Origin: Clostridia bacterium
Lineage (GTDB): Bacteria; Bacillota; Clostridia; Oscillospirales; CAG-272
Reading direction: 5' to 3'
Assembly: GCA_017540175.1 (NCBI GenBank)
Contig: JAFYBN010000010.1
Span: 16,783 to 80,782 of the forward strand
DNA length: 64,000 nucleotides
Below, piece by piece: positions 1 through 64,000 of this stretch. The notes below the pieces were generated by a model. It worked only from the letters and a program-made list of their open reading frames with translations. It ran no database searches and had not been told where the DNA came from. The translations under genes and the position numbers were made by a program. Position 1 is the first letter of the stretch. Every line of letters begins with the position of its first letter.

Positions 1-42
1 GCCGACGAGATCGGCTCAGTCATCCGGTACGCACAGGCGTGA
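1..42 (+). CDS. 3' end of an unidentified CDS entering from upstream (...ADEIGSVIRYAQA*)
   Basis: Frame 1 is open from base 1 to TGA at 40-42. Too short to identify. Confidence 0.3.
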   Translation, partial: ADEIGSVIRYAQA

Positions 43-121
43 CGCGCCCACTGACGGAAAACGAAATCGGCGGCAATTCGGAATTTCGAAATTCAATTCA
101 AAAAAATAAAGGAGAATCCTC

Positions 122-1180
122 ATGAAAAAGAAACTCGCGCTGATCGGATGCGGCGGCATCGGCTCCTACCATCTCGGGCATTTTCTCGGCTTCACGGACA
201 TCATCGAGCTTGTGGGCTTCTGCGATCTCATTCCGGAACGGGCTGAGGCCTTCGCCAAAAAGGCGGGATGCGGCAAGGTGTTCACCAATTATCTCGACAT
301 GTACGACGAGGTAAAGCCCGACATCGTCTTCATCTGCATCCCGCCGTACTGTCACGGGGAGATCGAATTTGAGACCATCCGCCGGGGCATCCCGTTCTTT
401 GTCGAAAAGCCCCTCGCGCTCGATCTCGACCTCGCGCGGCGCATTCGGGACGCGGCTGAGGCGAAGAACCTCGTCACGGCGTCCGGGTTCCAGTGCCGTT
501 ACTCGAACCTTGTTGCGCCGAACATGGAATTCTGCAAAAACAACGAGATCGTCTTCATCGACTGCACCCGAATCGGCGGCGTGCCCGGCACCGAGTGGTG
601 GAAGGACAAGAAGCTCTCCGGCGGGCAGATCGTGGAGCAGACGATCCATCAGTTCGACATCATCCGCTATGTGTTCGGCGAGCCGGAGGAGGTCACGACC
701 TACGGCACGCGCGGCTATGTGAAGGACATTCCCGGGTATGACACCGACGACTGCTCCGTCACCATCGTGAAATTCAAAAACGGCACGATCGGCACGATCT
801 CCACCGGCGACTACGCGACGAGCGGCGACAGCTTCGATTCGAAGATCATCTTCTCCACGCCGGACAAGCGCGCGGAGCTGAAGATCCTCGGCTCGTTCGA
901 GGTCTTCGGGGAAAAGCTCGCCGCGCCCGCGCCCGAGAAGGAAGGCTTCGTCATCAAGGGCGACGGCGCACTGAGTGACGCTGCCGGGGAAAGCGTTCTC
1001 TACGAAGAGGAGGGCGACGCCGGGATCCTCTGCGACCGGACCTTCATCGAAGCGGCGATCTCCGGCGACGGCTCGAAGGTGCGCTCCCCGTACCGCGACG
1101 CGTTCAAATCCCTCGCGTTCACGATGGCGTGTAACGAATCCATGGCGACCGGCAAGCCGGTGAAGGTGGAGCTCGAATAA
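122..1180 (+). CDS. Gfo/Idh/MocA family NAD(P)-dependent oxidoreductase
   Basis: N-terminal Rossmann motif MKKKLALIGCGGIGSYH and overall family look. AAGGAG RBS 8 nt upstream of the ATG. Confidence 0.85.
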   Translation: MKKKLALIGCGGIGSYHLGHFLGFTDIIELVGFCDLIPERAEAFAKKAGCGKVFTNYLDMYDEVKPDIVFICIPPYCHGEIEFETIRRGIPFFVEKPLALDLDLARRIRDAAEAKNLVTASGFQCRYSNLVAPNMEFCKNNEIVFIDCTRIGGVPGTEWWKDKKLSGGQIVEQTIHQFDIIRYVFGEPEEVTTYGTRGYVKDIPGYDTDDCSVTIVKFKNGTIGTISTGDYATSGDSFDSKIIFSTPDKRAELKILGSFEVFGEKLAAPAPEKEGFVIKGDGALSDAAGESVLYEEEGDAGILCDRTFIEAAISGDGSKVRSPYRDAFKSLAFTMACNESMATGKPVKVELE

Positions 1181-1265
1181 AGCCCCTCCGCCGCCGTCGT
1201 TCCGTCAGGGACCGCGCGGGACGGCGACAGTCATGACCGGCCGGTATACCGGTATCCCGCAGACA

Positions 1266-1303
1266 GGGACAGCTTTCCCCACTCGGGGCGGCTGTCCCTT
1301 TTC
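1266..1303 (+). terminator. Intrinsic terminator after the oxidoreductase gene
   Basis: GGGACAGC...GCTGTCCC stem with an inner CCCC/GGGG pairing, followed by TTTTCG. Confidence 0.6.
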
Positions 1304-1340
1304 GCGCCCTCCGCCGCCTGCAAATTTTCCCTCCGCACGG

Positions 1341-1369
1341 TAGACAGGGGCGAAAATCTGTGTTATAAT
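1341..1369 (+). promoter_or_regulatory. SigmaA-type promoter (TAGACA-N17-TGtTATAAT)
   Basis: -35 TAGACA at 1341-1346, 17-nt spacer, extended -10 TGTTATAAT ending at 1369. The ATG at 1368 lies inside the -10, which favours the 1401 start. Confidence 0.6.
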
Positions 1370-1400
1370 GATCCCGAAAGCGTCATTCGGAGGCGGGTTC

Positions 1401-2072
1401 ATGAAAAAATCGCTCTTTGCCGAGGCGGTCGGCAAATTCTTTCTCGGGCTGATCATCGTCGGCGCGCTTGTTTTTCTCCCTGCATGGACTCTGGCGTTCT
1501 GGCAGGGCTGGCTGTTCATGGGGGTTTTGTTCGTCCCCATGTTCGCGGCGGGGCTCGTCATGCTTTCAAAAAGCCCCGCTCTTCTCCGGAGCCGGCTGGA
1601 CGCGAAGGAAAAAGAGAGCGAGCAGAGAACGGTTCTGCTACTCAGCGGGCTGATGTTCACAGCCGCCTTCGTCCTCGCCGGGCTGAATCACCGCTTTGGT
1701 TGGATCGTGCTGCCCGCGTGGGTCCCGATCGGTGCGGCGGTATTGTTCCTCATCGGCTACGCGCTGTATGCCGAGGTCCTGAGGGAAAACGTCTGGCTGT
1801 CGCGCACGATCGGGGTGCAGGAGGGGCAGAAGGTCGTCGACACCGGTCTCTACGGCGCGGTGCGCCACCCCATGTACATGTGCACCCTGCTTTTGTTCCT
1901 CGCCATGCCCCTTGTGCTCGGCTCCCTGCCGTCGTTCGCCGTGATGCTCGCGTACATCCCGATCATCGTGATGCGCATCCGGAACGAGGAAAAGGTTCTG
2001 ACCGAGGAACTCGAGGGCTACGCGGAATACAAGACCCGCGTCCGGTACAGGCTCATTCCGTTTATCTGGTAA
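1401..2072 (+). CDS. Membrane methyltransferase, isoprenylcysteine carboxyl / phospholipid methyltransferase (ICMT/PEMT) family
   Basis: Multi-TM protein with the C-terminal signature region GLYGAVRHPMY...NEEKVL..E. GGAGG RBS before the ATG at 1401. Confidence 0.7.
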   Translation: MKKSLFAEAVGKFFLGLIIVGALVFLPAWTLAFWQGWLFMGVLFVPMFAAGLVMLSKSPALLRSRLDAKEKESEQRTVLLLSGLMFTAAFVLAGLNHRFGWIVLPAWVPIGAAVLFLIGYALYAEVLRENVWLSRTIGVQEGQKVVDTGLYGAVRHPMYMCTLLLFLAMPLVLGSLPSFAVMLAYIPIIVMRIRNEEKVLTEELEGYAEYKTRVRYRLIPFIW

Positions 2073-2159
2073 AAGATCAACCGCGCCGCGACTTCTCCCC
2101 GCCGCGGGAGGACGTCGGAAAACCGGCATACGGCGGCAAAAAACAAAGGAGGCAGCATC

Positions 2160-4433
2160 ATGGCTGAAAAAATCGCGTCCATGGCAGGGGCGGACGAAAG
2201 AACGCCCTCGGTGCCGCAGTATTTTTCCTGGATCAACAACACCAACGAGGGATCGACGGAGGCGCAGACGCTTCTGAACCTCGACTTCTTCGCTTTTCTT
2301 CGCCGGGAGTACGGCATGCGGATCAAAATCTACGCGTGGGACGCGGGGAATTTCGACGGCGCGTCGGGTGGCTACGGCGACCCGAACGGGGAGAAATTCA
2401 AAAGACAGTACCCCCGCGGGTACGCCCCCATCGCCGCCCGCGCGGCTGAGATCGGCGTCCGCATGGGACTGTGGGGCTCGCCGGACGGCTTCGGCGATAC
2501 CCCGGAGAGCGAAAAGGCGCGGTACGATTTCATGGTGGGGCTGTGCCGCGACTACGGCTTCGCGCTGTTCAAGCTCGACGGGGTCTGCGGCACCCTGCGC
2601 GAGGAAAAGGCGGGCGTGTTCGCGAACATGCTCCGCGACTGCCGCCGGTACTCCCCCGATCTCATCGTTCTGAATCACCGTCTGAACCTGTACGAGGCGG
2701 AGCCCTACGTCACGACCTTCCTCTGGCAAGGCGCGGAGACCTACATCGACGTGCACTCCGCCAACTCGAAAACCGGGATGCACCACCGGTGCTACCTCTT
2801 CGGGCGGGGACTGCCCGACGGGCTCGAGCGCCTCGCGGAGGACCACGGCGTATGCCTCTCCTCCTCCATCGACTATTTCGAGGACGATCTCGTCTATCAG
2901 GCGTTCGGGCGCTCTATGATCCTCGCGCCGGAAATCTACGGCAATCCGTGGTTTCTGCGCGACGACGAATACCCGACGCTCGCCCGCGTGTTCAATCTCC
3001 ACGCCCGCGCCGCTTCCCTGCTCGTGGACGGGCTCGTACTGCCCGAGCGGTACGGTCCCTCGGCGGTTTCCCGCGGCACGGGGAAGCACCGCTTCGTCGT
3101 GACCGGAAACGATACGTGGAGAAGAAAAACGCTCCGTCTCAGCCCGCGGGAATGCGGGATCGACGGAGATGGCGACGCGCTCGTCATTCAGCGCTTCCCG
3201 ACCGAAAAGCTGCTCGGGCAGATCCCCGCGAACGGGGAGATCGAGCTGACCCTCGAGCCCTTCCGCGCGCACCTCTTCGAGCTTGCCGCGCCGGGCGAGG
3301 AATTCCCGATCCTCCCGGGCCGCGAATACCGCACGGTGCGGGAGGACGAGACCGGCGCGCCGATCGAAGCGGAGGACGTTCTGACCCCGCCCGCGCCCGT
3401 GTTCCTCGGCTCGCTGACGCCGCTTGAGCCGGCCGCCCTGCCCGGGAACGCGGACGAGCTTTACGAGGCGGCGCAGTTTGCGATCGACAACGACTCTCTC
3501 GAGGCGCGGACCATCCGCCGCTCGGGTCCGAGCGCAATCCCCGAGGTGGTCGCCTGCCGGGACGCCTTCTTCGCGCAGACGACCTACAAGGCACGCGGAA
3601 CCGAAGGCGCGTTCGCGTTCGACGGCAGGGAGGACACCTTCTTCGACGGCATGTCCCGCGTGTACGCGGGCGGACTCAGGATCTTCGGCGGCTGTCTGAG
3701 AGTGGATTTCGGAAAGGTTTACGACTGCGACGCCGTGGAGATCGACTGCTTTGCCGCCTCCGCGCCGACGCCGGAGGTTCCCGCCGCTCTCCTGCCCCCG
3801 CGCGGGGAGTATTCCCCCGGATACGGCGCGTGGCAGACGTCCGGCGAGGCACAGGTCACGGTCAAAAAAGAGGAGTTTGTCACCGAGGCGGTGAAATTCT
3901 CGGTGCACTCCGTGGAAAAGGTCGGAGGAAAGCTCCTGACCGTGCGCTATCCGGTCTCGTCCCTGCGCCGCTTCCGTCTCATGGAGCCGATGGACCGCAT
4001 TTACGCGATCCGGCTCATGAAGGACGGCAGGGAGCTTGACCTCGAGAATCCGACCGTGCGCAATCTCGGACCGCACCCGTCGAAACAGAAGATCGCCGCC
4101 GCGCACAGGGCGGAGATCACCCTGCCGGAGAAGACGGAGGGGATGATCCTCGCCGTCGCGGCGGAGGGGGTACACGGATGGGAAAGCGCGTACCTCGTCG
4201 CGGAGGATGCCGATGTCGCAACGGAAACCGGCGTGAGAGGCTTCCCCAACCGCGCGCCCGCCTACCAGTCGAACGTCTGGGAGCATCTCGTGACGCGGCG
4301 GGACAGGAACCACACCTATTTCCTCCCCCTCAAAAAGGAGGACGCGGGAAAGCGCCTGACCGTCACAGCCCTGCTGTGCGATCCCGCGCATACCGACGTG
4401 CGCTGCGACGCGTGGCTGATCCCCGCCAAATGA
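2160..4433 (+). CDS. Large cytoplasmic protein of unknown function, possibly a TIM-barrel glycoside hydrolase (function tentative)
   Basis: 757-aa ORF with an AAAGGAGG RBS. The N-terminal part (YFSWINNTNEG...KIYAWDAGNFDG...FKLDGV) resembles alpha-galactosidase-like barrels only loosely. Confidence 0.7.
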   Translation: MAEKIASMAGADERTPSVPQYFSWINNTNEGSTEAQTLLNLDFFAFLRREYGMRIKIYAWDAGNFDGASGGYGDPNGEKFKRQYPRGYAPIAARAAEIGVRMGLWGSPDGFGDTPESEKARYDFMVGLCRDYGFALFKLDGVCGTLREEKAGVFANMLRDCRRYSPDLIVLNHRLNLYEAEPYVTTFLWQGAETYIDVHSANSKTGMHHRCYLFGRGLPDGLERLAEDHGVCLSSSIDYFEDDLVYQAFGRSMILAPEIYGNPWFLRDDEYPTLARVFNLHARAASLLVDGLVLPERYGPSAVSRGTGKHRFVVTGNDTWRRKTLRLSPRECGIDGDGDALVIQRFPTEKLLGQIPANGEIELTLEPFRAHLFELAAPGEEFPILPGREYRTVREDETGAPIEAEDVLTPPAPVFLGSLTPLEPAALPGNADELYEAAQFAIDNDSLEARTIRRSGPSAIPEVVACRDAFFAQTTYKARGTEGAFAFDGREDTFFDGMSRVYAGGLRIFGGCLRVDFGKVYDCDAVEIDCFAASAPTPEVPAALLPPRGEYSPGYGAWQTSGEAQVTVKKEEFVTEAVKFSVHSVEKVGGKLLTVRYPVSSLRRFRLMEPMDRIYAIRLMKDGRELDLENPTVRNLGPHPSKQKIAAAHRAEITLPEKTEGMILAVAAEGVHGWESAYLVAEDADVATETGVRGFPNRAPAYQSNVWEHLVTRRDRNHTYFLPLKKEDAGKRLTVTALLCDPAHTDVRCDAWLIPAK

Positions 4434-4574
4434 TTTTGCCGCGCATATGGTACAAATAAGCAAAACGCCGTGTGTCTCCTCTCGGCGAAGGAGCGCACGG
4501 CGGACTGAGGTCCGCCCCCTCGGGAAACGGAACACCTCATTTTGAATGCCCCGGGAAACAAGGAGGAACCCCCG

Positions 4575-5252
4575 ATGGATCAAACCGAACGCATTGTTTT
4601 TGATGTCCCCGTCGACTTCACGGCGGCTGAGTTCGCGGCGCTCTGCCGGATCAGTCCGGATTCTCCCGCTTTCGAACTGGTGGAGGAATGCATCGACGAC
4701 ATCCGGGAACACGCCCGCCCGAAAGCCGTCGTGCGCTGGGCGGACGTGAACCGTGTGGAGGGTTCGCTCGTCACGGTCAACGGCGTCGTGTTCGACAGCC
4801 TCGTCGTCGCGGACAAGCTGAAGGATCTGCGCCGGGTGTTCCTCTCCGTCTTCACCGCAGGACACGGGCTCGAGGAAAGCGGGCTCTTCGACGGAGATCC
4901 CTTTCTCGATACGTTCAACGGCGGTCTGCTCGCCCACGCCACCGGCTGGACGATCCGCGAGATGCGGGAGCGGTACGGCTTCGACGGCGGCTCCATGCTC
5001 AATCCCGGTTCCCTGCCCGACTGGCCGATCCGGAACAATTTCGCGCTGTTCGACATGATCGGGAACGTTGAGGAGATCGGCGTGACGCTGCGGGAGGACG
5101 GGTACATGAAGCCGTGGAACACGACCTCGCATATCCATTTTCCCGGGCACGGGTATCAGAACTGCTCGCTGTGCAGGCGGTACGACTGCGTGGGGCGGCG
5201 CGCGAAATTCGACCGCGCGGAATACATCCGCATTTTCGCGGTCGAGCCGTGA
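4575..5252 (+). CDS. Methionine synthase (B12-dependent) activation-domain-like protein
   Basis: NPGSLPDWPIRNNFALFDMIGNVEEIGVTLREDGYMKPWNTTSHIHF resembles the Met_synt_B12 activation domain. AGGAGG RBS before the ATG at 4575. Confidence 0.6.
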   Translation: MDQTERIVFDVPVDFTAAEFAALCRISPDSPAFELVEECIDDIREHARPKAVVRWADVNRVEGSLVTVNGVVFDSLVVADKLKDLRRVFLSVFTAGHGLEESGLFDGDPFLDTFNGGLLAHATGWTIREMRERYGFDGGSMLNPGSLPDWPIRNNFALFDMIGNVEEIGVTLREDGYMKPWNTTSHIHFPGHGYQNCSLCRRYDCVGRRAKFDRAEYIRIFAVEP

Positions 5253-5263
5253 GGAGAAGGGGG

Positions 5264-5394
5264 AACGCGGCTTTTTCGAGAAAAAGCCCGGCAAAAAGCT
5301 TTTATACGACCAGTGCAGTGAACCGCTCAAAGTGCGCCTTGGGGTAATGTGCGGTGTACCGACGAGACATTTTTGCGTTTTGCGTGATGACATT
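5264..5394 (+). repeat. Copy A of a ~130-nt conserved structured element (second copy at 52223-52350)
   Basis: Shares AACGCGGC, the hairpin, GGCAA.AA.CTTT.ATACGAC, ACCGCTCAAAGTGC, GGGGTAATGTG and CGTGATGACATT with copy B. Hairpin GGCTTTTTC/GAAAAAGCC at 5269-5288. Confidence 0.5.
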
Positions 5395-5440
5395 GTCGGC
5401 TCAGCGTGGGAAGCGTTGAGACGGCGGAAATCGAAGATAT

Positions 5441-5480
5441 CAAAAAAGGATGGATTTTTGTGTCCATCCTTTTCGTTTTG
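5441..5480. terminator. Bidirectional intrinsic terminator between convergent genes (hsp20 and the 4575-5252 gene/element A)
   Basis: AAAAGGATGGA-loop-TCCATCCTTTT with an A-tract upstream and TTTTCGTTTT downstream. Confidence 0.7.
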
Positions 5481-5523
5481 GTTTATGCTTTGGCGGAGCC
5501 TTACGGTTTATTCCGGATCGGGC

Positions 5524-5985
5524 TCATTCGATTGCGATCGTCTTCTTTTCGGGGAGCTGCGGCGCTTCCTTCTTCGGAACCTCGAGGGTGAGAAGCCCGT
5601 GCTCCATCTTCGCGTGAATGTCTTCCTCGGTGACGTCTTCGCCGACCCAGAAGCTGCGCTGCATGGAGCCTGAGTAACGCTCCTGACGGATCACGCGACC
5701 CTTCTTGTCACTTTCGTCCTTATCGAGGCCCTTCGCCGCGGAGACGGTCAGATAACCGTTCTCGAGGGTGAGGGTGACGTCTTCCTTCTTGAAGCCCGGC
5801 AGATCGATCGCGATCTCATAGTGATCGTCGTGCTCGCTGACGTCGGTCTTCATGACGTGCGCGGCGTTCTTGCCGTAGAGGGTTTTCTCGATTTTCCCGA
5901 GATCGCGCTCGGTCGGGAATCCGAACCAATCGTCAAAAAGATTTTCTCCGAAGAAGCCGTTGTTTCTGAAAATGCTCGGTAACAT
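5524..5985 (-). CDS. Hsp20/alpha-crystallin family small heat-shock protein
   Basis: Alpha-crystallin domain (MKTDVSEHDDHYEIAIDLPGFKKEDVTLTLENGYLTVSA...GLLTLEVPK). AGGAGG RBS. Confidence 0.95.
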   Translation of the reverse strand: MLPSIFRNNGFFGENLFDDWFGFPTERDLGKIEKTLYGKNAAHVMKTDVSEHDDHYEIAIDLPGFKKEDVTLTLENGYLTVSAAKGLDKDESDKKGRVIRQERYSGSMQRSFWVGEDVTEEDIHAKMEHGLLTLEVPKKEAPQLPEKKTIAIE

Positions 5986-6142
5986 AGGTCAGACCTCCTG
6001 TCTTATCGCCCGTCCGCTTTGGTTTTTCCGGCTGCCCGGAAGGCGGGGGGTATAAGCAAGGGAAGGAGGGCTTGAGGCTCATGGGCTCACGCAATCGATG
6101 CGGGAACCCGGCGGCCTTTCTCTGTTCCTTTGTTCGTGACCT

Positions 6143-6171
6143 ATTATAGCACTATTTGTTAGCACTGTCAA
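6143..6171 (-). promoter_or_regulatory. Consensus sigmaA promoter TTGACA-N17-TATAAT for hsp20
   Basis: On the minus strand, TTGACA (6171-6166), exactly 17 nt, then TATAAT (6148-6143). The -35 lies inside the CIRCE spacer. Confidence 0.75.
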
Positions 6172-6185
6172 TAGGAGAGTGCTAA
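6159..6185. promoter_or_regulatory. CIRCE operator (HrcA binding site)
   Basis: TTAGCACTG-TCAATAGGA-GAGTGCTAA compared with the consensus TTAGCACTC-N9-GAGTGCTAA (one mismatch). Confidence 0.85.
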
Positions 6186-6231
6186 AAACTGCGTGAAAAC
6201 TGGGTGAAAAAATCGTCACATTTGAATCCGG

Positions 6232-7524
6232 TCAGCGCGGCGCGTCCCCGATTTCCGCGGCGACGTCGTCCGCGGCGATCTTCTCGTCGTAGCCCTCGCG
6301 GATCAGCTCGGCGCTGAGGTCCATCCGGGTGACGACCTGCTCCGGGGTGAAATGCCAGTCGCCGAGCAGAAGGATCTTATGCACGTCGCGCTTGTAGTCC
6401 GCGTAGGTCTGCCCGGGCACGAAGTAGCGGCGGTACGCGGCGAACAGTCCGCAGTCCGGCGCGATATCGACGTTGTGCTGCCAGAGATAGCGGTTTTCGT
6501 CGCGCCAGAGCTCTTCGGCAAGCCTTATGATCTGATCGTGCAGTTCGAGATTCGTTTTGAACTTCTCCGGGATGGCGTCGTACCCCAGTTTCGCGCCGAG
6601 GATGCTGCCGCAGATGGCGCCCGTGGAATCGCTGTCTCCCCCGTGGTTGACCGCGGCGCGGACGGCGGCTTCGAAATCGTTCTGATGCCGCAGGGCGCAG
6701 AAAACGGCGACGGCGAGCGCTTCGTCCCCGACCCAGCCTTCGCCGAGGATGCGGATGCCTTCAAGGTCCTCCGTTCCCGGGTCCGAAACGAGGGAGATCG
6801 CCTTTTCCATCCGGTTCAGGAGGTGGGGCAGGTGGAAGATCGACGGGTAGAGGCGGGCGACGGCGGCAAGCGAATCCCGGACCGCCTCGAACAGGGGGGC
6901 GTCGTCCTCGACCAGACGGCGGATGATGTGGCAGAGCACGGCGGCGGGCATGAACCCGAGCGAATGACCGTGCGTGACGGCGGCGGCCTCCGCCCCCAGA
7001 CGGTCGGATTCGTCGGCGGAAAAGGGCGAATCGCAGAAGTACAGCCCGATGGGGGCGACCCGCATCACGCCGCCGCAGCCCTTGCTGTGGTTGACGCGGC
7101 CCGAGACGGAGCCGTATCTGCCGGTGCGCCCGAAATATTCGAGGGCGCTGAGGCAGGTATTGCCCGGCGCGCGGCGCGAGTAAAGCTCCGGCAGGTTCGC
7201 CAGCTTCACGGACGGGCGCTTCGGGGGATATTCCCCGGTCTGGGTCCCGTACCAATCCTTATACGAAAGGGCGAGGAAATAGGGGTAACCCTCGAAAACG
7301 CCCGCGGAATACTCCGGCGTTCCGAGCAGAAGCCCGGCTGCGGTGAACAGGGTGAGCTGGGTATCGTCGGAGATCAGCCCCCTGCCGTTTTCATACTCCG
7401 TGATCCCCGCGGGACCGAACTTCTGAAAGATCGAATCTTCTTTCAGAAACTCCACGGCGTAGCCGAGAGCGTCCCCGGCGGCTCCTCCGATCATACAGCC
7501 TTTGAATTTGTCAAGAGATCTCAT
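6232..7524 (-). CDS. ADP-ribosylglycohydrolase family protein with a ~95-aa C-terminal extension
   Basis: N-terminus KGCMIGGAAGDALGYAVEF and GGDSDSTGAICGSILGA are typical of the family. AAGGAG RBS. Confidence 0.85.
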   Translation of the reverse strand: MRSLDKFKGCMIGGAAGDALGYAVEFLKEDSIFQKFGPAGITEYENGRGLISDDTQLTLFTAAGLLLGTPEYSAGVFEGYPYFLALSYKDWYGTQTGEYPPKRPSVKLANLPELYSRRAPGNTCLSALEYFGRTGRYGSVSGRVNHSKGCGGVMRVAPIGLYFCDSPFSADESDRLGAEAAAVTHGHSLGFMPAAVLCHIIRRLVEDDAPLFEAVRDSLAAVARLYPSIFHLPHLLNRMEKAISLVSDPGTEDLEGIRILGEGWVGDEALAVAVFCALRHQNDFEAAVRAAVNHGGDSDSTGAICGSILGAKLGYDAIPEKFKTNLELHDQIIRLAEELWRDENRYLWQHNVDIAPDCGLFAAYRRYFVPGQTYADYKRDVHKILLLGDWHFTPEQVVTRMDLSAELIREGYDEKIAADDVAAEIGDAPR

Positions 7525-7574
7525 GGCGCGCTCCTTTTTTGTGAACGTGATATGGGTACTCCGGCCTTTGATTC

Positions 7575-7603
7575 ATTATAGCATAACAAAACGGAAACGT
7601 CAA
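7575..7603 (-). promoter_or_regulatory. SigmaA-type promoter TTGACG-N17-TATAAT for the ADP-ribosylglycohydrolase gene
   Basis: Minus-strand TTGACG (7603-7598), 17 nt, TATAAT (7580-7575). Confidence 0.6.
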
Positions 7604-7681
7604 GTCTTACAGGAAAAACTTGGAATTTGAGGGTTTTTTCGTGAGAAAAAGACGTAAAATCCGCACTCAGGCGGTTTTGCC

Positions 7682-7710
7682 TTGACAAATTGTTCACGGA
7701 ATGCTATAAT
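7682..7710 (+). promoter_or_regulatory. Consensus sigmaA promoter TTGACA-N17-TATAAT for the pfkB-GH4 operon
   Basis: TTGACA 7682-7687, 17-nt spacer, TATAAT 7705-7710. Confidence 0.7.
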
Positions 7711-7748
7711 AAGCCGTGAATAACCGACCACAGAAAAGGAAACGCAAC

Positions 7749-8699
7749 ATGGAAAAGAAATGGGACGTATTCGTTTACGGCGACGTGAACATTGATCTCG
7801 TGGTCCCGGGGGTGGAAAGCCTGCCCCCGCCGGGGACCGAGGTGGAGACGCCGGTGATGGAGACCTTCGTGGGCGGCGGCGCGGCGCTCTTCGCGCTGGG
7901 GCTGGCAAAGCTCGGTCTGACCCCCGTCTTCCAGGGGAGTGTCGGACGCGACATGTACGGCGTCTACATCCGCGATCTGTTCCGCGAGCTCGGCGTGGAC
8001 GACTGCCTGCTCCGTGACAGCGAGGACAAAAAGACGGGCATCTCCATCAGCTTCACGAACGAAAAGGACCGCTGCTTTCTGACCTACCGCGGCACGAACG
8101 AGGGGCTGTCCCTGAGGCATATGGATCTCTCCGAACTGCCGGGGGCGCGGCACGTTCACGTCACGGGGTACGAGGGAAGGTCCAACCACGCGGAATACTT
8201 CGACATGCTTCAGAAAATCAAAGCGCTCGGCGACGTGACGGTCTCCTTCGACGTGGGCTGGGACACGAGCGGGGAATGGTACGAGGGGATCTTCGACCTG
8301 CTCCCCCTGATCGACGTGCTCTTTATGAACGAAACCGAATGCGCGCATTATACGCGGTGCGAAAACATCGAAGAGGGCGCGCGGCGGCTCGCACAAAAGG
8401 CGGGCATGGCGGTGATCAAGCTCGGAAAGAAGGGCGCGCTCGCCGTGAAAAACGGGGAGGCGGTTTCCCTGCCCACCTACAACGCGAAGGTCGTCGATAC
8501 TACGGGCGCGGGCGACTCGTTCAACGCGGGCTTTGTCTACGGCTTTTTGCGCGGTCTCTCTCTCACAGACTGTCTGAAATGCGGAAACGGATGCGGCTCG
8601 CTGTCCGTCACGAAGCTCGGCGGCAACACGGGCTTCCCCTTCCGCGCGGAGCTGGAAGAGTTCATCGCGACGGCGGACTACTTTATTCCCGAATCATAA
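7749..8699 (+). CDS. PfkB family carbohydrate kinase
   Basis: Ribokinase-like signatures (VDTTGAGDSFNAGFVYG, GGGAALFA). Start chosen at the ATG at 7749, which has an upstream AAAGGA. Confidence 0.85.
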   Translation: MEKKWDVFVYGDVNIDLVVPGVESLPPPGTEVETPVMETFVGGGAALFALGLAKLGLTPVFQGSVGRDMYGVYIRDLFRELGVDDCLLRDSEDKKTGISISFTNEKDRCFLTYRGTNEGLSLRHMDLSELPGARHVHVTGYEGRSNHAEYFDMLQKIKALGDVTVSFDVGWDTSGEWYEGIFDLLPLIDVLFMNETECAHYTRCENIEEGARRLAQKAGMAVIKLGKKGALAVKNGEAVSLPTYNAKVVDTTGAGDSFNAGFVYGFLRGLSLTDCLKCGNGCGSLSVTKLGGNTGFPFRAELEEFIATADYFIPES

Positions 8700-8716
8700 C
8701 CATACGGAGGACTGCC

Positions 8717-10087
8717 ATGAAAATCGGCGTAATCGGCGGCGCAGGCGTGCGCACTGTTATCTTTATCAACGGCCTTTTGAAGCGCTACAAGCAGCTTGCC
8801 ATCGACGAGGTGGTTTTATACGACATCGATTTTGAAAAGCTCGCCGTGATCGCGAAGCTCTGCCGCCACGTCGTGGCGCGCGAGGGCAAGGACCTTGTCG
8901 TGCGGGAGGTCTATACCCCCGAAGAGGTCATTCGCGGCATGGATTACATCGTCACCACCCTGCGCGTCGGCGGGGATCATTCCCGCGTCGTCGACGAGCG
9001 GGTCGCCTTGGAAAACGGCGTCATCGGGCAGGAGACCACCGGGGTCGGCGGCTTCTCCATGGCGGTGCGCACGATCCCCGTTCTGCTCGGGCACTGCGAT
9101 CTGATCGAAAAGCTCGCGCCGAACGCGTGGATCTTCAATTTCACCAACCCCTCCGGGCTTGTGACACAGGCGCTGCACAGCGCTGGGCACCACCGCGTCA
9201 TCGGCATCTGCGACGCGCCGAGCAGCATGAAGTACCGCATGGCGCAGTACCTCGGGGTGGAGGAAAAGGACCTCTACGTCGAGTTCTTCGGGCTGAACCA
9301 CCTCTCGTGGATCACGAGCGTGAAGAAGTACGGCTGTGAGATCATGCCCTCGCTGATCGCGGACGACGCGTTTTTAAAAGGCATTCAGGAGCTTGAGATC
9401 TTCGACCCCGGCGTCATCCGCCGCACGGGCATGCTCCCGAACGAATACCTGTATTATTACTACCACCGTGAAAAGGCGCTCGCGAACATCAAAAAATCCG
9501 GCAAGACCCGCGGCGAGACCATCGAAGAGGTCAACATCAAGATGATGGAAGAGCTCAAAGCCATGGACATCGACGCGCATCCGGAGGAGGCGCTGCAGAT
9601 TTTCCTCTGGTACATGCAGCTGAGAGAAAACAGCTATATGTCCATCGAATCCGGCTCCGCGAACCGCCCGCTGATCGAAAAGGGCAAACTCCCCGTGCCG
9701 GAGGGCATGGGCTACGCGGGCGTCATGCTCGACTGCATCGAAGGGATGCAGAGCAAGGAAGGCCGCACGCTCGTGCTCAGCATTCCGAACGCGGGCAGCA
9801 TTCCCTTTCTCACGGACGAGGACGTGGTGGAGGTCACCTGCCTCGTTTCCGAGCGCGGCATCGAGCCGGTGAAGCAGACCACGGTACCGGAGCTTTGCGA
9901 GCTGTACATCCGCCTCATCAAGCGCTACGAGCGTCTGACCGTCGAAGCGGTCCGGCTGGGGCAGGAAAACGGCGGGGAGGAGATGGCGATCGACGCGCTC
10001 ATGACGCACCCGCTCGTCAATTCCTACTCGCTCGCGAAAAAGCTGATCGCCGATTACACCGCCGCCTACGGCGGGCGGCTGTTCTGA
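8717..10087 (+). CDS. Glycoside hydrolase family 4 (NAD/Mn-dependent 6-phospho-glucosidase / alpha-glucosidase type)
   Basis: MKIGVIGGAGVRT Rossmann start, NAWIFNFTNP, ICDAP and GLNHLSW motifs typical of GH4. GGAGG RBS. Confidence 0.85.
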   Translation: MKIGVIGGAGVRTVIFINGLLKRYKQLAIDEVVLYDIDFEKLAVIAKLCRHVVAREGKDLVVREVYTPEEVIRGMDYIVTTLRVGGDHSRVVDERVALENGVIGQETTGVGGFSMAVRTIPVLLGHCDLIEKLAPNAWIFNFTNPSGLVTQALHSAGHHRVIGICDAPSSMKYRMAQYLGVEEKDLYVEFFGLNHLSWITSVKKYGCEIMPSLIADDAFLKGIQELEIFDPGVIRRTGMLPNEYLYYYYHREKALANIKKSGKTRGETIEEVNIKMMEELKAMDIDAHPEEALQIFLWYMQLRENSYMSIESGSANRPLIEKGKLPVPEGMGYAGVMLDCIEGMQSKEGRTLVLSIPNAGSIPFLTDEDVVEVTCLVSERGIEPVKQTTVPELCELYIRLIKRYERLTVEAVRLGQENGGEEMAIDALMTHPLVNSYSLAKKLIADYTAAYGGRLF

Positions 10088-10118
10088 TCACGGACGGCAA
10101 AGAAAGAGAGGTATGACA

Positions 10119-10589
10119 ATGAAGGAAGTCTATCGCGTCGAGGGGATCGTGAACCGCGGCTTCGTCGGGCAGATCACCTATATGGTGAACCTCGAGGAGC
10201 CCTTCTCAAAGCTCGACATCCATTTCGTCTTTGACGCGTCGAAGCGCAAATTCAGCCCGGACGAGGCCACCCCGGAGCTGATCGCGGACACCGTCGCGGT
10301 GTGCAAAAAGAATTATGATCTGGACATCGACGAAAACCGCGCGCGGGGCATCATACTCGGCGACATGAAGACCGAGATCCACACGCTCGCCACTCTGAAC
10401 GACGAGTTCCTCGGGTGCATCCACCGGCAGATGACCGACCGGCACATGTTCTTCGACGGAGTGAACGGGACGGCGACCGAGGGCTGCATCCCGCGGGAGC
10501 GCTTCGAAGGAGTCCTCAAAGTGACGGTCCTCGCGTTCAACGTCATCAAGGACGGCACGCGGTACGAGCTCACCGTCAGCGGGGAATGA
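10119..10589 (+). CDS. Hypothetical protein
   Basis: Compact ORF between GH4 and the PHP gene with coding-like composition. GAGAGG RBS 7 nt before the ATG at 10119 (an alternative ATG is at 10113). No recognisable motif. Confidence 0.6.
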   Translation: MKEVYRVEGIVNRGFVGQITYMVNLEEPFSKLDIHFVFDASKRKFSPDEATPELIADTVAVCKKNYDLDIDENRARGIILGDMKTEIHTLATLNDEFLGCIHRQMTDRHMFFDGVNGTATEGCIPRERFEGVLKVTVLAFNVIKDGTRYELTVSGE

Positions 10590-10606
10590 GAAAAGGAGGG
10601 GGAATC

Positions 10607-11512
10607 ATGTTCAAACGCTACGAACTGCACAACCACACCGTGGAATCGGACGCGAACATCACCTGCCGGGAGCTGCTCGACATCATGCTCGCGGACGGGG
10701 TGGACTGCTTCGCCATTACCGACCACAACACCACCTCCGGCCAGCCCATCATCAAGAAGATCCTCGCGGAGGAAAAGCCGCCCATTCAGTGCGCTTACGG
10801 GATGGAATACACCACCTATTTCGGGCACATCGTCTGCCCCGTGCTCGAGACCTACGTCCCGTGGGACAGCATCAACCGCAAAAAGCCGGAGCTTCTGTTT
10901 GAGGCGTGCAAAAAAGCGAACGCGATCACGGGCGTGGCGCATCCGTTTTCCTACGGCGATCCCTTCGCGAGAGGGTGCCGATTCGAAATGGAAATCACGG
11001 ATTTCACAAACGTGGACTACATCGAGATCGTCAACAATCCCGAACCCCTGCACGAGGTCAACGAACCGGGCATCCTCTGGTGGGAGAGCCTCGTTCTGAA
11101 GGGCGAGAAGGTCGCCGCCTGCGCGGGCATGGATCTGCACGGCAGGGATTCCATGGCAATGAAATTCGCGACCTACGCGGAGGGCAAGGAAGGCGGGGAC
11201 GCCGTGGCGGAGCTCCGCGCCGCGCTCGCCGCCGGGCGGACCTGGGTCTCGAAGGGCATGCTCGTCACCGGGGATATCGACGGCGAGGTGGCCGTCTTCC
11301 ATCTCTGCGACGTGAAAAAGCCCGGCTTCATCCCGTCCGACACCTATACCCTGACGCTCCGCGACAAGGACAGCACCACCGCGTACGACATCACGTCCGG
11401 CTCCGTCCGCGTCCCGCTTACCGAAATCGACGACATCGCGGTCCCGAAGCTCTACGGCGGCGAAGTGAAGCTCGAAAACCTGATCTGCGTCGCGCCGGTG
11501 ATCCGGCTCTGA
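10607..11512 (+). CDS. PHP-domain (CehA/McbA-like) metal-dependent phosphoesterase
   Basis: YELHNHTVESDA...FAITDHNT...GVAHPF PHP histidine pattern. AAAGGAGGGGG RBS. Confidence 0.75.
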   Translation: MFKRYELHNHTVESDANITCRELLDIMLADGVDCFAITDHNTTSGQPIIKKILAEEKPPIQCAYGMEYTTYFGHIVCPVLETYVPWDSINRKKPELLFEACKKANAITGVAHPFSYGDPFARGCRFEMEITDFTNVDYIEIVNNPEPLHEVNEPGILWWESLVLKGEKVAACAGMDLHGRDSMAMKFATYAEGKEGGDAVAELRAALAAGRTWVSKGMLVTGDIDGEVAVFHLCDVKKPGFIPSDTYTLTLRDKDSTTAYDITSGSVRVPLTEIDDIAVPKLYGGEVKLENLICVAPVIRL

Positions 11513-11533
11513 ACGAAATCCGAAGAAATCGAT

Positions 11534-11570
11534 CCGGTCAGCCTGAAAAAAGCTGACCGGTTTCTGTTTT
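11534..11570 (+). terminator. Intrinsic terminator after the PHP gene
   Basis: CCGGTCAGC-loop-GCTGACCGG followed by TTTCTGTTTT. Confidence 0.75.
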
Positions 11571-11624
11571 GTCCGTCGGAACTTTTTCACGCGCCTCGGC
11601 GTCTAACGGGCAGGAGGTGATTCC

Positions 11625-12788
11625 ATGAGACCCCTGACCGTTTTGTTGTACCTATGCGCGATTCTGTGCGCGGGCATGCTCGCGTCCTGCGCGCTGAGAC
11701 CCGCGGAGCTTTCGGCTCCCGATCCCGCCGCCGCGCAGCACGACCCGGACGCCGCTCTTCGGCCCGCCGCGCCGCCGGCAGGATTGGAGGGAGAGTCCCC
11801 GAATCTTGCGTTCACGGCGCAAGCCGTCCGCACGGGCAGCACCGTCTATGTGCGCGAACCCGTCGTCACGATCGTCGATTCCGTGATCGGGCTCGGGCGC
11901 TATATTGAGGAAAACAAGGAGCAATGCGACTTTTCGCATCATGAGGATCCCGCGGCGGACAATGCCGTCGGTTTCGCCGACGCGGTCGCGGAATACGACG
12001 AGGATTGGTTTGCGGATCACCGGCTCGTGCTCGTGCATCTCGGCGAGGGCAGCGGGTCCGTTCGTCATGAAGTGACCGAAGTCACGCCCGACGTGATCGA
12101 AATCGTCCGGCTCCTCCCCGAGGAAAGCACCGCCGACGAAGCGGCGTGGCACATCCTCATCGGCGTGGAACGCGCGGACTTTCCGAACTCCGGCTTTGCG
12201 TTAAAGATCACGGCTCGGAACCCGAGGGGCGAGGAGAAGCCTGAAAAGCAGATCCCGGTCACCGCGGCGGTGTACGGGGACGAGCCCGTGCCGCCCGCTG
12301 TGCCGTCCGAGCCCGATGAGCAGGACAAGCCGGAAGAACCTGACGGATACGAGGATGTGGAATTCACCGCGCTTGCCGTCCGCACGGACGGGTACCACGA
12401 CGGCGCGCGCTATCCCGCCGTCACGGTGATCGACTCCGCGGGCGAGCTCGCCCGGTATACGGAGGAGTTCGGGAAGCTCTACGACTTCTCCCACAAAGAA
12501 AAGGTCTATTCCGACTCAACGGTCGGCTTCGTCGACGCGGTCGCCGGGTATGACGAGGCATGGTTCGCGGATCACCGGCTTGTGCTCGTTCTGCTCGAGG
12601 AGGGCAGCGGCTCCGTGCGGTTCGAGGTTATGCGGGTCACGACAGAGCCTGCCGCGGTGATCGGTGTCCATGTTCCGGAGATCTGCACCGATGATATGGC
12701 GGAGTGGCACATTCTCATCGAGCTTGACCGCTCGGTCGATGTGAGCGGGGAGTTCGGGGTGAGGTTTGTGAGCAAAGGGACGGAATAA
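11625..12788 (+). CDS. Lipoprotein of unknown function with an internal tandem domain duplication
   Basis: Signal peptide plus lipobox (LCAGMLASC). Two ~140-aa homologous modules start at about nt 11811 and 12363. AGGAGG RBS. Confidence 0.75.
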   Translation: MRPLTVLLYLCAILCAGMLASCALRPAELSAPDPAAAQHDPDAALRPAAPPAGLEGESPNLAFTAQAVRTGSTVYVREPVVTIVDSVIGLGRYIEENKEQCDFSHHEDPAADNAVGFADAVAEYDEDWFADHRLVLVHLGEGSGSVRHEVTEVTPDVIEIVRLLPEESTADEAAWHILIGVERADFPNSGFALKITARNPRGEEKPEKQIPVTAAVYGDEPVPPAVPSEPDEQDKPEEPDGYEDVEFTALAVRTDGYHDGARYPAVTVIDSAGELARYTEEFGKLYDFSHKEKVYSDSTVGFVDAVAGYDEAWFADHRLVLVLLEEGSGSVRFEVMRVTTEPAAVIGVHVPEICTDDMAEWHILIELDRSVDVSGEFGVRFVSKGTE

Positions 12789-12956
12789 AAGAACGGGGAC
12801 CGTCCGGAAACGGATCGGCCCTCCTTCGGCTGCCGCCGATTTTCAGGGAAATCCCCCCTTCCCTCTTGACCATGATGATCATAGTGAGATCATCATAATC
12901 ATAATCACGATCATAGTCAGACACGGAGACGCGGTACTCGCGCGGGAAGCGCGAAC

Positions 12957-12998
12957 GAAAAATCCCGCAAAGCCGCCTGAACATACGGCCTTGCGGGA
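12957..12998 (-). terminator. Intrinsic terminator downstream of the 13015-14961 gene
   Basis: 13-bp stem (TCCCGCAAAGCCG / CGGCCTTGCGGGA, one mismatch) followed on the minus strand by TTTTTC. Confidence 0.6.
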
Positions 12999-13014
12999 TA
13001 AACTGCAGATTCGG

Positions 13015-14961
13015 TTATCGGATCTCGATGATCTCGTACAGATCGACCCGGGGAATCTCCACGGTGATTTTACCGTCCTTCCAGTTGAACGCAAGCTCCC
13101 GCCCTTCGGGCTGCAGAATCAGCCCGCGGGGCTTTTTTTCCGCTTTGATCGAGAGCGTGACGTCGAGAATGGGCGGGATGAAATCCTCCGTTGCGACCTC
13201 GCGCGAGGCGTGCGCGCCGTTCGCATTCACGAGCTGCACCGCGCGCCTGCCGTCCTCCTCGAGCACGCCGACCTCGAGGAGCCCGAGCGCCGCCTCAATC
13301 TTCACCGTCGGCTCGAAGAGCTTCTCTGCGAGCTTGCGCAGCAGATCGCGCAGGATGTACTGCGCGCATGCCCCGTACTGCGTCCCGACGTCCGCCGGGA
13401 CAAGGGCGATCCTTCCCTTTCCGTACGGGACGATCACCGCACCGGGGAGCGTGATCTCCCGCTCGGCGTCTCCGATTTTCGCCGCAGTCTGAGAGTCCGG
13501 CGCCGAGATTTCGTGCGCGTTCTTCAAGATACCGGTGTGCACGCCGTCGACCGTGAGCCAGCGCTGTTCGTTTTCCCGGTCCTTTTCGTCGATGACGAGT
13601 CCGGGGATCGCGTCGGCGAAGAAACGGCAGGTGAAGGGCCCCGTGAGCAGCAGGGAGCCGCCGTTTTCCGCGTACCTCAGCAGCTCCGCTTTCATCCCGT
13701 CGTCGAGCCCGTATTTCAGCTCCGGCACGGCGATGAGCCCGAACTTTGCGCACGCGCCGCGGAGGGTGTGCTCCGAGGCGATCTCCACGGGGACGCCCGC
13801 GTCGCAGAACAGCGCGGTCAGCCCCACGGTCCGCTCGTACCCGCCCCGCCCGTAGAGACCCCCCTCGTGCAGGGCGCGGTCATGGGTCGAGAGCAGGATC
13901 ACGGCGTTGTGCTCCGCTTTCCACCGGAAGCAGAACGGCTGGCGCGCCCGCACGAAATCCGCGACGGGCTTCATCAGGCGGATCTGCTCCATGCGCGGCG
14001 AGCCGTCCTTGTACTGGGTGATGTAGTTTTGGAATCCCCCGCCCACCGCGAGCACCGCCGCGGCCTCCTGCATGATCTGGACGGGGTGCTTCGGCACGCC
14101 GGAGAGGTGCAGATCGGAGTGATTCGACCGGAAATTCCACGCCATGAGGTCCCACGTGCGGTTCTGCTGCGCGATGGCGCGTCCGGCGTAGCGCGCGGCA
14201 TTGAAGGAATTGCCCGGGTTGAAGTCCCCGGAGAGGAAATCCACGTTTGCGGACACCGCCTCGGGCATGTGGTCGGTGTACGCCCAGTTGGAGGCGATCT
14301 GAAAATCCGGGTATTCCCGGTGCACCTCGTCCACGTAATGCCGCACGTACCGCCGGAACAGCTCGCGGCAGAACTCGCGGTACTCTTCGTAATACGGATC
14401 GGCTTTGGACACGGGGAGCTTCCCGCTGAGATCGATCCCACGCTCCCGCTCAAACGCCGCCACGGTGTCGGGGTGATAGTCCACGGTCGTGCCCCAGCAT
14501 TCCCCGTCGACCCAGACGCCGTCCGCACCGTATTTGCCCGCGAGCTCCTTCAGCTGCGGGATAAGGAGCATGTCGGCGTAATGCCCCGCCGTGCGCACTA
14601 CGTTTCCGGAGGGCTTTCCGTCCGCTCCCACGATCGCCTCTTCGGGGTGATTCGCGCAGAACCGAGCGTCGATCACGCCGGAATAGTGCAGATAGAGCGC
14701 GACGCCCTCCTCCTTCGTGACCCGCCGCCACAGCGCGAGCGTATCGAAGGCGAACGCGGGCATCGCGTTTTCAAGCTCGGTTGGATAGGACGCCCAGCCT
14801 GGATGCCCCTTGCAGTCGATCTGGATGAAATCGGGCTTGATGAGGCGGCAGATCTCGCGGATGTCCTCTTCCCTGAGCGTCGCGCCGACGACAAGACCCG
14901 GCGCGGGCGAGGCGTGAAAGTCGAAATGCAGACCGAAGGCGCTTTCCGAACGTCTTTTCAT
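13015..14961 (-). CDS. Putative TIM-barrel glycoside hydrolase with a C-terminal accessory domain (family not assigned)
   Basis: 648-aa ORF. Start moved to the ATG at 14961, which has an AAGGAG RBS. FGLHFDFHA, DCKGHPGW and GADGVWVDGECWG resemble glycosidase barrels. No signal peptide. Confidence 0.7.
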   Translation of the reverse strand: MKRRSESAFGLHFDFHASPAPGLVVGATLREEDIREICRLIKPDFIQIDCKGHPGWASYPTELENAMPAFAFDTLALWRRVTKEEGVALYLHYSGVIDARFCANHPEEAIVGADGKPSGNVVRTAGHYADMLLIPQLKELAGKYGADGVWVDGECWGTTVDYHPDTVAAFERERGIDLSGKLPVSKADPYYEEYREFCRELFRRYVRHYVDEVHREYPDFQIASNWAYTDHMPEAVSANVDFLSGDFNPGNSFNAARYAGRAIAQQNRTWDLMAWNFRSNHSDLHLSGVPKHPVQIMQEAAAVLAVGGGFQNYITQYKDGSPRMEQIRLMKPVADFVRARQPFCFRWKAEHNAVILLSTHDRALHEGGLYGRGGYERTVGLTALFCDAGVPVEIASEHTLRGACAKFGLIAVPELKYGLDDGMKAELLRYAENGGSLLLTGPFTCRFFADAIPGLVIDEKDRENEQRWLTVDGVHTGILKNAHEISAPDSQTAAKIGDAEREITLPGAVIVPYGKGRIALVPADVGTQYGACAQYILRDLLRKLAEKLFEPTVKIEAALGLLEVGVLEEDGRRAVQLVNANGAHASREVATEDFIPPILDVTLSIKAEKKPRGLILQPEGRELAFNWKDGKITVEIPRVDLYEIIEIR

Positions 14962-15071
14962 GATGAATCTCCTTCCCTTGCAGGCGTTTGCACCTGTTTT
15001 TTGACGGCTGTTCGTTGATCGGCGATCGTTAGCGGCATTCGTATGCCGGCAATCGATGATCGGTCCCCTGC

Positions 15072-16496
15072 TCACCGGAACATGATCGAATACAGATCGG
15101 CGTCGAACATATTGACCGTGAGCACGACGGGTCTGCCCGCGAACGCGCCGACGTCCCCGTCGAAGCGGACGCGCCGGTCCGTGCTGTCGCCGAAGGTCTC
15201 GCACGAGGTCAGACGCCGCCCGTCCGTGTCGGTCAGCTTGAACCGCATCCAGCCGTAGGCGGAGGTCGAGAAATTGACGAAGAGGTCCTTTCCCTCAAAA
15301 ATGAAGGGCTTCGTCGTGAGGTTGGATTCCGGATAGCGCGCGGTGCGCGACACGAATCCGTCGAGTCGGACCGAATAGCGGTACGCCTGCGGCGGGCAGT
15401 CGAAGAAGCGGTTTTCCATGCAGTAGAAGGAAAGCTCGTTTTCGCATCCGGGGTGGGAGGCGGGCGTCTCAAGCAATCCGTTCGAGAAGTAAACGCTCCC
15501 GTAGACCCAGCCCCGCGGGTGCTCCGGTCCCGGGCGCAGGAACGCCTCCGGGTAGCGTGTAAAGCGGTGTCCGTCGCGGGAGACCATGAAGAGGGTGTCG
15601 CTGACCGAGAGCCCAAGCCGGTCGCTGCGGTTCGGTCCGGCGCGGCGCAGACGGTCCTCGCGCCCGCAGAGCTCGTCGTAATTCGGCGTCCATTCGCGCC
15701 GGATGACGTACCGGGACGGGAAACCCACAAGAAGGTGATCCGCCCTCTCGTAGGGCAGGATCGAATTGATGTACATCTGCCACGCGTTGGGCGTATCGTA
15801 TTCGAGGTAGCGCGCCTTCGGCCATCCGCCCTCCGGGAAGAGTTCCTCGCTCTCGGAGCCGCTGATCGCGCGGATCCAGACCGGGTCGGCGGGGTTCGAC
15901 GCGGAGAAATAATCGCGGATGTACGCGCGGTACTTGCCGATGTTTTTGTCCCAGAAAACCGTGTTCACGCTGTCGTAGGGCGTACCGGGATTCTGCCCGG
16001 GGATGTTCAGCCGCCCGGCGAACCGGAAGCGCAGCCCGTCGGAGCTGACGTAGAACCACAGACCGGAATCGACGTTGGCGACGGCTTTGATCCTCTCCTC
16101 CGGCAGGGATTTCGGGTTCTCGTCCACGAACGCGCGGAAGCCGTCGAACCGCTGCGCACGGGGCGGCTCGCCGGGGTACTCGAAGGAGCAGAGGGCGTTT
16201 TCGCGGGATCCCTGCCATTCGACAAGCCCGTAGGACGGACGCTCCCAATGAATGCCGTCCGTGCTGACGGAGCAGACGAGCCCCGCCGTGTGGATGGTGT
16301 ACATTCGGCAGATGTCCCCGTCCTTCAGGACGCACAGGTAGGGGTGGTTTTCCGTCGCCCAAGGTTCGGTGAAGGTTTCGCATTCGCGCTGGACCGGGTG
16401 GTGCAGCAGCGCGGGCGTATCGGTTTTATCCGTGTCGATCAGCCAGTCGTCCCAAAGCGGCTCCCGTCTTGATCCGATGATGCGGATGTCGTCCAT
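15072..16496 (-). CDS. Hypothetical protein, possibly a beta-propeller glycosidase-like enzyme
   Basis: 474-aa ORF with an AAGGAG RBS. Trp/Asp-rich repeated blade-like segments. The functional call is tentative. Confidence 0.65.
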   Translation of the reverse strand: MDDIRIIGSRREPLWDDWLIDTDKTDTPALLHHPVQRECETFTEPWATENHPYLCVLKDGDICRMYTIHTAGLVCSVSTDGIHWERPSYGLVEWQGSRENALCSFEYPGEPPRAQRFDGFRAFVDENPKSLPEERIKAVANVDSGLWFYVSSDGLRFRFAGRLNIPGQNPGTPYDSVNTVFWDKNIGKYRAYIRDYFSASNPADPVWIRAISGSESEELFPEGGWPKARYLEYDTPNAWQMYINSILPYERADHLLVGFPSRYVIRREWTPNYDELCGREDRLRRAGPNRSDRLGLSVSDTLFMVSRDGHRFTRYPEAFLRPGPEHPRGWVYGSVYFSNGLLETPASHPGCENELSFYCMENRFFDCPPQAYRYSVRLDGFVSRTARYPESNLTTKPFIFEGKDLFVNFSTSAYGWMRFKLTDTDGRRLTSCETFGDSTDRRVRFDGDVGAFAGRPVVLTVNMFDADLYSIMFR

Positions 16497-16603
16497 GACT
16501 GAGATCTCCTTTATTTTCTGATGCCGTTTCGATGAGGGGATGAGCGGCGCTGTTCTTCTCCCGTTTCGGGCATTGTGCGCGGCTCCCGCCGAAAATCACA
16601 AAA

Positions 16604-16660
16604 GACCGCTGCGGCGTGTCCCTGCGGGGACGCGGGGGAAGCCGCGGCAGCCTTGTTTTT
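16604..16660 (-). terminator. Probable (bidirectional) terminator hairpin after the SIS gene
   Basis: GC-rich imperfect hairpin with T-rich tracts on both strands. Approximate bounds. Confidence 0.45.
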
Positions 16661-16670
16661 GAAACCGGTA

Positions 16671-17711
16671 TTATTTCGTGATCGTGATCTTGTTGATCAC
16701 TCCGGCGAGGTCGGGGTCAATGCCTCTCACGATGGTCATGCAGCACGCGAGGAGCTGGAAGAACATCACGGCGATCTGCGGGAAGGTGAATTCGCATCCG
16801 GTGGAGGGCAGCACGACCGCCGTCGTTCCATCGGGCGCTTCGCCCGCGTCGTCCGTGATCACGACCACATCCGCGCCCACGCCGAGCAGCTTTTCGATCA
16901 CCGCGCGGGAATCGTCGCCCGTCGCGCCCTTCGGGGAGAGCACGAAGACGAGGTCGCCCGGCTTGACCTGCGCGATCGGACCGTGGTGGAAATCGGAGGT
17001 CGGGTAGCCCTTCATTTTCAGCTTGTTCGTCTCGAGCATCTTGAGCGCGCCTTCGAGGGCGATGGGGTAGGAAATGCCGCGCCCGAGCAGGATCGCGCCG
17101 GGGATGTTCTGATACTTCCGCGCGAAGTTCATGATCCTGTCGTACTTCGTGTCGAGCATAGCCTGTGCGGCGTCGGGCAGCTTGCGGAATTCGGCGATCA
17201 GAGCCTCGTTGCCCGCCCAGACGGCGGCGAGCAGGCCGAGGATCGTCATCTGCGTCGTGAAGGTCTTCGTCGCGGCGATGCTCGCCTCGTGCCCGCACCC
17301 GCAATAGAGGTGGTAGGCGGCGCATTTTGCCATCGGGGAATCCTCGTTGTTGGTGACGGCGACCGTGATCGCGCCGTCCTTCTTCGCCGACTCGAGCACC
17401 GCGAGCACGTCCTCCGCCTTGCCGGACTGGGACACGCCGATCACGAGATCGTCCGAGAGGTCGATATGCGCGCCGTACTTCGTGAAGACCGAAGGAGTGC
17501 CGAGCGTGCAGGGGATCCCGGCGAAAATGCCGAAGAGGTACTGCGCGTAGACGCAGGCGTGGTCGGAGGTGCCGCGCGCCGCGAAATAGACGTGCTTCAC
17601 GCCCGCCGCCTTTGCCTTCGCGACGATCTCTTTTGCCGCTGCGAGATTCAAGTCCACGACCGTGCTCAGCGCGGCCGGCTGTTCGCGGATTTCTTTTTCG
17701 AGGTTGATCAT
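16671..17711 (-). CDS. Double-SIS-domain sugar-phosphate isomerase/deaminase (AgaS / GlmS C-terminal-like / fructosamine deglycase type)
   Basis: MINLEKEIREQPAAL start, GTSDHA, VSQSGKAEDV and other SIS motifs. AAAGGAG RBS. Confidence 0.85.
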   Translation of the reverse strand: MINLEKEIREQPAALSTVVDLNLAAAKEIVAKAKAAGVKHVYFAARGTSDHACVYAQYLFGIFAGIPCTLGTPSVFTKYGAHIDLSDDLVIGVSQSGKAEDVLAVLESAKKDGAITVAVTNNEDSPMAKCAAYHLYCGCGHEASIAATKTFTTQMTILGLLAAVWAGNEALIAEFRKLPDAAQAMLDTKYDRIMNFARKYQNIPGAILLGRGISYPIALEGALKMLETNKLKMKGYPTSDFHHGPIAQVKPGDLVFVLSPKGATGDDSRAVIEKLLGVGADVVVITDDAGEAPDGTTAVVLPSTGCEFTFPQIAVMFFQLLACCMTIVRGIDPDLAGVINKITITK

Positions 17712-17745
17712 GAGAATATGCTCCTTTGTCTTATGATAGTTCAGA

Positions 17746-18720
17746 TCAGATGAGTCCGAGCGTTTTCAGAATAAAGATGCCCGAGAAGATCGTCACGACG
17801 CAGAACATCGTCGATAGCAGCAAAATCTGCCCGGCGAGGTCGTGATCGTTGCCCATTTTCTTTGCCATGATGTAGCTGGAGACCGCGGTCGGCGCGCCGA
17901 AGCAGATCAGCACGACGCCCAGCGCCGGTTCTCTGAAGCCGAAGAGCGCCGCGGCAGTCACCGCGACCGCCGGGATGAGGAGCGTGCGGTTGAGCGCGCC
18001 CCATACGGCGTACCCGGCGCGGCCCTTCAGGCTCTCCGCCTTGAAATTCGCGCCGAGGCTCATGAGGGCGAGGGGCGTGGTCAGTCCGGAGAGATAGTGC
18101 AGGGTCTTCGACGCAGCCGTCGGGATCGTGATTTTCATCAGCATGAACGGCAGGGCGAGAAGAACCCCGATGATGAGGGGATTCGTGACGATGGAACGGA
18201 GGATGCTTTTCAGCGTTTCCTTCGAGAAGCGCTTTTCCTGCTTCGCGGAAAAGACCGAAAGCAGGATCACGGAATAGGCGTTGAACATGAGGATGACGAA
18301 CGGCATGACGAGCGCGATCTTTTCCCCGCCCGCCTCGCCGAACATGTTCACGGCGAGGGGAACGCCGAGAATGGCGAAATTCGAGCGGCACGAGCCCTGA
18401 ACGAACGCGCCGCGCAACTTCGGATCGCGCACGAGGACGAGACTGAGCAAGCTCATGACGGTAAAGCTCAGCGTAACGGAAACGACGAGGAACACGACAA
18501 GCCCCGTGTCGAACGCATCCGAAACCGTGCATTCCGCCACCTCGAGAAAGAGCATGACGGGAAGACCGATTTTGAAGACGAGCCAGTCCGCGGTCTCGCA
18601 GAAGGCCTCCGTGAGCTTTGAAGCCCGCTTCAGCACCCAGCCGAGGATCACAAGCAGGATGATAGGCAGAATGGCGTTGACGCTGTACAGGAGATTGCCA
18701 AGCAGAGGATTTTCGCTCAT
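17746..18720 (-). CDS. AEC (auxin efflux carrier) family transporter
   Basis: ~10-TM protein with an AEC-like N-terminus (LLYSVNAILPIILLVILGWVLKR). Start at the ATG at 18720, 1 nt after the upstream gene's stop. Confidence 0.85.
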   Translation of the reverse strand: MSENPLLGNLLYSVNAILPIILLVILGWVLKRASKLTEAFCETADWLVFKIGLPVMLFLEVAECTVSDAFDTGLVVFLVVSVTLSFTVMSLLSLVLVRDPKLRGAFVQGSCRSNFAILGVPLAVNMFGEAGGEKIALVMPFVILMFNAYSVILLSVFSAKQEKRFSKETLKSILRSIVTNPLIIGVLLALPFMLMKITIPTAASKTLHYLSGLTTPLALMSLGANFKAESLKGRAGYAVWGALNRTLLIPAVAVTAAALFGFREPALGVVLICFGAPTAVSSYIMAKKMGNDHDLAGQILLLSTMFCVVTIFSGIFILKTLGLI

Positions 18721-18721
18721 A

Positions 18722-19564
18722 TCAGCTCTCCGTCCCGTCAAAGAAATTCTCGATCCCGATGGCGATCGCCCGCGCCATGGAGCGCTGCCAGGCGGGATCC
18801 TCCATGTTCCGCGCGTCGGTTTCGTTCGTGCAGAAGCCGAGCTCCACGAGGGTTGCCGCGCATCTCGTCTCGCCGAGGATGACATATTCCGCGCCGACCT
18901 CGTTGCCGGGGTTCTTGATCAGGGTTTCCGCCGTCGTCTCCACATTCGCGTCGATGGCGCCCGCGATGCTTTTGGAAACGGTCTCGGACCAGTCGTTGGC
19001 CTTCACGCTTGTCTGCCACCAGTAAATCCGTGCCCCGCACGCCCCTTCCCGCTCAGCGGAATTGACGTGGACGGACACGAGCAGGTCCGGATCGATGTAG
19101 TCGTTGATGTAATACGGGCGTTCGTAGGGAGCGGAGAAAATGCCGTTTCCGTTGGCGTCCGCGCCCTCCGGCATGGTCACGCCGTCGTGGGTCAGGATCG
19201 TCTGAAAGCCCCTCGCCCTGAGTTCCTCGTCGAGCAGGAGCGAGGTCGCCATCGCGATATCCTTTTCGTAAATGCCCTCGGAGAATTTGCCTCCCCCCGC
19301 GGGGTCGCCCGCGCCGGAATCCAGAAAGCCGTGTCCCGGGTCGATGCAGACACGCTCCGGCCTCGGCGGGACAACGACGGGCTTGATCCTGCCCACGCCC
19401 TCTCCCGGAGGCTCCGGCGGCAGGGCTTCGGCTGCCTCCGACCCGGCGTTTTCCGCGTCGGGGGCGTCCGTGTCCCCATTCGAACAGCCGGCCGCGAAAA
19501 CAAGCGCCGCGCACAGAAGCGCGCAAAGGAGACTTCTCAGGAATGTCATCGGATGCTTCATCAT
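18722..19564 (-). CDS. N-acetylmuramoyl-L-alanine amidase (Amidase_3) lipoprotein, paralog 1
   Basis: Lipobox (VFAAGC). Zn-ligand context CIDPGHGF, YEKDI and SVHVNS. ELGFCTN. Confidence 0.85.
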   Translation of the reverse strand: MMKHPMTFLRSLLCALLCAALVFAAGCSNGDTDAPDAENAGSEAAEALPPEPPGEGVGRIKPVVVPPRPERVCIDPGHGFLDSGAGDPAGGGKFSEGIYEKDIAMATSLLLDEELRARGFQTILTHDGVTMPEGADANGNGIFSAPYERPYYINDYIDPDLLVSVHVNSAEREGACGARIYWWQTSVKANDWSETVSKSIAGAIDANVETTAETLIKNPGNEVGAEYVILGETRCAATLVELGFCTNETDARNMEDPAWQRSMARAIAIGIENFFDGTES

Positions 19565-19726
19565 GTTTCTGCCGCCTTTTCGCTCTGGTAACATCTGAAG
19601 GGCTTCACGGATTTGCGGACTCAGCTGCGGATCGCCGCGGGGACGTATGGATCGCGGTGTTCGGATTTGCTGACTGTTCCGCGATCCCGTCTTCGCTGCC
19701 CGGCGTCTCTTCCGGGGGACGGATTC

Positions 19727-20845
19727 TCACGCGAGGCTGTCGAAAAATGCCTCGATGCCGATCGCGATCGCCTCGGCAAGCTGTCTCTGCCACGCGGGAT
19801 CCTGCAGAAGGTTCGCGTCGGTCGGATTGGTGCAGAACCCCATTTCAATGAGGGAGGACGCCGCGCGGGTCTCGCGGTTGATGGCGAAGCTCGCGTCGGC
19901 GGTTTCCTGATCGTTCGTCAGCCTCGGGGGCGCCGTCTTTTCAAGCTCGGACGCTTCGATGGCGTTCACAATGCTCTGTGCCGCGCCGCGCGACCACTCG
20001 TTGACCTTGCGCCAGCTCTGGGAATAGTACACGATGATCCCGCAGGCGTCGGCATAGTCCGCGACGGCGTTGACATGGAGGGAAACAAGGTAATCCGGGT
20101 CGATGTAGTCGTTGATGTAACCGGGGCGTTCGTAGGGCGCGGAGAAAATGCCGTCGCCGTTTGTGTCGCCGTACTCCGGCATCGAAAGCCCGTTGTGGGT
20201 AAGCACGGCCTGGAAACCGCGCTCTTCAAGCTCTTCCTTGAGGAAGCGCGCGACGACGATGGTGATGTCCTTTTCCACCGTACCGAGCGAAAAGAGTCCG
20301 GGACCCGCGCCGCCGTCGATGAAGCCGTGTCCGGGATCGATGCAGATCACCTCGGACCGCCACGGGTAAAAGGTATCGTCCTCAGCGGCGTATTGCGGCT
20401 CCGGTTCGGATTCCGGTACGATCTCATATGCGGGTTCCGCCGGGGCGGAAGGCTGCCATTCGGGCGCGGATCCTGCCCCTTCCCCGCCTTCGGCCGAGGA
20501 CTGCGTCTCCGGCGCGGGAGCGGCCGCGGTTTCTTCGGCGCTTTCGTCCTCGGCGGAGAGCTGTTCATCCGGTTCGGTTCCGGGTTCGGTCTCGGTTTCG
20601 GTTTCGGTTTCAGGTTCGTCGGCGACGCTCTGACGCGGCTTGACCCTTCCGATGCCCTCTCCGGGCTCTTCGGGCTTAAGCTCCCGCAGGGCTCTTCCGA
20701 CGCCTTCTCCCGGAAGCTCCGGCTCCCGGTATTCTTGCGCCGACGCCCACTCTTCGGCGACGAGCACCTTTTGTTCAGCGCAGCCGCCGGAGAAAACCAG
20801 CGCCGCCGTGAGGGCCGCCGTCAGGATTCTCTTTGTGTTTTTCAT
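19727..20845 (-). CDS. N-acetylmuramoyl-L-alanine amidase (Amidase_3) lipoprotein, paralog 2, with a long acidic linker
   Basis: Lipobox (VFSGGC). CIDPGHGF, EKDI, SLHVNA. (ET)n / Pro-Glu-rich linker. Confidence 0.85.
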   Translation of the reverse strand: MKNTKRILTAALTAALVFSGGCAEQKVLVAEEWASAQEYREPELPGEGVGRALRELKPEEPGEGIGRVKPRQSVADEPETETETETEPGTEPDEQLSAEDESAEETAAAPAPETQSSAEGGEGAGSAPEWQPSAPAEPAYEIVPESEPEPQYAAEDDTFYPWRSEVICIDPGHGFIDGGAGPGLFSLGTVEKDITIVVARFLKEELEERGFQAVLTHNGLSMPEYGDTNGDGIFSAPYERPGYINDYIDPDYLVSLHVNAVADYADACGIIVYYSQSWRKVNEWSRGAAQSIVNAIEASELEKTAPPRLTNDQETADASFAINRETRAASSLIEMGFCTNPTDANLLQDPAWQRQLAEAIAIGIEAFFDSLA

Positions 20846-20906
20846 CTTGCTCCCCGCCGCCGCTGTGCGCGGCAGCCGTGCTTTCGGTCGGATTTCGGGT
20901 GCCGGA

Positions 20907-21752
20907 TCACGCCGCTGAGGCGTCGATCACGTCGAAGAACGCTTCGATGCCGTTGGCGATCGCCTCGGCAAGCTGCTCCTGCCAGGCGGGATCCTGCAGG
21001 TGTTCCGCGTCCGCTTCGTTGGTACAGAAGCCCATTTCGATCAGGGAGGACGCCGCATTGGTTTCCCGGTTGATCGCGAAGCTCGCGTCGGCGGTCTCCT
21101 TGTCGTTTGTCAGTTTGGTGATCGCGGTCGTTTCGAGGTCGGACGCGGTGATGGCGTCCACAATGCTCTGCCCCGCCTCGTGCGACCACTCGTTGACCTT
21201 GTAGCCGCTCTGGGAATAGTACACGACGATGCCGCAGGCATAGGGATTGTCGGTGACCGCGTTGACGTGCAGGGAGACGAGGTAATCCGGTTTGACGTAA
21301 GTATTGATGTATCCGGGGCGTTCGTAGGGCGCGGAGAAAACATTGTCGCCGTTCCAGTCGCCGTTTGACGGCATCGTGATCCCGTCGTGGGTGAGGACGA
21401 CGTTGAAGCCGCGCTCCTCCAGCGCCGTTTTCAGGTACCGCGCCACGGCGATGGTGATTTCCCTCTCATACGTTCCGGCGGCAAACAGCCCGGGACCTGT
21501 GCCCGGGTCGCTGAAGCCGTGTCCGGGATCGACGCAGATCAGCCAGTCGCGGTGGACGACCTCGACCGGTACGACGCGGCCGACTCCGTACTGCGCGGGT
21601 TCCTCGGGAGGAAGCTCCGTTTTTTCGCTGTTTTCAACGGCGGAGGGCTTCGTCCCCTCGCTCTCGGAGGAGCAGGAGAAGAGCGCCGTCACGCAGAAGA
21701 GAAGCGCGAACAAGCCGCACAGGGTTCGCAATTTTGATGGTTTCATAAGCAT
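20907..21752 (-). CDS. N-acetylmuramoyl-L-alanine amidase (Amidase_3) lipoprotein, paralog 3
   Basis: Lipobox (ALFSCS). CVDPGHGF, YEREI, SLHVNA. The 3' part is roughly 80% identical in DNA to paralog 2 (by eye). Confidence 0.85.
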   Translation of the reverse strand: MLMKPSKLRTLCGLFALLFCVTALFSCSSESEGTKPSAVENSEKTELPPEEPAQYGVGRVVPVEVVHRDWLICVDPGHGFSDPGTGPGLFAAGTYEREITIAVARYLKTALEERGFNVVLTHDGITMPSNGDWNGDNVFSAPYERPGYINTYVKPDYLVSLHVNAVTDNPYACGIVVYYSQSGYKVNEWSHEAGQSIVDAITASDLETTAITKLTNDKETADASFAINRETNAASSLIEMGFCTNEADAEHLQDPAWQEQLAEAIANGIEAFFDVIDASAA

Positions 21753-21760
21753 CCTGCCGT

Positions 21761-22918
21761 TCAGCCCCGATAATCATACGGGAGAAACTCGGCGGGCACG
21801 ATGGAGCGGACGAAGGATTTCAGTCCGCCCGTCGTGACGCCGGAGACCGCGTGTTCCCCGGCAAGCTCGTCGCCGTAGCCGGAGAGCGGGAAAATCTGGT
21901 ATCCGTCCTTATTCACGCCGAAGTGGGTCAGCGTGGGCGTGAGAATGACGTTTTTGAGGTTGACGCTTCCGTCCTCAGCCCTGTCTGCCTTGAAGCGCAG
22001 AATCGCGCCGCAGAGCGCCTCCGGCGTCGAGCCGGTCGCGAGGAGATTGCCGAGGGAGTACGCCACAAGGGTTTTCGTGCCGTCGTCGGTCGTGAGCCAT
22101 TCGACCCTGCCGAGCGTGTCCCCGGCGCCGATGACGGCGTCCGCGCCCGCCTCCGCCATATAGTAAGCGGCGGCGCACTGCTCCGCGTAACCGCTGCCCG
22201 GCTCCCAGTCGACGAGGACGATAAGCAGGGCGGCGTTCTCCGCTTCGGACTCGATTCTCTCGAGGGTCTTGCCGGCGGCGACGGGGTATTCCTCGCTGCC
22301 GACCGAGAACAGCGTATATGTGATGCCGTTCGCCTCCGTCCGGACACAGGGAGCTCCCTCGTCCGGGAAGGTCAGGATCCCATGGTTCTCAAACCGCGCG
22401 TCCTTCGGCTGCGGCTCAAACGTATCGAGCGCGTCATAGCCGATGTCCTCGAGCGTCGCGAGGAATTCCTCCGGAATGACGTGCGCGGGATCCTCGTCCC
22501 CGCGGGGCCGCAGGATGGACGAGCCGAAGCCCACGGTCTGATCCGCCGAGGAAAAGGTTTGTCTCACGCCCGCGAACAGGCGCAGAAAGCTGTAACTCTG
22601 CTCTTCGGACGCCTGACGCGCGGCGTTGGTGAGGATATGGGAATCCACAAGCAGATCCCCGGCGAAGACGAACTCCACGCCCGTTTTTTCGTCGCCCGGC
22701 ATGACGACTTCGTCCAGCGGCGGAGTCTCGCTGACGGGCGGCGGCGCCTCGGTTTCTTCCTCGGCAAACGTCTCGGGCACGGAAAGGTCATAGGCGCCGC
22801 TTCCAGGCTCGCTCTCCGCTTCCGCGCTGCGCAGGGAAATCAGGCCGCAGGAGGCGGCACAGAGCATGAGCGCGGCGCACAGAAAGAGAGCGCAGACCGT
22901 TTTCAGGAATCGTGTCAT
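21761..22918 (-). CDS. CapA-like (metallophosphoesterase-fold) lipoprotein, probably catalytically degenerate
   Basis: Lipobox (LCAASC). FVFAGDLL and YSLGNLL resemble CapA/PGA-synthesis family blocks. The usual IGHHPH block reads IGAGDT. Confidence 0.55.
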   Translation of the reverse strand: MTRFLKTVCALFLCAALMLCAASCGLISLRSAEAESEPGSGAYDLSVPETFAEEETEAPPPVSETPPLDEVVMPGDEKTGVEFVFAGDLLVDSHILTNAARQASEEQSYSFLRLFAGVRQTFSSADQTVGFGSSILRPRGDEDPAHVIPEEFLATLEDIGYDALDTFEPQPKDARFENHGILTFPDEGAPCVRTEANGITYTLFSVGSEEYPVAAGKTLERIESEAENAALLIVLVDWEPGSGYAEQCAAAYYMAEAGADAVIGAGDTLGRVEWLTTDDGTKTLVAYSLGNLLATGSTPEALCGAILRFKADRAEDGSVNLKNVILTPTLTHFGVNKDGYQIFPLSGYGDELAGEHAVSGVTTGGLKSFVRSIVPAEFLPYDYRG

Positions 22919-22922
22919 CGGT

Positions 22923-24179
22923 TCAGCGATCGGACAAAACGTCCTTTTCGTACTGTTTCATCTCCGCGATCCATTTGTCGCCCGCCGGCACGCCCTGCTT
23001 CTCGCAGTAGGCGTCCCAAACGAGCCCGAACGGCAGAGTCTTGATTTCTTCGAGATAGGCGAGACGGCTCGTGAAATCGCCCTCCGCCTCGAATTTCTGG
23101 AGCATGGCGACGGGTTCGAGCGCCGCCCAGAGGATCGCCTTTTCCATGTTGCGCGCGCCGATCGCCCAGCAGGCGATGCGGTTGATCGAGCCGTCGAAGA
23201 AGTCGAGCCCGATGTGGACGCGCTTCTCGAAGCCGCCGCGGCGGATCTCGCAGGCGATGGCCTTCAGCTCGTCGTCAAAGATCACGACGTGGTCGGAGTC
23301 CCAGCGGACCGGGCGGGACACATGGAGCATCACGCCGTCGATGTACTGGAGCGAGGAGGAAATCTTGTCGGAGACGAATTCGGTCGGGTGGAAATGCCCG
23401 GTGTCGAGGGTGATGAGCTTGTGGTGCTTCATCGCGCAGCCCAGATAGAACTCGTGGGAGCCGATGGTGCAGGATTCGAGCCCCACGCCGAAGAGCTTCG
23501 ATTCCACCGCGTCGAGATTGAAGCGGTCGTCGGTGGGAAGCGCGAAGATCTCTTCATAGGACTTCGCGAGGTTCTCGCGCTTCTTCGTGCGGTTCACCGG
23601 AATGTCCTTGAAGCCGTCCGGAACCCAGAAATTGTTGACCGAGGTCATGCCGAGCTCGCGCCCGAAGGTCTCGGAAATCTGACGGGAACGGATGCCGTGC
23701 TCGACCCAGAAGCGGCGGACGCCCTCGTCGTCGCTCGACAGGGTGAAGCCGTCCGCGCTCAACGGATGGGAGAAGAAGGTCGGGTTGAAGTCCAGCCCCA
23801 GTCCGTTTTCACGCGCCCATTCGATCCACGAGGTAAAGTGCTCCGGACCGATTTCGTTTCTTTCGACCTTTTTGCCGCCCGCGTCGAGGTAGATCGCGTG
23901 CAGGGAAAACTTTTTCTTGCCGGGGATGAGTTTGTTCGCGAACTCGAAGTCACCGCGCAGCTCGTCGATGGTGCGCGCCTTGCCCGGGTAATTGCCCGTG
24001 GACTGGATGCCGCCGGTGAGATCGCCGCCCGCGTTCTCGAAGCCGCCGACGTCGTCGCCCTGCCAGCAATGGATGGAAACGGGGGTCTCGGCGGTCTGCT
24101 TCAGCGCGAGGTCGACGTCGACGCCGTATTTTCCATAGACATTTCTCGCGATCTCAAGCGCTCTTTCCGCATTCATCAT
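22923..24179 (-). CDS. rhaA: L-rhamnose isomerase
   Basis: 418 aa. VSIHCWQGDDVGGFE and TLDTGHFHPTE are characteristic of RhaA. Confidence 0.9.
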   Translation of the reverse strand: MMNAERALEIARNVYGKYGVDVDLALKQTAETPVSIHCWQGDDVGGFENAGGDLTGGIQSTGNYPGKARTIDELRGDFEFANKLIPGKKKFSLHAIYLDAGGKKVERNEIGPEHFTSWIEWARENGLGLDFNPTFFSHPLSADGFTLSSDDEGVRRFWVEHGIRSRQISETFGRELGMTSVNNFWVPDGFKDIPVNRTKKRENLAKSYEEIFALPTDDRFNLDAVESKLFGVGLESCTIGSHEFYLGCAMKHHKLITLDTGHFHPTEFVSDKISSSLQYIDGVMLHVSRPVRWDSDHVVIFDDELKAIACEIRRGGFEKRVHIGLDFFDGSINRIACWAIGARNMEKAILWAALEPVAMLQKFEAEGDFTSRLAYLEEIKTLPFGLVWDAYCEKQGVPAGDKWIAEMKQYEKDVLSDR

Positions 24180-24259
24180 GATGATATCTCCTTGTCGTTT
24201 GTTTTGGATTTAATGACTGCCGATCAGCCGACCGGCTCCGATTGACCAATCAGTTCAGA

Positions 24260-25738
24260 TTATTTGATCAGGGCGAGGAAGCGGCCGTAGGCGTCGTCCC
24301 ACGCGGCCTTCGACGCGGCGTCGGGCGTGTATTCCTTGATCGGGAAGGATTCGCGGATCACGCGGCGCGCTTCCCACTGATCCTTCAGCTCGCCCGCGGC
24401 GATGAACTGCATCGCGACGTTGCCGAGGGTCGTCGCCTCGACGGGGCCCGCGCGGACGATGCGTCCGGAGGCGTCCGCGGCGAACTGGGACAGCATGTCT
24501 TCCTTCGTGCCGCCGCCGACGATGTTGATGACGGGATAGCGCCGTCCGGTCAGCTCCTCGAGCTTTTCCGCCGTCCAGCGGTATCTGAGGGCGAGGGACT
24601 CGAACACGCAGCGCACGACCGCGCCCGTCGTCTCGGGGATGGGCTGACCCGTTTTCTCGCAGTATTCCCGCACGCGGCGCGGCATGTTCCCAGCCGTCGA
24701 GAAGACCGGATCGTCGGGGTTGATGATGCTGACGAGGGGATCGGACGCCATCGCCATGCCGGAGAGCTCGTCGAAGGTCCAGCTCTGCCCTTCCCGCTTC
24801 CACTGGCGGCGGCATTCCTGCTCGATCCAGAGGCCCATGATGTTCTTGAGGACGCGGATCGTGCCGAACACGCCGCCTTCGTTCGTGAAATCGTATTTTT
24901 CGGAGATCGGGGTCAGGACCGGCTCGGGAGACTCGATGCCCATGAGCGACCACGTGCCGCTCGAGATGTAAAGGAAGTCCTCGTTCTCCGCGGGGACGGA
25001 CAAAACCGCGCTCGCCGTGTCGTGGCCCGCGACCTTGACGACGCGCGCCGCGCTGTGCCCGGTCTCCTCCGCGAGGGAGGGCAGGATCGTCCCCATGTCG
25101 TGTCCGGGGAGGACGACGGGGAGCAGGAGCCGCGTCGGCACGCCGCATTTCGCGAGCACGCACGGATCGTAATCCCGCGTTTTCGCGTCGAGCACCGCGC
25201 CGGTCGAGACGATGGTGTATTCGCTGCTCTTCTCGCCCGTCAGCAGGTACCCGAGCAGATCTGGCATGTGGAGCAGGCATTCTGCGTTCTCCACGACCCA
25301 CGGGCGGTCCCTGAGATCCGCTGCGATCTGATAGAGGGTGTTGAAATTCATGGACTGGATCCCCGTCGAGCGGTAGAGCTCGCTGCGGGAGATCAAATTT
25401 TCGAAAACATAGGGCTGAATGCCGTCGGTGCGCGTATCCCGGTAATGATAAGGATTCGAAAGCAGCGCCCCGGTCTTGTCGAGATACCCGTAGTCCACGC
25501 CCCAGGTGTCGATGCCGATGGAATCGACGTCGCCCGCCTGCGCCGCCTTGAGGATCGCCGTCTTGATCTCAAAGAGAAGCCGCGGGGTGTCCCAGAAGAA
25601 GCCGCCCGGCATCAGGACCGGATCGTTCGGAAACCGGTGGATCTCGTCGAGGGTGAAGCGCTCTCCGTCAAAGCCGCCGACGATGCCGCGTCCGCTGGAC
25701 GCGCCGAGGTCGACCGCGAGAGTTTTTTTCGTCGCCAT
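24260..25738 (-). CDS. rhaB: Rhamnulokinase
   Basis: FGGY kinase with LAVDLGASSGRGIVG...RFPN and GGGTKEDMLSQFAADA. Start at the ATG at 25738 with a GGAGAAAAGG RBS. Confidence 0.9.
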   Translation of the reverse strand: MATKKTLAVDLGASSGRGIVGGFDGERFTLDEIHRFPNDPVLMPGGFFWDTPRLLFEIKTAILKAAQAGDVDSIGIDTWGVDYGYLDKTGALLSNPYHYRDTRTDGIQPYVFENLISRSELYRSTGIQSMNFNTLYQIAADLRDRPWVVENAECLLHMPDLLGYLLTGEKSSEYTIVSTGAVLDAKTRDYDPCVLAKCGVPTRLLLPVVLPGHDMGTILPSLAEETGHSAARVVKVAGHDTASAVLSVPAENEDFLYISSGTWSLMGIESPEPVLTPISEKYDFTNEGGVFGTIRVLKNIMGLWIEQECRRQWKREGQSWTFDELSGMAMASDPLVSIINPDDPVFSTAGNMPRRVREYCEKTGQPIPETTGAVVRCVFESLALRYRWTAEKLEELTGRRYPVINIVGGGTKEDMLSQFAADASGRIVRAGPVEATTLGNVAMQFIAAGELKDQWEARRVIRESFPIKEYTPDAASKAAWDDAYGRFLALIK

Positions 25739-25770
25739 ATCCTTTTCTCCTTCCGTTCTTCGCTTTCGGA

Positions 25771-26634
25771 TCAGACCAGCTCCGTGGTTCTCGGGATGCA
25801 CCAGCGCAGGTGCTCCGCCGCCGCCGCGAACGCCTCGGCCGCCGTTTCATAGGTGCTCCCGACCACGGAGCGATGCCCCGCCTCAAGCTGCTCGAGTCCC
25901 GCGAAGACGCGCAGATGGGGCTCAAGGGAAAGGACGAAATCGCCCGTGAACGCCTGATTGATCACCGCGAGCAGCTCGGGAATGCACCCCGCCCCCATGC
26001 CGGAGGGGACGACCGTGCCGTTCTTCAGGGCGTCCTTGACGTGCATATAGGTGATGCGGCGCTTCAAGAGGTTGTAGCAGTGCTCAAAGGGCGCGCAGCC
26101 GCACTGGATGAAATTCGCGGGATCGAACACACAGCCGAGCCGCCCCGGGAAGGCGTCGAGCAGATCGAGGCAGCGCTCGGGGGTGGAGCCGTAAATGCCC
26201 TTTTCATTCTCATGGCAGAGGGTCACGCCGTAGCCGTCCGCCGCGTCGAGAAGCTGACCCACGCGGTCGATGACCTCGTCCTTTGCGTCCGCTTCCTTTC
26301 CTTCCGGCACGTAGAACGAGAACATGCGCACACGTCCCGTTCCGAGCGCCGCGGCGACCTCGCAGGTGTTTTTCAGCTTGTCGAGATGGGGCGCGAAGGG
26401 CGCGTCGATCGCGATCTTGCCGATGGGGGAGCCGACCGCGGACACGGCGATGCCGTGCGCGTCGAGCTTTCTGCGGATTTCCTGCGCCGCGTCTGGCGTG
26501 AGATCGGAAACGTTCACGCCGTCCACGCCGCGCAGCTCCGTCATGCGGATGCGGTTCGCCTGGAGCCCCTCGATCTGTCCGTCGAGGGTGGGAGAATATT
26601 CGTCTGAAAACGCGCTGAGCCTGAATCGAACCAT
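25771..26634 (-). CDS. Xylose-isomerase-like TIM-barrel protein (sugar phosphate isomerase/epimerase family)
   Basis: AP_endonuc_2-type pattern (RLSAFSDE..., HENEKGIYG, HVKD, LEPH). Confidence 0.8.
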   Translation of the reverse strand: MVRFRLSAFSDEYSPTLDGQIEGLQANRIRMTELRGVDGVNVSDLTPDAAQEIRRKLDAHGIAVSAVGSPIGKIAIDAPFAPHLDKLKNTCEVAAALGTGRVRMFSFYVPEGKEADAKDEVIDRVGQLLDAADGYGVTLCHENEKGIYGSTPERCLDLLDAFPGRLGCVFDPANFIQCGCAPFEHCYNLLKRRITYMHVKDALKNGTVVPSGMGAGCIPELLAVINQAFTGDFVLSLEPHLRVFAGLEQLEAGHRSVVGSTYETAAEAFAAAAEHLRWCIPRTTELV

Positions 26635-26881
26635 GGGATCACTCCGTTCTTCTTATTTTGAATCAAATATTGCCTTGTTATGGAATATTGTGCCCGAAAA
26701 AAGGTCTTTTCGGGACATGTATATGGGCTGTCAGATGGCAATTTCCGGTTTATTATAGCACTTCTTTGCCGTTTTTGCAATGGAAAAGGCGGCAAAATCC
26801 GAGCCTGCGCGGTCGGATTACCCAATAAAACCCCGCATAAATCGAAAAATTAACATTTTCTTCATGTTTTATAACGGTTTC

Positions 26882-29254
26882 TTACAGTTCAAGCACCGTT
26901 ACGCCGTAATCCCCCTCGCCGTACGCGCCAACACGGAAGGACTTGATCCTTTTGTCGCGTTTGAACTGGTTGTGCAGGGCGTTTCGCAGCGCGCCGGTGC
27001 CCTTGCCGTGGATGACGGTCGCCTGGTGCATGCCCGCGACGATGGCGGAGTCGATGTACTGATCGACCACGAACCACGCCTCCTCGCCCGTCATGCCGCG
27101 GACGTCGCACTCCGTTTTGAAGGTCTTCGCGACGTGGGCGCGCGATCTCGCCTCGCGCTTTTCCTCCGCCTTCTTCGCCTCGTCCGCGTCCTCGATCAGA
27201 CGCAGGTCCTTCACGTTCACGCGCATCTTGACCGCGCCGATGCGGGCCTCCGCATTGCCGTTTTTGTCCGGGTCCTCGAGCAGGACGCCGGTGACGCCGA
27301 GGTTGCGGTGCTTCACGACGTCGCCCTTTTTGAGCGGCCGCGGGAGCACGTATTCCCCGTCGTCCTCCGCGCCAGCGATGGGATTCATGCGGTCGTCCCA
27401 TTCGCGTACGCGCTGACGCACGCTCTTCTTCGCGTCGGAGATGGAGGAGGCGTTATGGCTCGCCTCGTATTCCTTCTTCGTTTTGTCAAGCTCGGCGAGC
27501 ACGAAATCCGAGGTCGCCCGCGCGCCGTCCAGCAGATCCTGCGCTTTTTTGCGCATTTTATCCGCGTCCGCTTCCGCTCCGGCGAGCTTCTTTTTGAGCT
27601 CCTCCTCGGTCGATTTGCGCCACGCTTCGAACTCCTTTCTCTCCTGCTGTGCGGCGGCCTTTTCCTTTTCGAGCTGAATGCGCGCCGCCTCGAGCTTTTC
27701 GATCACGGATTCAAAGCTGCGCGAGCCCGCGTCGACGAAACGCTCGGCTCTCTTGACGATCCCGGGCGCGAGCCCGAGCTTTTCGGAGATCGCGAAGGCG
27801 TTCGATTTGCCGGGTGTGCCGACGATCAGTCGGTAGGTCGGTCTGAGGGTCTCCACGTCGAATTCGCAGGAGGCGTTGACGACGCCCTCCGTCTCGACGG
27901 CGTAGGCCTTGAGCTCGGCGTAATGGGTGGTCGCGGCGCAGAGGGAGCCGCAGGAAAGGGTCTCCTCGAGGATCGACATGGCGAGCGCCGCGCCCTCCAC
28001 GGGGTCGGTGCCCGCGCCGAGCTCGTCGAAGAGAACGAGGGAATTCTCGGTCATCTTGTCCATGATCGCGACGATGCCCTTCATGTGGGAGGAGAAGGTG
28101 GAAAGGGACTGCTCGATCGACTGCTCGTCGCCGATGTCGGAAAAGACCTCGTCGAAGACGCCCATCACCGAGGTGTCGTCCGCCGGGATGTGGAGCCCCG
28201 CCTGCGTCATCAGGGCGAAGAGCCCGACGGTCTTTAGGGTAACGGTCTTGCCGCCGGTGTTCGGACCGGTGATGACGAGCATTTTGTAATCCCGTCCGAG
28301 GGAAAGCGAAATGGGGACGACGGTCTTTTTGTCGAGCAGGGGGTGGCGCGCCTTCACGATCTCGACGATCTGCTTCTCGGAGACCGTCGGGGCGGAGGCG
28401 TCCATCTGATAGGACAGCTCCCCGCAGGCGAAGATGAAGGCGAGCTCCGTGATGTTGAGATAATCGAGATTCAGCGTCTGCCCCGAGACCGCCACGCCCG
28501 CCGAAAGGTCGCGGAGGATGCGTTCGATCTCGTGCGCTTCCTTCGCCTCGAGCTCTCTCAGCTCGTTGTTCGCCTCCACGACCGCCATCGGTTCGACAAA
28601 AATCGTCGCGCCGGAGGAGGAAGTGTCGTGCACGAGGCCCTTGACCTCGTTGCGGTATTCCGCCTTGACGGGCACGACGAAGCGCCCGGAGCGGGTGGTG
28701 ACGATGTTTTCCTGCAAATACTTCGACTGGCCGGAGGTGTAGCGCTGCAGAATCTCCTTGATCTTCGCGTCGGTATTGCGCTTTTTGCGGCGGATGTCGG
28801 CGAGGGTCGGGCTCGCCTCGTCCGCGACGAAGTCCTCCGCCACGATGGAGCGGGAGATTTTTTCCTCAAGGGAACGGTTCGGCGTCAGCCGCTCGAACAG
28901 CTCCGTGAGGGAGGTGTCGGGCGTGCGGTCGCTCCGCACGTAATCGAGCAGGGTCCGCGCGACACGCAGGACGGCGGCGCAGTCGAGCAGCTCGCGCAGG
29001 GAGAGGATCGCGTCCTTTTCCGCCCGCTCGACGGAGGGGCGGATGTCCTTGATCCTGCCGAAGGACGGAAGCCCCTTCAGTCCGATGAGAGTCTTCGCGT
29101 CCGTGGTATGCGCGAGGCGCGTTTTCACCTTTTCCCGGTCGGAGGTCGGGGTCAGCGCGCGCGCCATCGCCTGCGCCCCTTCGGTCTGGGCGACGGCGGC
29201 GAGCATTTCGAGGATTTTATCGAATTCGAGGGTGGTGAGTGCTTTCAGATTCAT
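26882..29254 (-). CDS. mutS2: Endonuclease MutS2 (MutS domain plus C-terminal Smr)
   Basis: ITGPNTGGKTV Walker A, DELGAGTDP, C-terminal Smr (DVRGMTGEEA...IHGKGTGALR). Confidence 0.95.
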   Translation of the reverse strand: MNLKALTTLEFDKILEMLAAVAQTEGAQAMARALTPTSDREKVKTRLAHTTDAKTLIGLKGLPSFGRIKDIRPSVERAEKDAILSLRELLDCAAVLRVARTLLDYVRSDRTPDTSLTELFERLTPNRSLEEKISRSIVAEDFVADEASPTLADIRRKKRNTDAKIKEILQRYTSGQSKYLQENIVTTRSGRFVVPVKAEYRNEVKGLVHDTSSSGATIFVEPMAVVEANNELRELEAKEAHEIERILRDLSAGVAVSGQTLNLDYLNITELAFIFACGELSYQMDASAPTVSEKQIVEIVKARHPLLDKKTVVPISLSLGRDYKMLVITGPNTGGKTVTLKTVGLFALMTQAGLHIPADDTSVMGVFDEVFSDIGDEQSIEQSLSTFSSHMKGIVAIMDKMTENSLVLFDELGAGTDPVEGAALAMSILEETLSCGSLCAATTHYAELKAYAVETEGVVNASCEFDVETLRPTYRLIVGTPGKSNAFAISEKLGLAPGIVKRAERFVDAGSRSFESVIEKLEAARIQLEKEKAAAQQERKEFEAWRKSTEEELKKKLAGAEADADKMRKKAQDLLDGARATSDFVLAELDKTKKEYEASHNASSISDAKKSVRQRVREWDDRMNPIAGAEDDGEYVLPRPLKKGDVVKHRNLGVTGVLLEDPDKNGNAEARIGAVKMRVNVKDLRLIEDADEAKKAEEKREARSRAHVAKTFKTECDVRGMTGEEAWFVVDQYIDSAIVAGMHQATVIHGKGTGALRNALHNQFKRDKRIKSFRVGAYGEGDYGVTVLEL

Positions 29255-29414
29255 GGTTTACCTCGCATTGCCGTCCGCGGTTGAGTTTTTCTCGCCGCGA
29301 TTGAAATACGGACTTGAAAACTCACGGGACGGCTTATTGATTTTACTTCCGGTTTCTGATATCATGAAGTCAGAACCGGTTCAGATTTTTCATTCACAGG
29401 AAAGGAACACTGAT

Positions 29415-30590
29415 ATGCTTCCGATTGGAGAAAGGATCCGGAATCTGCGCCGGATGAAAAACGAAACGCAGGATGAGCTGGCCTCCGTGCTCGGCGTGAG
29501 CTTTCAAGCGGTGAGCCGTTGGGAGAACGCCGACGCCTATCCCGATATCGAACTGCTCCCGAAGCTCGCCGCGCATTTTGACGTCACGACGGACGAACTG
29601 CTCGGAACGGATGACGAGACGCGGAAAAAAGAGCGGGAAAAGCTCGAAGCGGACTATCGCAGCCGCGTTCGGGAGGGCTGGGGAACACGCGGGCACTTCG
29701 AGAGGATGCGACAGGCATTCGCAGAGTTTCCGGAGCAGGTCGATTTTGCTTACTATGCGCTCCTGGACGTTGTCGATCACCGGTGCGTCCCCCGCGAGGA
29801 AGGTCTTCCCATCGCGCGGGAGCTCGGCGAAAAGCTGGTTGGAACTCAATATCAGCAGGAGGCCGTCCGCATGATGACCCTCTACGAGGACGAACCGACG
29901 CGCTGGTTTGATCTCGCTCTGGACGCGTACACCCTGCCCCGGCTCCGGGAAAAAAGGTACGCCTATCGGGGAGAGAACGATCTGTGCAGCCGTCAGCGTC
30001 AGATCAATCTCTTTACCGATCTCAACTATCTGATCTGGAACGACCTCGGCAAAAAAACGAAGGATGGGCGGGAGGACCTTCCGTCGTGGAATGAAGGACT
30101 TGCCGCGGCGCTCAGGATCATCGACTGTCTGCGCGATCCCGCGCGGGACGAGGACGGATGGATCGACGAGCGGCTTTGGATCTACCTGCTCCTCTCAAGC
30201 AATGATTACATTCTGGGAAAGAAGGACGAAGGAGACAAAGCGCTCGAAAAAGCCCTTGGGCTGATCGAAATCATAGCGAAGTACCCGCCGGATCACGTCT
30301 TCCCGTTCGGCGTGCCGTCGCTCGATCTGCTTGAGCCATCCCTGAAAAACGGCTTTTCCAGCATCACGGAAAGCGATGAAATCGATCACCGGACAAACTA
30401 CCTGAACATTCTGAAAAATCTCGTCTGCACCAAGCAGGGATGGTTCGGGCCCATGCTCGGGGAACCGCGCGTTCAGGCGGTCTCCGCCCGTTTGTGCGAA
30501 CTGACCCCGCCGCTGCAAAAGAACTATCTCTTCATGAACCACATTCTTGCGGTCCGGCTTGACGCAATCGGATGGGACAGAGATTTCTAA
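29415..30590 (+). CDS. XRE-family HTH transcriptional regulator with a large C-terminal helical domain
   Basis: IGERIRNLRRMKNETQDELASVLGVSFQAVSRWENADAYPDIELLPKLAAHFDVTTDELLG. Candidate TTGATT-N17-TATCAT promoter at 29337-29365. Confidence 0.8.
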   Translation: MLPIGERIRNLRRMKNETQDELASVLGVSFQAVSRWENADAYPDIELLPKLAAHFDVTTDELLGTDDETRKKEREKLEADYRSRVREGWGTRGHFERMRQAFAEFPEQVDFAYYALLDVVDHRCVPREEGLPIARELGEKLVGTQYQQEAVRMMTLYEDEPTRWFDLALDAYTLPRLREKRYAYRGENDLCSRQRQINLFTDLNYLIWNDLGKKTKDGREDLPSWNEGLAAALRIIDCLRDPARDEDGWIDERLWIYLLLSSNDYILGKKDEGDKALEKALGLIEIIAKYPPDHVFPFGVPSLDLLEPSLKNGFSSITESDEIDHRTNYLNILKNLVCTKQGWFGPMLGEPRVQAVSARLCELTPPLQKNYLFMNHILAVRLDAIGWDRDF

Positions 30591-30608
30591 TTCCGCTTCC
30601 CAGAGACG

Positions 30609-30639
30609 CCCGCTCTCCCTTGCCGGAGGGCGGGTTTTT
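30609..30639 (+). terminator. Intrinsic terminator after the XRE regulator gene
   Basis: 10-bp stem CCCGCTCTCC/GGAGGGCGGG followed by TTTTT. Abuts the recO stop codon. Confidence 0.7.
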
Positions 30640-31430
30640 CATCCCCTGATTTTCTTATAATATTCGAGCGAGGAGAACCCGTGCTCGAGGTGGTTCAGAA
30701 GATACCGCTCGCACACGACGGAAAAGAGCGAAAGCTCCTCTTTGCCAAGGGAGAACGAAAGGAATTTCTTCGGCGGCGCGGCGGCGATGAACCTGAGGGC
30801 GGCGAGCACCGGGGGGCTGACGCGGATGAAGATCTTCGCCGTCTCGTTCTCGTAATACGCCGGATCGTTTTCGGCGGCGGCGCGGCATTTTCTGCATAAG
30901 AGCCGCCCGTTCATCACGTCGAGCGTGCAGTCTTCGTTTCCCAGCCCGAGGGGCGCGCCGCAGACGCCGCACGCCGAGAGATCGGGCGCGAAGCCCTCCT
31001 GCGCCGCCATGCGGAACTCGAACGCGCCGCGGATCTGCTCAAGCGGGAGGGAGGTCCGCGCGACGGCGTACAGGGTGTTGAGCGTCAGGCTCAGGAGAGC
31101 GGGGTTTTCGAATTCCTCCCGCGCGACCTCGTAAGCCGCCTCCGCGACATAATTCGCGAGGGAGAGCTTTTCGAGATCCTCGCCGAGCTCCGTGAAGCTG
31201 TCGATGTAGAAGGCGTCGCGGATATACCAGTACCGGTTCGTCTTGCGCAGCAGAAAGGTGCTGTACGAAAACAGCCTGGCGGACGCCGCGTATTTCGAGC
31301 GCAGGGAGCTCACTCCCTTGCCGCTCACGCTGATCCTCCCCCGTTCCGCCGTGAGCAGGGTGACGATCTTGTCGGCGTCGCCCGTCTTCGTCTCGCGGAT
31401 CACAAGCCCGCCTATTTCAAGCTCTTCCAT
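30639..31430 (-). CDS. recO: DNA repair protein RecO
   Basis: OB-fold N-terminus plus the C-x2-C...C-x2-C zinc motif (CGVCGAP...CRKC). Sits downstream of era. Confidence 0.9.
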   Translation of the reverse strand: MEELEIGGLVIRETKTGDADKIVTLLTAERGRISVSGKGVSSLRSKYAASARLFSYSTFLLRKTNRYWYIRDAFYIDSFTELGEDLEKLSLANYVAEAAYEVAREEFENPALLSLTLNTLYAVARTSLPLEQIRGAFEFRMAAQEGFAPDLSACGVCGAPLGLGNEDCTLDVMNGRLLCRKCRAAAENDPAYYENETAKIFIRVSPPVLAALRFIAAAPPKKFLSFSLGKEELSLFSVVCERYLLNHLEHGFSSLEYYKKIRG

Positions 31431-31436
31431 GCGCGC

Positions 31437-32330
31437 TTATCTCATGTCTTCGGCGCGGAAGCCGAAATTGTTCAGCGACGCCTGATCGTCGCGCCATTTC
31501 TCGCGCACCTTGACCCAGAGATTGAGATAGACCTTCGTTCCGAAGAACTCCTCCATATCCTCGCGGGCATAGGTGCCCACGCGCTTGAGCGTCGCGCCGT
31601 CCTTGCCGACGATGATGCCCTTGTGGGACGCTTTTTCGCAGTAGATGTTCGCGCGGATGGAGAGAAGCCCCTCCTCCTCGGAAAACTCCTCGATGTCGAC
31701 CGCGGTCCCGTGCGGGATCTCGTCGGAGAGCAGGCGCAGGAGCTTTTCACGGATGATCTCCGCGGCGATCTGGCGCTCGGGCTGGTCGGTCAGGCTGTCC
31801 GCGTCGAACATCCACTCGCCTTCCTCAAGGAACTGCTTCGCCTCGTCGAGCACGTCCGGCACGTTTTTGCCGTTTTCCGCGCAGGTGGGAACGACCGCGT
31901 TGAAATCGTGCAGAGCGGCGTACTGCGTGATCGTCTCGGCGAGCTTTTCCTTGCGGATCAGGTCGATCTTGTTGAGCACGAGCATCGACGGGAGCCCTTC
32001 CTTTTTGATCTGACCGATGAGATTCGTTTCGATCTCTCCCGGGGGGTATGCCGCGTCCGCGATGAGCATGACGGCGTTCGAGGAATTGACCGACGCGCGG
32101 ACGGATTTCATCATATATTCGCCGAGCTTGTTTTTCGCGCGGTGCACGCCGGGCGTGTCGAGAAAGACGAACTGATCCTCCCCGACGGTGAGGATGCCCG
32201 CGATGCGGCTTCTGGTGGTCTGCGGCTTCGGAGAGACGATGGCGACCTTCTCCCCGAGCAGTTTATTCATGAGCGTGCTTTTCCCGACGTTCGGACGTCC
32301 GACGATGGCGATAAAGGCGATTCTCTTCAT
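31437..32330 (-). CDS. era: GTPase Era
   Basis: VGRPNVGKST, DTPG and NKID G-motifs plus a C-terminal KH domain. ATGA overlap with ybeY. Confidence 0.95.
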   Translation of the reverse strand: MKRIAFIAIVGRPNVGKSTLMNKLLGEKVAIVSPKPQTTRSRIAGILTVGEDQFVFLDTPGVHRAKNKLGEYMMKSVRASVNSSNAVMLIADAAYPPGEIETNLIGQIKKEGLPSMLVLNKIDLIRKEKLAETITQYAALHDFNAVVPTCAENGKNVPDVLDEAKQFLEEGEWMFDADSLTDQPERQIAAEIIREKLLRLLSDEIPHGTAVDIEEFSEEEGLLSIRANIYCEKASHKGIIVGKDGATLKRVGTYAREDMEEFFGTKVYLNLWVKVREKWRDDQASLNNFGFRAEDMR

Positions 32331-32827
32331 GCCTCTTCCTCCGTTTTCTCTTCGTTTTTGATATCCAGCCCCAGTTCTTTCATGATCACGCGCTGACGGG
32401 CTCTCATTTCGCGTTCTTCTTCGTCCTCCATGTGGTCGTATCCGAGCAGATGGAGCACGGAATGCACGACGAGGAAGGCGCATTCCCGTGCGAAGCCGTG
32501 CCCGTATTCCTCGCCCTGCCGCGCGGCGGTCTCAAGGGAAAGCACAATGTCGCCGAGCTCCGCGATCTCGCCCGGCTGGGGCCTGTCCCCGTTTTTCATA
32601 TCGTAGATCGGGAAGGACAGTACGTCCGTCGGCTTGTCGATCCCGCGGAATTCGCGGTTTTTCTCCCGGATGCCGCGGTCGTCCGTGAACGTCACCGACA
32701 CCATCGCGTCGCAGGGAAAGGCTTCCTCTTCGAGCGCGGCGCGGATCGCCTTCTTCACAAATCGGCGCAGGAAGAAGCCGGTTTTCCTCGCCGTCTGTTC
32801 GTTTGCCCAGTCGATTTTCAGTTTCAT
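32327..32827 (-). CDS. ybeY: rRNA maturation RNase YbeY
   Basis: HSVLHLLGYDH metal motif. ATGA overlap with the phoH stop. Confidence 0.9.
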   Translation of the reverse strand: MKLKIDWANEQTARKTGFFLRRFVKKAIRAALEEEAFPCDAMVSVTFTDDRGIREKNREFRGIDKPTDVLSFPIYDMKNGDRPQPGEIAELGDIVLSLETAARQGEEYGHGFARECAFLVVHSVLHLLGYDHMEDEEEREMRARQRVIMKELGLDIKNEEKTEEEA

Positions 32828-33852
32828 TTTCTCTTCACCGCGCGGAACCTCTTGTGCTCCGTCTCGCTCTCCCTGACTCTTTTTTCGTGCTCGTACCGGT
32901 CGTACGCCATGATGATGCGCTGCACGAGCCTGTGCCGCACCACGTCGCGCTCGGTAAACTCGTGGATGCCGATGTCGTCGATGTTTTTGAGGATCGCCGC
33001 CGCGACGGCAAGCCCGCTCCTTGTCCCGCGGGGCAGGTCGGTCTGGGTGAGGTCGCCCGTTACCACCGCCTTCGAGCCGTTGCCGAGACGGGTGAGGAAC
33101 ATTTTCATCTGCTCCGGCGTGGTGTTCTGCGCCTCGTCGAGGATGATGAAGCTGTCGTCGAGGGTGCGCCCGCGCATATAGGCGAGCGGCGCGATCTCGA
33201 TGGTCATTTTCTCGATCATGCGGGCGCAGCTTTCCGCGCCGAGCATTTCGTACAGCGCGTCGTACAGCGGGCGGAGATAGGGGTCGATTTTGCTCTGCAG
33301 ATCTCCCGGCAGAAAGCCGAGCCTCTCCCCCGCCTCCACGGCGGGACGGGTGAGGACGATGCGGCTCACCTCGTGCGCGCGCAGAGCCTTGACCGCCGCC
33401 GCCACCGCGAGATAGGTCTTGCCCGTGCCCGCGGGACCCACGCCGAGGACGATGGTGTTCTTTTTGATCATGTCGAGGTATTTTTTCTGACCGACGGTCT
33501 TCGCCTTGATCGGCTTGCCCTTCGCCGTGACGAAGAAGCAGTCGTCGTCGAGATCGTTCAGTTCGGAGAGCTTCCCCTCCCGCACCATACCGATCACGTA
33601 GTCCACGCTCTGGTCGCTCAGTTCGTCCCCGAACGCGATGATCTTTTTGAGATAGTTCAGCGCGTCCGCCGCCATGGCGACCGCCGCGTCCTCCCCCTCC
33701 ACCACCACGGTGTCTCCGTCGTCGTTCTGGTTCTGTATATTGAAGATGCGCACGCCGAACTCGTTTTCGAGCCGGTTCGTGTTCTTGTCGTAACTTCCGA
33801 ACAGTCTTGCCGTCGCCTCGGAGGACGGCGTTTTGATCTTTTTCTGCGTCAT
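32824..33852 (-). CDS. phoH: PhoH family ATPase
   Basis: GPAGTGKTYLAVAAAV Walker A, IILDEAQN. Confidence 0.9.
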   Translation of the reverse strand: MTQKKIKTPSSEATARLFGSYDKNTNRLENEFGVRIFNIQNQNDDGDTVVVEGEDAAVAMAADALNYLKKIIAFGDELSDQSVDYVIGMVREGKLSELNDLDDDCFFVTAKGKPIKAKTVGQKKYLDMIKKNTIVLGVGPAGTGKTYLAVAAAVKALRAHEVSRIVLTRPAVEAGERLGFLPGDLQSKIDPYLRPLYDALYEMLGAESCARMIEKMTIEIAPLAYMRGRTLDDSFIILDEAQNTTPEQMKMFLTRLGNGSKAVVTGDLTQTDLPRGTRSGLAVAAAILKNIDDIGIHEFTERDVVRHRLVQRIIMAYDRYEHEKRVRESETEHKRFRAVKRK

Positions 33853-33882
33853 GCGTTTTTCGCTCCGTTTTTTGCAAGAATC

Positions 33883-35091
33883 TTATTTCGTATTTCCCGG
33901 ACCCGCCTCTGCGACGGCGAACTCCACGGTCTCCCCGATGTCGCGCGTGAGATAGAGCAGCGCGTCGAGCCGGAAGACCCCGCCCTCGCAGCGCTCAGTA
34001 AACTGCTTCACAAGCAAAGTCCCGTTTTCGGTCTCCCGGCGGATGAGGGCCCGCATCGCGGTCCGCGCCTCCCCCGCCGCCTCCTCTTCGGTCAGCGTGA
34101 CGGTCACGGGTTCGGTCTCGCGCGCGGCGTGCCTTTCGATCCAGATCGGGAGGTCCAGCGTGCCGAAAAGACAGACTCGTCCGATTGTATCTATTTTATC
34201 ATAAGTCGCATACGCAATTCCATAGTTTCGGGAAAGATTTATCGTTTTTTTGAAAATTTTTATGGAGAATCGCGTTTTTTCTCTCCCCGTTTCCCGATAT
34301 TCGACCCTTTCGAGGGGGATTTCGACCGAAAGAGGGACCGCGACCGTCGCCCAGACCTCCCCGGAGGCGTATTCGAACCGGGAGGTGCCGTCCTTGTTTT
34401 CAATCACGCCGGAGATGAGCACCTGGCCGGGGCGCACCACGTTACCCGCCCGCGCCGCCGCCGTCCCCTCACGCACGTCGATCTCTTCGATCACGCCTCC
34501 TGCGGACGCGACGACGTTCGCTGCGGTCCCCGCCGGGGGAGGCTCCGAGCCGCCGGGCAGCATCTCGCGCACCTGGACCCGGGCGACGGTGCCGTCCATC
34601 ACGACGGAGAGCCACGCGATCCGATTCTGCGCGGCGACATAATCCGCGTGGAGCTGATCGAAATCGACGCGGGTGTAGTCCGTCCCGATCTCAAAGCCGA
34701 GCGAGGCGAGCACCTCGACGATCTCTTCGGCGGGGACCTCCCCGTTCCCCTCGACGCGGATATCCCACACGAGCCTCCCCGACCAAAAGAGCCAGACGGC
34801 GAGCAGGATCAGTCCGAGCGGCACGGCGGGACGGCGCCGGCAGAACGCGAGCGCCGCCGGCACGCCCCGTTTTCCCGAGATCTCCGCGCCGATCCCTCTC
34901 TCTGCGAAAACGGCGCGGAGACGGCGCTCGTCCGCCTCCGTGATCCGGAAGAACACTTCCCCGTCCCGCCGTCTTTCCCGGTGCGGGGCGATCCCGGTCC
35001 GATACATCGCGTCGAACGCGGACGTGCGGTCGGCGAGCGCGATCTTCACCTGCCGCCAGCCGACGAGAAAATCGCGCAGGGAACGGATCAC
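33883..35091 (-). CDS. yqfD: Sporulation protein YqfD
   Basis: Typical YqfD layout (N-terminal domain, single TM, WDIRVEGN...) and position after yqfC. GTG start overlapping the yqfC stop (GTGA). Confidence 0.85.
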   Translation of the reverse strand: MIRSLRDFLVGWRQVKIALADRTSAFDAMYRTGIAPHRERRRDGEVFFRITEADERRLRAVFAERGIGAEISGKRGVPAALAFCRRRPAVPLGLILLAVWLFWSGRLVWDIRVEGNGEVPAEEIVEVLASLGFEIGTDYTRVDFDQLHADYVAAQNRIAWLSVVMDGTVARVQVREMLPGGSEPPPAGTAANVVASAGGVIEEIDVREGTAAARAGNVVRPGQVLISGVIENKDGTSRFEYASGEVWATVAVPLSVEIPLERVEYRETGREKTRFSIKIFKKTINLSRNYGIAYATYDKIDTIGRVCLFGTLDLPIWIERHAARETEPVTVTLTEEEAAGEARTAMRALIRRETENGTLLVKQFTERCEGGVFRLDALLYLTRDIGETVEFAVAEAGPGNTK

Positions 35092-35414
35092 GCGCCTTCC
35101 CCCTCCCCATCCGCCGCGGCGCCGAAGCGTGCGCAGGCGATCTCCCCGCGGACAAAGAGATTGCCGCGGCTGAAATCCTCGAGGGAAAGTCCCCGCCCCG
35201 CGACGGTGAAACGGTCTCCCTCCTTACCGACCGCGAGCACGATCCGTGCGGGCTCGTATTCGAGAATCCCGGTGCAGCCCTCCACCTCGATCTCCCGCTT
35301 CCCCCGGATGACGAACACCGGGATGCGCGCCGTCTGATCCGCGGGGATCTCAAGGAACTCCGCGAGCCGCTCGTACGGCAGCTTCCGCACGCTCTTCTCC
35401 GCTTTTTTCCGCAT
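35088..35414 (-). CDS. yqfC: Sporulation protein YqfC
   Basis: ~100-aa protein with EIPADQ...I.GKREIEVEG...L..GNLFVRGEI. Confidence 0.85.
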   Translation of the reverse strand: MRKKAEKSVRKLPYERLAEFLEIPADQTARIPVFVIRGKREIEVEGCTGILEYEPARIVLAVGKEGDRFTVAGRGLSLEDFSRGNLFVRGEIACARFGAAADGEGEGA

Positions 35415-35474
35415 AGCTCTTCCGCCTTTCGCATAAGGTTTTCCGCCCGATTCTATTCAGGAGCGTGCCCCCTT

Positions 35475-36536
35475 ATGTCTAAGGCCTCCCGCCTCACCGC
35501 CGTCTCAGCCGCCCTGCTGCTCCTCGCCGCGTTTCTGCGCTTCCCCTCCCTCACCTCCGCGGCGGTGCGGGACGCCATGGACTTTGCGGCGCGGCGGCTG
35601 ATCCCCGCGCTCTTTCCCGCGATGGCGGCCGCGTCCCTGCTCCTGAGGCTCGGACGGGGACGCGCGCCGAAATTCGTTTCGAAAATCCTCCGCCTGCCGC
35701 GGGAAGGCGCGGGCGCGCTCCTTCTCGGCTGGGCGGCGGGTTTTCCGGCGGGCGCGGCGGCGGCCGCCGCGCTCAAACGGGACGGGATATTGAAAAGTCG
35801 GGACGCCGAACGCCTCGCCGCCGTATCGAGCGCGCCGAGCCCCGCGTTTTTCATTGCCGCGCTCGGGGGTATGTGGAACTGCCCCGCGTTCGGGTGCTTT
35901 CTGTTCGCTCTACACGCGCTGACGATGCTGCTGCTCTGCCGCGCGTTCTTCCGGGGTGAGGGCGGCTCCCGCCGTCCGGCATGCGAGCCGCGGTCATGCG
36001 CCCCCGCTTCCGCTCCGAAAGCCGAGTCCTTTTTCCCCGCACTCAGCCGCGCGGTATCGGACGCGGGGACGGCGTGCGTTTCGGTTGCGGCGTCCGTCGT
36101 GTTCTTCCGCGCGCTCTGCGCCGTGCTGAGCCGTCTATTCCCCGCCCTCTCGCCGCTCTTTCTCCTCACCTTTGAGTTTTCGGCAGCCACGGCGCACGGC
36201 GCGTCGCTCGGAGGGGCCGGCGGGGCACTGTTCTCGGGCTTTGCCGTCGGGTTCTCGGGGCTGGCGGTGCTCGCGCAGATCGCGCGTCCCCTCTCCGAGG
36301 CAAATCTTTCCGCGCGTCCCGCGCTCGCCGCGCGGCTGATCTGCGGGGCGGTGTTCTCCCTCGGCTCCGCGGCGTTTTTTCTGCTTCATCCTCTCGCGCC
36401 CGCCGCCCCCGCCCACGTCCTGTCCGACGCCGCCCGGTTCGCGCCGCGCCGGGGACTTCTGCCGGGCGCGGTGATGCTCGCGGTCTCGCTTGCGGCCGCG
36501 ATCCTCTCTTCCGGTTCCCGAAAAACACAAAAATGA
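35475..36536 (+). CDS. Polytopic membrane protein, YlbJ-like (sporulation integral membrane / nucleoside-recognition-type); tentative
   Basis: Ala/Leu-rich multi-TM ORF with a LIPALFPAMAA segment as in YlbJ. Extremely GC- and Ala-rich, so the call is moderate. Confidence 0.5.
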   Translation: MSKASRLTAVSAALLLLAAFLRFPSLTSAAVRDAMDFAARRLIPALFPAMAAASLLLRLGRGRAPKFVSKILRLPREGAGALLLGWAAGFPAGAAAAAALKRDGILKSRDAERLAAVSSAPSPAFFIAALGGMWNCPAFGCFLFALHALTMLLLCRAFFRGEGGSRRPACEPRSCAPASAPKAESFFPALSRAVSDAGTACVSVAASVVFFRALCAVLSRLFPALSPLFLLTFEFSAATAHGASLGGAGGALFSGFAVGFSGLAVLAQIARPLSEANLSARPALAARLICGAVFSLGSAAFFLLHPLAPAAPAHVLSDAARFAPRRGLLPGAVMLAVSLAAAILSSGSRKTQK

Positions 36537-36567
36537 TCCCGACCGGCGGGAAGTTTTGCCGAAGGAC

Positions 36568-36596
36568 TTGATTTTTCCCCGCCGTTCCGGTATAAT
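36568..36596 (+). promoter_or_regulatory. SigmaA-type promoter TTGATT-N17-TATAAT upstream of the small Cys-rich ORF and prfB
   Basis: TTGATT 36568-36573, 17 nt, TATAAT 36591-36596. Confidence 0.6.
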
Positions 36597-36636
36597 ATCA
36601 TGGGAGTTTATGAGAACAGGCGGGAGGCGGACCGAT

Positions 36637-36846
36637 ATGAAAACCGACGATAGAATCGAAAAGTGCTGCCGTTATTGCGAGCGGGCGAAAAGCCTCGCCG
36701 ACGAATCGGTCATGCTCTGCGGCCGATACGGCGTGGTGGACACGCTCTTCTGCTGCCGCCGCTTCCGCTACGATCCCCTGAAGCGCGACCCGAAGCGGGC
36801 GAAGCTCGAAGACAAGCTCGACGAACTGGAATTCATCAAGATCTGA
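36637..36846 (+). CDS. Small Cys-rich hypothetical protein (69 aa)
   Basis: GGGAGG RBS. Pattern CC-x2-C ... C ... CC (KCCRYCERA...MLCGRYG...FCCRRF). Confidence 0.55.
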   Translation: MKTDDRIEKCCRYCERAKSLADESVMLCGRYGVVDTLFCCRRFRYDPLKRDPKRAKLEDKLDELEFIKI

Positions 36847-36921
36847 GAGCGCGGGCGCGGCGCGATCCGGCACCGAACGAAAACCGAAACAAAACTGAAC
36901 GACTGATCGGAGGAGATACCC

Positions 36922-38034
36922 TTGATACTGGCACTGGAAGAAGCAAAATACAGACTGGAGAATTTCCGCGCGGACATTCGCGAGCTCGGCAGCGCGCTCC
37001 GCATCGAAGAGCTGCGCAAAAAGGTCGGCGAGCTCGAGGCCTCCACCTCGGACGCCGCCTTCTGGAACGACCAGGAGAACTCCGGCAAGGTCCTGCGCGA
37101 GATCAAGCGCACGAAGGACCGCATCGCGAAATACGAAGCGCTCGAATCGAAGCTCGAGGACACGATCACCCTCGCCGAGCTCGCCATCGAGGAGGGAGAC
37201 GAATCCCTCATTCCCGAAGTGGAGGGCGCGGAAAAGGAGATCCGCCGCGAGGAAGAGGAAGAGCGCATCTCGATCCTGCTCTCGGGCGAATACGACGCGA
37301 ACAACGCCATCGTCTCGTTCCATCCCGGCGCGGGCGGAACCGAAGCGCAGGACTGGGCGCAGATGCTCTACCGCATGTACACCCGCTGGGGCGAGCGCCA
37401 CGGCTACAATGTGAAGCTGATCGACTGGCTCGACGGCGAAGAAGCGGGTCTGAAATCCGCGACCATCATGATCGAGGGCGACAACGCCTACGGCTATCTG
37501 AAGGGCGAGAGCGGCGTGCACCGCCTCGTGCGCGTCTCCCCGTTCGACGCGTCCGGCAGACGGCACACCTCGTTCGCCTCGGTGGAGGTCATGCCCGAAT
37601 TCACGGACGACGGCTCCATCGAGATCAACGAGGCGGACCTCGAGATCACGACGCACAAATCCTCCGGAGCGGGCGGCCAGCACATCAACAAGACGGAATC
37701 CGCCGTGCGCATCGTCCACATCCCGACGGGCATCGTCGTGGGATGCCAGACCGAGCGTTCCCAGCTCCAGAACAAGGAAACCGCGCTCAAGATGCTGAAA
37801 TCCAAGCTCATGGAGATCAAGCAGCGGGAAAAGCTCGACACCATCAACGACATCAAGGGCGTCAAGACGAACATCGAATGGGGCGCGCAGATCCGCTCCT
37901 ACGTCTTCATGCCCTATACCCTCGCGAAGGACACCCGCACCGGATACGAGGACGGCAACATCCAGGCGGTCATGGACGGCGAGATCGACGGGTTCATCAA
38001 CGCCTATCTGAAAATGAACGCCGCGAAAGCGTAA
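36922..38034 (+). CDS. prfB: Peptide chain release factor 2, encoded in a single frame (no +1 frameshift site), TTG start
   Basis: SPF tripeptide (RVSPFD) and GGQ (SGAGGQHINKT). GGAGGA RBS 7 nt before the TTG at 36922. Confidence 0.95.
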   Translation: MILALEEAKYRLENFRADIRELGSALRIEELRKKVGELEASTSDAAFWNDQENSGKVLREIKRTKDRIAKYEALESKLEDTITLAELAIEEGDESLIPEVEGAEKEIRREEEEERISILLSGEYDANNAIVSFHPGAGGTEAQDWAQMLYRMYTRWGERHGYNVKLIDWLDGEEAGLKSATIMIEGDNAYGYLKGESGVHRLVRVSPFDASGRRHTSFASVEVMPEFTDDGSIEINEADLEITTHKSSGAGGQHINKTESAVRIVHIPTGIVVGCQTERSQLQNKETALKMLKSKLMEIKQREKLDTINDIKGVKTNIEWGAQIRSYVFMPYTLAKDTRTGYEDGNIQAVMDGEIDGFINAYLKMNAAKA

Positions 38035-38092
38035 GGAGAGGGTGCGGCTTTCCCGAGAGAAAGCCTGCCGGAAAATTCTGAAAAACCAAACG

Positions 38093-38122
38093 CGCTGACG
38101 GAAAATCCCGTCAGCGTTTCTG
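38093..38122 (+). terminator. Intrinsic terminator after prfB
   Basis: CGCTGACGG-AAAATC-CCGTCAGCG followed by TTTCTG. Confidence 0.6.
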
Positions 38123-38133
38123 CCTGAACTGTT

Positions 38134-38916
38134 ATGAAGAAAGAAGAATCACGATTTGCCCCGGGGACGGTCTTTGAGGGGCTGACCTCGCTCCGCGCCG
38201 TCTTCCGCGCGTCGGACGCGGGCGTGAGCGACCGGCGCGTACTGCGCGTGCTCGTCGACGAGACAAAGAAAAAAAGCCGCGCGAAGGAGCTCGGCTGGCT
38301 GACGGCGGAAGCGGTGAGGCGCGGCTTTCCCCTCGAATATGTTTCCTCCGCCGCAATCGACGCGCTCTCGACCGGCTCGAGCCACGGCGGCGTGATTGCG
38401 GAGTGCTCTTCGCGTACGATCCCACCGCTCGCCTCTTACGAGCCGCCGGAGAACGGCTTCGCCGTGCTGCTCGAGGGCATCGAGGACCCGTACAATTTCG
38501 GCTATGCCCTGCGCTCCCTGTACGCTTGCGGCGCGGACGCCGTGGTGCTTTCCCCGCGGAACTGGATGAGCGCGGCGGGCGTGGTATGCCGCTCGTCCGC
38601 GGGCGCGTCGGAGCTGCTGCCCGTCTATGAGTCCGAGCCCGTGCCGTCGGCGGCGTTTTTCCGGGGACGCGGATACCGCGTGCTCTGCGCGGGCATCCGT
38701 GATTCCCGCTCGTCGTTCGACTGTGACATGAGAAGACCGCTCTATCTCATCGTGGGAGGGGAAAAGCGCGGCATTTCGGGCGCGCTTCTCGCCGAGGCGG
38801 ACGAGGTGGTGCGCATCGATTACGGCCGCGAATTCGGCGGCTCCCTGTCTGCGGCGTCCGCGGCGTCGATGCTCGGGTACGAGGTCATGCGGCAGAACCG
38901 GACGAGCAAGGAATGA
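38134..38916 (+). CDS. TrmH/SpoU family RNA 2'-O-methyltransferase (RlmB-like)
   Basis: LEGIEDPYNFGYALRS, LIVGGEKRGIS, SLSAASAASM SPOUT motifs. The RBS is weak, so the start is uncertain. Confidence 0.8.
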   Translation: MKKEESRFAPGTVFEGLTSLRAVFRASDAGVSDRRVLRVLVDETKKKSRAKELGWLTAEAVRRGFPLEYVSSAAIDALSTGSSHGGVIAECSSRTIPPLASYEPPENGFAVLLEGIEDPYNFGYALRSLYACGADAVVLSPRNWMSAAGVVCRSSAGASELLPVYESEPVPSAAFFRGRGYRVLCAGIRDSRSSFDCDMRRPLYLIVGGEKRGISGALLAEADEVVRIDYGREFGGSLSAASAASMLGYEVMRQNRTSKE

Positions 38917-39009
38917 GGCGCGCGGATCCGGAGCGCGTCGAATCCGCGGACAGGTCCCAAACCGGGGCGGCGGGAATTTTCCGTGCCGCTCCGTCCTTTT
39001 CAACGCATA

Positions 39010-39058
39010 AGGCTGTTCTTCGCCGCGCGCGTTCGGCGCATCGAAGAACAGCCTTTTT
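39010..39058. terminator. Terminator hairpin shared by convergent genes
   Basis: Perfect 13-bp stem AGGCTGTTCTTCG/CGAAGAACAGCCT followed by TTTTCT on the plus strand. Confidence 0.7.
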
Positions 39059-39358
39059 CTATGCCTGTTTTTTCCGGAGGATCTTCCGGATGCTGTCTTG
39101 AGACAGACAGTACCGCTCGGCGAGCGCCTCGACGCTGAGGCCCGTGCCGCGGTCCTTGAGGATGGCGCGGTTGCGCACGTCCAGCTCGGCTCGCATGCCG
39201 CTCTTTGCGCCCCACGTTTCCCGCGCGCCCCGCTTTTTCGGGATATAGAGCGCGCAGCCCTGTGCGTACTGCCGGATCTCGTCGAGCAGCTCTTTTGGAA
39301 GGATCTCCTCCGCGTTGAGATAACCGATCAAGAGAACCGCCTTTCCGGTATGCTTCAT
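39059..39358 (-). CDS. Small HTH protein (Mor / CD3324-like family)
   Basis: LPKELLDEIRQY....LYIPKK...R..W....G and a C-terminal HTH (LSVEALAERYCLSQDSIRKIL). No SD before the ATG at 39358. An in-frame TTG at 39331 has a GAAAGG SD and may be the true start. Confidence 0.6.
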   Translation of the reverse strand: MKHTGKAVLLIGYLNAEEILPKELLDEIRQYAQGCALYIPKKRGARETWGAKSGMRAELDVRNRAILKDRGTGLSVEALAERYCLSQDSIRKILRKKQA

Positions 39359-39370
39359 ACCGACGAGTCG

Positions 39371-39411
39371 TCAAAACGCGGAAGCGCCGGTTTTGCCCGG
39401 TCCGCTTCCGC
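39371..39411 (-). terminator. Probable terminator of the GH36 gene
   Basis: 9-bp stem GCGGAAGCG/CGCTTCCGC followed on the minus strand by GTTTTG. Confidence 0.5.
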
Positions 39412-39611
39412 ACTGCGGCGGCGTGTTCTCAGATCGCGCTCACGCGCGGATTCAGAGGACAGCCACCTCGCTTGAAAGTCTGGTCGTCACTTTTTTATAC
39501 CTCCGATCTTCCGTATTCGGCAACCGGTTTACCGTGCCCTTATTCTACCACAATCCCCAGCGGATTGCAAGGGAAAGAACGGGTGGAAGAGAATTTTCCG
39601 GTCCGCCGCTC

Positions 39612-41567
39612 TCAGTTCTCCGCGATCCGGTAGAAGATCACGGTTCCCGCGCGCTTCGGGAGGCTCACGGTCAGCCCGTCGCGGCGCAGGGTCTCGCCGT
39701 CGAGGGTGAAGCGGTCGCCGTTTTCGGTCTCGAAGGCGAGCTTTTTGCTCTCGTATCCGTCAAACGGGACGGTGAAGGTCTCACCCTCCGCTTCCCGGTT
39801 GCGCATGATCTGCACGAAGCCCTCCGTATCCGTTTCAAAGCGCATGGCGTACCAGTCGCCCGCGCTCTTTCGGCATTCTGTGAGCGGCTCGTAGTCGCCG
39901 TCGAGCATGATCCGCGCGGCGCGCCGCCAGATCTTCTCCGCCCTCTTCGTCCGCGCGAACTGCTCGTCGTCCGCGTCCCACCACGTCATATAGGTCACGG
40001 CGGGCGCCATCGCGGTCTCGAAGGTGAAGTCGTCGTTGTCGGTCCACTCCTGACCGAGCGTCTTTTCGACGAACTCCCGGTCCCACGCCATATTGTGCGA
40101 GCGGAAATAGGGGATCCACTCGAACATTTCGCGGTACTGCTTCTGCTTCACGGGGATGTCCCCGTACCCGACGTCGGTATAGTGCAGGGGTACGGCGCGG
40201 CGCATGGTTTCAAGGTCGTTGCGCCGCCCGCCGGACGCGCAGGAGTCGATCCACAGCCCCGGGTTTCGGTCGATGAGAGCGTCCCAATAGGCGAGATAGC
40301 CCTGCACATGCCGGTTTTCGAGCGCGCCGATGCGGTCTTCGCTCTCCGCTCTTTCCCAGCACGGTCTCGGGCTGAAATTGAAGTCCTGCCGGTAGACGCG
40401 GATATGCCCTTCCTTGATGATCGAATCGACCCGCTCGGTCAGCCACGCGCGGCAGGCGGAGTTCCCGAGATCGAGCAGGCAGTTTCCGTCGCCCTCGCGC
40501 CCGGTGGGGAGCAGCCAGTCGGGATGCTCCCCAGCGAGCTCCGTGCCGGGGGTGACCCTCTCCGGCTCGAACCAGAGCAGAAACCGCGCGCCGATCTCGT
40601 CGCATGCCCTTCCGACGGGTCCGAGTCCGTTCGGGAAGCGGTCGGGGTCGGGCTTCCACGTGCCCGTATGGGGCCAGTTGTAATCGCATTTGTACCAGCC
40701 GGCGTCGATCCACCAGATATCGGGGATGAGCCCGTTTTCCCGATAGCGTTCGATGGCGCGGAGCTGATTCTCTTCGGTCGCCGCCGTGTGCTCCGGCTTG
40801 CCCTCGCAGCCCCAGTAGTGCAGGCAAAGCGCTGGCGCGAGCGGCTTTCCGTTCTCGCGGGGCAGGATGTGGTCGATGTACCACCGCCGCCAGAGATTGC
40901 GGCTTCTCGCCTCGTCTCCCGCGGAGATCATAAAGGTCAGGCGCGGGGTGCGGAGCTTCTCGCCGGGCATGACCCGGAAATGACAGCGCAGCTGCCCCGC
41001 TTCGAACCGGACGCCGTTTTCCGTCCGCTCCGCCTCCGCCTTCCACATGGCGGGCCAGCCGACCGCGGCGCGGACCGTATAGTCCGCGAACACGAGCTTC
41101 ATATAGGGGAACGCCCCGTGGCACGAGGTCCCGTCGTCGGGCGCGATCGTTTTGCCCCCGTCCTTCAAGTCGTCGCGGAACCACTCGTATCCGTCGTCGC
41201 GGCAGGTGTCCCCGTTGCCGTGAACGAACGCGGAAAAATCGCCCGCGATCTCCCCGCCGAGCAGGATATCGGAAAGAATGCCCGAGGGCTCCCCGCCGGT
41301 GTTCTCAAATTCCGCCGTCCATTCGACGACGGGATAATCCCGATATTCCCACTGTGTTGCCGTGACACAGAGGCTGCCGAGCCTTCCCGCATAGGTCCGG
41401 CGGATGAGGTTCGCGTCGACCGATTCCCGCGCGATTCTCGCGCCGGGCACGCCTTTCACAGGCTCTCCGTCCAGACGGAAGCGGAGGGGTACGTCCTCCC
41501 CCGCCGCCGCGCGGGCAAACACAAGGGGGGTGAGGCTGAAATCTTCCTTTGACACCTGTACACGCAT
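39612..41567 (-). CDS. Glycoside hydrolase family 36-like alpha-galactosidase
   Basis: IWWIDAGWY...W.PDPDRFPNGL...FLLWFEPERV catalytic-barrel motifs typical of GH36. Confidence 0.8.
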   Translation of the reverse strand: MRVQVSKEDFSLTPLVFARAAAGEDVPLRFRLDGEPVKGVPGARIARESVDANLIRRTYAGRLGSLCVTATQWEYRDYPVVEWTAEFENTGGEPSGILSDILLGGEIAGDFSAFVHGNGDTCRDDGYEWFRDDLKDGGKTIAPDDGTSCHGAFPYMKLVFADYTVRAAVGWPAMWKAEAERTENGVRFEAGQLRCHFRVMPGEKLRTPRLTFMISAGDEARSRNLWRRWYIDHILPRENGKPLAPALCLHYWGCEGKPEHTAATEENQLRAIERYRENGLIPDIWWIDAGWYKCDYNWPHTGTWKPDPDRFPNGLGPVGRACDEIGARFLLWFEPERVTPGTELAGEHPDWLLPTGREGDGNCLLDLGNSACRAWLTERVDSIIKEGHIRVYRQDFNFSPRPCWERAESEDRIGALENRHVQGYLAYWDALIDRNPGLWIDSCASGGRRNDLETMRRAVPLHYTDVGYGDIPVKQKQYREMFEWIPYFRSHNMAWDREFVEKTLGQEWTDNDDFTFETAMAPAVTYMTWWDADDEQFARTKRAEKIWRRAARIMLDGDYEPLTECRKSAGDWYAMRFETDTEGFVQIMRNREAEGETFTVPFDGYESKKLAFETENGDRFTLDGETLRRDGLTVSLPKRAGTVIFYRIAEN

Positions 41568-41615
41568 GGCAAACTTCCTTTCGATTCGATTGGATTTCGG
41601 ATTTCACGTGGGGCT

Positions 41616-43787
41616 TCAGTTCTGTATTTTTCCCTCTTTCCGCCCGAGCGCGGCGAGGCGGCGGGCGGTTTCGGCGTTTTCCGGTCTTGCGAGCGCGGGG
41701 TCGTCCTCGACCGTGCGCTTCGCGTAATACGACGCGCGTTCGATCATGACGGGATCGCGGCAGGCGGCGGCCAGACGGAAATTCATCTGCCCGTGCTGAC
41801 GGATCGCGCCCGCTTCGCTGAAGAAATCCCCGGGGCCGCGCAGCTCGAGATCGTATTCGGCGATCTCAAATCCGTCCGTCGTGCTTTTGATCGCTTTGAG
41901 CCGGTCCTGCGCCTCCGGGCTTTTCGTATCGGAGACGAGGATGAAATAGGACTGATACGAGCCGCGCCCGACGCGTCCTCGGAGCTGGTGGAGCTGGGAC
42001 AGCCCGAACCGCTCCGCGTTTTCCACGATCATGAGCGTCGCGTTCGGGACGTTGACCCCGACCTCCACGACCGTGGTGGACACGAGCACATCGAGCCTCC
42101 CCTCGGCAAACTCCGTCATGACGCGGTCCTTTTCCGCCGATTTCAGCTTGCCGTGCACGAAGCCGATCCTCAGCTCCGGCAGGGCGTGGGCGAGCTCGTC
42201 CGCCGTCTGGAGCGCGGATTTCATGGGGGCCGTCTCCGGCGTCTCCTCATAGAGGGAGAGATTGGAAAGCTCCTCGGCGTCCGCCTCCCGCTCGCGCTCC
42301 TCCACCGCGGGGCAGACGACGTAGATCTGCCGCCCCTCCCCCGCCTGCTTCCGGATGAAGCCGTTCAGTCTTTCCCGATAGCTTTCGTTTACGATGAAGG
42401 TGGAGGTCTTCGCGCGCCCGGCGGGCAGCTCGTCGAGGCGGGACACGTCGATCATCCCGTAGGCGGCGAGGGTCAGGGTGCGCGGGATGGGGGTCGCGCT
42501 CATCACGAGGCAGTGCACGTTTTTCGCCTTTTCGAAGAGCGCCGCGCGCTGACGTACGCCGAAGCGGTGCTGCTCGTCGATGACGGCGAGCCCGAGCCGT
42601 CCGAACGTCACGTCCTCCGTGAGAAGCGCGTGGGTCCCGACGACGATGTCAACGCCGCCGTCCGCTCTCAGGCCTTCGAGGATCTCGTTCCGCTCCTTCT
42701 TCTTCGTCGCGCCGCACAGCAGTGCGGTTTTTATGCCGAGCTTTTCAAAGAGGCGGGAAAAATCCGCGTAATGCTGGCGGGCAAGGATTTCGGTCGGCGC
42801 CATGACGACGGCTTTTTTGCCGTTTTTCACCGCGAGGTACGCCGCCGCCTCTGCGACCGCGGTCTTGCCGCTGCCGACGTCCCCGGTCAGGATGCGGTTC
42901 ATCAGCTTCCCGCCCGAGAGGTCCGCCGCGATCTCGCCCACGGAGCGCGCCTGCGCCCCCGTCAGGGCGAAGGGCAGCGCGGCAAGGAATTCGTCCAGTC
43001 CGCAGTCCGTGAAGCGCAGCGCGCCGCTCGGCTGTTTCGCCGCCGCGCCGCTCTGCGCCATGGAGAGGAACATGAGATAGAGTTCTTCAAAGGCGAGCCG
43101 TTTTTTCGCCGCGCCGATCGCCGCCGCGCTTTCGGGCCGGTGGATCTGGCGGAGCGTATAGCCGACGGTCGGCAGTCCGAGCTCGCTCAGCGCGTCGAGG
43201 GGCAGATTCTCCTTCCATTCCCGCTCGGTCAGCCGCAGCGCCTGCGCGACCGCGTCCGCCATGAATTTCTGTTTCAGCTCCGCGGTCACGGGGTAGACCG
43301 GCACAATGTCGGCGAGCGGGACGTCCTCCCGCCAGGCCTCCGTGACGGGGCTGTTCAGGTTCAGCTTGCCGTACTCCCACGTGTACCGCCCGTAAAAGCG
43401 GAAGGTCTCTCCGACGTGAACGCGGCTCACGATATAGGGCTGGTTGAACCATGTGATTTCGACGGAGCCGGTCTCGTCGAAGGCGCGGGTCTTCGTGAGC
43501 GTCATGCCCCGCCGGACGGTGCGCGTGACGGGGGCGGCCGCGACGGTCAGGATCGCGGAAAACGGTCCCGTCTCCCCGTCGGCGAGCTTTTCGCGGATGA
43601 GCGAGAGGGACATCGTGTCGCCCCGGTTCTGATACGCGCGGGGATAGAGCCGCACGAGATCGCCCACCGTCTCGACGCCGAGCTTCGAAAGGGCTTCGCG
43701 CGTCTTCTGCCCCACGCCGTGCAGAATGCCGACGGACTGCTCGGAGACGGGCAGCTCTTCCCCGTTCTTCGCACGCTCTCGTTCCAT
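41616..43787 (-). CDS. recG: ATP-dependent DNA helicase RecG
   Basis: Wedge domain plus helicase motifs (GDVGSGKT, DEQHRFG, MSATPIPRT, HGKL, QLHQLRGRVGRG). Start at the ATG at 43787 with a GGGAGGA RBS. Confidence 0.9.
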   Translation of the reverse strand: MERERAKNGEELPVSEQSVGILHGVGQKTREALSKLGVETVGDLVRLYPRAYQNRGDTMSLSLIREKLADGETGPFSAILTVAAAPVTRTVRRGMTLTKTRAFDETGSVEITWFNQPYIVSRVHVGETFRFYGRYTWEYGKLNLNSPVTEAWREDVPLADIVPVYPVTAELKQKFMADAVAQALRLTEREWKENLPLDALSELGLPTVGYTLRQIHRPESAAAIGAAKKRLAFEELYLMFLSMAQSGAAAKQPSGALRFTDCGLDEFLAALPFALTGAQARSVGEIAADLSGGKLMNRILTGDVGSGKTAVAEAAAYLAVKNGKKAVVMAPTEILARQHYADFSRLFEKLGIKTALLCGATKKKERNEILEGLRADGGVDIVVGTHALLTEDVTFGRLGLAVIDEQHRFGVRQRAALFEKAKNVHCLVMSATPIPRTLTLAAYGMIDVSRLDELPAGRAKTSTFIVNESYRERLNGFIRKQAGEGRQIYVVCPAVEEREREADAEELSNLSLYEETPETAPMKSALQTADELAHALPELRIGFVHGKLKSAEKDRVMTEFAEGRLDVLVSTTVVEVGVNVPNATLMIVENAERFGLSQLHQLRGRVGRGSYQSYFILVSDTKSPEAQDRLKAIKSTTDGFEIAEYDLELRGPGDFFSEAGAIRQHGQMNFRLAAACRDPVMIERASYYAKRTVEDDPALARPENAETARRLAALGRKEGKIQN

Positions 43788-43908
43788 GGCACGTCCTCCC
43801 TTCGCTTGTTTTGCTTTCATCTTATCACAAAACCGTCCTGTTTTCAAGCCGGTTGAGCAAAAAAGAGACCGCGCGGGTTCGCGCCGCCGTTTTTTCGAGG
43901 GAAAACAT

Positions 43909-43937
43909 TTGCATTTTGCGCGGGAATGTGGTATAAT
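43909..43937 (+). promoter_or_regulatory. SigmaA-type promoter TTGCAT-N17-TGgTATAAT for tsaE-tsaB-rpiB
   Basis: TTGCAT 43909-43914, 17 nt, TATAAT 43932-43937 with an extended TG. Confidence 0.6.
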
Positions 43938-43976
43938 AAAACCGAACGGAGAAAAGCGCGGAAGGAGGGGATCGTC

Positions 43977-44453
43977 ATGTGTGATTCGCAAAGCCAGAGA
44001 GCGGGACGCGTGTTTCTCACCGCGTCGCCCGCGGAGACCGAAGAGGTCGGCAAAATTCTCGGCGAGGCGATGCTGCCCATGCTCGGCGCGCCGGAGAGAC
44101 CCTTTGTCGCGCTGTACGGCGATCTCGGCGCGGGGAAAACCGTTTTCGTGCGAGGACTGGCGTCCACACTCTCGCCCGGGAGCCGGGTCAAGAGTCCGAC
44201 CTTCACGCTCGTCAACGAATACCGCCGCGGTCCCGTCCCCGTCTTCCACTTCGATCTCTACCGTGTGGAGGACCCCGGGGAGCTCGAAGGCTTCGGCTTT
44301 GAGGACTACCTTTCCGAGGGCGTCTGCGTCGCCGAATGGAGCGAACGCCTCGGCGAGGCGCTGCCGAAGGACGCCGTAGTCGTCCGGATCGAAAAGACCG
44401 GCGCGGACGGCAGACGCGTCACCATCGAACCGTTTCCCGGAGGGAAGTCATGA
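43977..44453 (+). CDS. tsaE: tRNA t6A37 biosynthesis ATPase TsaE
   Basis: LYGDLGAGKTVFVRGLA, SPTFTLVNEY, HFDLYR. Confidence 0.85.
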   Translation: MCDSQSQRAGRVFLTASPAETEEVGKILGEAMLPMLGAPERPFVALYGDLGAGKTVFVRGLASTLSPGSRVKSPTFTLVNEYRRGPVPVFHFDLYRVEDPGELEGFGFEDYLSEGVCVAEWSERLGEALPKDAVVVRIEKTGADGRRVTIEPFPGGKS

Positions 44454-45175
44454 AAATACTTGCTGTCGACGCCTGCTCGAAAACCGCCGCTGCCGCTTTG
44501 TGCGAGGACCGCGCCCTGCTCGGCGAGTTCTCCGTGAAAACGGGAACGCACAGCGCGGCGCTTCTGCCGCTGATCGAAAAGCTGCTCGAGGCCTCGTCGC
44601 TCAACGTATCCGATCTCGATCTTCTGGTCTCGACCGTGGGGCCCGGCTCGTTCACGGGCGTGCGCATCGGGGTCTCGACCGTCAAGGGGCTGGCGTTCGC
44701 CGGAAAGACCCCCTGCGTCGGCGTATCGACGCTCGAGGCGATGGCGGCGCAGTTTGCGGGGCTCTCCGGACTGGTGGTCCCGAACCTCGACGCCCGGCGG
44801 GGGCTTGTCTACGCGGCGATCTTCCGCTCATCTGAAAACGGCGTCGTCCGCCTCACCGAGGACGGGCAGATCAGCTCCGAAGAGCTCGTCTCCGCGCTCG
44901 GGGAATACCCCGGCGAGCCCGTATATTTCACGGGGGACTACGGAGCGGAGCATTTTGCCTTTGACGCGGGGCGCGTCCGCGCCGTGCCGGAGCGGCTGAA
45001 AGCGGTGTCCGCCTACGGTGCCGCCGTTCTCGGATACGAAATCATCTCCGCGGCGCGCGCGCAAAACGAAGGAGATATCCCCGACGGGTTTTCGGACGCC
45101 GCGCTCGCACCCGTCTATCTCAAAAAATCCCAGGCGGAGCAGGACCGCGAAGAGCGTCTTGCCGCCGGAAAATAA
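44450..45175 (+). CDS. tsaB: tRNA t6A37 biosynthesis protein TsaB
   Basis: MKILAVD...GPGSFTGVRIGVSTVKGLA. ATGA overlap with tsaE. Confidence 0.85.
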   Translation: MKILAVDACSKTAAAALCEDRALLGEFSVKTGTHSAALLPLIEKLLEASSLNVSDLDLLVSTVGPGSFTGVRIGVSTVKGLAFAGKTPCVGVSTLEAMAAQFAGLSGLVVPNLDARRGLVYAAIFRSSENGVVRLTEDGQISSEELVSALGEYPGEPVYFTGDYGAEHFAFDAGRVRAVPERLKAVSAYGAAVLGYEIISAARAQNEGDIPDGFSDAALAPVYLKKSQAEQDREERLAAGK

Positions 45176-45185
45176 GGAGCGATCC

Positions 45186-45650
45186 ATGGATCCGAAAACC
45201 GTCGTACTTGCCTCCGATCACGCGGGGTATTCGCTGAAAAACGCCCTGAGGGATTATCTCGCCTCCGAGGGTTACGCCGTGATCGACGCCGGCACGGACT
45301 CGAGCGCAAGCTGCGATTATCCCGTTTACGCGGAAAAGGCGTGCCGCATCCTCCTCGCCGGAGACGCCGACCTCGCCCTGCTCGTGTGCGGGACGGGCGT
45401 GGGCATGAGCCTCGCCGCGAACAAAATCCCGGGTGTGCGCGCCGCGTGCTGTTCCGACGTGTACACGGCGAAATTCACCCGTCTGCACAACGACGCCAAC
45501 GCCCTGTGCCTCGGCGCGCGCGTGCTCGGCGAGGGACTGGCGCGGGAAATCGCCGACATCTTTGTCTCAACGGAATTTGAGGGCGGCAAGCACGCGAGAA
45601 GAGTCGACATGATCCGAAAGATCGAGGCGGGGGGCACCCTTCTCGACTGA
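45186..45650 (+). CDS. rpiB: Ribose-5-phosphate isomerase B
   Basis: LASDHAGY.LK, LVCGTGVGMSLAANK, RLHNDANALCLGARV. Confidence 0.9.
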   Translation: MDPKTVVLASDHAGYSLKNALRDYLASEGYAVIDAGTDSSASCDYPVYAEKACRILLAGDADLALLVCGTGVGMSLAANKIPGVRAACCSDVYTAKFTRLHNDANALCLGARVLGEGLAREIADIFVSTEFEGGKHARRVDMIRKIEAGGTLLD

Positions 45651-45868
45651 GACGATCCGAGTCAGCAGAATCCGCTCCGGCACATCCCCAAACGTCAGTC
45701 CGCCGCGGCGTCGCGAAAAAAGCCCAGCAAAGAGGGTGAAGCGTGCGCAGCAGACGAAGCGGGCGGATCGGGCGGATCAGGAAGAAAAGCGCATCGGGGA
45801 CGGCGACACATAACAAGACGAAAAAACGAAGAATCGTAAGATGCAGAGACGCAGAAAGGAGCATTCCC

Positions 45869-46504
45869 ATGACAAACTACACCGTCACCATCGCGCGGCA
45901 GTACGGAAGCGGCGGCAGGGAGGTCGGCATCCGTCTTTCCGAGCTGACCGGCTGGAAGTTCTATGACAAGGATCTCATCACCATGGCGGCGCAGAAAAGC
46001 GGTCTCAGCACCGAAGCGCTGAAGAGCGTGGACGAGAAAGCCGCGAACAGCCTGCTCTACACCCTCGCCCTCGGCTCGTCGATCTACAACCACGGCGTGG
46101 AGCATGTGAACCTCCCGATCAACGACCGTCTATTCGTCGTGCAGTCCGAGATCATCAAGGATCTCGCGGCGTCGGGAGAAGGGGCGATCATCGTGGGTCG
46201 GTGCGCCGACTATGTGCTCGCGGGACGGGAAAACCTCGTGCGGGTCTATATCACGGCGGATTTCGACACGCGCGTCGCGACCGTCATGCGGCGGCACGAG
46301 CTCTCCGAGGGCGCGGCGAAGGATCTGATCGTAAAGACCGACAAGCGCCGCGCGAACTATTACAGCTACTACACCGGCGAAAAATGGGGCCGTCCGGACA
46401 AGTACGATCTCATGGTGTCCACGGACCGCGTGGGGATCGACGGCGCGGCGGAGGTGATCGCGGATTATATCGGGGTCATCGAAAAGAAGAAAGAGGAGAA
46501 ATAA
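45869..46504 (+). CDS. Cytidylate kinase-like family protein
   Basis: IARQYGSGGREVG P-loop-like start and a family-typical layout. GAAAGGAG RBS. Confidence 0.8.
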   Translation: MTNYTVTIARQYGSGGREVGIRLSELTGWKFYDKDLITMAAQKSGLSTEALKSVDEKAANSLLYTLALGSSIYNHGVEHVNLPINDRLFVVQSEIIKDLAASGEGAIIVGRCADYVLAGRENLVRVYITADFDTRVATVMRRHELSEGAAKDLIVKTDKRRANYYSYYTGEKWGRPDKYDLMVSTDRVGIDGAAEVIADYIGVIEKKKEEK

Positions 46505-46531
46505 GCTCCCGCCCCGCGGTCTCTTTGATAA

Positions 46532-46879
46532 ATGAGAAAAGGATGGGGCCGATCGATGAAAGACACGGCGCAGGAGCGTGAATACCCGGAAAACCTTGTC
46601 CGGGCGCTGGGAGTCGATCTGATCTGCGGGACGGAGGAATACGCCCCGCTCACGGAGGAGCAGCTCAAGCGGCTTGAAGCCGCCGTCTCAAGGATCGAAC
46701 CCCACAAGCATCAGATGCTGATCGCGCTCCGCTTCAAGGAGCATCTGTCCTATCAAGTCATCGCGGAGCGGATGGGGCTCGCCACGAAGGATCTGGCGCG
46801 GCGTTTTGTGGACATCGCCTTAAAGCGCGTGCGGGAGCAGTACGGCGTTCCCTACCGGAAAACAAGCCCGAAGCGGTGA
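46532..46879 (+). CDS. Small sigma-70 region-4-like HTH protein (start uncertain; alternative ATG at 46556)
   Basis: LIALRFKEHLSYQVIAERMGLATKDLARRFVDIALKRV resembles a sigma region 4 / LuxR-type HTH. Confidence 0.5.
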   Translation: MRKGWGRSMKDTAQEREYPENLVRALGVDLICGTEEYAPLTEEQLKRLEAAVSRIEPHKHQMLIALRFKEHLSYQVIAERMGLATKDLARRFVDIALKRVREQYGVPYRKTSPKR

Positions 46880-46980
46880 GACCGGGCGTCTGATCCGCGG
46901 CGCGGAGTGATCTTTTTCTCCGCGCGGCTTGGTGCAAAAGGCCTCCGCGTTTTGTTTTGAAATTATAACGGACAGCCGGT

Positions 46981-47030
46981 CGTCCGGCGCCTGATTTATG
47001 TTCAGACGCCGGACGGCATTTTTTTATTTT
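46981..47030 (+). terminator. Intrinsic terminator upstream of the spoIIIA operon
   Basis: CGTCCGGCG-17 nt-CGCCGGACG followed by CATTTTTTTATTTTT. Confidence 0.7.
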
Positions 47031-47142
47031 TGGCGAGATCGTGAGGGAGGGGGAAATAGGTAAGAGGTAAGAGTGAAGAGTGAAGAAGTAAGCACGATCT
47101 TGCGCGGGTGAGAGAGGGAGAATTTCGCCGCTGATTTTTCCG

Positions 47143-47171
47143 TCATATCCCGAGAGACGTGCGCATATACT
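47143..47171 (+). promoter_or_regulatory. SigmaE-like sporulation promoter for spoIIIA
   Basis: TCATATC-14 nt-CATATACT compared with the B. subtilis sigmaE consensus recalled as ZHATAXX-14-CATACAHT. One mismatch in each box. 52 nt before the spoIIIAA ATG. Confidence 0.6.
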
Positions 47172-47222
47172 GAATCACTACTTTACGGAAACGGGATCAT
47201 TTCGACAGCGGATGGGCGGACC

Positions 47223-48068
47223 ATGGCAGACATTGAAAAAACCGCGCTCTCCTATCTTCCCGCCCGTCTGAGGGACGCGGCGGCGCGCGTGCGGGGAGAC
47301 GAGCCCGTCTCGGAGATCCGGCTCCGGGCGGGCGGGCTGCTCACCCTGACGACGCGGAAAAGCAATCTCTCTTCCGGGGTCTTCTGCACGGCCGCCGAGG
47401 TCGTCGACACCGCGGCGCGGCTGTGCGAGGGCTCCCTCTACGCCCACGCGGACGAGATCCGGGACGGGGTGATCGCGACGGAATCCGGCATCCGCGCCGG
47501 GGTCGCCGGGCACGCGGTCTCGGACGGCGGACGGGTCCTCGCAGTGCGCGACGTGACCTCCGTCAACATGCGAATCCCCCATCGCGTGCCGGGCGCGGCG
47601 GATCCGATCCTTCCCCTGGCGCGGGCGGGGCTGAGTCTCTTGCTCTGCGGCGGCGTCGGCACGGGCAAAACGACCGCGCTCCGCGAGCTCATCGTCCGTC
47701 TGGCGTCCCGGGAATCCAGGCGGCGCGTCTCCGTCATCGACACGCGGTACGAGCTCGGCGCGGGCATCCGGGAGGCGGTGACGGCAGATTTCTTCCGTGG
47801 CTATCCCCGCGCGGCGGGCATGGAAGCGGCAGTCCGCGCCATGTCGCCGGAGTTTTTGATTTGCGACGAGATCGCGGGGAGCGCGGACTGCGAGGCGATC
47901 CGCGCGGTCCGCGCGGCGGGCGTTGCCGTCGCGGCGAGCGCGCACGCCGTATCGGAGGCGGGGCTCACGAAGAACCGCGAAATCGCTTCCCTGCTCGCGG
48001 ACGGGCTGTTTGACGCGCTCGCCTTCATCGGCGCGGATGGAAAAATCGAGGTAAAGCGGCTTGCGTGA
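47223..48068 (+). CDS. spoIIIAA: Stage III sporulation protein AA (ATPase)
   Basis: LLLCGGVGTGKTTALREL Walker A, FLICDEI Walker B. First gene of the AA-AH series. Confidence 0.9.
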   Translation: MADIEKTALSYLPARLRDAAARVRGDEPVSEIRLRAGGLLTLTTRKSNLSSGVFCTAAEVVDTAARLCEGSLYAHADEIRDGVIATESGIRAGVAGHAVSDGGRVLAVRDVTSVNMRIPHRVPGAADPILPLARAGLSLLLCGGVGTGKTTALRELIVRLASRESRRRVSVIDTRYELGAGIREAVTADFFRGYPRAAGMEAAVRAMSPEFLICDEIAGSADCEAIRAVRAAGVAVAASAHAVSEAGLTKNREIASLLADGLFDALAFIGADGKIEVKRLA

Positions 48069-48549
48069 ATGGATCGTCAAAGGGATCGGCGCTCTCCTGC
48101 TGCTCGCGGCGTCCGTGGGGTACGGCTTCTCCATGATCGGGGAGGAAAAGCGGAAGATCCGGGAGCTACGCGCCCTCGTGCGGCTGGTTCGCCACATTCG
48201 GGAGAGCATCGACGGACTGCGGCGTCCCCTGCCCCAGATCTTCGCTGCCTTCTCGGACCCCGCGCTCGCGGAAAACGGATTTCTCCCCCTTCTGCGGGAA
48301 CGGGGCTTCGAGGCCGCGGCAAGGGAGACCCCGTGGCGGCAAACCGAAGAGGTGAAGCGCCTGCTCTCGGACTTCGGCTCCTCGCTCGGTCGGGGATTTG
48401 CCGACGAGGAGCTCGCGCTCTGCCGCTATACGGAGGCAAAGCTCTCGGAAGCGCTCGCCGCGCTCGAAAAAGCCGCCCCCGACCGCGAAAAGCTCTGGCG
48501 CTCGATCCCAGCCCTTCTCGCGCTCTCGGTGATCCTGCTCATGCTGTGA
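48061..48549 (+). CDS. spoIIIAB: Stage III sporulation protein AB
   Basis: N-terminal TM plus the RELRALVRLVRHIRESI pattern. TTG start overlapping the end of spoIIIAA. Confidence 0.8.
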   Translation: MREWIVKGIGALLLLAASVGYGFSMIGEEKRKIRELRALVRLVRHIRESIDGLRRPLPQIFAAFSDPALAENGFLPLLRERGFEAAARETPWRQTEEVKRLLSDFGSSLGRGFADEELALCRYTEAKLSEALAALEKAAPDREKLWRSIPALLALSVILLML

Positions 48550-48690
48550 GGGAGCCGAAGCCGAACGCCGCCATCCCCGTCGCGATCCGCCCGGACGCGC
48601 TGAGCGGGAGGGGCGGCGCGGGGCCCGGCGGCGGGCGGCGCGACGAGGACTTGAATTTCGGAAAAACAGGACATTGATCGGGAGTGGAAA

Positions 48691-48885
48691 ATGGACATCG
48701 CCTTGCTCTTCAAAATCGCCGGGGTGGGGTTTCTCATCGCCGTGGCGCACCAGATCCTTTCAAAATCCGGACGGGACGAACAGGCGCTTCTCTTGTCCCT
48801 GACGGGCATCGTGCTCGTTCTGCTCGTTTTGGTCGGCAAAATCGGAGATCTGTTCTCCGAGATCCGTTCGGTGTTCGGGCTGTGA
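48691..48885 (+). CDS. spoIIIAC: Stage III sporulation protein AC
   Basis: 64 aa, two TM segments, LFKIAGVGFLIAVAHQIL. Confidence 0.9.
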   Translation: MDIALLFKIAGVGFLIAVAHQILSKSGRDEQALLLSLTGIVLVLLVLVGKIGDLFSEIRSVFGL

Positions 48886-49274
48886 AGGACGCCGCCGTGA
48901 TCTGCGCGACGGGCGTCTGTGTCCTGTTCGCCCTTCTCATCGTCCGCGAGGTCCGCAAGGACTGGACGCCCTATCTGCTGCTCGCCGCCGCCCTGCTCTT
49001 CGCCGCGCTGACCCTGCCCGGCGTGCGGGAGATCGTATCCTTCGCCCGGGAGCTTGAGTCGTCGGTCAGGGCGGTCGGGGACGGGGAGGTGACCGGGATC
49101 GTGCTGCGCGCGCTCGGCATCGCGTGGCTGACCTCCGCGGCCGCCGAGCTCTGCCGCGCCTCGGGCGAATCCTCCGTCGCGGGATGGATCGAGACTGCGG
49201 GGCGGGTGGAGCTGATCGCGCTTTCCCTGCCCCTTCTAAAGGAGCTGCTCGCGGCGGCGGGGTTCGCGGGATGA
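48882..49274 (+). CDS. spoIIIAD: Stage III sporulation protein AD
   Basis: Four-TM ~130-aa protein. GTG start overlapping the spoIIIAC stop (GTGA). LRALGIAWLTSAAAELCRASGE. Confidence 0.8.
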   Translation: MKDAAVICATGVCVLFALLIVREVRKDWTPYLLLAAALLFAALTLPGVREIVSFARELESSVRAVGDGEVTGIVLRALGIAWLTSAAAELCRASGESSVAGWIETAGRVELIALSLPLLKELLAAAGFAG

Positions 49275-50431
49275 AACGGGGAGCTCTCTTCTGCGCGGCA
49301 CTGCTCCTCTGCCTCCTGCCCCGCGCCGCTTTCGCGGCACAGGAGCCCGAGGGACGCCGTGAGCTTGTCTTTGAAGCACAGGACGTCGACCCATCCGCCT
49401 CGTGGGACGCGGTGCTGGACGCTTTGCCCGAGGAAGAACGAGGGGAGTTCGGCGATCTTGCCTACCTCTCCTCATCCGCGGGTAACGCGGAAAAAACGCT
49501 CACCGCTCTGCGGGAGAAAACGGGCCTCGCGTGGCTCTGGGAAAAGCTCGCCGCCGCCGTGCGGGACGCGTTTCGGCAGCTTTTTCCCGCGGCGCTTCCC
49601 CTGTTCGCGTCCGTTCTGCTCTCCGCCGCGGCGCAATTCGCGATCCCCTCCGAGGCGATGAGCGATGCGCTCGGCAGGATCCTGCGGCTGTATCAGGCGG
49701 TCGCGATCTTCTCCCTTGCCGCAGAAGCGCTCGCGCTTGCGAAGAACGTGCTTTCCGTGATCTGCGGGGTCATGGAGCTGATGGTCCCCGTCATGGAGGG
49801 CGCGGCGCTGTTCGGCGGTTCGCTGACGGAGAAAACGGTTGCGGCGGCGGGGATGGCGCTCGCGGCGACGCTGGTGAACGAGACCGCGGCAGGCGTTCTC
49901 GTGCCGGTCACGGGACTCTTGCTCGGGCTGACGGCGGCGGAGGCGGCGTGTGGCATGTTCGGGGGACTCGCGGAGGCGGTGAAAAAGATCCTCCTCCGGC
50001 TGTGGCAGATCGTCACGCTCGCCGCCTCGTTCCTGCTCGGCATGCAGACGGTCATCGCGCGCTCGGCGGACACGCTCGGGCTGAGGGCGGCAAAGCTCGC
50101 CCTGTCGTCCTTTCTTCCGGTTGCGGGAGGCGCGGTCGCAGAGGCGTTTTCCACGCTTCGCTCCGGCGCCGTCATGCTCAGAAGCGCCGCGGGGGTCGGC
50201 GGCATTCTCGCGCTTCTTCTGCTGCTCCTCCCCGCGCTCGTACCGCTCGGCGTCATACGGCTCTTTTTTTCCCTCGCCCGCTTCACCGCGGACGCGCTCG
50301 GGCTGAAGGAATCCGCGCACATGCTCGGCGGTGCGGAGGGCGCGGCGGAGTTTCTCGCGGGATTTGTGTTCTATGCAGGGATCATGTTCTTCCTCGCGCT
50401 CGCGGCGTTTGCCGCGGGGGCGGCAGGATGA
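49271..50431 (+). CDS. spoIIIAE: Stage III sporulation protein AE
   Basis: Signal peptide plus a polytopic membrane domain (SSFLPVAGGAVAEAFSTLRSG). ATGA overlap with spoIIIAD. Confidence 0.85.
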   Translation: MKRGALFCAALLLCLLPRAAFAAQEPEGRRELVFEAQDVDPSASWDAVLDALPEEERGEFGDLAYLSSSAGNAEKTLTALREKTGLAWLWEKLAAAVRDAFRQLFPAALPLFASVLLSAAAQFAIPSEAMSDALGRILRLYQAVAIFSLAAEALALAKNVLSVICGVMELMVPVMEGAALFGGSLTEKTVAAAGMALAATLVNETAAGVLVPVTGLLLGLTAAEAACGMFGGLAEAVKKILLRLWQIVTLAASFLLGMQTVIARSADTLGLRAAKLALSSFLPVAGGAVAEAFSTLRSGAVMLRSAAGVGGILALLLLLLPALVPLGVIRLFFSLARFTADALGLKESAHMLGGAEGAAEFLAGFVFYAGIMFFLALAAFAAGAAG

Positions 50432-50499
50432 GGAAAACCGGAGCGGCCGCCGACGCGTTTCAGAAAACAAAAGCGGCGGACGCAACAGGAGGCGAGCCG

Positions 50500-50952
50500 A
50501 TGAATTCCTTTGTCACTTCCCTGCTCGCCGTCGCCGCGCTCGCGGAGCTCGCCGGGGCGCTCTCCCCGCCGAAGGCGAGGGATCCGATCCGGCGCATTGC
50601 GTTCCTCGCCGCCCTGCTCGTTCTGATCGCGCCGATCCGCGCCCTGTACGAAAACCGCGAAGATCTGCTTTCGCGCACCGCCGATTTGCTGGATACGGAT
50701 TTGGCGTTCGATCCCGCCTCCGCGGACTGCAGGCTGACCGCGGGGGTGATCTTCCGCTGTGCCGCAGACAAATGGAAGATCGCGGCAGAGCGGGTGAAGA
50801 TCGTATTCACCGAGGAAGGCGGAGCCGTGCGCGCCGTGCGCGTCGAGATCAAAAACTGCCCCTACGCGATCCGCGCGGAGCTCGAAAAAGAACTGCGGGC
50901 CGCGCTGTCGCCGGACGGAGGGGTCGAAATCGTCGTTCTGGGAGGGAGGTGA
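50500..50952 (+). CDS. spoIIIAF: Stage III sporulation protein AF
   Basis: Position and N-terminal hydrophobic segments. AGGAGG 8 nt before the ATG at 50500. An alternative ATG at 50428 overlaps the spoIIIAE stop. Confidence 0.65.
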   Translation: MNSFVTSLLAVAALAELAGALSPPKARDPIRRIAFLAALLVLIAPIRALYENREDLLSRTADLLDTDLAFDPASADCRLTAGVIFRCAADKWKIAAERVKIVFTEEGGAVRAVRVEIKNCPYAIRAELEKELRAALSPDGGVEIVVLGGR

Positions 50953-50958
50953 AATCCT

Positions 50959-51336
50959 GTGAAAAAACTGGGACGAAACGCGTGGATCCTCATTCTGCTC
51001 GGTCTGCTCGGGGCGCTGTTGCTCCTGCTCGGCGGCCTGCTCGGCGGCGGGGGCGGGGAGGAGGACGCGGACTACGCGGATTATCTCGAACGGCGCGCGC
51101 GGCGGCTGTGTCTGAGCATTGACGGCGTAAAGGAAGCGGAAGTCTTTCTGACCCTCGAGCGCGACGTGAAAACGGGCGGCTTCTCCGATTCACAGACGCC
51201 GAATCCCGCCGTCCGCGGCGTCGCGGTCGTCTGCACGAACGGGGACGCGCCGCGGATCCGGAAAGCGGTGACGGAGCTGCTCTCCGCCGCGCTCGGCATC
51301 CCGTCCAGCCGCGTGCGCGTAGCAGGAAACGGATAA
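50959..51336 (+). CDS. spoIIIAG: Stage III sporulation protein AG (short form)
   Basis: N-terminal TM and a C-terminal VRGVAVVC...IRKAVTELLSAALGIPSSRVRV block like SpoIIIAG. GTG start with a GGAGGGAGG RBS. Confidence 0.75.
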   Translation: MKKLGRNAWILILLGLLGALLLLLGGLLGGGGGEEDADYADYLERRARRLCLSIDGVKEAEVFLTLERDVKTGGFSDSQTPNPAVRGVAVVCTNGDAPRIRKAVTELLSAALGIPSSRVRVAGNG

Positions 51337-51570
51337 AAGGGCGCGGTGGCATAAGCGACACCGCGTGCGCGTAGCGGGAAACGGATAAAAGGGCGCGGCA
51401 GCATACGCGACGCCGCGTGCGCGTTGCGGGAAACGGATAAAAAGGCGCGGCAGCATACGCGACGCCGCGTGCGCGTAGCGGGAACCGGATAAAAAGGCGC
51501 GGCGGCATAAGCGACGCCGCGTTCGCGTTGCGGGAAACGGATAAAAAAACGCGCGGCGGCATAAACGGAG
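51311..51570. repeat. Five tandem copies of a 52-bp repeat (period exactly 52)
   Basis: Unit starts at 51311, 51363, 51415, 51467 and 51519 (GCGTGCGCGTAGCGGGAAACGGATAAAAGGGCGCGG..GCATA.GCGAC.CC). Copy 1 contains the last 26 nt of spoIIIAG, including its stop codon. Confidence 0.9.
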
Positions 51571-51614
51571 CCGAGCGCGCATAGAATGGAGCGAAACTGA
51601 ACCCGGAGGTGCTT

Positions 51615-52205
51615 ATGAAAGAAAAATGGAGCCGTTTTCTTGAAAAATGCCGCGCAGTCGCGAAAAAGGCGGGCGCGCGCGGCGCGATCGCGGTCTGCGC
51701 GGTGCTGATCATCGGCGGAGCGGTCGCTCTGAACTTAATTCTCGCGGACAAGGAAAAGCCGAACCGTCTCATGGTCGATCTCTCAAAGCCCGCGGACGAC
51801 GCCGCGCTCCAGGTCGGCGAGGAGCAGGACGAAGAGCTGAATGCCGGGGACGCGATCGACACCTTCGCGTCCATCACGCTCGAGCGGCGTCAGGCGCGGG
51901 ATGAGGCGCTCGAGGTGCTGAAAACCGTGGCGGACAGCGAAACCGCTCTTGCCGAAGCGAAAAACGCGGCGGGCGTGGAAATCAGCCGCATCGCGTCGGG
52001 AATGGAACGGGAGGCGAACATTGAGGCCCTGATGCAGTCGAGGGGATTCATGCCCTGCGTGGCGGTGCTGTCCGATACCGGGTGCAGCGTCATCGTCGGA
52101 ACGGAAGGACTGATGCAGAGCGACGTCGCGCAGATTTCGGAAATCGTATGGGAGCAGGCGGGCATCTCGCCGGAGAATCTGAGGATCATCGAGAAGAAGC
52201 CGTAA
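51615..52205 (+). CDS. spoIIIAH: Stage III sporulation protein AH
   Basis: N-terminal TM, acidic linker and a C-terminal YscJ/FliF-like region (FASITLERRQARDEALE...VAVLSDTGCSVIV). GGAGG RBS. Confidence 0.8.
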   Translation: MKEKWSRFLEKCRAVAKKAGARGAIAVCAVLIIGGAVALNLILADKEKPNRLMVDLSKPADDAALQVGEEQDEELNAGDAIDTFASITLERRQARDEALEVLKTVADSETALAEAKNAAGVEISRIASGMEREANIEALMQSRGFMPCVAVLSDTGCSVIVGTEGLMQSDVAQISEIVWEQAGISPENLRIIEKKP

Positions 52206-52222
52206 AACTAATAGGGGAAACA

Positions 52223-52350
52223 AACGCGGCTTCTTGTAAGAAGCCTGGCAAGAACTTTCATACGACTGGAACAGCGGACCGCTCAAAGTGCAGTTCGGGG
52301 TAATGTGAAGCGAAGCGAAGAGTCGTTTTCGATTTCTTCGTGATGACATT
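52223..52350 (+). repeat. Copy B of the ~130-nt conserved structured element (first copy at 5264-5394)
   Basis: Same conserved blocks as copy A. Hairpin GGCTTCTT/AAGAAGCC at 52228-52245 covaries with copy A. Confidence 0.5.
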
Positions 52351-52383
52351 CGCATGAAAAGTGTATAAATCACCGTTTACGGG

Positions 52384-52421
52384 ACGGAGCCGCGCTTTGA
52401 TTCGCGCGGCTCCGTTTTTTG
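52384..52421 (+). terminator. Strong intrinsic terminator after spoIIIAH/element B
   Basis: 12-bp stem ACGGAGCCGCGC/GCGCGGCTCCGT, 8-nt loop, then TTTTTT. Confidence 0.8.
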
Positions 52422-52478
52422 TTCTTCTTTTTTCCGTTTCCTGCGGGGCCCTCCCCGCTCTTTTCGCCGTCCGGCGTC

Positions 52479-55400
52479 TCAGTTCTTCGCGGGAGGCAGG
52501 GGCGGGTCCTTCGGAAGCTCCATTACGTCCTCCGCCGCGGGAAGTCCGCCGAAGAACATGTCGTAGAGCCAGCCGAACAAAGCGGATGAGGTGTTTTTCA
52601 GGATCTCGGTCAAATCCAGCTCCACCATGAGTTCCATGGCGGGCGTCAATTCGAGGTTTTCCGCCTGGGGATCCGCGGCGGAGCCCATCAGCGGGAAGGA
52701 GAACTTCAGACTGTTGGCTTTCATCCAGAATCCTATCGCCTTTTCGGTCTTATCCGGATTGTCGTGGACGTATGCGCCGCCCGCGCCCGTCAGCTCGGTC
52801 AGATACTTTTCGACGATCTCGGCTTTCTTGATGTCGGCGTCCGCCTTCATCCAATACTCCTTATTGCCCGCGACCACCGAATATTGATGGGACAGCTTCT
52901 GGTCGCCGAGGTCGATCTTCGCCCTCTCGCCGAGATTCTTGCCGAGGAAGCGGTTCAGCGCGCTGTCCTCCCCGAGTTTTTTGTTGATGAACGCGCTGAT
53001 CTTCGGCCCGATCTCGTTTTTGAATTTCGGGCTGTCCAGCCACTGCTTGAACATCATGCCGGCGGCGATCTTCAGCGCCGTCACCGTCAGGTCCTTGAAC
53101 GCCGCCATGACCGCGCCGTAGAAGTCGTTCTCGCCCTTCTCGAGGCTGAGAAGATAGTTGTTGAATACGGCGAACACGAAGTACCCGCCCATGATCGTGC
53201 AGGCGTATTTGATCTTTGCCGGGTCTGCCATCCCGGAGGACGCGAGCCAGCTCACGCCGTCCGAAACGCCGCCCGAGACGAAATTGTCCCCCGCGTTCTT
53301 GATCTGATCGTAGATCTCGAGTTTTTTCGGGTCGAATTTCGTGCCCCAGACGATGTTCACGCCGACCTCGCCCAACGCGTTCACCGCGACGTCCTTCGCC
53401 GGGGTGATGATCGCCTCAAGCGGTCCGGTGTACGCCGCGACCACGTACGAGAACGCGCAGTCGCCGATCCATTTGACCCATTCGAGCCCCCACACCGTCC
53501 AGTCGAGGGCATTCGCCGTCCACTGATCCTTCGAGTGCTGTTCCGTCCAGAACTTCATGTAGGCGCGCACGATGTCCTTTGACATCAGGCGCAGCTCCCA
53601 CGTCGAGATACGGCACGTGTCGCCCGCGGCGATCTTCTCGAGCTGTTCGAGGTTGTACGCCTTCTGTTCCGGCAGGGAGAATTTTTCGATCCGCTCCCGG
53701 GTCTTTTCGTATTCCTTCTCCCACGCCTCCATCGGGTCGATATCCTTGCCGCGGAGCCTCAGCGGGACGTCGACGCGGTATTCCCGCGCGCCGACCGTAC
53801 ACCGGATCGGCAAAACCGTCAGGAAGAACATGCCGTCCTCGGGCTCCCACAGGCGGGAGTTCGGCTCAAAATCGCAGATGTGCTTTCTGTTGAACACGCT
53901 GAAGCTGACCTTGTACCGGTACTTTTCGGCGATATTCTCTTCCTCTTCCGCAGGGGCGCCCCTGCCGTCCGCGCCTCTGAGCTGTTCGCAGGAGAACTGC
54001 ATGCCCGCGGGGTCGACGAGTGTTCGGTCTTCGCCCTTCACGGCGAGGGTGAACGTCATTTCACTGACCTGCCACGGGTTGTCGAGCCCGCCCGCGTTTT
54101 CATTCTCATACGCCTGCACGCGGATGTATTCGATCCCGTTCTTCTCCTCCGCGGCGCGGGAATCGATTGTCAGACCCTCGGGCCAGAGCGTGACGCCGAT
54201 CCAGCCCGTAAGGGGTTCCTTTTCCCCGTCGACCTTCACGCGGAAGCCGAAGGTCTTGTTCCGGGGCTTCGCGAACAGGCCGCGCGCCGTTTCGGGCGCG
54301 GTGCGGTTCTTCACGAGCAGCCGGTAGACAGCGGGCTGCCCGGTCTTCTCGAAGGAGACGTCGAAGCCGTCTTCCCGGTCCGCCTCGAAGTCGGCGAGCT
54401 CGGGAGCCCTCGGCGCGTCGACGACCGCGAAGGCTGCCGTATAGGTGAAGCCGTCGCCCGGGATCATGTCGAAGGACCAGTTTTCGCCGAGCAGGGCGGA
54501 GCCGCCGCCCGGTTCCGCTTCTTCGATGAATCTGAGGCTCGGTCCGTCCACAAGGCGGAAGACGACGCTGTTTGTGAACTGCCCGCCCTCGCCGTCATAG
54601 ATAAAGCGGATCGCCGCCGTGTCGTTTTCATTGTTTTCGGGGACGCTGACCGTCGTTTCGCAGTACCGCCCGGCGAGGAGAGTGCCGTGGATGATCATGC
54701 CCTCGCCCGCGGCGCGGATGTTCGCCGTGAGATCATCCCGGTCCGTCTCTTTTCCGCCCGAGACCTCCGCCATGCGGGCGCGGATCTTCACGGGTTCCCC
54801 GCCCCGGCGGATCGCGTCGCCGAAGTCCTTCTGGACGTACATTTTATAGCTCTTTCTCTTCTTTTGATCCCCGTTCTGACCGGAGAGGGCGGCAGCCGCC
54901 GCGATGCCCGCAACCGCGCCGCCCACGCTGACCGCGACCGCGACGGGAACCGAGACGCCGCCGGAATCGCCGCCCGTCCCCTCGACGATCTCGCTTGAGA
55001 CGGTCACGCCGCCGTCCTCGCCGGGGGTGTTTTCCGCGTTCTGGGTCACGCTCTCGTATTCGAAATCCTTCAGGATCACGGGCTCTTCCCACTCGATCAC
55101 AAAATTCGAGGGCGTGGTCAGGTATTCGGCGGCGTTCAGGGCGAGATAATCCGATTTGACCGAAAAATGGCGGTCCAGATAGCCCTGGTATTTTTCCGCG
55201 TGCTTCTCGGGTTTGTAGTCGTTCAAGAAGAAGCGTCCCGTGCCGATCTCGAAGCAGGTCTTGGCCGACGCGACGAAATGGACGTTCGGAATCCCCTCGA
55301 TCCGGAAGACGCGCAGCAGCCAGATGATCTCCTTGTACCCGAACGCGCCTTCGTCGTTTTCATATTCGTCGTACAGATGAAGACTCATGAGGGTGCTGCC

Positions 55401-55925
55401 GTCTTCCTCCTCGGTTATCTTCAGGGGATCCGCGATCTCGTTTTCAAGGCTCGTGCGCCAGGAAAGATTGCCGGGGGTTTTGCCGCTCATTTCGACGTCC
55501 AGCTTTTTCTTCCAGTCCTCCACGGTACCCGCGAACGATTCCATCTCGTCTTCGATCGCGTTGATGTAAATCCGGGTCCCGCCTTCTATGGACTCGGAGC
55601 CGACGTAAAGCGTCTCGTCTTCGTAGTCGTACCCGAAGACGGCGGACTCGGGGAGCATGGGGAGCGTTACGCGGGCTCTCTGTTCGATGTACTCTCCCTT
55701 TCCCTTGACATAGCCTTCCAAATCCACGAAAGCGTCAAAGTAGAGCTTCTTCTCCCACAGTGTCCTCCCGCTGATTTCTTTGTCCGTATACGCCTCGGTG
55801 TAGGCGTCTCCCGTTGTAAACTGCTTATACGGATACGGGCGGATCTCATCCGCCGCGGCCGGGAAGCAGAGCGCGGACAAAAGCATTCCAACGAGCGCGA
55901 GCCATGCGAAAACACGCTTTTTCAT
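52479..55925 (-). CDS. Large (1148 aa) signal-peptide-bearing membrane protein of unknown function
   Basis: Signal peptide (WLALVGMLLSALCFPAAA), a central TM (VPVAVAVSVGGAVAGIAAAAAL) and hydrophobic C-terminal segments. AAGGAGG RBS. No recognisable domain. Confidence 0.8.
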   Translation of the reverse strand: MKKRVFAWLALVGMLLSALCFPAAADEIRPYPYKQFTTGDAYTEAYTDKEISGRTLWEKKLYFDAFVDLEGYVKGKGEYIEQRARVTLPMLPESAVFGYDYEDETLYVGSESIEGGTRIYINAIEDEMESFAGTVEDWKKKLDVEMSGKTPGNLSWRTSLENEIADPLKITEEEDGSTLMSLHLYDEYENDEGAFGYKEIIWLLRVFRIEGIPNVHFVASAKTCFEIGTGRFFLNDYKPEKHAEKYQGYLDRHFSVKSDYLALNAAEYLTTPSNFVIEWEEPVILKDFEYESVTQNAENTPGEDGGVTVSSEIVEGTGGDSGGVSVPVAVAVSVGGAVAGIAAAAALSGQNGDQKKRKSYKMYVQKDFGDAIRRGGEPVKIRARMAEVSGGKETDRDDLTANIRAAGEGMIIHGTLLAGRYCETTVSVPENNENDTAAIRFIYDGEGGQFTNSVVFRLVDGPSLRFIEEAEPGGGSALLGENWSFDMIPGDGFTYTAAFAVVDAPRAPELADFEADREDGFDVSFEKTGQPAVYRLLVKNRTAPETARGLFAKPRNKTFGFRVKVDGEKEPLTGWIGVTLWPEGLTIDSRAAEEKNGIEYIRVQAYENENAGGLDNPWQVSEMTFTLAVKGEDRTLVDPAGMQFSCEQLRGADGRGAPAEEEENIAEKYRYKVSFSVFNRKHICDFEPNSRLWEPEDGMFFLTVLPIRCTVGAREYRVDVPLRLRGKDIDPMEAWEKEYEKTRERIEKFSLPEQKAYNLEQLEKIAAGDTCRISTWELRLMSKDIVRAYMKFWTEQHSKDQWTANALDWTVWGLEWVKWIGDCAFSYVVAAYTGPLEAIITPAKDVAVNALGEVGVNIVWGTKFDPKKLEIYDQIKNAGDNFVSGGVSDGVSWLASSGMADPAKIKYACTIMGGYFVFAVFNNYLLSLEKGENDFYGAVMAAFKDLTVTALKIAAGMMFKQWLDSPKFKNEIGPKISAFINKKLGEDSALNRFLGKNLGERAKIDLGDQKLSHQYSVVAGNKEYWMKADADIKKAEIVEKYLTELTGAGGAYVHDNPDKTEKAIGFWMKANSLKFSFPLMGSAADPQAENLELTPAMELMVELDLTEILKNTSSALFGWLYDMFFGGLPAAEDVMELPKDPPLPPAKN

Positions 55926-56073
55926 AGTGCAGCGCCTCCTTTTCGGGGAAGTCCGGTTATCTTCTTTATCTCAATTATATCAGACGCTCCGCGGGAATAC
56001 AAGACGTTCAACTGTTTTTTCGCGCCGCCGTGCGTTTTCCGGCTTTTTTCCGCCGTGAAAAAAGCTCCGCGTC

Positions 56074-56102
56074 TTGCAATCGGCGCAGAGATATGTTATA
56101 AT
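56074..56102 (+). promoter_or_regulatory. SigmaA-type promoter TTGCAA-N17-TGtTATAAT for tRNA-Leu
   Basis: TTGCAA 56074-56079, 17 nt, TATAAT 56097-56102. The tRNA starts 9 nt later. Confidence 0.7.
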
Positions 56103-56110
56103 GCTGACAT

Positions 56111-56190
56111 GCGGGTATGGCGGAACTGGCAGACGCGACGGATTTAGGATCCGTTGGGCAACCGTGCAGGTTCAAGTCCTGTTACCCGCA
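56111..56190 (+). tRNA. tRNA-Leu (anticodon UAG), CCA not encoded
   Basis: Acceptor GCGGGTA/TACCCGC, D-arm GCGGAACTGGCAGACGC, anticodon arm ACGGA-TTTAGGA-TCCGT, long variable arm, T-arm with TTCAAGT. Confidence 0.85.
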
Positions 56191-56255
56191 TTTTGAGCGG
56201 GGAACGGGACCCCGACGGGTGCGTAGGCACCCATGACCGAGCCCGCAGGCGAGAA

Positions 56256-56279
56256 TTCAAGTCCTGTTACCCGCATTTT
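56256..56279 (+). repeat. 24-nt exact duplicate of the tRNA-Leu 3' end (TTCAAGTCCTGTTACCCGCATTTT)
   Basis: Identical to 56171-56194. The 61 nt in between do not fold as a tRNA. Confidence 0.8.
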
Positions 56280-56366
56280 TGCAGATTCCGTTCGCGCAAA
56301 GGCGCGTGTATCCGTCGACTCGGTTTCAGGTTTTATGACATATAAATCCAAAAAGGAGGTTCCCCC

Positions 56367-57173
56367 ATGTCCGACGACAAGAAGAAATACCCCTGGATCA
56401 AAAGTATCTTCTCCTCAAGGAAGAGAAAGTCCGTCGAATGCGTTTACGCCGGTCCCGAGATCATGAAGCAGCGGGCCGGACGGACCGAGAAGGTTTACGC
56501 GGGTCCTCCGCCGAGAGTGGAAAAGCCCGTGTACGCCGGTCCGGAATCCTTCGGCCAGAAAAAAAAGGATCCTCCTCCCTCCGTCGAGGGCGTATACGCA
56601 GGCCCGGAGTTCTTCGGGATCAAATCCGCCGAGGAGCCGCAGAAGCCGGAAGAACCGGTGATCGAAGAGGTCTATGCGGGACCCGAGTTCTTCGGTTTCA
56701 CGGACGAGCCGGACGGAGAAGCGGAAGACATCGACGCGCCCGATGTTGAAGAAAACGCGGAAGATGCGTCGGACACGGAAGACGCGCCGGAACCGGATGA
56801 CGCACCGGAGCCGGACGGCGGCGCGGAGAACGCCCCCTCCGGAGAAACCCCGCCCCCTCCGCCCCGCCCCGACCGCCTGCCCGAGTCCATGATGATGGCG
56901 GTTTACGCGGGACCGCAGTACTATAATCCCCGCCCCGATTCGAACATCGGCATGTTCGGCATCCCGGTCCCCGCCGCTCCCCCCTCCGAAAAAGCCGAAT
57001 CCCCTGTACCGGGCGACGGCACGCGATGCCCGTTCTGCGGCGCGAAGCGGATCGAGAGCTCGAAATTCTGCACGGAATGCGGCGCGGTTCTTCCCCCGCC
57101 GAAGCCCGACGCTGACGGAAGCGAAGGCGCGCAGGCCGGAGACGACAAAAAGGAACAGGGGACGGATTCATGA
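56367..57173 (+). CDS. VYAGP-repeat, Pro/Glu-rich protein with a C-terminal zinc ribbon
   Basis: AAAGGAGG RBS. Six VYAGP motifs (V at residues 26, 43, 55, 76, 102, 179). CPFCGAKRIESSKFCTECG zinc ribbon. Confidence 0.75.
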   Translation: MSDDKKKYPWIKSIFSSRKRKSVECVYAGPEIMKQRAGRTEKVYAGPPPRVEKPVYAGPESFGQKKKDPPPSVEGVYAGPEFFGIKSAEEPQKPEEPVIEEVYAGPEFFGFTDEPDGEAEDIDAPDVEENAEDASDTEDAPEPDDAPEPDGGAENAPSGETPPPPPRPDRLPESMMMAVYAGPQYYNPRPDSNIGMFGIPVPAAPPSEKAESPVPGDGTRCPFCGAKRIESSKFCTECGAVLPPPKPDADGSEGAQAGDDKKEQGTDS

Positions 57174-58216
57174 AATACGCGGCGGTTCGCGAAGACTTTC
57201 CCTATCGGCTCGATTCCTGCGTGTGGGAAATCACCCTGCGCTGCTGTTTTCACTGCGCCTACTGCGGCTCGCGCGGCGGAGAGGCGCGTGAAAACGAGCT
57301 GTCGACCGAGGAATGCCTCGACGTGGTCCGGCAGCTGGACGAGCTCGGATGCCGCAGAGTCAATCTGATCGGCGGCGAGGTCTTCATGCGGCGGGACTGG
57401 GCGGTCATTGCGGGAGCGCTGACCAGCTGCGGCATCAAGACCTGCATCATCACAAACGGCTTTTCCATGACGCCCGCCATCATCGACGAGCTGAAGCGCG
57501 TGCGCATCGAATCCGTCGCCGTCTCGGTGGACGGGGTCGCGGAGGTGCACGACGCGTACCGGCAGAAGGGCAGCTTCGAGCGGGCGATGCTCGCGATCCG
57601 CGCGCTGACCGGGGCGGGCATTCCCGTGTCCGTCATCAGCGCGCTCCGCGCGGACAACGCCCCCCGCCTACCCGAGTTCTTCGAGGTCTTGAAGACCCTG
57701 CCGATTTTCGCGTGGCAGCTGCAGGCCTGCTCTCCGATGGGCAACGCGGATCAAAACCGGATCGACGTGAAGTTCGACGCGGGATTTGTCATCCGTTTCG
57801 TGAAGAGCATCGAAAACGCCGCGCCCTTCTACGTCGGCGCGGCGGACAACATCGGTTATTTCACGCCGGAGGAACTCGACGGCGGCATACGGGGAACCAA
57901 AAACGCCGTCTTCACCGGCTGCGGCGCGGGGCTGACGGGGATCGGCATCGACAGCGTGGGCAATGTGCGCGGGTGCGAATCCATGTACGACGAGCGCTTC
58001 AACGAGGGCAATCTCCGCTCCCGTTCCCTCGCCGAACTCTGGTATGATCCGAACGCCTTCGCCTACAACCGCCGCTTCGACGAGAGCATGCTCACGGGCA
58101 AGTGCGCGAAATGTGCCTACGGCCCGATCTGCGCCGGGGGATGCCGCTCGTACAACTGGTTCACGACGGGGGCGCTTTACGAAAATCCCCTGTGCGCGCG
58201 CCGGGAGGAAGACTAA
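57170..58216 (+). CDS. Radical SAM enzyme with a C-terminal SPASM-like auxiliary cluster domain
   Basis: CX3CX2C (RCCFHCAYCG), GGE-like NLIGGEVF, C-terminal GCGAG...GCE...GKCAKCAYGPICAGGCRS. ATGA overlap with the upstream ORF. Confidence 0.85.
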   Translation: MKYAAVREDFPYRLDSCVWEITLRCCFHCAYCGSRGGEARENELSTEECLDVVRQLDELGCRRVNLIGGEVFMRRDWAVIAGALTSCGIKTCIITNGFSMTPAIIDELKRVRIESVAVSVDGVAEVHDAYRQKGSFERAMLAIRALTGAGIPVSVISALRADNAPRLPEFFEVLKTLPIFAWQLQACSPMGNADQNRIDVKFDAGFVIRFVKSIENAAPFYVGAADNIGYFTPEELDGGIRGTKNAVFTGCGAGLTGIGIDSVGNVRGCESMYDERFNEGNLRSRSLAELWYDPNAFAYNRRFDESMLTGKCAKCAYGPICAGGCRSYNWFTTGALYENPLCARREED

Positions 58217-58272
58217 ACGTTCAGGCTCCGCGCGGGACGTTTCCCGCGGCGGATTTTTGAGGAGGCGATACG

Positions 58273-58746
58273 ATGGAGACCGTGATCCGGTTCGCGCGGG
58301 AGGACGACCTCGCGCAAATCAACGAACTTCGCCGACAGGTCAACGAACTGCACGCCGCGGGAAAGCCCGAAATCTTCAGACCCTGCTTCAGCGATGAGAT
58401 GAGGGATTATCTCTATGAGATCCGAAGTGATGCAGCGTGGCAAATCATCGCGGCGGAGGCGGACGGCGCGGTCCGCGGCTACGCCACGCTTCATCACATC
58501 CAAAGGCCGGAAAATCCGGTCATGCGCCCGCGCGATTACCTCGAAATCGACGAGTTCGGGGTGGACGAGGCGTTCCGCCGCCGGGGAGTCGCCTCCGCAA
58601 TGATCGCCTTCATACGGGCCTATGCCCGGGAAAAGAGCTTTTCCCGGATCGAGCTGAACATGTGGGAGTTCAACCGGGACGCGCTCGCGTTTTACGAAGC
58701 CGTCGGGTTTTCCACGTATCGGCGGTATATGGAAATGGAAGTTTGA
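58273..58746 (+). CDS. GNAT family N-acetyltransferase
   Basis: Acetyl-CoA motif A region (FGVDEAFRRRGVASAMI) and the NRDALAFYEAVGF tail. Confidence 0.85.
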   Translation: METVIRFAREDDLAQINELRRQVNELHAAGKPEIFRPCFSDEMRDYLYEIRSDAAWQIIAAEADGAVRGYATLHHIQRPENPVMRPRDYLEIDEFGVDEAFRRRGVASAMIAFIRAYAREKSFSRIELNMWEFNRDALAFYEAVGFSTYRRYMEMEV

Positions 58747-58843
58747 CGGTTCCTTCGTATAAAAAAGAGAACGCGGCCGGAGCGTTTTGTTCCGCTCCCC
58801 GCGTGTCTCAGTCCCGGGCAATTCTGTTCAAGCGGTTCACGGT

Positions 58844-59443
58844 TTACCGGAGCCGCTTTTTGATTTCGTCAAGATCCTCGAGAGCTTTCTTCAAAACGTA
58901 CGCGGCGTACGCAGCCGCGAACGACCCGACGGAGGCGATGACCGGAGCGGCGTCCGCCGTATTTTCCCAAACGAGCCGCAAAACGAACCATGCGATCCCG
59001 GCGACGCCCGACGCGATCAGAATGACCAGCGCGGCGGTGAGGAAGGTCCCGTATGTTCTGCGGCGCGGCGCGGGCGCGGCGCTCCCCTCGTTCGGCTCGG
59101 GGCGGGACGTCTCGCGCTCCTCCTCTTCTGCGGGCAGGGCGTCCTGTTGGGGTACAGCGGGGGCAGCATACGCGGATTTCGCGGCTTCCTTCGCTTCCTT
59201 TTCCGCCAGACGGCGGCGGTCGTTGATCTCGCAGATGCGGTAGAGATATTCCATGCCGGTATCCGTCACGCCCGCGCTTCTCAGGTTGCGCTCGTTCGCG
59301 GTCAGACGCCGCACCGCCGAGGAGGTGGAAACATCCGTCAGCTTGACGAACGGCAGAATGATCCGCTTGCATTTGTCACACAGTCTCGTTTTGTCTCCGC
59401 CGGAAATCTCCGTACCGCAGTTCGCGCAGCGCGCCATACCCAT
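58844..59443 (-). CDS. Zinc-ribbon protein with C-terminal TM segments, unknown function
   Basis: CANCG...CDKC at the N-terminus and two predicted TM helices near the C-terminus. A hairpin plus T-tract lies downstream at about 58761-58805. Confidence 0.65.
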   Translation of the reverse strand: MGMARCANCGTEISGGDKTRLCDKCKRIILPFVKLTDVSTSSAVRRLTANERNLRSAGVTDTGMEYLYRICEINDRRRLAEKEAKEAAKSAYAAPAVPQQDALPAEEEERETSRPEPNEGSAAPAPRRRTYGTFLTAALVILIASGVAGIAWFVLRLVWENTADAAPVIASVGSFAAAYAAYVLKKALEDLDEIKKRLR

Positions 59444-59612
59444 ACCCTCTTTCGATCCGATTGGATTCTTTTCGTTTTATTATACCACAGATCCGACGAA
59501 AACCGCAAGAGGGACGGACGGATTTTCCGCCGATCCGGGCTATTTTTCGCACAGCGCCCACGCTGAAGGAAGGATGCGGACGGCGCTCCCCCGAAAAATG
59601 CCCGCCGCCGCG

Positions 59613-59641
59613 TCATATCCTCCGCGCGCGCGGCATAGGAT
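59613..59641 (+). promoter_or_regulatory. Possible sigmaE-like promoter for the DUF3794-like gene
   Basis: TCATATC-14 nt-CATAGGAT. The -35 context CGTCATATCC is identical to the spoIIIA promoter. The -10 matches 6/8 of the consensus. Confidence 0.4.
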
Positions 59642-59672
59642 GAGGCAGGTATTCGTGAGCACGGAGGGTTTC

Positions 59673-61136
59673 ATGAACAGCATCTTTTACGAAAAACGCT
59701 TTGACACCGGCGCGCAGACCGACATATCGGAGGACTTTACCCTGCCGGACTACCATCCTGAGATCCGACGGGTCGTCGGCGTGCGCGCCGCCGTTCTGAC
59801 CGACGGAAAATATCTGAGCGGGAGCGATCTCGAGGCGGACGGGAATGTCATTTATACGGTCGCCTACTCGGACGCGGACGGACGCCTGAACGAAATCACC
59901 GAAACCTCGTCCTTCACCGGACGGATCCCGACCGGCGCGCAGGACGCGAAGGACGACCGTTATTCCGCGGCCGACCTCATCCTTTCCGCGTCGGCAGAGG
60001 GCGTTTCGTGCAGGGTCAGCGGACCGCGGCGGTTCACGCTGTCGAGCCGGGTCCGGCTCGAGCTTTTGTCCGAGAAGCCGGTCGACCTCACGCTCGATCC
60101 GGGAAAGCTCCCGGCGGTCCGGCAGAAAACGGAGAGGACAACCACGGCCTGTCTTTCGGAAACGCACACGAGCGCGGAGGTCTCCGGAGAGATCCGCGAG
60201 CGGGAGGACATGGAGGTCGCAGGCGGGAGCGGGCAGATCTGCCTGACGGACGCGCGCGTATCCGACGGGGGAGTTTTGCTCAAGGGGGACGCGATGGTGA
60301 GCGTTCTGCTCCGCTCGCCGGAAAACGATTACACCGTCACGCGGGGACGCGCGCCGGTCGAGCTGACCATCCCTCTGCCGGAGGTGCCGGACGGGGTCGT
60401 CTGCCGCGCCGCCGCCTTCCCATCCGTCGCGCTGACCGAGCTTGAAACCTCCCCGGACGGCACGATCTCGTGGCGGATGGAATACGACGTGGAGGCGGAC
60501 GTTCTCAAATGCACGGAGTCGGAATACGCCTCGGACGCGTATTCGCCGTACGCGGAAACGGAGATCACAGTCCGTGAGACCGGGGTCGCCGCGCCCGCCG
60601 CCGCGCTGAACGGACGGCTGACGGTCTCCGCGCGGTACCATGCACGGGAGGGGGCGGAGTTCATCACGGCGTGGGGCGCCGCAGCGGCGGAGAAGATCAC
60701 GGCGTGCGGAGGCAGAGCGCGAATGAGCGGCACGGTGAAGGCGACGGTGATCTCCCGCGCGGACCGGGATTTCATTTCGGAGGAGGTCTCGATCCCCTTC
60801 CGCTACGAATGGGAGGCGCTCGAGGGGGGCGCGGGGCCCGAGGAATTCCCGCTTTCCTCGAAAAGCGCGGTGCAGGCTGCGGACATAGCGGTCAGGACCT
60901 CGGACGGGGACGAATGGACGGTCACGGCGGAGCTCGGGCTCGCGGCGGTCTGCGTCGCGACGCAGGATACCCGCGCCGTTGTCGCGCTCACGCCGGGGGA
61001 AGGCGGCGAACCCGTGAAAAAGAATCTCATCCGCGTCTATGTTCCCGAGACCGGGGAGAACGCGTGGGACGTGGAGAAGAAATTCCGTCTCGGCAAGGAC
61101 GCCGCGCTCACGGAAGGGGTTTATGTGATGGATTGA
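59673..61136 (+). CDS. DUF3794-repeat protein (SipL/spore-morphogenesis-like, no LysM seen)
   Basis: DFTLPDYHPEIRRVVGVRA is typical of DUF3794 modules. ACGGAGGG RBS before the ATG at 59673. Confidence 0.65.
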   Translation: MNSIFYEKRFDTGAQTDISEDFTLPDYHPEIRRVVGVRAAVLTDGKYLSGSDLEADGNVIYTVAYSDADGRLNEITETSSFTGRIPTGAQDAKDDRYSAADLILSASAEGVSCRVSGPRRFTLSSRVRLELLSEKPVDLTLDPGKLPAVRQKTERTTTACLSETHTSAEVSGEIREREDMEVAGGSGQICLTDARVSDGGVLLKGDAMVSVLLRSPENDYTVTRGRAPVELTIPLPEVPDGVVCRAAAFPSVALTELETSPDGTISWRMEYDVEADVLKCTESEYASDAYSPYAETEITVRETGVAAPAAALNGRLTVSARYHAREGAEFITAWGAAAAEKITACGGRARMSGTVKATVISRADRDFISEEVSIPFRYEWEALEGGAGPEEFPLSSKSAVQAADIAVRTSDGDEWTVTAELGLAAVCVATQDTRAVVALTPGEGGEPVKKNLIRVYVPETGENAWDVEKKFRLGKDAALTEGVYVMD

Positions 61137-61222
61137 AAGCATTGCGTCCGGGGACGGATTTTTGCCCTGCGCGGGCAGCGGCGGTGGAGTTTGCTGAAAC
61201 CGTATTAAGAGAATGCTGTTCC

Positions 61223-61284
61223 CTTGCCTCGCCGGCGCGACTGCCGTGCCGACGCTGTCGCACTTGGCGCGCCGGCGAGGCAAG
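61223..61284. repeat. Perfect 17-bp inverted repeat with a 28-nt spacer
   Basis: CTTGCCTCGCCGGCGCG (61223-61239) and CGCGCCGGCGAGGCAAG (61268-61284). Confidence 0.8.
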
Positions 61285-61336
61285 AAGCCAACTCTCATCG
61301 AAAACGTTGGGGCGGTTGTTCCCTCCTCTGCAAAAA

Positions 61337-61404
61337 ACGGCTGCCGTCCGATCGGTCGTCATGCTCTCCATGACATCCGATCGGGCGGCAGCCGTATTGA
61401 TTTT
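61337..61404. terminator. Long bidirectional terminator hairpin between the DUF3794 gene and glcK
   Basis: ~26-nt imperfect arms (CGGCTGCCGTCCGATCGGTCGTCATG / CATGACATCCGATCGGGCGGCAGCCG), flanked by an A-tract and ATTGATTTTCT. Confidence 0.6.
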
Positions 61405-61413
61405 CTGGATCGA

Positions 61414-62376
61414 TTATTTGGCCAGCACCGCCGCGCCGATGATGCCCGCGTCGTTTCCGAGCTTCGCGATGCGGATATCCGTCTTCGGCGTGCCTTCGCG
61501 GGAATAGGTTTCCTTCCAGACCTTCTCAAGCAGGGGCTTCGTGAGATAGTCTCCCTCGTTGCACACGCCGCCGCCGATGGACAAAACGTTCGGCTGGAAG
61601 ATGTTGATGATGTTGACCACTCCGGTCGCGAGATACGAGATATACTCGTCCACGACCTCCGCTCCGAGCTCGTCGCCCTGCTTCATGGCGGCAAACGCGG
61701 TGCGCGCGGAAACCTTGTCGATGTCACCGCCGATCATGTCTTCCATGATGGTGGCTCTGCCCGCTTCTCTCGCCTCGCGGAGGCGGTCCTTCGTGATGTT
61801 GACAAGCCCCGTCGCCGAGCTGTACGCTTCCCAGCAGCCCTTTCTGCCGCAGGTGCAGGGACGTCCGCCCTTCTCAATGACGGTATGCCCGAGCTCCGCG
61901 CCCGCGAAATTGAAGCCGGAATATACCTTGCCGTCGATGATGATGCCGCCGCCGAGCCCCGTGCCGAGCGTGATCATGACGGAGAAGGGCGCGTCCTTCG
62001 CGACGCCCGCCACCGCTTCGGCCTTTGCCGCCGCGTTCGCGTCGTTTTCGATGTGGACGGGCTTGCCGTCAAGCAGCGCCGACAGTCTTTCCGCCATGGG
62101 ATAATGGAGGAAGGGGATGTTGTTCGAATATTCGACAACGCCGGTTTCGCTGTTCGCCGTACCCGGCGTCGCGACACCCGCGTACTCCACGTCGTCGAGG
62201 GTGAGTCCGCATTCGTCAAGGAGCTTTCTCGAAAGCGCCGCCATATCCGCGATGATGGCGTCTCCGCCGCGCTCGGGCTTGGTGGGGACGGAGCCCTTCT
62301 TGATGATTTCATAGTTTTCGTCGACGATACCGATGGCGATGTTGGTGCCGCCGAGGTCGATGCCGATATAAACCAT
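61414..62376 (-). CDS. glcK: ROK family glucokinase
   Basis: IGIDLGGTN, ENDANAAA, GTGLGGGII, and the zinc motif GHT...CTCGRKGCWE. Confidence 0.85.
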   Translation of the reverse strand: MVYIGIDLGGTNIAIGIVDENYEIIKKGSVPTKPERGGDAIIADMAALSRKLLDECGLTLDDVEYAGVATPGTANSETGVVEYSNNIPFLHYPMAERLSALLDGKPVHIENDANAAAKAEAVAGVAKDAPFSVMITLGTGLGGGIIIDGKVYSGFNFAGAELGHTVIEKGGRPCTCGRKGCWEAYSSATGLVNITKDRLREAREAGRATIMEDMIGGDIDKVSARTAFAAMKQGDELGAEVVDEYISYLATGVVNIINIFQPNVLSIGGGVCNEGDYLTKPLLEKVWKETYSREGTPKTDIRIAKLGNDAGIIGAAVLAK

Positions 62377-62565
62377 AGTGATTCCTTCCTCTCGAAAAAA
62401 TGGTCGGCGTTCGCCGGTCAGCCGGAGAACTGAGTTTATTATATAGAAAATCGGGGGGGCTGTCAAGAGAAAACCGTGAAAATGCGACAAAAATTTTCTG
62501 CTCTTCCCCGCCCGCCGAGAGCAATCTCCGATCTTCCCCAGTCCCCGGAATTTTACAGTTTCTTC

Positions 62566-62594
62566 TTGATTTCCGACGGAAAAACTGCTATACT
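62566..62594 (+). promoter_or_regulatory. SigmaA-type promoter TTGATT-N17-TATACT
   Basis: TTGATT 62566-62571, 17 nt, TATACT 62589-62594. Confidence 0.5.
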
Positions 62595-62622
62595 GTTTTC
62601 GGAAATAAAAACGGAGGTCGGC

Positions 62623-63357
62623 ATGGAACACACGGTTTCGGATTGGCTCGGATTTGAGCGATGGGGTTTTCGTTTTGAGGAACGGGACGCCCTTCTCGTC
62701 TTCCCGCACGGGGAGAAAAACGGGCACGTCGCGGTCAAGATGGAGTACTTCGGGGCGTTTCCAAATCTCGAAGAGGAGCTGCTCCGGCGGGGCTGGTGCA
62801 TCGCGTACCTCAGCAATATCAACCGATGGGGCACGGACGCCGATTCCGACGCGAAGGCGCGCTTTCTCTCCTTCCTTCAAAGCGAGTTCGGGCTGGACGG
62901 ACGCGCGGCCCTTGTCGGGATGAGCTGCGGCGGGCTCTGCTCGGTGAATTTCGCGGCGAAATACCCTGCCCTCGTCTCCGTGCTCTACCTGGACGCGCCG
63001 GTCATGAACCTCTATTCCTGCCCGATGGGATTTGGCGAGGGGGATCCCCTCGGCGGCGAGCGCGGTTGGGAGGAGCTGGTCGACGCCTACGGCTTCACGC
63101 GCGCGTCCTTCCTGCTCTACCGCGAACATCCGGTGGACAAGATCGGCATTCTGGCGGAGCACAAAATCCCCGTCGCCCTGATTTACGGCGACGCGGACCG
63201 GGTGGTTCCCTACCCCGAAAACGGCGCGCCGCTCGAAGCGCTCTACCGTTCGTTCTCCCTCCCCCTGTTCTGCGTCGGCAAGCCCGGCTGCGGGCACCAT
63301 CCCCACGGACTGGAAGACCCGACCCCGCTTGCGGATTTCATCGAAAAATACGCATAA
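62623..63357 (+). CDS. Alpha/beta hydrolase fold protein
   Basis: Nucleophile elbow GMSCGG, later GDADRVVP and GHHPHG. ACGGAGG RBS. Confidence 0.7.
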   Translation: MEHTVSDWLGFERWGFRFEERDALLVFPHGEKNGHVAVKMEYFGAFPNLEEELLRRGWCIAYLSNINRWGTDADSDAKARFLSFLQSEFGLDGRAALVGMSCGGLCSVNFAAKYPALVSVLYLDAPVMNLYSCPMGFGEGDPLGGERGWEELVDAYGFTRASFLLYREHPVDKIGILAEHKIPVALIYGDADRVVPYPENGAPLEALYRSFSLPLFCVGKPGCGHHPHGLEDPTPLADFIEKYA

Positions 63358-63402
63358 GACCTTTACCACATCAAAAATACTTCTCATTTCAGGAGGTTTC
63401 CC

Positions 63403-64000
63403 ATGGTCAAAGTCGCAATGCTCTCCAAATGGCACGTACACGCAGGCGGTTACGCCAACATGCTCAAGAACTCCGGCAAGGCTCAGATCGTCGCGGTCTG
63501 GGACGACGACAAGGAGCGCGGCGAAGCGTGGGCGAAGGAGCTCGGCGCAGAGTTCGTGCCCGATCTCGACGCGCTGCTCGCCCGGGACGACATCGAAGCC
63601 GTGGTCTGCGACGCTCCGACGACCGCGCACCGCGACATCCTCGTCAAGGCCGCAAAGGCCGGCAAGCACATCTTCACGGAAAAAGCGCTCGCGCCGACCG
63701 TGGCGGAATGCCTCGACGTGAAGAAGGCGGTTGAGGAAGCGGGCGTGACCTTCGTCATCAGCTATCCCCAGCGCGGCCGTCCGTGCGTGCGCTTCGCGAA
63801 GAAGATGATCGAAGAAGGCGCGTTCGGCAAGATCACCCTCGTCCGCACCCGGGACGCGCACAACGGCGTCTCCGGCAACTGGCTCCCCGCGTACTGGTTC
63901 GACAAGAGCGCGGCTGCGGGCGGCTCGATGATGGACCTCGGCTGCCATCCGATGTATCTGCTCGCCTACTTCCTCGGCAAGCCGAAGCGCGTAACCGGGC
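63403..64000 (+). CDS. Gfo/Idh/MocA family oxidoreductase (5' part; runs off the window)
   Basis: AGGAGG RBS. MVKVAMLSKWHVHAGGYA...FTEKALA. The frame is open to the window end and is absent from the ORF track because no stop is reached. Confidence 0.85.
   Translation, partial: MVKVAMLSKWHVHAGGYANMLKNSGKAQIVAVWDDDKERGEAWAKELGAEFVPDLDALLARDDIEAVVCDAPTTAHRDILVKAAKAGKHIFTEKALAPTVAECLDVKKAVEEAGVTFVISYPQRGRPCVRFAKKMIEEGAFGKITLVRTRDAHNGVSGNWLPAYWFDKSAAAGGSMMDLGCHPMYLLAYFLGKPKRVTG

Follow-up and report, generated by a model that had tools for sequence, protein, structure and literature searches.

A candidate splicease-type cassette pairing a VYAGP-repeat zinc-ribbon protein with a radical SAM/SPASM enzyme in Clostridia

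Introduction

Within a 64,000-nt stretch of DNA from a Clostridia bacterium, hereafter the window, a gene for a protein with six copies of the pentapeptide VYAGP overlaps a gene for a radical SAM/SPASM enzyme. This arrangement raises the question of whether the repeats are what the enzyme acts on and, if so, which chemistry it performs. A preliminary description of the locus, made from the DNA letters alone, took the Tyr-centred repeats as the substrate of an undescribed modification system. Here, we combine profile searches, alignments, a tree, structure prediction and surveys of related loci to ask how far that proposal holds and which known systems the pair resembles.

Results

Organization of the locus

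All features described here lie on the plus strand. A strong Shine-Dalgarno sequence, AAGGAGG (56353..56359), is read directly 7 nt 5' of the ATG of the repeat-protein gene (56367..57173), which encodes 268 aa and was delineated as an open reading frame, by profile searches and by alignments. The stop of this gene, whose product is the proposed substrate or precursor, shares the tetranucleotide ATGA (57170..57173) with the start of the radical SAM/SPASM gene (57170..58216), an overlap read from the sequence that points to translational coupling. The 348-aa product of the second gene is a putative minimal splicease-like maturase, as judged by its PF04055, PF13186 and NCBIfam matches, its place in a tree and its AlphaFold2 model. 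Downstream, a terminator-like hairpin with a 7-bp stem containing six G-C pairs, followed by a T-run (58231..58258; consensus scan only), probably ends the two-gene operon. A GNAT gene (PF00583) starts 56 nt past the stop of the enzyme gene, exactly where the preliminary description had placed it, but its suggested membership in the system is ruled out: the gene has no counterpart in 80 other loci, the downstream genes vary between genomes (e.g., a NUDIX gene in loci L001 and L004), and the terminator-like hairpin intervenes.

A disordered protein with repeated VYAGP motifs

The repeat protein carries VYAGP at residues 26, 43, 55, 76, 102 and 179. Copy 1 (V26–P30; 56442..56456) is immediately preceded by Cys25 and is followed by copy 2 (V43–P47; 56493..56507) and copy 3 (V55–P59; 56529..56543), all read from the sequence. 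Copies 4 (V76–P80; 56592..56606) and 5 (V102–P106; 56670..56684) both lie within the longer string VYAGPEFFG, and the column of copy 5 is invariant in an alignment of homologues (alignment A2). Copy 6 (V179–P183; 56901..56915) sits in a context, MMAVYAGPQYYN, that the alignment identifies as typical of the last repeat in the family. These positions, the two VYAGPEFFG strings and the six distinct synonymous codon strings that encode the motif are all as first described.

The motif occurs far above chance and is under selection at the peptide level. Among the listed homologues of the repeat protein, 120 of 120 carry 2–11 copies, and 75 of 3147 six-frame ORFs from 81 related loci contain at least two; these come one to a locus, each immediately 5' of the radical SAM gene. 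Elsewhere in the 64-kb window, a loose version of the pattern matches three times, each time as an isolated single hit. Across 600 repeats of the family, Tyr is followed by Ala in 97% and by Gly in 3% (VYGGP), and the Gly-Pro that follows Y-A is nearly invariant, with Gly as the third residue of Y-A-G in 94%. The flanks are looser: Cys directly precedes the motif (position -1) in 19% of all repeats and 39% of first repeats, and Glu is found at position +5 in only 53%.

Outside the motif, the alignments reveal conservation in just two other elements, a YPW element and a zinc ribbon. The former, KKYPWIKSIF (residues 5–14; 56379..56408), precedes a Lys/Arg-rich stretch, and its Y8, P9, W10 and K12 columns vary little or not at all in alignment A2. 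A deliberately loose [YF]P-type search pattern finds a match in 71 of 76 listed upstream proteins. The element is N-terminal in the main clade, follows the repeats in L127 and in L060 and L065, which belong to a sub-clade that lacks the zinc ribbon, and lies between repeats in L071 and L074. In the AlphaFold2 model, it forms no more than a weak helix of four residues, at a pLDDT of about 60. Binary spliceases have a leader helix (PMC11414181), and its counterpart here may be the YPW motif, a candidate for docking to the enzyme or activating it.

The C-terminal zinc ribbon (residues 221–242; 57027..57092) reads CPFC-x10-CTEC and matches PF13240 (E = 3.8e-6); the ribbon had thus been correctly recognized, with its spacing given as x11. 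C221, C224 and C235 are nearly invariant in alignment A2, and zinc-ribbon families are the only Pfam matches of the protein. Members of the ribbon-less sub-clade (L060, L065, L074 and L071) retain the repeats. In the AlphaFold2 model, the mean pLDDT is 58 and only residues from about 221 to 245, which include the ribbon, approach 90; the remainder of the chain is predicted to be disordered. Between species, the repeat protein is 30–40% identical as against about 70% for the enzyme, and some loci (L111, L127) have two substrate genes, the second of which at L111 carries VYGGP repeats. The protein thus evolves like a multi-core precursor, conserved in a few elements, variable in copy number and sometimes present as two genes.

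The pair is an obligate cassette

The association between the two genes, which the preliminary description had proposed to check, was examined in both directions. Starting from the enzyme, we took the best 80 of 282 GTDB species representatives encoding a relative, 78 of which provide a testable locus. A motif-bearing ORF ends at or overlaps the enzyme start in 77 of these 78, and none of the other ORFs in the species loci (~3070) has two or more copies of the motif. Starting from the repeat protein, 65 metagenome loci were found, with the enzyme present in 58 and immediately downstream in 55; five loci end too early to be tested, so the enzyme accompanies the repeat protein in 58 of 60, and the two exceptions are one-motif zinc-ribbon matches. 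The ATGA overlap recurs in 27 of 78 related loci, and in most of the others the stop falls within a few nucleotides of the enzyme start. Enzyme orthologues from the 80 best loci are 64–77% identical, and the hosts are rumen and gut Clostridia. The repeat protein and the radical SAM enzyme therefore form a real, obligate and coupled two-gene cassette.

Across 81 loci, these two are the only conserved genes. No protease, exporter, peptidase, RRE chaperone, tailoring enzyme, PqqD-like gene or Y-protein-like ORF is conserved nearby in this set, which bears out the earlier remark that a protease and an exporter are missing. Such an absence, along with the high conservation of the enzyme, is unusual for a secreted RiPP. 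PADLOC models place the pair in no known anti-phage system, giving only generic radical SAM similarity to prokaryotic viperins for the enzyme (55 bits) and no match for the repeat protein. As originally proposed, the enzyme most plausibly acts on the Tyr-centred repeats.

Domains and structure of the enzyme

The assignment of the second gene to the radical SAM/SPASM class is well founded. PF04055 matches the enzyme at E = 2.8e-25 (89.8 bits, cutoff 29.5), and the CX3CX2C [4Fe-4S] motif within RCCFHCAYCG (C25, C29 and C32; 57242..57265), noted earlier together with the ATGA overlap, is invariant in alignments A1 and A3. PF13186 scores 26.8 bits (cutoff 21.5) over residues 251–315. The SPASM motif CX9-15GX4C ... 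CX2CX5CX3C ... C binds two auxiliary Fe-S clusters, and the enzyme displays this canonical pattern in invariant columns as C251-x12-G264-x4-C269 ... C312-x2-C315-x5-C321-x3-C325 ... C342 (57920..58195). An upstream Cys, C187, is also invariant, bringing the total to eight; by their number, these would be enough for full ligation of two auxiliary clusters. The enzyme has neither an RRE domain nor a C-terminal extension. Its AlphaFold2 model (pTM 0.81) matches radical SAM structures, with SuiB, PqqE and SkfB as the best Foldseek matches; the nearest solved structures are the crosslinking maturases SuiB, PqqE, SkfB and ChlB.

The enzyme groups with spliceases and splicease-like enzymes

Neither protein is covered by a curated family. 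The top NCBIfam matches of the enzyme both fall short, TIGR04103 (nif11-class peptide radical SAM maturase 3) with 230 bits against a cutoff of 725, which leaves the enzyme outside that family, and TIGR03913 with 208 bits against 591.75; the third-ranked family scores 134 bits. By tblastn, the enzyme is 32–36% identical to TIGR04103- and TIGR03913-type enzymes (E = 1e-45 to 1e-60), while the best listed matches outside the splicease-like group, including MftC, PqqE and NirJ, reach 6e-25 or weaker. Alignment A3 extends end to end with splicease-like enzymes at 32–37% identity; radical SAM/SPASM enzymes this far apart can differ in chemistry. A neighbour-joining tree, a distance method applied here to few sequences, separates the VYAGP clade and all splicease-like enzymes from PqqE, MftC, NirJ and TIGR04053 in 100 of 100 bootstraps and joins the VYAGP clade to an Agathobacter rectalis enzyme in 83 of 100. 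By sequence, the nearest relatives of the enzyme are tyramine spliceases or uncharacterised splicease-like enzymes, and the enzyme belongs to a sister or neighbouring clade of TIGR04103 and is not an equivalog. A C-terminal extension of 60–130 residues, found in four of five splicease-like enzymes compared, is absent from the VYAGP enzyme and measures only about 40 residues in A. rectalis.

The relatives adjoin precursors with X-Y-G sites. PlpX-type enzymes cut tyramine out at X-Y-G (PMC11414181, PMC10533398, PMC11002830), with P-(M/L)-Y-G-L-P-I as the splice tag of Plp (PMC10533398). In Nostoc, the TIGR04103 enzyme is accompanied by a Nif11 precursor that ends in ...IALYGLPPELF and by a small downstream ORF where a Y protein would be. 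The Burkholderia TIGR03913 enzyme adjoins DUF1842 and DUF1843 proteins with PMYGVG and TPYGVA, an unannotated ORF that ends in ...GPVMYGTGVRM lies upstream of the A. rectalis enzyme, and a splicease-like enzyme of Aureibacter adjoins three DUF1843 precursors with VLYAAG, PMYAAS and QPYGAG. Y-A and Y-G thus interchange in the Aureibacter precursors as they do in the VYAGP family. A pattern φ-Y-(G/A)-x-P is common to the Plp tag, the Nostoc ALYGLPPELF and the (C/A/G)-V-Y-A-G-P-E-(Y/F)-F of the window. Judging by the motifs in their neighbours, the TIGR03913, Aureibacter and A. rectalis enzymes would themselves be spliceases. Several splicease-like enzymes themselves include a zinc ribbon, at the C-terminus in Burkholderia and Aureibacter and at the N-terminus in Tropicibacter.

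Comparison with known systems

Type I spliceases (PlpX/PcpX with PlpY/PcpY acting on Nif11/NHLP precursors in cyanobacteria; TIGR04103) correspond to InterPro IPR026482 (PMC11002830) and depend on the Y protein, a small partner that is not itself a substrate (PMC11414181). Like the VYAGP enzyme, they combine a radical SAM domain with a full SPASM domain, and the Nostoc member, 34.5% identical, likewise has its precursor gene immediately upstream. Targets such as PMYGLPI and ALYGLPPELF resemble VYAGPEYF in placing Tyr in a short φ-Y-small-x-P context, and both systems allow several sites per precursor. In contrast, the VYAGP system lacks a Y protein and a Nif11/NHLP leader, its enzyme is about 65 residues shorter and has no C-terminal extension, Ala replaces Gly after Tyr, the substrate is a 100–400-aa disordered zinc-ribbon protein with 2–11 repeats, and the hosts are anaerobic gut Clostridia instead of cyanobacteria. 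The adjacent X-Tyr-Gly precursor that characterizes spliceotides is replaced by X-Tyr-Ala-Gly-Pro.

The binary type II spliceases RhaX/RhaA, RcsX and RasX of Rheinheimera (PMC11414181, PMC11626197), compared here by description only, consist of an enzyme and a precursor, as the VYAGP pair does. They dispense with a Y protein, the leader helix of the precursor acting as activator (PMC11414181), and can splice internal sites in proteins (PMC11414181, PMC11626197). KKYPWIKSIF could play the same part as this activating element outside the core, and the two-gene architecture with its YPW element is, by analogy, compatible with the binary mode. Unlike the VYAGP protein, the Rheinheimera precursors are short peptides, each a leader plus a core that holds one or two X-Y-G sites, and their loci sit in RiPP multi-clusters.

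The TIGR03913 GDL-motif system (Burkholderia, Azospirillum and Ralstonia, with the related Aureibacter locus) shares 33–35% enzyme identity and upstream partners with a Tyr site (PMYGVG, TPYGVA; both Y-A and Y-G in Aureibacter). There, the partners are DUF1842/DUF1843 proteins that have a helical fold and carry one site in place of repeats, and the zinc ribbon lies at the C-terminus of a 470–490-aa enzyme, whereas in the VYAGP system it lies on the repeat protein and the enzyme has 348 aa. The enzyme score and the lack of any DUF1842/DUF1843 match in the repeat protein rule out membership. The nearest sampled tree neighbour, the uncharacterised A. rectalis WP_015515522.1 (36–37% identity), also comes from gut Clostridia and has its precursor directly upstream, but this is a short peptide with a single M-Y-G site, an MFS transporter follows downstream, and the enzyme has a tail of about 40 aa.

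Among more distant enzymes, anSME is an RRE-less SPASM enzyme that reads a short linear motif, C/S-x-P/A-x-R, in a cytoplasmic protein and forms formylglycine; the VYAGP enzyme is proposed to read its motif similarly, and the two match structurally with a Foldseek TM-score of about 0.64. A sulfatase maturase, the alternative raised at the outset, is nevertheless excluded (TIGR03942, 58 bits against 349; no sulfatase in the conserved unit). The cyclophane, streptide, PQQ and mycofactocin enzymes offered earlier as analogies are not the closest; tyramine spliceases and splicease-like enzymes, which target or adjoin X-Tyr-Gly sites, are closer. Mycofactocin is rejected on MftC (TIGR03962, 122.7 bits against 265), the internal position of Val-Tyr and the lack of conserved mft neighbours, and PQQ on PqqE (TIGR02109, 99 bits against 381), the lack of a PqqD-like gene and, where PqqA has E-x3-Y, a Glu at +5 in only 53% of repeats. 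For triceptides, Gly is third in Y-A-G, the alternative triplet (E)-Y/F-F-x is not conserved, and no cyclophane maturase family appears among the best 25 of 72 NCBIfam matches. Sactipeptides and ranthipeptides are set aside on the scarcity of a preceding Cys and on StsB (130 bits against 625) and SkfB (67 against 300).

Discussion

We give about an even chance to the reading that the pair is a minimal binary splicease-type system converting each V-Y-A into α-keto-β-valine. The upstream gene would supply a cytoplasmic, intrinsically disordered protein bearing a basic YPW motif, x-V-Y-A-G-P-(E/D)-(Y/F)-F copies and a zinc ribbon, and the enzyme, lacking an RRE domain, would recognize each V-Y-A-G-P site directly. 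Radical chemistry would then remove Tyr except for its carbonyl carbon, equivalent to the loss of tyramine (C8H9NO, -135.07 Da per site), and rejoin the backbone so that Val becomes a ketoamide, α-keto-β-valine, with Ala-Gly-Pro after it. Up to six electrophilic ketoamides (2–11 in relatives) would result per protein. This reaction is inferred, as are docking or activation by the YPW motif, what the zinc ribbon does and which biological function the system serves.

The same enzyme and substrate might instead be joined by another chemistry, a possibility that we regard as real, if rather doubtful. The enzyme could crosslink the motif through Tyr by a C-C or C-O bond, epimerise Val, Tyr or Ala, or form a thioether with the Cys that often precedes Val. 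The motif that defines splicing is X-Y-G, and the strict Ala after Tyr could reflect a different reaction; because Ala-Gly-Pro is so constant, the site may be recognized, or the reaction arranged, with another geometry than in X-Y-G splicing. The modest identity to splicease-like enzymes, the scores far below the TIGR04103 and TIGR03913 cutoffs and every other curated cutoff, and the crosslinking function of the nearest solved structures point the same way, as does Cys at position -1 for a thioether. The missing C-terminal extension also counts against splicing. However, most repeats lack that Cys, so a thioether cannot be the conserved reaction, and a three-residue cyclophane on Y-A-G is impossible because Gly has no β-carbon. 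If all eight Cys ligate the auxiliary clusters, there would perhaps be no open cluster site of the sactipeptide type. Against other chemistry as a whole, every nearer sequence relative found adjoins precursors with the X-Y-(G/A) typical of spliceases.

That the repeat protein is consumed as a precursor of a small Tyr- or Val-Tyr-derived metabolite or cofactor, with repeats multiplying the yield, seems improbable. PqqA is the precursor of PQQ and MftA that of mycofactocin, whose starting material is a Val-Tyr pair. Homology of the enzyme to MftC and PqqE can be detected, albeit far below their cutoffs, and the tyramine fragment, if excised, could itself be the product. An enzyme identity of ~70% over >280 species also resembles a housekeeping gene more than a natural-product gene. 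Yet MftC needs a C-terminal pair and the Val-Tyr pairs here are internal, the surroundings hold no conserved peptidase, RRE chaperone or tailoring enzyme as pqq and mft clusters do, and a purely sacrificial peptide does not readily explain why the zinc ribbon and YPW element are conserved. About as improbable is a role for the repeat protein as an accessory factor, whether adaptor, scaffold, regulator or CxxC...CxxC electron-transfer partner, of an enzyme that acts elsewhere. The dependence of type I spliceases on their non-substrate Y protein (PMC11414181) offers a precedent, the AhbD, NirJ and BlsE relatives use non-peptide substrates, and the ribbon-enzyme fusions of Burkholderia, Aureibacter and Tropicibacter imply that the ribbon may belong functionally to the enzyme. 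But a repeated Tyr motif of variable copy number in a disordered chain is the signature of a multi-site substrate and not of an adaptor, the sub-clade that lost the ribbon kept the repeats, and the motif resembles known splice sites.

The preliminary description called the system undescribed. That stands insofar as neither protein belongs to a curated family; the nearest relatives are spliceases or splicease-like enzymes, however, and the system is therefore not wholly undescribed. Rather, the pair is probably an undescribed variant of a tyramine-excising, backbone-editing system. If splicing does occur, the product, intact or fragmented, could act as a multivalent inhibitor of Ser or Cys proteases, by analogy with characterised spliceotides.

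The repeat protein and the radical SAM enzyme form a two-gene cassette

The 268-aa repeat protein is encoded at 56367–57173 behind an AAGGAGG ribosome-binding site, and its TGA overlaps the ATG of the radical SAM/SPASM enzyme gene at 57170–58216. Direct reading of the window sequence confirmed the coordinates assigned to both genes in a preliminary description, the ATGA-type coupling between them, and the six VYAGP copies at residues 26, 43, 55, 76, 102, and 179. The string of synonymous codons differs in every copy, as had been noted, which rules out recent DNA duplication as the origin of the repeats; the VYAGP motif is under peptide-level selection. The C-terminal zinc ribbon was correctly recognized (PF13240), but its spacing is CPFC-x10-CTEC and not x11. 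The second ORF carries the CX3CX2C motif, PF04055, and the SPASM domain attributed to it.

Two clade-specific peptide patterns, run against a single genome from each GTDB species, recovered a relative of the enzyme in 282 species. The best 80 of these 282 loci encode enzymes 62–77% identical to that of the window and come nearly all from rumen or gut Clostridia metagenome-assembled genomes (MAGs), whose taxon labels are unreliable; across relatives, identity is ~70% for the enzyme and 30–40% for the repeat protein. In 73 of 78 testable loci, at least two motif copies lie in the ORF whose end reaches or overlaps the enzyme start, and an ATGA overlap like that of the window is present in 27 loci. 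On re-reading, four of the five exceptions proved to be ordinary or divergent members, leaving L042 as the only locus without a motif-bearing upstream ORF. As a control, only 75 of the 3147 six-frame ORFs of these loci, taken from the longest possible start and possibly overextended, contain at least two motifs; there is one per locus, each directly upstream of the enzyme. A metagenome scan starting from the repeat protein yielded 65 loci, not fully independent because one set of rumen assemblies contributed many of them. The enzyme is present in 58 of them and directly downstream in 55; five others end too early to test, and the two without the enzyme are one-motif zinc-ribbon matches. The scans in both directions and the ORF control rule out chance adjacency. 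Repeat protein and enzyme are a coupled, conserved pair encoded by an obligate two-gene cassette, whose layout varies: L111 (2684–4648) has a putative substrate gene on either side of the enzyme gene, the downstream one of VYGGP type, L127 (4022–5805) has two such genes in tandem, and ~800 nt separate the two genes in L092 (4001–6512).

All-against-all clustering of the ORFs in 81 loci showed that only the repeat protein and the enzyme are conserved around the cassette. Conservation does not extend to any protease, exporter, RRE, or Y protein (the small partner of type I spliceases, PlpX-type enzymes that excise tyramine at X-Tyr-Gly), and no other family occurs in more than nine of the 81 loci. 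The GNAT acetyltransferase (PF00583; 58273–58746, + strand) previously counted as part of the system does start 56 nt past the enzyme gene. It is specific to this genome and does not belong to the cassette: a terminator-like hairpin (58231–58248) lies in between, phmmer against all ORFs of the 80 other loci gave one marginal match only, and downstream genes vary among genomes (NUDIX in L001 and L004, for example). Its 25-bit match to HaaN, an acetyltransferase of a cyclophane RiPP system, probably reflects generic similarity among GNATs.

Directly upstream of the repeat-protein gene lies a tRNA-Leu (anticodon TAG; 56110–56191, + strand), preceded by a good sigma-70-like promoter match (TTGCAA-17-TATAAT, extended TG; 56074–56102, + strand), and read-through from this tRNA gene may drive transcription of the cassette. 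The 1148-aa ORF next to the cassette at 52479–55925 (− strand), with a signal-peptide-like N-terminus, a central transmembrane-like stretch, and no match in Pfam or NCBIfam, is a predicted large orphan envelope protein. Genes for SpoIIIAE (PF09546), SpoIIIAH (PF12685), and a SipL/SPOCS-domain protein (PF12673) flank the cassette (49124–52205 and 59682–61136, + strand); a sporulation link is unsupported because this synteny is absent from the other 80 loci. A 199-aa protein (58844–59443, − strand) has an N-terminal zinc ribbon (CANCG...CDKC), a C-terminal transmembrane segment, a single isolated AYAAP, and only sub-threshold matches, to Pfam DUF6264 and the NCBIfam SepX/GlpR divisome families. 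The related genomes of L001 (6745–7398) and L004 (6749–7402) encode, ahead of the cassette, a 217-aa protein without a Pfam match, with a membrane anchor at its N-terminus and a zinc ribbon at its C-terminus, that is not conserved across loci.

Sequence and conservation of the repeat protein

A homology search with the repeat protein found 147 proteins, all from Clostridia MAGs or metagenomes and named, if at all, 'zinc ribbon domain-containing' or 'hypothetical'. Among the matches listed, all 120 carry 2–11 motif copies. The logo of 600 repeats reads x-(M/F/I/V)-(E/M)-(C/A/G)-V-Y-A-G-P-(E/D)-(Y/F)-(F/M), with V at 90%, A at 97% (G at 3%), and the G that follows at 94%; the 100% of Tyr and Pro is not a measurement, because the search pattern fixed both. 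Outside the repeats, only two parts are conserved: a basic N-terminal KKYPWIKSIF followed by Lys/Arg, hereafter the YPW element, and the C-terminal zinc ribbons, one to three in number. The protein of the window also has an acidic, Pro-rich linker. In its AlphaFold2 model all but the zinc ribbon (pLDDT ~90) is predicted to be disordered (mean pLDDT 58), and the model revealed nothing about the VYAGP motif. Zinc ribbons aside, the protein has no curated family in Pfam, NCBIfam, or PADLOC.

A divergent sub-clade (L060, L065, L074, L071, L078, and L084) has enzymes 62–65% identical to that of the window. Its six upstream ORFs bear VYAPPEYF, LYGGP, or LYAAP sites, and all six lack the zinc ribbon; in L060, L065, and L074 a long stretch of N-terminal sequence comes ahead of the sites. 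In L060 and L065 a YP(K/E)N(F/Y) element comes after the repeats, in L071 and L074 between them; L078 carries its YP element at the N-terminus, and L084 a YPRNF close to the C-terminus.

The enzyme and its relation to spliceases

The SPASM pattern of the enzyme is canonical, eight Cys being invariant in the alignment, and an RRE is lacking: the cluster motif begins at residue 25. No curated model was reached in NCBIfam, the top matches being TIGR04103 'nif11-class peptide radical SAM maturase 3' (230 bits) and TIGR03913 'GDL motif peptide-associated maturase' (208 bits), followed by AhbD (134 bits) and then WgkB, StsB, NirJ, MftC, and PqqE. Pfam-, NCBIfam-, and PADLOC-level searches for this system likewise gave no curated model that the enzyme reaches, and PDB sequence and fold searches returned only generic peptide-modifying SPASM enzymes (SkfB, PqqE, SuiB, ChlB, and anSME). 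The enzyme aligns end to end with splicease-like enzymes and has blocks in common with them beyond the generic motifs: VWEIT, WQxQ..PMGNA, (A/G)(D/N)(N/C)IGY(F/Y), and NPxC. In a neighbor-joining tree of few sequences, with bootstraps counted on unrooted splits, the enzyme and its orthologues (the VYAGP clade) are monophyletic (bootstrap 100), group with the full set of splicease-like enzymes to the exclusion of PqqE, MftC, NirJ, and TIGR04053 (bootstrap 100), and join the Agathobacter rectalis enzyme (bootstrap 83). This thinly sampled tree, built by a simple method, agrees with the HMM ranking. Judged by its sequence, the enzyme belongs with the SPASM maturases and is nearest to spliceases. 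A Nostoc member of TIGR04103, the model on which we take InterPro IPR026482 to be built, served as proxy for PlpX and RhaX in the comparison. PlpX itself is assigned to IPR026482 (PMC11002830).

Relatives were found by searching the enzyme against annotated plasmids and reading the neighborhoods of the best matches. In Nostoc sp. C057, the 'nif11-class maturase 3' (34.5% identity) has upstream of it a Nif11 precursor with the C-terminal sequence ...GRGSIALYGLPPELF; behind the enzyme, a 71-aa ORF occupies the Y-protein position. The Burkholderia pseudomallei TIGR03913 enzyme (35%) is preceded by DUF1842 and DUF1843 genes with ...VMPMYGVGLQEARASGDL... and ...VTPYGVAIHQAIADGDL.... The A. rectalis enzyme (35.7%) has directly upstream a small unannotated ORF (L153 3725–3931; NZ_CP143948.1, ~209.2 kb) ending ...NLFGPVMYGTGVRM (also given as ...SKNLFGPVMYGTGVRM), which resembles a spliceotide-type precursor missed by annotation, in a species common in the human gut; an MFS transporter is encoded downstream of this radical SAM/SPASM enzyme. 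Plasmid pAT1 of Aureibacter tunicatorum carries, upstream of the enzyme (32.9%), a tandem of three DUF1843 genes (L154 1692–2405) starting MYQVLYAAG..., MYLPMYAAS..., and MIIQPYGAG.... Their presumed splice sites are VLYAAG, PMYAAS, and QPYGAG, and X-Tyr-Ala therefore also occurs outside the VYAGP family. A gene for a SAM-dependent methyltransferase follows the Aureibacter enzyme gene. In sum, X-Y-G or X-Y-A precursors stand beside all four relatives in whose loci precursors were looked for; with a fifth, from Tropicibacter oceani (31.4%), they make up the relatives above ~31% identity whose loci were read. The best listed matches outside the splicease-like group, including MftC, PqqE, NirJ, and TIGR04053, reach 27–29% with E = 6e-25 or weaker.

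Splicease-like enzymes of other phyla (L152 2204–3679, L154 2471–3895, and L155 2216–3838) bear a zinc ribbon themselves, as C-terminal CRNC...CPHC in Burkholderia and Aureibacter and as N-terminal CPDC...CPFC in Tropicibacter. In the window family the ribbon sits at the end of the putative substrate, immediately ahead of the enzyme gene. This position may hint, through domain shuffling, that the ribbon works with the enzyme.

Plp splice tags read P-(M/L)-Y-G-L-P-I (PMC10533398), the Nostoc core A-L-Y-G-L-P-P-E-L-F, and the window motif (C/A/G)-V-Y-A-G-P-E-(Y/F)-F; all three share the core hydrophobic-Tyr-(Gly/Ala)-x-Pro. The residue after Tyr varies between Gly and Ala both in the Aureibacter DUF1843 set and within the VYAGP family, where VYGGP makes up 3% of repeats and occurs in the second putative substrate of L111. 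Splicing removes Tyr except its C1, which is joined to C1 of residue X (labeling results quoted in PMC9811515). On our reading, the residue after Tyr would not itself react, so that Ala should be chemically compatible; the literature yielded no experimental statement on Gly-to-Ala tolerance of spliceases.

Proposed reaction and alternatives

The repeat protein is very probably the substrate of the enzyme, and its Tyr motif is the likely site of modification. A purely accessory, non-substrate role of the repeat protein is unlikely, as the element is a repeated motif of variable copy number and the divergent sub-clade keeps the repeats although the zinc ribbon is lost. Also unlikely is a sacrificial cofactor precursor on the PQQ/mycofactocin model, against which stand the lack of conserved peptidase, chaperone, or tailoring genes in the 81 loci and the wide margin by which the enzyme misses the family cutoffs.

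As to the reaction, we give tyramine excision about even chances. The main alternative, which we regard as possible and clearly the weaker reading, is a different Tyr-centered reaction such as a crosslink, an epimerization, or a thioether; in its favor are the strict conservation of Y-A-G-P and the modest identity of the enzyme to spliceases.

Under tyramine excision, the enzyme would bind every VYAGP site along the disordered chain, with the basic YPW element as a possible docking or activating aid. In binary spliceases, the types without a Y protein, this part is played by a helix of the precursor's leader (PMC11414181). In the VYAPP sub-clade, which lacks the zinc ribbon, and in L127, a YPW-type element comes after the repeats, as would be expected of a position-independent docking motif. 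Excision of tyramine would leave an alpha-keto-beta-valine followed by Ala-Gly-Pro, and the zinc ribbon could serve as an interaction module; related enzymes bear ribbons themselves. Characterized spliceotides inhibit Ser and Cys proteases via the ketoamide (PMC11626197, PMC9811515), and the simplest guess at the function of the product is therefore multivalent inhibition of proteases. The putative modified protein appears to be cytoplasmic and is tightly conserved, with no export or cleavage genes adjoining.

Implications for peptide splicing and for gut Clostridia

It is an evenly balanced proposition that the cassette represents a compact, unrecognized class of backbone editing, in which a 340-aa splicease-like enzyme without Y protein, RRE, or leader would act at up to 11 X-Tyr-Ala copies of a cytoplasmic zinc-ribbon protein to give a genetically encoded poly-ketoamide protein; the two genes would be a near-housekeeping unit in more than 280 rumen and gut Clostridia species. 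In a bolder form of this reading, strict Y-A-G-P may be the code for an undescribed Tyr-centered radical reaction. The published splicease survey (Scott et al., Chem 2022, 8:2659) may already include the clade, in which case the system would be known. Among the papers searched, none mentions the VYAGP motif or TIGR04103, none was met that links YAGP to a radical SAM enzyme, and nothing came up on the combination of zinc ribbon, SPASM enzyme, and repeat protein. PMC10849128 summarizes the survey as scoring YG-motif frequency beside SPASM enzymes in UniProt reference proteomes; so keyed, it would miss the YAGP family, which consists almost entirely of MAGs.

If the chemistry differs from splicing, the cassette would come closer to a new kind of system, with a new radical SAM reaction on a well-defined motif. 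If tyramine excision is correct, the substrate code of splicing would widen from X-Y-G to X-Y-A, and mining by YG frequency, as summarized in PMC10849128, would have missed a large clade. It would also supply an enzyme that is minimal by nature and needs no leader, together with VYAGPEYF, a tag of eight residues, for placing beta-amino acid or ketoamide handles in proteins, at which published engineering work aims (PMC11414181, PMC10533398). For the biology of splicing, the cassette would offer a handle on its native purpose, and it would represent an abundant, uncharacterized protein modification among the Clostridia of rumen and gut, which may serve to control protease activity.
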